Positions 1 to 853 of a stretch of 853 nt of DNA are shown here, piece after piece. Positions within the stretch are counted from its first letter, which is position 1. The number at the start of each line of letters is the position of its first letter. The notes below the pieces were generated by a model. It saw nothing but the letters and a program-made list of their open reading frames with translations. It did not search any database and had not been told where the DNA came from. The position numbers and the translations under genes were made by a program. Location: sequence record AB218930.1; one strand, given 5' to 3'. The stretch comes from a phage.

Positions 1-27
1 TTCGAGCTCGGTACCCGGGGGCGCGCC
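1..27. other. Vector polylinker (5' side): SacI GAGCTC 4-9, KpnI GGTACC 10-15, SmaI CCCGGG 14-19, AscI GGCGCGCC 20-27
   Basis: Contiguous, overlapping restriction sites in the order of the pUC19 multiple cloning site, followed by an added AscI site. This arrangement matches my recollection of the pNEB193-type polylinker. Seen directly in sequence. Confidence 0.85.
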
Positions 28-28
28 G

Positions 29-79
29 CTTCACTTAGCGAATGCATTAGCCTTAATCAACCAACGCCTGAAAAGGTAA
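29..79 (+). CDS. Probable 3'-terminal fragment of the maturation (A) protein gene, 5'-truncated at the cloning junction; reads ...LHLANALALINQRLKR*
   Basis: Open frame from the insert boundary ending at TAA 77-79, 16 nt upstream of the coat AUG. In ssRNA phages the maturation gene ends just upstream of the coat gene. The fragment is too short for me to confirm homology from sequence alone. Confidence 0.4.
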   Translation, partial: LHLANALALINQRLKR

Positions 80-83
80 TTAC

Positions 84-87
84 GGAG
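84..87 (+). promoter_or_regulatory. Shine-Dalgarno element (GGAG) for the coat gene
   Basis: GGAG lies 8 nt upstream of the ATG at 96. A possible small hairpin (85-105: GAGUU...AACUU) would place the AUG in or near its loop, as at the MS2 coat initiation site. The hairpin is a by-eye pairing, not a computed fold. Confidence 0.5.
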
Positions 88-95
88 TTAGCTAT

Positions 96-488
96 ATGGC
101 AACTTTACGCAGTTTCGTACTCGTCGATAATGGCGGTACGGGGAATGTTACTGTCGTTCCTGTTAGCAATGCCAACGGCGTCGCTGAGTGGCTTTCTAAT
201 AACTCGCGCAGTCAAGCTTATCGCGTGACTGCCAGTTATCGTGCGTCAGGCGCGGACAAGCGCAAATACACCATCAAACTTGAAGTACCGAAAATCGTTA
301 CTCAAGTTGTAAACGGTGTTGAGCTGCCTGTTTCCGCATGGAAGGCTTACGCCTCTATTGACCTGACCATCCCGATCTTTGCTGCAACCGACGATGTGAC
401 TGTTATTTCCAAGTCACTCGCCGGCCTGTTCAAAGTTGGGAACCCTATCGCTGATGCTATCTCTTCTCAGAGTGGCTTCTACGCGTAA
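96..488 (+). CDS. cp: ssRNA phage (Levivirus, GA-like / genogroup II) capsid coat protein, complete, 130 codons
   Basis: The translation MATLRSFVLVDNGGTGNVTVVPVSNANGVAEWLSNNSRSQAYRVTASYRASGADKRKYTIKLEVPKIVTQVVNGVELPVSAWKAYASIDLTIPIFAATDDVTVISKSLAGLFKVGNPIADAISSQSGFYA aligns along its full length with the MS2 coat protein as I recall it (FVLVDNGGTG, ANGVAEW, NSRSQAY, RKYTIK.EVPK, GVELPV.AW, LTIPIF, GNPI). It is closest to my recollection of the phage GA coat. The length is typical (~129 aa) and a GGAG RBS is present. Confidence 0.95.
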   Translation: MATLRSFVLVDNGGTGNVTVVPVSNANGVAEWLSNNSRSQAYRVTASYRASGADKRKYTIKLEVPKIVTQVVNGVELPVSAWKAYASIDLTIPIFAATDDVTVISKSLAGLFKVGNPIADAISSQSGFYA

Positions 489-679
489 TGGGTCTGAAAG
501 CAAAACATAAGGAAAACCTATGTTCCGATTCACAGAGATCGAAAAGGCTCTATGTATGGATCGCACTCGCGATTGTGCTGTCCGATTTCACGTCTATCTT
601 CAGTCACTGGATTTGGGGTCTTCTGATCCTCATTCTCCGGACTTTGATGGACTTGCCTACCTTCGTGATGAATGTTTAA
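488..679 (+). CDS. L: ssRNA phage lysis protein (L), 63 aa, single transmembrane helix
   Basis: The ATG at 488-490 shares its A with the coat stop codon TAA 486-488 (UAAUG). The product has a basic N-terminal region (KAKHKENLCSDSQRSKR) followed by a hydrophobic segment (LYVWIALAIVLSDFTSIFSHWIWGLLILIL), resembling the MS2 L protein segment LYVLIFLAIFLSKFTNQLL. Position, size and +1-frame overlap with the replicase start fit levivirus genome organisation. Confidence 0.85.
   Translation: MGLKAKHKENLCSDSQRSKRLYVWIALAIVLSDFTSIFSHWIWGLLILILRTLMDLPTFVMNV
504..524 (+). promoter_or_regulatory. Translational operator hairpin (coat-protein binding site) enclosing the replicase start codon
   Basis: AACAUAAGGAAAACCUAUGUU folds by eye into a stem 504-512 / 517-524 with one bulged A (509 or 510), a 4-nt loop AAAA (513-516), and the replicase AUG (520-522) in the 3' arm. 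This has the same architecture as the MS2 operator ACAUGAGGAUUACCCAUGU. The AGGA at 510-513 doubles as the replicase Shine-Dalgarno element. Confidence 0.75.
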
Positions 680-810
680 CCAAACATCCCTCACTTGGAG
701 ACAGTAATTCGGATGCACGCCGTAAGGAATTGGCATGTGCCAAACTTATGGATAGTGATCAAAGATGCAAAATCCAAAACAGTAACGGATACGACTACTC
801 TCATATCGAG
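520..810 (+). CDS. rep: RNA-dependent RNA polymerase (replicase beta subunit), N-terminal 97 codons only; 3'-truncated at the PacI cloning junction
   Basis: The translation MFRFTEIEKALCMDRTRDCAVRFHVYLQSLDLGSSDPHSPDFDGLAYLRDECLTKHPSLGDSNSDARRKELACAKLMDSDQRCKIQNSNGYDYSHIE matches the N-terminal region of the MS2 replicase as I recall it (GSGDPHSDDF..AYLRDELLTKHPTLG). The AUG sits in the operator hairpin, and the frame stays open to the end of the window with no stop. Confidence 0.9.
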
Positions 811-853
811 TTAATTAAGTCTAGAGTCGACTGTTTAAACCTGCAGGCATGCA
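811..853. other. Vector polylinker (3' side): PacI TTAATTAA 811-818, XbaI 820-825, SalI 826-831, PmeI GTTTAAAC 833-840, SbfI/PstI 840-847, SphI 847-852
   Basis: Order and spacing are those of the pUC19 multiple cloning site with added PacI and PmeI sites, as in pNEB193-type vectors. Seen directly in sequence. Confidence 0.85.

Follow-up and report, generated by a model that had tools for sequence, protein, structure and literature searches.

The DNA analysed here, a stretch of 853 nucleotides that is called the window throughout, raises the question of whether it is a piece of a natural phage or host genome or a product of the laboratory. The observations set out below indicate that the window is almost certainly a laboratory construct, a recombinant clone in which 783 bases of cDNA from an RNA coliphage of the GA/BZ13 type lie in a cloning-vector polylinker of the pUC type, bounded by its AscI and PacI sites. 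It is ordinary recombinant DNA and no natural genomic locus. It consists of three parts:

1 to 27, no strand: left polylinker arm, recognized by site scan, by palindrome coverage and as a substring of the presumed pNEB193 polylinker; TTC of the expected EcoRI site, SacI 4-9, KpnI 10-15, SmaI 14-19, AscI 20-27 (BssHII 21)
28 to 810, plus strand: insert, a plus-sense cDNA copied from a levivirus of genogroup II (Emesvirus japonicum, BZ13/GA type) and corresponding to GA X03869 1257-2039
811 to 853, no strand: right polylinker arm, recognized in the same three ways; PacI 811, XbaI 820, SalI 826, PmeI 833, SbfI 840/PstI 841, SphI 847, A of HindIII

The two arms differ sharply from the DNA between them. 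An earlier note had described dense and ordered polylinker at both ends, and every site that it named is found in the order given. From SacI through SphI the sites follow the order of a pNEB193/pUC19-type polylinker, an agreement far beyond chance, with BamHI gone, as is expected after cloning between AscI and PacI. Of the 70 arm bases, 66 lie within palindromic 6-mers or 8-mers (25 of 27 on the left, 41 of 43 on the right), compared with 60 of the 783 insert bases (7.7%). The best insert stretches of the same lengths reach a coverage of 14, against 25 in the 27-nt arm, and 16, against 41 in the 43-nt arm. When the arms were shuffled, none of 20,000 shuffles matched the observed coverage, and by chance any one of the four 8-base sites would turn up only 0.009-0.019 times per 853 nt. 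Among the enzymes checked, positions 28-810 hold one HindIII site (214), one MluI site (481) and nothing else. The outermost sites are truncated: of the EcoRI site expected on the left only TTC is present, and of the HindIII site expected on the right only the initial A, up to the point at which HindIII cuts. The record appears to have been cut back to just within the EcoRI to HindIII interval instead of to the insert.

Homology to phage genomes is confined to the DNA between the arms. In ungapped BLAST alignments to seven native levivirus genomes it starts at window position 28 or 29, the exception being L002, a contig that itself begins at window position 36, and it ends at 808 or 810 in all five genomes whose contigs reach that far. 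At these boundaries the native genomes continue as phage sequence: on the left ...CCACTTAGTGG leads into GCTTCAC..., and on the right ...CATATCGAG is followed by AGTGGCGTAC... (AGTGGCG...), whereas the window has polylinker at the same places, GGCGCGCC on the left and TTAATTAA on the right. The phage homology thus stops where two intact 8-base sites start, which supports the proposal of the earlier note that the window is a plasmid clone of phage cDNA with insert boundaries at AscI and PacI. Its further claim, that this is not a native locus, is supported by the continuation of the native genomes as phage sequence at both junctions.

The insert itself is genuine phage sequence, and beyond this nothing speaks for the view that the terminal sites arose by chance in a natural phage or host genome. 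Such a view would require four different 8-base sites, each expected about 0.01 times, and a palindrome coverage that the shuffles never reached. Leviviruses, moreover, have RNA genomes, and 11 of the 11 relatives compared carry at the positions of the arms a different sequence that is homologous among them. A native origin of the arms is refuted by the shuffle test and by the continuation of native genomes at the boundaries, and its probability must be regarded as vanishingly small.

The closest relatives of the insert are readily identified. It is 97.3% identical to Escherichia phage BZ13 strain DL20 (FJ483839, 1250-2032) and 96.7% identical to phage GA (X03869/NC_001426, 1257-2039), in both cases ungapped. 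Five environmental contigs assembled by Logan are 96.8-97.6% identical, with L003 at the top (97.6%, ungapped). The identity spans 780-783 nt in the close relatives GA, DL20 and L003, and falls to 89-91% in KU1-like members. Nucleotide identity places the insert in Emesvirus japonicum, and so do the gene order, which agrees with the annotation of FJ483839 and X03869 (29-79, 96-488, 488-679 and 520-810, with the TAATG overlap), and the protein families of coat, lysis protein and replicase described below.

Both arms are exact substrings of the string GAATTCGAGCTCGGTACCCGGGGGCGCGCC-GGATCC-TTAATTAAGTCTAGAGTCGACTGTTTAAACCTGCAGGCATGCAAGCTT, which we take to be the polylinker of pNEB193, with a 6-bp BamHI site between AscI and PacI. 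The plasmid pNEB193 is a New England Biolabs derivative of pUC19 whose polylinker gained AscI, PacI and PmeI sites. In comparison with this string, the 6-bp BamHI stuffer has been replaced in the window by the 783-bp insert, and the loss of exactly this stuffer is the outcome expected of AscI/PacI double-digest cloning. The string is 27 nt longer than the polylinker of pUC19, in frame and free of stop codons in the lacZ-alpha frame, and thus fits a blue/white vector. The polylinker is very probably that of pNEB193 specifically. In published work pNEB193 is a small plasmid with PacI and PmeI sites in its polylinker (PMC2396408, PMC1874603).

These features also bear on the possibility that vector reads and genuine phage reads were joined by an assembler and that no physical clone ever existed. 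It is true that some public viral contigs have vector left on their ends. An assembly or sequencing chimera would, however, be joined at arbitrary shared k-mers, and the junctions of the window have no shared sequence; both lie at complete 8-base sites, each arm has the right place and direction relative to the other, and the disappearance of exactly 6 bp between AscI and PacI is what ligation after a double digest leaves behind. A chimera is consequently very improbable, and a recombinant clone is the reading adopted here.

Database searches gave the following picture. The 43-nt right arm has no match in GTDB genomes, IMG/VR or JGI metagenomes, the presumed 76-nt polylinker has none in complete E. 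coli genomes, and comparison of the whole window with the PLSDB plasmids returned only chance matches of about 20-50 nt, all inside the insert. The left junction string was not found in IMG/VR or JGI metagenomes, nor was the right junction string in GTDB genomes. The open-access literature yielded no paper that combines pNEB193 with work on coliphages, MS2 or GA. Three of four polylinker junction strings are absent from this literature; the fourth (AscI-BamHI-PacI) occurs once, in a paper on Toxoplasma lipid metabolism, so that no paper there with strings across the pNEB193-specific sites appears to concern pNEB193.

The 20 nt with which the left arm begins were found in eight IMG/VR contigs, always at a contig end and running into ...GGGGATCC. 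In seven of the eight this motif directly follows a T7 promoter, and the M13 -20 primer site lies further upstream wherever the contig reaches far enough, as most do; in the eighth, L016, the available stretch starts at the motif. The presence of vector next to the motif in public contigs supports only that part of the left arm which is shared with pUC vectors. As an observation in its own right, these eight "viral" contigs carry untrimmed fosmid-type vector at one end, a T7 promoter followed by CGAATTCGAGCTCGGTACCCGGGGATCC-CAC, and their ends are vector contamination in a public viral collection (motif at L015:5647-5666, L016:13080-13099, L017:12914-12933, L018:139-158, L019:7881-7900, L020:14511-14530, L021:13894-13913 and L022:43-62).

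The insert carries two complete genes flanked by fragments of two others:

29 to 79, plus strand: terminal 16 codons and TAA stop of the maturation (A) protein gene; the GA coding sequence 136-1308 maps to an end at 79
96 to 488, plus strand: complete coat gene, 130 codons plus TAA
488 to 679, plus strand: complete lysis gene, 63 codons; its ATG overlaps the coat stop by one base (TAATG)
520 to 810, plus strand: first 97 codons of the replicase beta-subunit gene, without a stop, cut at PacI

The translation of 29-79, LHLANALALINQRLKR followed by a stop, agrees at every residue with the C-terminal end of the maturation protein of GA. The coat protein matches the Pfam family Levi_coat (E 1.6e-38, 132 bits), the lysis protein Phage_MS2_lysis (E 3.3e-7, 30.6 bits) and the replicase fragment RNA_replicase_B (E 8.6e-23, 81 bits, over profile positions 10-92 of 540), and all three scores exceed the curated Pfam cut-off of 25 bits. 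The lysis protein is identical to that of BZ13 DL20. In the coat protein 128 of 129 residues are identical to the GA capsid structure (PDB 1GAV), and exactly the same coat protein is encoded on five native levivirus contigs, all of them without vector. It differs from the coat of GA X03869 at three residues (T59, V79 and D122) and from that of DL20 at one (N116).

Two of these positions say something about the GA record. At coat codons 59 and 79 (window positions 270 and 331, the initiator Met being uncounted) X03869 (L007) has A59 and G79. T59 and V79 are found in the window, in BZ13 DL20, in the five environmental contigs and in both solved GA structures (1GAV and 1UNA). The X03869 coat looks like the odd one out, owing either to a variant stock or to sequencing errors.

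Three RNA hairpins accompany the genes:

84 to 106, plus strand: hairpin at the coat start, enclosing the AUG at 96-98; fold of -5.2 kcal/mol, z -1.7, which is weak evidence
454 to 478, plus strand: stem-loop, a potential control element of the lysis gene according to the GA annotation (misc_feature 1683-1707); -7.2 kcal/mol
504 to 524, plus strand: translational operator hairpin, a putative coat-protein binding site around the replicase AUG (GA feature 1733-1753)

The operator is identical at every base to the feature annotated in GA as "pot. binding site coat protein" (1733-1753). It folds into a stem of 7 bp, from which one A bulges, closed by a loop of 4 nt; the replicase AUG is enclosed in the 3' arm (z -3.6). 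With the Rfam model RF02359 it scores 18.1 bits (503-523, E 0.12), below the gathering score of 40. The operator is therefore of the GA type and not a member of the MS2 family by the threshold of Rfam, and judged from its sequence and fold it would work in the same way as the members of that family. A scan at the gathering threshold would overlook group II operators, which have an AAAA loop. A match to the snoRNA family ceN109 at 663-714 was dismissed as due to chance (18 bits against a gathering score of 52, E 0.41).

Whether the phage sequence is natural or was designed can be judged from its variation. Comparison with seven close relatives reveals 63 variable sites, and in the coat gene 36 of 39 are at third codon positions. 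This bias is that of a natural isolate under purifying selection and not of a recoded synthetic gene. Compared with 11 relatives, which include the KU1-like contigs of about 90% identity, the insert has five private substitutions:

93, C to T: in the coat-start hairpin, where it turns a C-G pair into U-G and the fold changes from -7.6 to -5.2 kcal/mol
374, T to G: silent
547, A to G: replicase T10A, silent in the lysis frame
714, C to T: silent
737, A to G: replicase Y73C

Either the strain itself carries these five substitutions, or they arose as errors of RT-PCR or cloning in a single clone. It is possible, although rather doubtful, that the DNA derives from an undeposited isolate of genogroup II F-RNA coliphage whose private substitutions are real, or else that the truncation of the replicase was designed to give a coat-operator-replicase' fusion cassette. 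The first 65 nt of the insert equal the GA reference at 6 of the 6 sites that vary among the relatives, which is weakly compatible with a primer based on GA. The sequences of the insert ends, taken as primers, were not found in the literature.

By combining these observations it is possible to propose how the construct was made. Most likely, 783 bp of an F-specific RNA coliphage of genogroup II (BZ13/GA type) would have been copied by RT-PCR with primers that carried AscI and PacI tails. By directional ligation the cDNA would then have been joined to the AscI and PacI ends of a pUC19-derived, pNEB193-type polylinker, in which the insert would take the place of the 6-bp BamHI stuffer.

The probable orientation of the insert follows from the presumed layout of the vector. 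In vectors of the pUC19 type lacZ-alpha is read from HindIII to EcoRI. The flanks of the window would be expected to be those of the pUC type, with ...GTAAAACGACGGCCAGTGAA before the TTCGAGCTC of the window on the left and AGCTTGGCGTAATCATGGTCATAGCTG on the right, that is, the start of lacZ-alpha in reverse and then Plac. In this presumed layout the plus strand of the phage would be antisense to the lac promoter. On the minus strand of the window the lacZ-alpha frame reads HACRFKQSTLDLINSI and then meets a stop, 16 codons in, so that the insert would give white colonies.

The earlier note had listed an assay standard, an in vitro transcription template and a coat-protein expression clone as possible uses and had called the choice speculative. 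It was right to leave the purpose open, but in a pNEB193-type vector the transcription and expression options are disfavored by the orientation and by the lack of a promoter. T7, SP6 and T3 promoters are absent from the window, the best match having 7-8 mismatches out of 18, and a template for in vitro transcription was rejected on this ground. A clone for lac-driven coat expression was rejected because, given the pUC19 layout, the insert would run antisense to lacZ-alpha. Matches resembling sigma-70 promoters and terminators occur in the window in numbers no different from those in shuffles, and native promoter or terminator signals were rejected as well. Upstream of the coat gene lie 68 nt of maturation-gene tail and intergenic sequence. 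These 68 nt would be useless for expression, the lysis gene is intact, and there is no sense-strand promoter, so that the plasmid is read as a passive carrier. We infer that it most likely served as a clone for sequencing or typing, as a standard for quantitative RT-PCR or as a subcloning intermediate, and not as an expression construct.

The end of the replicase fragment deserves separate consideration. The earlier note had stated that the gene ends abruptly at a codon boundary, and this was confirmed: from its ATG at 520 to position 810 there are 291 nt, exactly 97 codons, a coincidence that chance alone would produce in 1 of 3 cases. Beyond 810 the replicase frame meets no stop in the right arm and runs on until the window ends (520-852), reading ...YSHIE-LIKSRVDCLNLQAC, and an automatic gene caller would report here a spurious replicase-vector fusion ORF.

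Such an arrangement might also have been intended. The same insert and polylinker might reside in another backbone, either a pNEB193 derivative or a plasmid with a transplanted polylinker, or the DNA might be synthetic instead of a product of RT-PCR. The construct could then be a cassette of coat gene, operator and in-frame replicase stub, suitable for assays of translational repression and coupling or for expression of coat and lysis proteins. The codon-boundary end, the frame that stays open across the right arm, and the presence of complete coat and lysis genes together with the operator would all agree with such a use; the vector backbone lies outside the window, and a derivative may have a promoter upstream. 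Against it, the codon-boundary end is a one-in-three event, a layout of the pUC19 type offers nothing useful in frame downstream, the window contains no sense-strand promoter, and the 68 nt before the coat gene would be purposeless in an expression design. The five private substitutions, two of which change replicase amino acids, look like those of a single RT-PCR clone and not like synthetic design. Another backbone or a synthetic origin is on balance improbable, and an RT-PCR fragment cloned in a pNEB193-type vector remains the preferred explanation.

None of the components of the window is new: the polylinker is a commercial one, the phage part is the regulatory core that textbooks describe for group II leviviruses, and there is no biological novelty in their combination. 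The overlapping reading frames and hairpins constitute this core: the coat gene, the lysis gene coupled to it and the replicase start repressed by the coat protein. Neither they nor the abrupt shifts in composition at 27/28 and 810/811 should be taken for a new system. The value of the analysis is for quality control only: the window should be marked as recombinant DNA that includes vector sequence and kept out of searches for natural genomic features.

Comparison with known systems can be made for each part of the construct. With its two arms, the window matches exactly what we take to be the polylinker of pNEB193, and it differs from that plasmid in carrying the insert in place of the BamHI stuffer and in having the backbone outside its limits. 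The operator resembles that of MS2 (RF02359) in its 7-bp stem, its single bulged A, its 4-nt loop and the position of the replicase AUG in the 3' arm; the loop is AUUA in the Rfam consensus and AAAA in the window. BZ13 DL20 and GA have the same order and the same overlaps of maturation-gene tail, coat gene, lysis gene at TAATG, operator and replicase gene. The window differs from both in holding only an internal piece of 783 nt, in the form of DNA, with 21-26 substitutions.

Follow-up and report, generated by a model that had tools for sequence, protein, structure and literature searches.

Introduction

In leviviruses, the coat gene is more accessible than any other cistron. Some of the ribosomes restart at the lysis AUG after the coat UAA, so that lysis protein is made at a low level. 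Binding of coat dimers to the operator hairpin represses translation of the replicase and initiates encapsidation. The lysis gene of MS2 starts inside the coat gene and not at a UAAUG overlap. Genogroup II includes the phages BZ13, TL2, and JP34, all of which were derived from sewage (PMC6963950).

Here, we analyzed a stretch of DNA of 853 bases (hereafter the window). A sequence-only reading had assigned its positions 28-810 to a genogroup II (GA-like) F-specific RNA coliphage, with the end of the maturation (A) gene, the coat gene, the lysis gene, and the start of the replicase following each other in levivirus order, and with a coat protein that is distinct from that of MS2 and matches that of phage GA. 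We compared the window with phage, plasmid, metagenome, protein, RNA, and structure collections, and transferred the annotation of GA (X03869) to it one-to-one with an offset of 1229. The resulting features are collected in Table 1.

Table 1. Features located in the 853-base window, with their coordinates and the evidence for each.
Feature	Position	Strand	Evidence and details
Left plasmid polylinker	1..27	.	SacI 4-9, KpnI 10-15, SmaI 14-19, AscI 20-27 (site map)
cDNA insert (very probable), 783 bp	28..810	+	Corresponds to phage GA X03869 nt 1257-2039 (megablast, ungapped comparison)
Maturation (A) gene, 3' end	29..79	+	16 codons and TAA stop at 77-79; end of GA CDS 136-1308
Intergenic region, maturation-coat	80..95	.	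GGAG Shine-Dalgarno at 84-87
Coat-start hairpin	84..106	+	GGAG 84-87; coat AUG 96-98 in loop and 3' stem; carries C93U
Coat gene, complete	96..488	+	130 aa including Met1; ORF, Pfam Levi_coat 132 bits
Coat-end hairpin	454..478	+	GA feature 1683-1707, potential control element of the lysis gene; folds
TAATG overlap	486..490	+	Coat stop and lysis start share one base (GA-subgroup arrangement)
Lysis gene, complete	488..679	+	63 aa; ORF, Pfam Phage_MS2_lysis 30.6 bits
Replicase translational operator	504..524	+	GA feature 1733-1753, 'pot. binding site coat protein'
Replicase (RNA-dependent RNA polymerase beta subunit), start	520..810	+	97 codons; GA CDS start 1749; Pfam RNA_replicase_B 81 bits
Right plasmid polylinker	811..853	.	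PacI 811-818, XbaI 820, SalI 826, PmeI 833, SbfI/PstI 840/841, SphI 847

Results

Similarity to genogroup II coliphages

A megablast search against 50,697 phage records returned six matches in total, all of them to genogroup II F-specific RNA coliphages of the species Emesvirus japonicum (the BZ13/GA group), with E-values of 0, far beyond chance. BZ13 strain DL20 (FJ483839) matched best, with 97.3% nucleotide identity over positions 28-810 and no gaps, followed by BZ13 strain DL10 (96.9%), GA (X03869/NC_001426; 96.7%), BZ13 strain T72 (91.0%), and KU1 (88.9%). With all matches lying between 88.9 and 97.3%, nucleotide similarity places the insert in genogroup II, at the very coordinates that the sequence-only reading had proposed. 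Ungapped comparison counted 21 differences from DL20, 25 from DL10, and 26 from GA. MS2 gave no megablast match to the insert. We also considered a recombinant between genogroups I and II and rejected it: the insert is evenly similar to genogroup II over its whole length and has no MS2 matches.

Five Logan contigs that encode an identical coat protein are 96.8-97.6% identical to the insert in nucleotides, and one environmental contig (L008), at 97.6%, is closer to it than GA is (96.7%). Among INPHARED phages, IMG/VR, JGI metagenomes, and Logan contigs with the identical coat, the highest nucleotide identity was 97.6%; further IMG/VR and metagenome loci were no nearer to the insert than this value.

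Plasmid flanks and insert boundaries

The window consists of three pieces, a phage insert and a polylinker on either side. Phage homology runs from position 28 to position 809/810, beginning directly after the AscI site and ending directly before the PacI site, and the bases before 28 and after 810 had no homology to phage records by megablast. The 70 flanking bases are filled by twelve cloning-site recognition sequences, counting the BssHII site within AscI, and none of the flanking polylinker sites occurs inside the 783-base insert. The order of sites around the insert, SacI-KpnI-SmaI-AscI on the left and PacI-XbaI-SalI-PmeI-SbfI/PstI-SphI on the right, follows the AscI/PacI/PmeI polylinker pattern. 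The flanks resemble the pUC-type polylinker of pNEB193 with its central BamHI site replaced, and this plasmid is a candidate for the vector. Because the edges of homology coincide with AscI and PacI and the sites are ordered in this way, the flanks are read as a plasmid polylinker carrying an AscI-PacI insert. The window is thus, with very little doubt, a piece of a laboratory plasmid holding cDNA of a GA-type (genogroup II) RNA phage from the middle of its genome, and the insert itself was in all likelihood an RT-PCR or cDNA fragment inserted into a pUC-type polylinker at its AscI and PacI sites.

That the window might instead be natural DNA, or an assembly artefact resembling a levivirus, is so improbable that it can practically be set aside. 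Its one point of support is that neither the whole stretch nor the reconstructed polylinker matched anything in PLSDB plasmids or complete E. coli genomes, collections that seem to lack this vector. Against it stand the exact ending of homology at AscI and PacI, the density of recognition sequences in the flanks, and the levivirus life cycle, which is not known to include a DNA stage. A literature search on pNEB193 with coliphage or levivirus returned nothing relevant to the purpose or origin of the plasmid construct. A HindIII site lies at 214-219, inside the coat gene, and would hamper HindIII subcloning from a pUC-type polylinker; it may explain the choice of the rare 8-cutters AscI and PacI.

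Gene order and coat protein

The open reading frames and three Pfam families (Levi_coat, Phage_MS2_lysis, and RNA_replicase_B, each scoring over the curated threshold of 25 bits) recover the levivirus order maturation-coat-lysis-replicase, with the lysis gene overlapping both the coat and the replicase genes. The order, sizes, and overlaps proposed from the letters alone were therefore borne out. The C-terminal peptide of the maturation protein, LHLANALALINQRLKR, is 100% identical to those of GA, DL20, and DL10.

The coat protein likewise places the insert in genogroup II. It is 97.7% identical to the coat of GA and 99.2% identical to those of DL10 and DL20, and other genogroup II coats range from 96.2 to 99.2%. 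The nearest coat outside genogroup II, that of the ssRNA phage AVE017, is 70% identical, and the coats of genogroup I (MS2/fr), a group without any megablast match to the insert, are only ~62-63% identical, so that the claimed distinctness from MS2 holds. In a PDB search, the GA capsid 1GAV was the best single-copy match (266 bits), ahead of phage fr (173 bits), MS2 (~169 bits), and PRR1 (29 bits), and a Qbeta-type A1 fusion reached only 26 bits. In both nucleotide and protein comparisons, the best matches were all from genogroup II; none came from genogroups I, III, or IV or from non-phage sequence.

MS2 nevertheless shares with the insert the fold family, the logic of the operator hairpin, a lysis gene that overlaps coat and replicase, and the Pfam families, but its coat is ~62.5% identical and its operator model is matched poorly (see below). 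A second hairpin near the end of the coat gene is predicted at -7.2 kcal/mol here, vs. -8.5 in GA and -7.4 in DL20.

Lysis gene and TAATG overlap

The lysis protein has a basic N-terminus, with a net charge of +4 over residues 1-21, and is hydrophobic over its C-terminal two thirds; its one Leu-Ser dipeptide occupies residues 31-32. The cloned protein matches P34702 (JP34), ACT66727.1 (DL20), and BAE54354.1 exactly.

Alignment around the start of the lysis gene separates two subgroups. Only KU1 and T72 carry an 18-nt insertion directly after position 488, whereas the clone, GA, DL10, and DL20-like sequences have an intact TAATG without this insertion. The absence of the KU1 and T72 insertions places the clone, within genogroup II, in the GA subgroup. 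KU1 and T72 are of the same species, with the same gene order and coats that are 96-97% identical, but the 18-nt and 3-nt insertions and a nucleotide identity of only 89-91% set them apart.

Three observations concern the KU1/T72 sequences themselves. The 18-nt insertion splits TAATG in both KU1 (L005) and T72 (L004), and their annotated lysis genes begin at a non-ATG codon. The 3-nt insertion lies upstream of the operator in both phages and is missing from the clone, GA, DL10, and DL20-like sequences. Five IMG/VR and metagenome contigs (L011, L012, L014, L018, and L019) align with three gaps and with identities similar to those of T72 and KU1; judged by gap count and identity, they probably belong to the KU1/T72 subgroup.

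Taken together, the insert is almost certainly cDNA of the central segment of a genogroup II F-specific RNA coliphage of the GA subgroup.

Operator and replicase start

In folding predictions (z = -2.8), the operator forms the expected hairpin: one A is bulged, the 4-nt loop reads AAAA, and the replicase AUG (520-522) is part of the 3' stem. Every base agrees with GA, DL10, and DL20, and the operator is, by this comparison, of the GA type. Against the Rfam model of the MS2 operator, it scored 18.1 bits, under the gathering score of 40, as expected because its loop is GA-type. The Rfam scan gave only this sub-threshold match and a chance snoRNA match, and no GA-type operator family was matched.

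The replicase fragment is 95.9-97.9% identical to the corresponding parts of GA, DL10, and DL20, and carries two residues private to the clone, T10A and Y73C. It is cut after 97 codons of the 532 that make up the GA replicase, and an exact look-up found no deposited copy of the 97-aa fragment. The replicase frame continues without a stop through the PacI-to-SphI polylinker (811-852) to the end of the window and, if transcribed and translated, would yield a fusion peptide of replicase residues 1-97 and vector sequence.

Relation to GA, DL20, and other strains

Substitutions are written from reference to clone, with Met1 counted. Relative to GA X03869, the clone differs by A59T, G79V, and E120D in the coat, by E16Q, Y49I, and Q51R in the lysis protein, and by R5T, T10A, L38H, and Y73C in replicase residues 1-97. 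All GA features nonetheless lie at equivalent coordinates, the operator is identical, and the UAAUG overlap is shared. The coat comparison upholds the earlier claim of a GA-like coat, with an identity well above the ~90% below which that claim was to be given up, but not a reading as strain GA exactly, since exact protein matches lie elsewhere. The cloned coat matches BAE54353.1 and BAE54362.1 exactly, from phages of the BZ13 species, one of them named TL2, and the coat (130 aa) and lysis (63 aa) deposits BAE54353.1/BAE54354.1, BAE54362.1, and P34702 are identical in amino acids to the cloned proteins. The accession numbers BAE54353 and BAE54354 follow one another, so that both proteins are probably matched by a single record. 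The coat of JP34 is distinguished by N17D.

DL20 is the best annotated nucleotide match and shares the layout, the lysis protein, and the maturation C-terminus; it differs in 21 nucleotides, in the coat by D116N (D116 in DL20, N116 in the clone), and in the replicase by T10A and Y73C (T10/Y73 in DL20, A10/C73 in the clone). From DL10, the clone is separated by E120D in the coat, Q51R and S62N in the lysis protein, and four changes in the replicase.

Part of the distance to GA appears to reside in the reference. Six of the 26 differences, at positions 269-270, 331, 533, and 632-633 (1498-1499, 1560, 1762, and 1861-1862 in GA coordinates), are private to X03869 among ten comparators, and they include two adjacent doublets. 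Five substitutions trace to these bases: A59T and G79V in the coat, Y49I in the lysis protein, and R5T and L38H in the replicase. The structure 1GAV, which differs from the cloned coat at one residue, has T59 and V79 as in the clone and against X03869. Because the underlying bases are X03869-private and 1GAV has T59 and V79, we regard A59T and G79V as peculiarities of the 1986 GA record and not of the clone. Errors in the sequencing of the reference, or changes specific to its phage stock, probably account for the X03869-private bases. E120D, on the other hand, is a natural polymorphism, with D120 common to DL20, T72, KU1, JP34, and SD.

These observations bear on whether the insert could be phage GA itself, from a laboratory stock that differs from the 1986 reference, which we consider unlikely. 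The X03869-private sites, whose adjacent doublets are typical of old gel-reading errors, and the agreement of 1GAV with the clone at residues 59 and 79 mean that the true distance to GA is smaller than 96.7% implies. However, 20 differences are left after the X03869-private sites are discounted, and 17 of the 20 are shared with other natural strains. The clone has D120 in the coat, where both X03869 and 1GAV have E; its lysis protein has Q16 and R51, exactly as in JP34 and DL20 and unlike GA (E16, Q51); and both DL20 and contig L008 are closer to it than GA is. The clone is therefore probably outside GA sensu stricto. Because its coat and lysis proteins exactly match BZ13/TL2-type and JP34/DL20-type proteins, the strain, although GA-like, is probably not GA itself. 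On sequence comparison, a BZ13-, TL2-, or JP34-type strain is a likelier source than GA.

Clone-private bases

Three transitions, C93T, A547G, and A737G, are private to the clone. The bases they replace are invariant among the natural genogroup II sequences covering each position (15 sequences at position 93, 16 at positions 547 and 737), and all genogroup II loci recovered later have the common bases at the three sites. The three variants were not found in IMG/VR by exact 20-22-mers. C93T lies 3 nt before the coat ATG, within the coat-start hairpin, where U93 pairs with G98 in place of the natural C93-G98 pair; the predicted minimum free energy changes from -8.2 to -5.8 kcal/mol. A547G causes T10A in the replicase without altering the lysis protein sequence; A737G causes Y73C.

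The private bases are most likely cloning (reverse-transcriptase/PCR) errors or strain-private changes. That C93U, T10A, and Y73C are functional changes of an unsequenced or laboratory-evolved genogroup II strain, with an altered efficiency of coat translation, seems improbable. Less probable still is an engineered or experimentally evolved variant in which C93U loosens the coat-start hairpin to alter coat expression and T10A and Y73C were selected or designed. Such a variant would fit the invariance of these bases in all 15-16 natural sequences and the 2.4 kcal/mol that C93U is predicted to take from the hairpin holding the coat AUG. But each change is a single transition, and the three are spread across 650 nt, as expected from RT/Taq errors or RNA-virus drift; T10A and Y73C fall in a truncated, non-functional replicase fragment, where design would be pointless; and there are no tags, added promoters, or recoding, while both the overlapping reading frames and the RNA hairpins remain intact.

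Variation in the coat-only region agrees with a natural source. Among eleven aligned sequences, variable sites at codon positions 3, 1, and 2 number 56, 7, and 3, respectively, a pattern that, as judged from the alignment, is typical of natural purifying selection and not of design. A synthetic recoded gene was rejected on the basis of this natural codon-position pattern.

Discussion

In the phage RNA, the cloned segment would serve as a translational control center. By analogy with established levivirus biology, including work on MS2 and GA, the coat gene would be translated from a Shine-Dalgarno sequence and an AUG held in a weak hairpin, and ribosomes ending at the coat UAA would reinitiate at the overlapping AUG (UAAUG) to produce a little of the 63-aa lysis protein, which is expected to be membrane-active. 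With the replicase start codon in the 21-nt operator hairpin, binding of coat dimers would turn the replicase off late in infection, and coat dimers on the operator would also nucleate packaging.

The cloned DNA is inert save for possible expression of coat and lysis proteins under a vector promoter. No phage can arise from it because it holds only the start of the replicase and the last codons of the maturation gene. If transcribed, the clone could give coat and lysis proteins and an RNA with a packaging operator. Clones of this kind are in routine use, and this one may have served as a sequencing clone, as an RT-PCR standard (e.g., for fecal source tracking), or as an intermediate for coat or lysis expression.

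Nothing in the window is novel: genogroup II coliphages, the gene overlap, and coat-operator repression are already textbook material. The practical value of our findings lies in annotation hygiene. The window should be labeled as vector with the cDNA of a genogroup II levivirus (GA subgroup) rather than as an element that is cellular or novel, and the coat differences A59T and G79V from GA are best read as quirks of an old reference record.

Follow-up and report, generated by a model that had tools for sequence, protein, structure and literature searches.

The coat–lysis junction of a GA-like RNA coliphage fragment: a one-base stop–start overlap lacking a Shine-Dalgarno sequence, and its probable operation by termination-reinitiation

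The window, that is, the whole stretch of 853 bases analysed here, is a cloned cDNA fragment of a group II RNA coliphage that is flanked by plasmid polylinker on both sides and holds no native genome end. The polylinker at the 5' end carries the sites GAGCTC, GGTACC, CCCGGG, and GGCGCGCC, and the one at the 3' end the sites TTAATTAA, TCTAGA, GTCGAC, GTTTAAAC, CCTGCAGG, and GCATGC; the names given to these sites are presumptive, and the vector is taken to be of the pUC/pNEB193 type. The insert is a cDNA amplicon of about nucleotides 1258–2039 of phage GA, and runs from the final bases of the maturation gene, through the complete coat and lysis (L) genes, to codon 95 of the replicase gene (Table 1). 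Compared with the group II F-specific RNA coliphages, positions 29–810 (782 nt) are 97.3% identical to BZ13-DL20, 96.9% to DL10, and 96.7% to GA (X03869/NC_001426), and 88.7–90.4% identical to KU1 and T72, all of the matched phages belonging to Emesvirus japonicum. Both this nucleotide identity and the order of the Pfam matches (Levi_coat, Phage_MS2_lysis, RNA_replicase_B) place the insert within the GA-like Emesvirus japonicum. The encoded coat protein is identical to the GA and BZ13 coats in 127–129 of its 130 residues (129/130 for BZ13-DL20), and its differences from GA, at T59, V79, and D120, are at the level of strains.

Table 1. Position of the features discussed in the text within the 853-base window
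Feature	Position	Strand	Description and basis
Plasmid polylinker	1..28		SacI-KpnI-SmaI-AscI type; direct reading; phage match starts at 29
Coat protein gene	96..488	+	130 codons plus TAA; ORF table; Pfam Levi_coat, E 1.6e-38; X03869 annotation
Predicted closing helix	442..493	+	ACCC 442-445/GGGU 490-493 plus CGC 449-451/GCG 483-485; MFE and partition-function folds
Hairpin in the coat 3' end	454..478	+	stems 456-459/473-476 and 461-464/469-472, loop 465-468; MFE folds
TAATG junction	486..490	+	coat TAA 486-488, lysis ATG 488-490, A488 common to both; direct reading and ORF table
Lysis (L) gene	488..679	+	63 codons plus stop; ORF table; Pfam PF11125 (Phage_MS2_lysis, MS2 lysis protein), E 3.3e-7, 30.6 bits (cut-off 25)
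Replicase translational operator hairpin (coat-protein binding site, by annotation)	504..524	+	contains replicase ATG 520-522; in MFE folds
Replicase gene, 5' part	520..805	+	ATG 520; Pfam RNA_replicase_B, E 4.1e-22; annotated in X03869; ended by cloning site
Plasmid polylinker	~806..853		direct reading; phage match stops at about 810, so vector-insert boundary approximate

MS2 L and the L-like proteins are characterised by a basic N-terminus and, after it, a hydrophobic region in which a Leu-Ser dipeptide is conserved. The product of the L gene has such a basic N-terminus and a hydrophobic stretch, VWIALAIVLSDFTSI, with a mean hydropathy of 1.95 and the LS dipeptide at residues 31–32, which, together with the profile match, assigns it to the L-like family PF11125; L31 and S32 are invariant in an alignment of five L-like sequences. 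The protein is identical in all 63 residues to the annotated lysis protein of BZ13-DL20 and in 60–63 of 63 across GA/BZ13, differing from that of GA at Q16, I49, and R51, and the gene is annotated as encoding the lysis protein in the GA, BZ13, and KU1 records. It is read in frame +2 relative to coat (equivalently −1), and overlaps the replicase gene from position 520. The lysis note of X03869, 'put. lysis protein (aa 1-64)', shows a minor inconsistency with its own CDS (1717–1908), which corresponds to 63 residues plus stop.

The coat stop and the lysis start meet in the pentamer TAATG. The one-nucleotide overlap described in the first-pass annotation proved exact to the base on direct reading and in the ORF table, and the comparison with the published GA mapping that it recommended gives the same result, the coat gene of X03869 spanning 1325–1717 and the lysis gene 1717–1908. 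In the records of DL20 and DL10 (FJ483839 and FJ483837), the coat and lysis CDSs likewise have one base in common. The junction and its flanking 20 nt are identical in GA, DL10, and DL20, and TAATG is also kept in an IMG/VR copy. As a test for chance, the frequency of the pentamer gives no signal, with three copies in the window vs 1.75 expected, and TAATG by itself is not rare; the significance of the junction comes instead from its conservation in GA, DL10, DL20, and the IMG/VR copy, and from the fact that the ORF it opens encodes a recognised lysis protein. The lysis frame opens after the TGA at 452–454, and ATG 488 is the first ATG, GTG, or TTG found there. Initiation at another in-frame codon had been considered as a possible refutation; no other start-type codon is present in that frame between the TGA and codon 30, and the next one, GTG 575 (codon 30), falls within the hydrophobic segment, so that there is no credible alternative to AUG 488 as the start.

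The strength of potential Shine-Dalgarno (SD) sequences was evaluated by scoring each 4–9-mer in the 20 nt 5' of each start against the 3' end of the 16S rRNA. The best anti-SD duplex before the lysis AUG reaches −2.7 kcal/mol (AGAGUGGC, with 11-nt spacing), which equals the window median and is matched or bettered by 51% of all window positions. The duplexes of the coat and replicase starts reach −6.1 and −6.2 kcal/mol, respectively, and the earlier observation that no convincing SD precedes the lysis AUG is borne out by this comparison. By the anti-SD duplex computation alone, the lysis cistron holds no RBS for independent initiation. The motif GAGTGG (470–475, + strand), 12 nt before the AUG, was rejected as an SD, its −2.7 kcal/mol being the window median; its counterpart in DL10 is GAGCGG.

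Regarding the RNA structure around the junction, the region 440–535 folds better than its shuffles (z −2.6), and the same local fold is obtained in the MFE structure of the whole 777-nt insert. It is formed by the hairpin in the coat 3' end, the short CGC/GCG helix, the predicted closing helix, and the replicase operator hairpin (Table 1). The first of these corresponds to GA 1683–1707, annotated in X03869 as 'pot. stem loop structure; pot. function in lysis gene control'. The predicted fold places U486–U489 (UAAU) in an internal loop, with probabilities of being unpaired of 0.9–1.0, compared with 0.0 for G490–G492. Thus, within this fold, the AUG is paired at its G alone, and the lysis start is no more buried than the coat start. 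Covariation lends the junction fold no support: among the close, GA-like relatives the paired columns do not vary, and the closing helix is missing in the more distant contigs L019 and L021, so that covariation gives no signal either way. Since U486–U489 are unpaired in the local folds, no masking structure is needed to account for the lack of independent initiation, for which, judging from these models, the missing SD would be a better explanation than a structure masking the start.

The replicase translational operator hairpin corresponds to GA 1733–1753, annotated as 'pot. binding site coat protein' in X03869. When compared with the MS2 operator family of Rfam (RF02359), it gives a sub-threshold match at 503–523 (18.1 bits, with a gathering threshold of 40, and E 0.12); the Rfam search of the window returned sub-threshold matches only, namely this one and one spurious snoRNA. 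The weak operator score is in keeping with the differences known to distinguish the operator of GA from that of MS2. The lysis ORF passes straight through this hairpin.

The coat–lysis overlap is already known, as it was annotated in the GA record of 1986, and reinitiation at this junction has been tested experimentally. For more than two decades, the GA junction has served as the model of Inokuchi, Kaji and colleagues for SD-less translational coupling and for RRF function (PMC9955659). As relayed by PMC9955659, the deletion and substitution analyses of Inokuchi et al. (EMBO J 2000) revealed no sequence permitting coat-independent lysis expression. In the reporters of PMC9955659, whose junction sequence is that of window positions 491–520 except for the engineered changes, the conversion of the upstream AUG into AUU abolished reporter expression. 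With the UAAUG sequence and active RRF, 24.7% of the upstream ribosomes were found in the AUG frame, vs 0.2–0.6% in the other two frames, and the change of UAAUG to UAAua made downstream reading fall from 24.7% to 0.4% of the upstream ribosomes (PMC9955659). In the same system, an AUG placed 4 nt upstream of the UAA retained around 20% of the D=1 (1 nt) value, a drop of about five-fold, and AUGs located −1 to +4 nt downstream of the UAA were about equally active. Upon inactivation of RRF at 39 °C, all three frames were read and total downstream reading approximately doubled (PMC9955659).

The AUG-to-AUU and UAAua constructs of PMC9955659 support the claim of the first-pass annotation that lysis synthesis depends on ribosomes that terminate coat translation. 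The value of the present analysis is confirmatory, in that a reading made from the sequence only (overlap, no SD, reinitiation) was correct, and the experiment proposed with it had already been published for this very junction. As a discovery it carries little weight, the overlap having been annotated in 1986 and the junction having long been a model of coupling. The reporters of PMC9955659 are plasmids with the coat 3' end only, and not phage infections, and therefore neither the efficiency of about 25% nor the consequence for timing is carried over to the virus.

The GA-type coat–lysis junction very probably works by termination-reinitiation translational coupling. The stop and the start overlap as in UAAUG-type coupling, with TAA at 486–488 and ATG at 488–490. 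According to this mechanism, ribosomes would translate the coat gene and terminate at the UAA, after which a fraction of them would restart on the AUG, shifting frame, and would make the 63-aa membrane-active L protein from a gene without an RBS of its own. The output of L would then be a fixed, sub-stoichiometric fraction of coat translation, and lysis would thus follow the accumulation of coat protein. In this scheme, two elements are inferred, namely what the coupling means for the timing and dose of lysis in an infected cell, and the physical state in which the ribosome restarts.

An overlap of this kind might also be an incidental result of genome compression, with the L protein arising from independent, weak SD-driven initiation at GAGUGG (470–475) or another purine-rich stretch. 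Indeed, GAGUGG and the anti-SD are able to pair over 5 bp in an interrupted duplex, and one-base and four-base overlaps are described as common in compact genomes (PMC6728339). However, the −2.7 kcal/mol of this duplex, at a spacing of 11–12 nt, is no better than that of half of the window positions, the motif reads GAGCGG in DL10, and no downstream expression is left once the upstream AUG has been removed (PMC9955659), which contradicts independent initiation and leaves it with a probability close to negligible. It has also been considered that the local structure (454–478 and 442–445/490–493) closes the start, and that coat-translating ribosomes open it so that a free 30S subunit initiates de novo at AUG 488. 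The z-score of −2.6 for 440–535, the predicted pairing of G490–U493 with 442–445, and the label 'pot. function in lysis gene control' of GA 1683–1707 are in favour of such an unfolding, which is moreover a proposed model for the MS2 coat–lysis pair at its −50 spacing (PMC12548453). Nevertheless, the site offers no SD by which a free 30S subunit could be recruited, and the start does not appear sequestered, A488 and U489 being unpaired with P 0.9–1.0 in the thermodynamic prediction. In addition, a ribosome standing on UAA 486–488 would, to judge from the size of its footprint, cover AUG 488 and block a second ribosome. Unfolding does not predict the approximately five-fold loss observed with the AUG 4 nt upstream of the UAA (PMC9955659), nor is it favoured by the EMBO J 2000 analyses, in which, as far as PMC9955659 relays them, no deletion or substitution gave coat-independent expression. 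The closing helix is not kept in L019 or L021 either. Altogether, unfolding is a very improbable explanation for the GA junction.

Within coupling itself, the ribosome could be in one of several states, and 30S scanning, 70S scanning, and RNA unfolding are all under discussion (PMC7538156, PMC12548453). One proposal is van Duin-type scanning, in which the post-termination 70S or 30S particle remains bound to the RNA and reaches the AUG by sliding one base, as opposed to the release by RRF and rebinding proposed by Kaji and Inokuchi. Scanning to the nearest start has been shown with coat–lysis constructs of phage fr and MS2, where, in the work of van Duin's group, ribosomes that had terminated at the coat stop reached whichever start was nearest, upstream or downstream (PMC12548453). 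The resistance of coupled genes to kasugamycin favours 70S scanning (PMC12548453), and the L start positions tolerated among relatives, from −47 to +20, are those that bidirectional scanning predicts. On the other hand, the AUG frame alone is read when RRF is active, and three frames are read, at about double the level, when it is inactivated at 39 °C, two results that the authors of PMC9955659 take to mean that the ribosome is released and then rebinds. The involvement of RRF is under dispute; depletion of this factor had no effect on coupling in four studies according to the 2025 review (PMC12548453), Saito et al. (PMC7538156) reporting the same. The sequence alone cannot discriminate between release-rebinding and sliding, and the probability of a ribosome that stays and slides is put at slightly below even.

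Termination-reinitiation coupling at the GA junction can be compared with several known systems. GA and BZ13 DL10/DL20 are the same species-level virus as the window, with the same junction and the same annotated overlap, and exhibit no functional difference from it. MS2 and fr (Emesvirus zinderi) hold an L protein of the homologous PF11125 family, the same gene order, and, as in the window, an L gene that overlaps the replicase gene, and their L expression needs coat termination (Berkhout 1987; Adhin & van Duin, as relayed by PMC12548453). However, their L start lies before the coat stop, at −47 in MS2 (coat 1335–1727, L 1678–1905; '-50 spacing' in PMC12548453) and −38 in fr, while that of GA overlaps the stop. 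The initial remark that MS2 achieves the same coupling with a different geometry is thus correct. In the MS2/fr geometry, ribosomes must move backwards or a regulatory hairpin must open, which makes unfolding a serious model there, and it is still a candidate at the long MS2 distance (PMC12548453); because the GA start overlaps the stop, unfolding is unlikely in GA. The same logic of terminating and then restarting is followed by the −1 and −4 overlaps of cellular genes (UGAUG and AUGA, as in trpB-trpA) and by the UAAUG of eukaryotic viruses such as caliciviruses and the hypovirus CHV1 (PMC6728339, PMC2699510, PMC12548453). However, cellular pairs mostly keep an SD inside the upstream gene and calicivirus-type systems require a TURBS element that pairs with the 18S rRNA, whereas the GA junction holds neither.

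A variation on the GA arrangement is that of KU1 and BZ13-T72, which belong to the same species and encode a near-identical L protein, with a start near the coat stop and without a strong SD (−4.0 kcal/mol). In these phages, an insertion of 18 nt separates the A of the ancestral AUG from its UG, resulting in a UUG start 17 nt after the stop; the use of UUG in KU1 was reported by Groeneveld et al. 1996, as relayed by PMC12856241. Since the KU1-type junction works with a UUG start and a distance of 17 nt between stop and start, a one-base overlap is not essential. Part of the KU1 insertion is reverse-complementary to the 3' end of the coat gene (CUACGCC/GGCGUAG), and the predicted pairing of the two yields a 7-bp hairpin that presents the coat UAA as a triloop, and the UUG pairs into a predicted extended closing helix (ACCCGG/UUGGGU; L005 611–726, around record positions 1700–1740). 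The fold of this region has an energy of −36.6 kcal/mol and a z-score of −3.5. It is conceivable that the junction fold (hairpin 454–478 plus closing helix, with UAAU in the internal loop) might hold or position the post-termination ribosome and promote reinitiation, as a bacterial analogue of viral reinitiation-stimulating structures, the fold having apparently been rebuilt in KU1 following the insertion of 18 nt, so that the stop lies in the triloop and the UUG in the extended closing helix. This role is very improbable; if true, the efficiency of SD-less coupling (about 25%) would be set by structure, and not by codon proximity alone.

For reinitiation at the start nearest to the coat stop, the positions of the L start among relatives are informative (Table 2). 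Viral and metagenome contigs were scanned with the coat and L proteins, the metagenome scan using the coat alignment, which yielded a set of Emesvirus-like genomes. ORFs were regarded as L-like when they had a basic N-terminus, a hydrophobic segment, and an LS dipeptide, and the start positions refer to the coat stop, counted from its first base. The anti-SD duplexes computed for these relatives are in no case better than −4.0 kcal/mol, except in L013/L023 (UAAGGAU, −5.9 kcal/mol). The resulting continuum of starts (−47 to +20, with AUG, UUG, or GUG, and mostly without SD) would be consistent with such nearest-start reinitiation. At the level of sequence, it also shows the one-base overlap to be apparently one solution of several, and not an essential one. 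This range of geometries in metagenomic relatives, along with an L gene apparently left unannotated in the RefSeq entry NC_073941, is the only mildly new part of the analysis.

Table 2. Position of the L start with respect to the coat stop (first base)
Phage or contig	L start	Start codon and context
MS2	-47	AUG
L020	-14 or +16	AUG
AVE017	-5	AUG, as AUGGCUAA
Window, GA, DL10, DL20	+2	AUG, as UAAUG
L021 (coat 63% identical)	+2	AUG, as UGAUG
L019	+3	GUG, as UAAGUG
L013-15, L023	+15	AUG, coat frame
KU1, T72, L009-11, L016	+20	UUG
L017	+20	AUG

Several of these relatives deserve mention on their own. In L021 (OGVH01003227.1, 1198–1202), the SD-less UGAUG overlap opens a 72-aa MS2-like L ORF. L019 (OGVK01001857.1, 1588–1593; coat 73% identical) is also SD-less, and its UAA is directly followed by the GUG of a 60-aa ORF that has the KHKENLC motif in common with GA L. 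The members of the clade formed by L013–L015 and L023 (coat 57% identical) hold a 70-aa L-like ORF in the coat frame, 12 nt after the UAA, preceded by UAAGGAU (with 8-nt spacing) as well as AGGAG at a distance of 1 nt from the AUG; these are the only relatives with a plausible SD of their own. In this clade, read-through of the stop codon would fuse coat to L.

The record of the ssRNA phage AVE017 (L006, NC_073941) annotates the maturation, coat, and replicase genes only. Its positions 1754–1945 hold a 63-aa L-like ORF (MAKPSNRRRSLREENPCRAERVPKRTVVFAVSAICLSKYINQ...) with the LS motif; its AUG precedes the coat UAA by 5 nt, and the ORF runs over the start of the replicase gene. This ORF looks like an unannotated lysis gene. 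L017 (OGVH01001890.1, 375–397) is a KU1-like metagenomic strain and has the 18-nt insertion after the coat stop, and it reads cagTAATGgg where KU1 reads cagCATTGgg, so that its L start is AUG and not UUG. It looks like an intermediate between GA and KU1, and suggests that the insertion may have preceded the change of AUG to UUG. In L025 (OGVW01006499.1), a coat homologue (83% identical) is interrupted at around position 1279 by an in-frame TGA located approximately 40 codons before the expected end, which could reflect an assembly error, a frameshift, or a defective genome.

Follow-up and report, generated by a model that had tools for sequence, protein, structure and literature searches.

The record AB218930.1 comprises 853 nt, the whole of which was analysed and is called the window here. 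It consists of a phage insert of 783 nt (positions 28–810) with polylinker on both flanks. The features located along it were as follows.

1–27, no strand assigned: cloning-vector polylinker, with SacI at 4, KpnI at 10, SmaI at 14 and AscI at 20 (restriction-site scan)
28–810, plus strand: cDNA insert of a group II levivirus (Emesvirus japonicum), equivalent to GA X03869 nt 1257–2039 (megablast)
28–79, plus strand: 3′ end of the maturation-protein gene, with the stop TAA at 77–79 (mapped from the GA CDS 136–1308)
96–488, plus strand: coat protein gene, 130 codons (ORF; Pfam Levi_coat 1.6e-38; PDB 1GAV/1UNA 3e-79)
454–478, plus strand: stem-loop annotated in GA as a potential lysis-gene control (GA misc_feature 1683–1707)
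488–679, plus strand: lysis gene, 63 codons, running in another frame across the operator (ORF; Pfam Phage_MS2_lysis 3.3e-07; GA annotation)
504–524, plus strand: near-certain replicase translational operator hairpin, annotated in GA as a potential coat-protein binding site (folds, GA misc_feature, partial Rfam match, covariation)
508–513, plus strand: Shine-Dalgarno sequence UAAGGA of the replicase gene, within the 5′ arm, the bulge and the first loop base of the hairpin
520–810, plus strand: replicase beta-subunit gene, first 97 codons, truncated by the cloning site (Pfam RNA_replicase_B 8.5e-22; the GA CDS start 1749 is window 520)
811–853, no strand assigned: cloning-vector polylinker, with PacI at 811, XbaI at 820, SalI at 826, PmeI at 833, PstI at 841 and SphI at 847 (restriction-site scan)

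The presence of polylinker at both 1–27 and 811–853 indicates that the record is a cDNA subclone made by AscI–PacI insertion. No phage homology was found before base 28 by megablast, and comparison of the 3′-end polylinker with a plasmid collection gave no match. The order of the sites is presumably that of the pUC19-derived vector pNEB193 read in the EcoRI-to-HindIII direction, antisense to the vector lac promoter. Over its full length, the insert was 97.3% identical to BZ13 DL20, 96.9% to DL10, 96.7% to GA, 91% to T72 and 89% to KU1, all of which are Emesvirus japonicum. Counted over the 783 positions, this amounts to 26 substitutions relative to GA and 21 relative to BZ13 DL20; window coordinates are converted to those of GA X03869 with an offset of 1229. 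Substitutions at six positions (93, 455, 547, 607, 681 and 737) were absent from GA, DL20 and DL10, and could be either strain variation or RT-PCR/cloning errors. Among them, C93T, three bases ahead of the coat AUG (−3), destroys a CATATG (NdeI) site found in the relatives, and the changes at 547 and 737 give replicase T10A and Y73C, respectively. Base 455 is T in the window only, being A in GA and DL10 and C in DL20. The predicted energy of the stem-loop at 454–478 was −8.8 kcal/mol in the window versus −12.6 kcal/mol in GA, and it is A455T that makes this stem-loop weaker than its GA counterpart.

The coat, lysis and replicase genes follow one another in the expected order, and every gene reads along the plus strand. 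The coat stop codon and the lysis start codon overlap at 486–490 as UAAUG, and the same arrangement was found in GA, DL20 and DL10. T72 and KU1 carry an 18-nt insertion at the coat/lysis junction instead, with the lysis start farther downstream.

A preliminary description of this DNA had placed a coat-binding replicase operator hairpin at 504–524, with a bulged-A stem and with the replicase AUG and an AGGA Shine-Dalgarno sequence inside the structure, and had proposed fold prediction of the 41 nt around it as a check. The sequence of 504–524 is AACAUAAGGAAAACCUAUGUU, also given as AACATAAGGAAAACCTATGTT. Folding of this 21-mer with RNAfold gave the minimum free energy (MFE) structure ((((((.((....)))))))) at −4.2 kcal/mol (z = −2.43), and 5 of 200 shuffled sequences folded equally well. 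The same hairpin was present in the MFE structures of the 41-nt context, the 71-nt context, contexts ranging from 60 to 400 nt and the whole 783-nt insert, and the pair probabilities of the operator core were 0.94–0.995. The fold check thus bore out the hairpin in the 21-mer and in every context used.

With the A of the replicase ATG (520) numbered +1, the lower stem has 6 bp and joins 504–509 to 519–524, that is, −16 to −11 with −1 to +5. The upper stem is a 2-bp GG/CC helix joining 511–512 to 517–518 (G-9 and G-8 with C-3 and C-2). The AAAA loop occupies 513–516 (−7 to −4), so that A516 stands at −4 and a purine, A513, at −7. The bulged-A stem was also recovered: A510 (−10), two base pairs beneath the loop, is unpaired in the MFE structure. 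The position of the bulge is nevertheless ambiguous because the −11/−1 pair is A–U, and leaving either A510 or A509 unpaired gave an equal energy of −4.2 kcal/mol (pair probabilities 0.51/0.48). The replicase AUG at 520–522 was found in the 3′ arm, downstream of the coat gene at 96–488, and AGGA at 510–513 on the 5′ side, in agreement with the preliminary description. A longer match to the anti-Shine-Dalgarno sequence, UAAGGA at 508–513, lies 6 nt ahead of the AUG; UAAGGA is complementary to the anti-Shine-Dalgarno sequence of E. coli. The reverse complement of 504–524 also folds, at −5.1 kcal/mol. Given the low stability of the hairpin, and a reverse strand that folds no less well, the operator cannot be identified by folding energy alone, and the reality of the hairpin rests on its position, conservation and covariation, not on energy.

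Chance controls used a motif that required at least 4 bp in the lower stem, followed by an unpaired purine, two further pairs and a loop of four bases in which −7 is a purine and −4 is A. When both strands of the window were searched, this operator motif occurred exactly once, and the minus strand was without any. Among 2000 dinucleotide shuffles of the insert, 1.7% contained the motif with a 6-bp lower stem and 0.4% contained it with ATG at +1. A chance hairpin was rejected on uniqueness, position and covariation. A function on the minus strand was rejected as well: hairpins fold on both strands, but the motif is found only on the plus strand, which carries all the genes. Rfam was searched at a permissive E-value. 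The MS2 operator family RF02359 matched at 503–523 with 18.1 bits (E = 0.12), over model positions 16–36 only, and picked the operator site and no other in the window. Since 18.1 bits is below the RF02359 gathering score of 40, the operator is not a formal member of this MS2-seeded family. Rfam matches to the snoRNAs ceN109 and snoR31 were set aside as chance hits because the DNA is phage cDNA.

The position of the hairpin coincides with an existing annotation. GenBank X03869 labels GA nt 1733–1753, which are window 504–524, as 'pot. stem loop structure; pot. binding site coat protein', and this record from the 1980s also lists both hairpin arms as an imperfect inverted repeat. This exact agreement with the GA feature, together with the Levi_coat gene upstream, upholds the core of the earlier reading, and the operator is that of a GA-type levivirus. 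The operator 21-mer was identical to the GA site (21/21) and was found unchanged in 13/13 other group II sequences. The group II set includes GA, BZ13 DL20, DL10 and T72, KU1, the IMG/VR sequences L010–L013 (L012 apparently duplicates the GA genome) and the metagenome contigs L015 and L016. These sequences are up to 11% divergent overall, and the 18-nt insertion of T72, KU1 and similar contigs lies just upstream of the invariant 21-mer. The operator region codes in two frames, lysis and replicase, and this could alone explain its invariance within group II.

Operators of other relatives were compared at the homologous position.

MS2, M12 and FrSaffron: ACAUGAGGAUUACCCAUGU, loop AUUA
AVE017: ACGUGAGGAAAACCCAUGU, loop AAAA
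L018: core as in GA, loop AAAA
L020: ACAUGAGGAAAACCCAUGU, loop AAAA
L017: ...GGAAUACC..., loop AAUA
L022: ...GUAUAAAC..., loop AUAA

For 7 distinct four-base-loop Emesvirus operators, 89% of cells paired in the aligned register, compared with 14–62% in slid registers. Three pairs showed double-sided changes, namely G–C to A–U at −11/−1, G–C to U–A at −8/−3 and A–U to U–A at −16/+5. The covariation score was reached by 2 of 500 shuffles, a figure drawn from a small sample (n = 7 operators). The unpaired A, A-7 and A-4 were invariant in 7/7 of these operators. As far as a comparison of seven sequences can indicate, the covariation argues against conservation from overlapping reading frames alone. 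A further replicase-start hairpin, at about 1601–1625 of L019 (OGVH01000181.1; ACAUGAGUAAAAUACCAUGU), departs from the four-base-loop scheme and can be drawn with a 3-bp upper stem and a 3-nt AAA loop, or with a 2-bp upper stem and a 5-nt loop. The coat protein of L019 is 71% identical to that of the window, with Ser87 and Glu89.

The operator of MS2/R17 (group I, Emesvirus zinderi) resembles that of the window in its AUG-bearing lower stem, the unpaired A at −10, the GG/CC upper stem, the four-base loop whose positions −7 and −4 are A, and the Shine-Dalgarno sequence in the 5′ arm, and presumably works by the same mechanism. The preliminary description had reduced the difference between the two to the loop, AAAA instead of AUUA, with A in place of U at −5. 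The substitution at −5 stands: the window has A515 there and lacks the pyrimidine, whereas MS2, FrSaffron and M12 have U. However, the account was incomplete, because the loops differ at −6 too, with A514 for the U of MS2, and the window has A–U for G–C at −11/−1. An extra A–U pair at −16/+5 is also present in the window. The window operator is predicted to be less stable than that of MS2 (−4.2 versus −6.0 kcal/mol). AVE017, L018 and L020 are like the window in the AAAA loop, the unpaired A, the GG/CC upper stem and coat Ser87. AVE017 and L020 differ in having the MS2-type G–C at −11/−1, and their coats are 63–73% identical to that of the window.

The coat protein encoded at 96–488 was examined in relation to loop position −5. 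It is 98–99% identical to GA/BZ13 coats and 61% identical to that of MS2, with matches to 1GAV and 1UNA, the solved structures of the GA capsid and dimer. It has T59, V79 and D120 (mature numbering; ORF codons 60, 80 and 121) where X03869 has A, G and E, respectively. The coat positions compared with MS2 are ones that we take to be RNA-contact residues in MS2 complexes. The window coat shares V29, T45, S47, R49, K57, T59, K61, E63, Y85 and T91 with MS2, and has R43, K55, S87 and D89 versus K43, N55, N87 and E89 in MS2. Tight binding by the MS2/R17 coat requires a pyrimidine at −5. According to what is reported of the work of Gott, Wilhelm and Uhlenbeck (NAR 1991), the GA coat needs a paired stem, an unpaired purine, A-4 and a purine at −7. 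It is also said to be indifferent to which of the two unpaired-purine positions is used, and reportedly has no strong pyrimidine preference at −5. The earlier proposal of relaxed −5 specificity in GA-type coats is correct and textbook knowledge; it is in line with the window protein, in which Ser87 replaces Asn87, and with the occurrence of both A and U at −5 in Ser87 lineages.

The combination of A at −5 with Ser87 was found in four lineages (the GA group, AVE017, L018 and L020). Among the relatives examined, Asn87 was seen in the MS2 group alone, in each case together with U at −5. In L017, U at −5 is combined with Ser87, as expected under relaxed −5 specificity. A at −5 was seen with Asp87 once, in L022 (Ga0255252_1001044). 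In the L022 operator, at about 1619–1639, the upper stem is GU/AC and the loop AUAA, and the coat of this phage has Ile85, Asp87 and Thr89. Judged from these residues, L022 is a putative different solution at the −5 contact. In L020 (OGVH01003227.1), the coat gene lies at 811–1197 and the operator at about 1258–1278, and the coat is 73% identical to that of MS2 and 63% to that of GA. It has Ser87 and the AAAA loop, yet the −11/−1 pair is the MS2-type G–C. By this mixture of characters, L020 is a candidate for a naturally occurring intermediate that links the coat/operator pairs of groups I and II. Because A at −5 with Ser87 occurs in at least four lineages and the pairing of Asn87 with U at −5 in group I alone, relaxed −5 specificity may be ancestral or common. 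The strict pyrimidine requirement of MS2 would then be derived, and L020 would be the counterpart of the engineered MS2 N87S protein; we put this forward tentatively and lean somewhat against it.

The Ser87/−5 pattern fits the crystallography catalogued in PMC10610835, which covers the MS2 N87S and N87A proteins and also operators in which −5 is A or G. In MS2, GA and PRR1, binding depends critically on the unpaired purine and on the A four nucleotides 5′ of the start codon (PMC3561173). The binding requirements of the GA coat were measured by Gott et al. 1991, going by the citation of that work in PMC3561173. Quantitative data comparing binding by the GA and MS2 coats were not found in the open literature.

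These observations leave little doubt that 504–524 is the replicase translational operator of a GA/BZ13-type group II RNA coliphage, present here in a cDNA clone. The fold, the position, the identity with the GA site, the invariance, the compensatory changes and the contact residues come from this analysis, and binding, repression and packaging would carry over from the GA/MS2 literature. In the plus-strand RNA, the 21 nt would form a weak hairpin enclosing both the AUG and the Shine-Dalgarno sequence of the replicase gene. As coat protein accumulates late in infection, a dimer of the protein encoded at 96–488 would bind this hairpin, recognising presumably the unpaired A of the stem and two loop bases, the −4 A and the −7 purine. 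Binding would stabilise a hairpin that is otherwise too weak against ribosomes, so that ribosome access would be blocked and replicase synthesis turned off. The same coat–hairpin complex probably also nucleates or marks encapsidation of the RNA. The AAAA loop is the usual one for the GA type and accompanies a Ser87 coat that does not require a pyrimidine at −5. As the window is plasmid DNA, the element can act only if the plus strand is transcribed.

The same complex could have another primary role, the hairpin serving mainly as a signal that initiates capsid assembly or packaging. An operator complex has been suggested as the initiator of specific encapsidation (PMC3561173), and in the virions of MS2 and Qbeta the capsid is contacted by stem-loops resembling the operator (PMC10610835). 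However, the hairpin is placed over the Shine-Dalgarno sequence and AUG in every relative examined, which would be needless for a pure packaging signal, and the operator-like motif is single in the 783-nt stretch. Packaging and repression are moreover compatible with each other, and a mainly packaging role appears very improbable beside translational control of the replicase.

Two further explanations would deprive the hairpin of a function, and we give hardly any credence to either of them. The stem-loop might be incidental, its conservation coming from two overlapping frames and a ribosome binding site, with pairing that does nothing. The hairpin does lie inside the lysis ORF (488–679), with 520–524 also inside the replicase ORF, and its folding energy is modest, being equalled by 5 of 200 shuffles. 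In MS2-type relatives, however, the lysis frame and the sequences differ and the fold is kept through double changes at −11/−1 and −8/−3. The invariance of the unpaired purine, A-4 and A-7 in 7/7 aligned four-base-loop operators also speaks against functionless pairing, as does GA binding and reporter work that is already published. Alternatively, 504–524 might be an inert passenger in a plasmid subclone kept for sequencing, as a standard or as an expression intermediate, so that the hairpin never forms as RNA. Polylinker flanks the insert on both sides and the replicase gene ends after 97 codons, and the orientation in the presumed pNEB193-like polylinker, antisense to the lac promoter, was counted in favor of such a passenger. 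These points bear on the context of the clone and not on the identity of the element, and the vector backbone lies outside the window. 

This operator is already known: it was annotated with the GA genome, characterised in 1991 and used as a part in synthetic biology and tethering. All 21 nt are identical to the phage GA operator (X03869 1733–1753), and the position relative to the coat stop, the lysis start and the replicase AUG is the same. The GA coat protein (GCP) and the GA-wt hairpin, a pair used in synthetic biology, belong to the same protein family and hairpin type as those of the window, and the two together repress reporters in E. coli (Katz et al., bioRxiv 10.1101/168625). In that study, native and mutant sites were tested with the GA, MS2, PP7 and Qbeta coat proteins, and crosstalk between the MS2 and GA coat proteins was reported (Katz et al., 10.1101/168625). 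The GA coat also acts on the MS2-wt, MS2-U(-5)G and MS2-U(-5)C sites, and the orthogonal trio consists of GA with PP7 and Qbeta, the only two coats to which GA was reported to be orthogonal (Katz et al., 10.1101/174888). The preliminary description had presented the coat and hairpin as an orthogonal tethering pair. With respect to MS2 this was overstated, since published reporter assays show the GA coat acting on MS2 sites; a relaxed requirement at −5 adds to the promiscuity of the GA protein and not to its orthogonality. In practice, the GA coat and its hairpin should not be assumed to be orthogonal to the MS2 system. The discovery value of the site is small, and its use is as a calibration point, a functional RNA element of 21 nt having been located to the exact annotated base from sequence alone.

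Beside the operator, folding of the whole insert predicted a long-range pairing between two short segments.

191–196, plus strand: GCUUUC, in coat codons 32–34, predicted partner of 496–501 (whole-insert fold, P = 0.99)
496–501, plus strand: GAAAGC (−24 to −19), directly 5′ of the operator, predicted partner of 191–196 (whole-insert fold)

The homologous long-range pairing was predicted in GA (0.91) and KU1 (0.98). A best-helix search over a modest space found the homologous place to be complementary, with different sequences, in GA, KU1, T72, L020 and MS2. In MS2, UGAAUGG is complementary to CCAUUCA (7 bp), and in L020, UGGAUUUC is complementary to GAAAUCCA (8 bp). We take the MS2 pairing to be the known long-range interaction that couples replicase translation to the passage of ribosomes through the coat gene. 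The predicted helix 191–196/496–501 is suggestive of a group II counterpart of the MS2 coat–replicase coupling helix, which would form a second layer of control at the replicase start.
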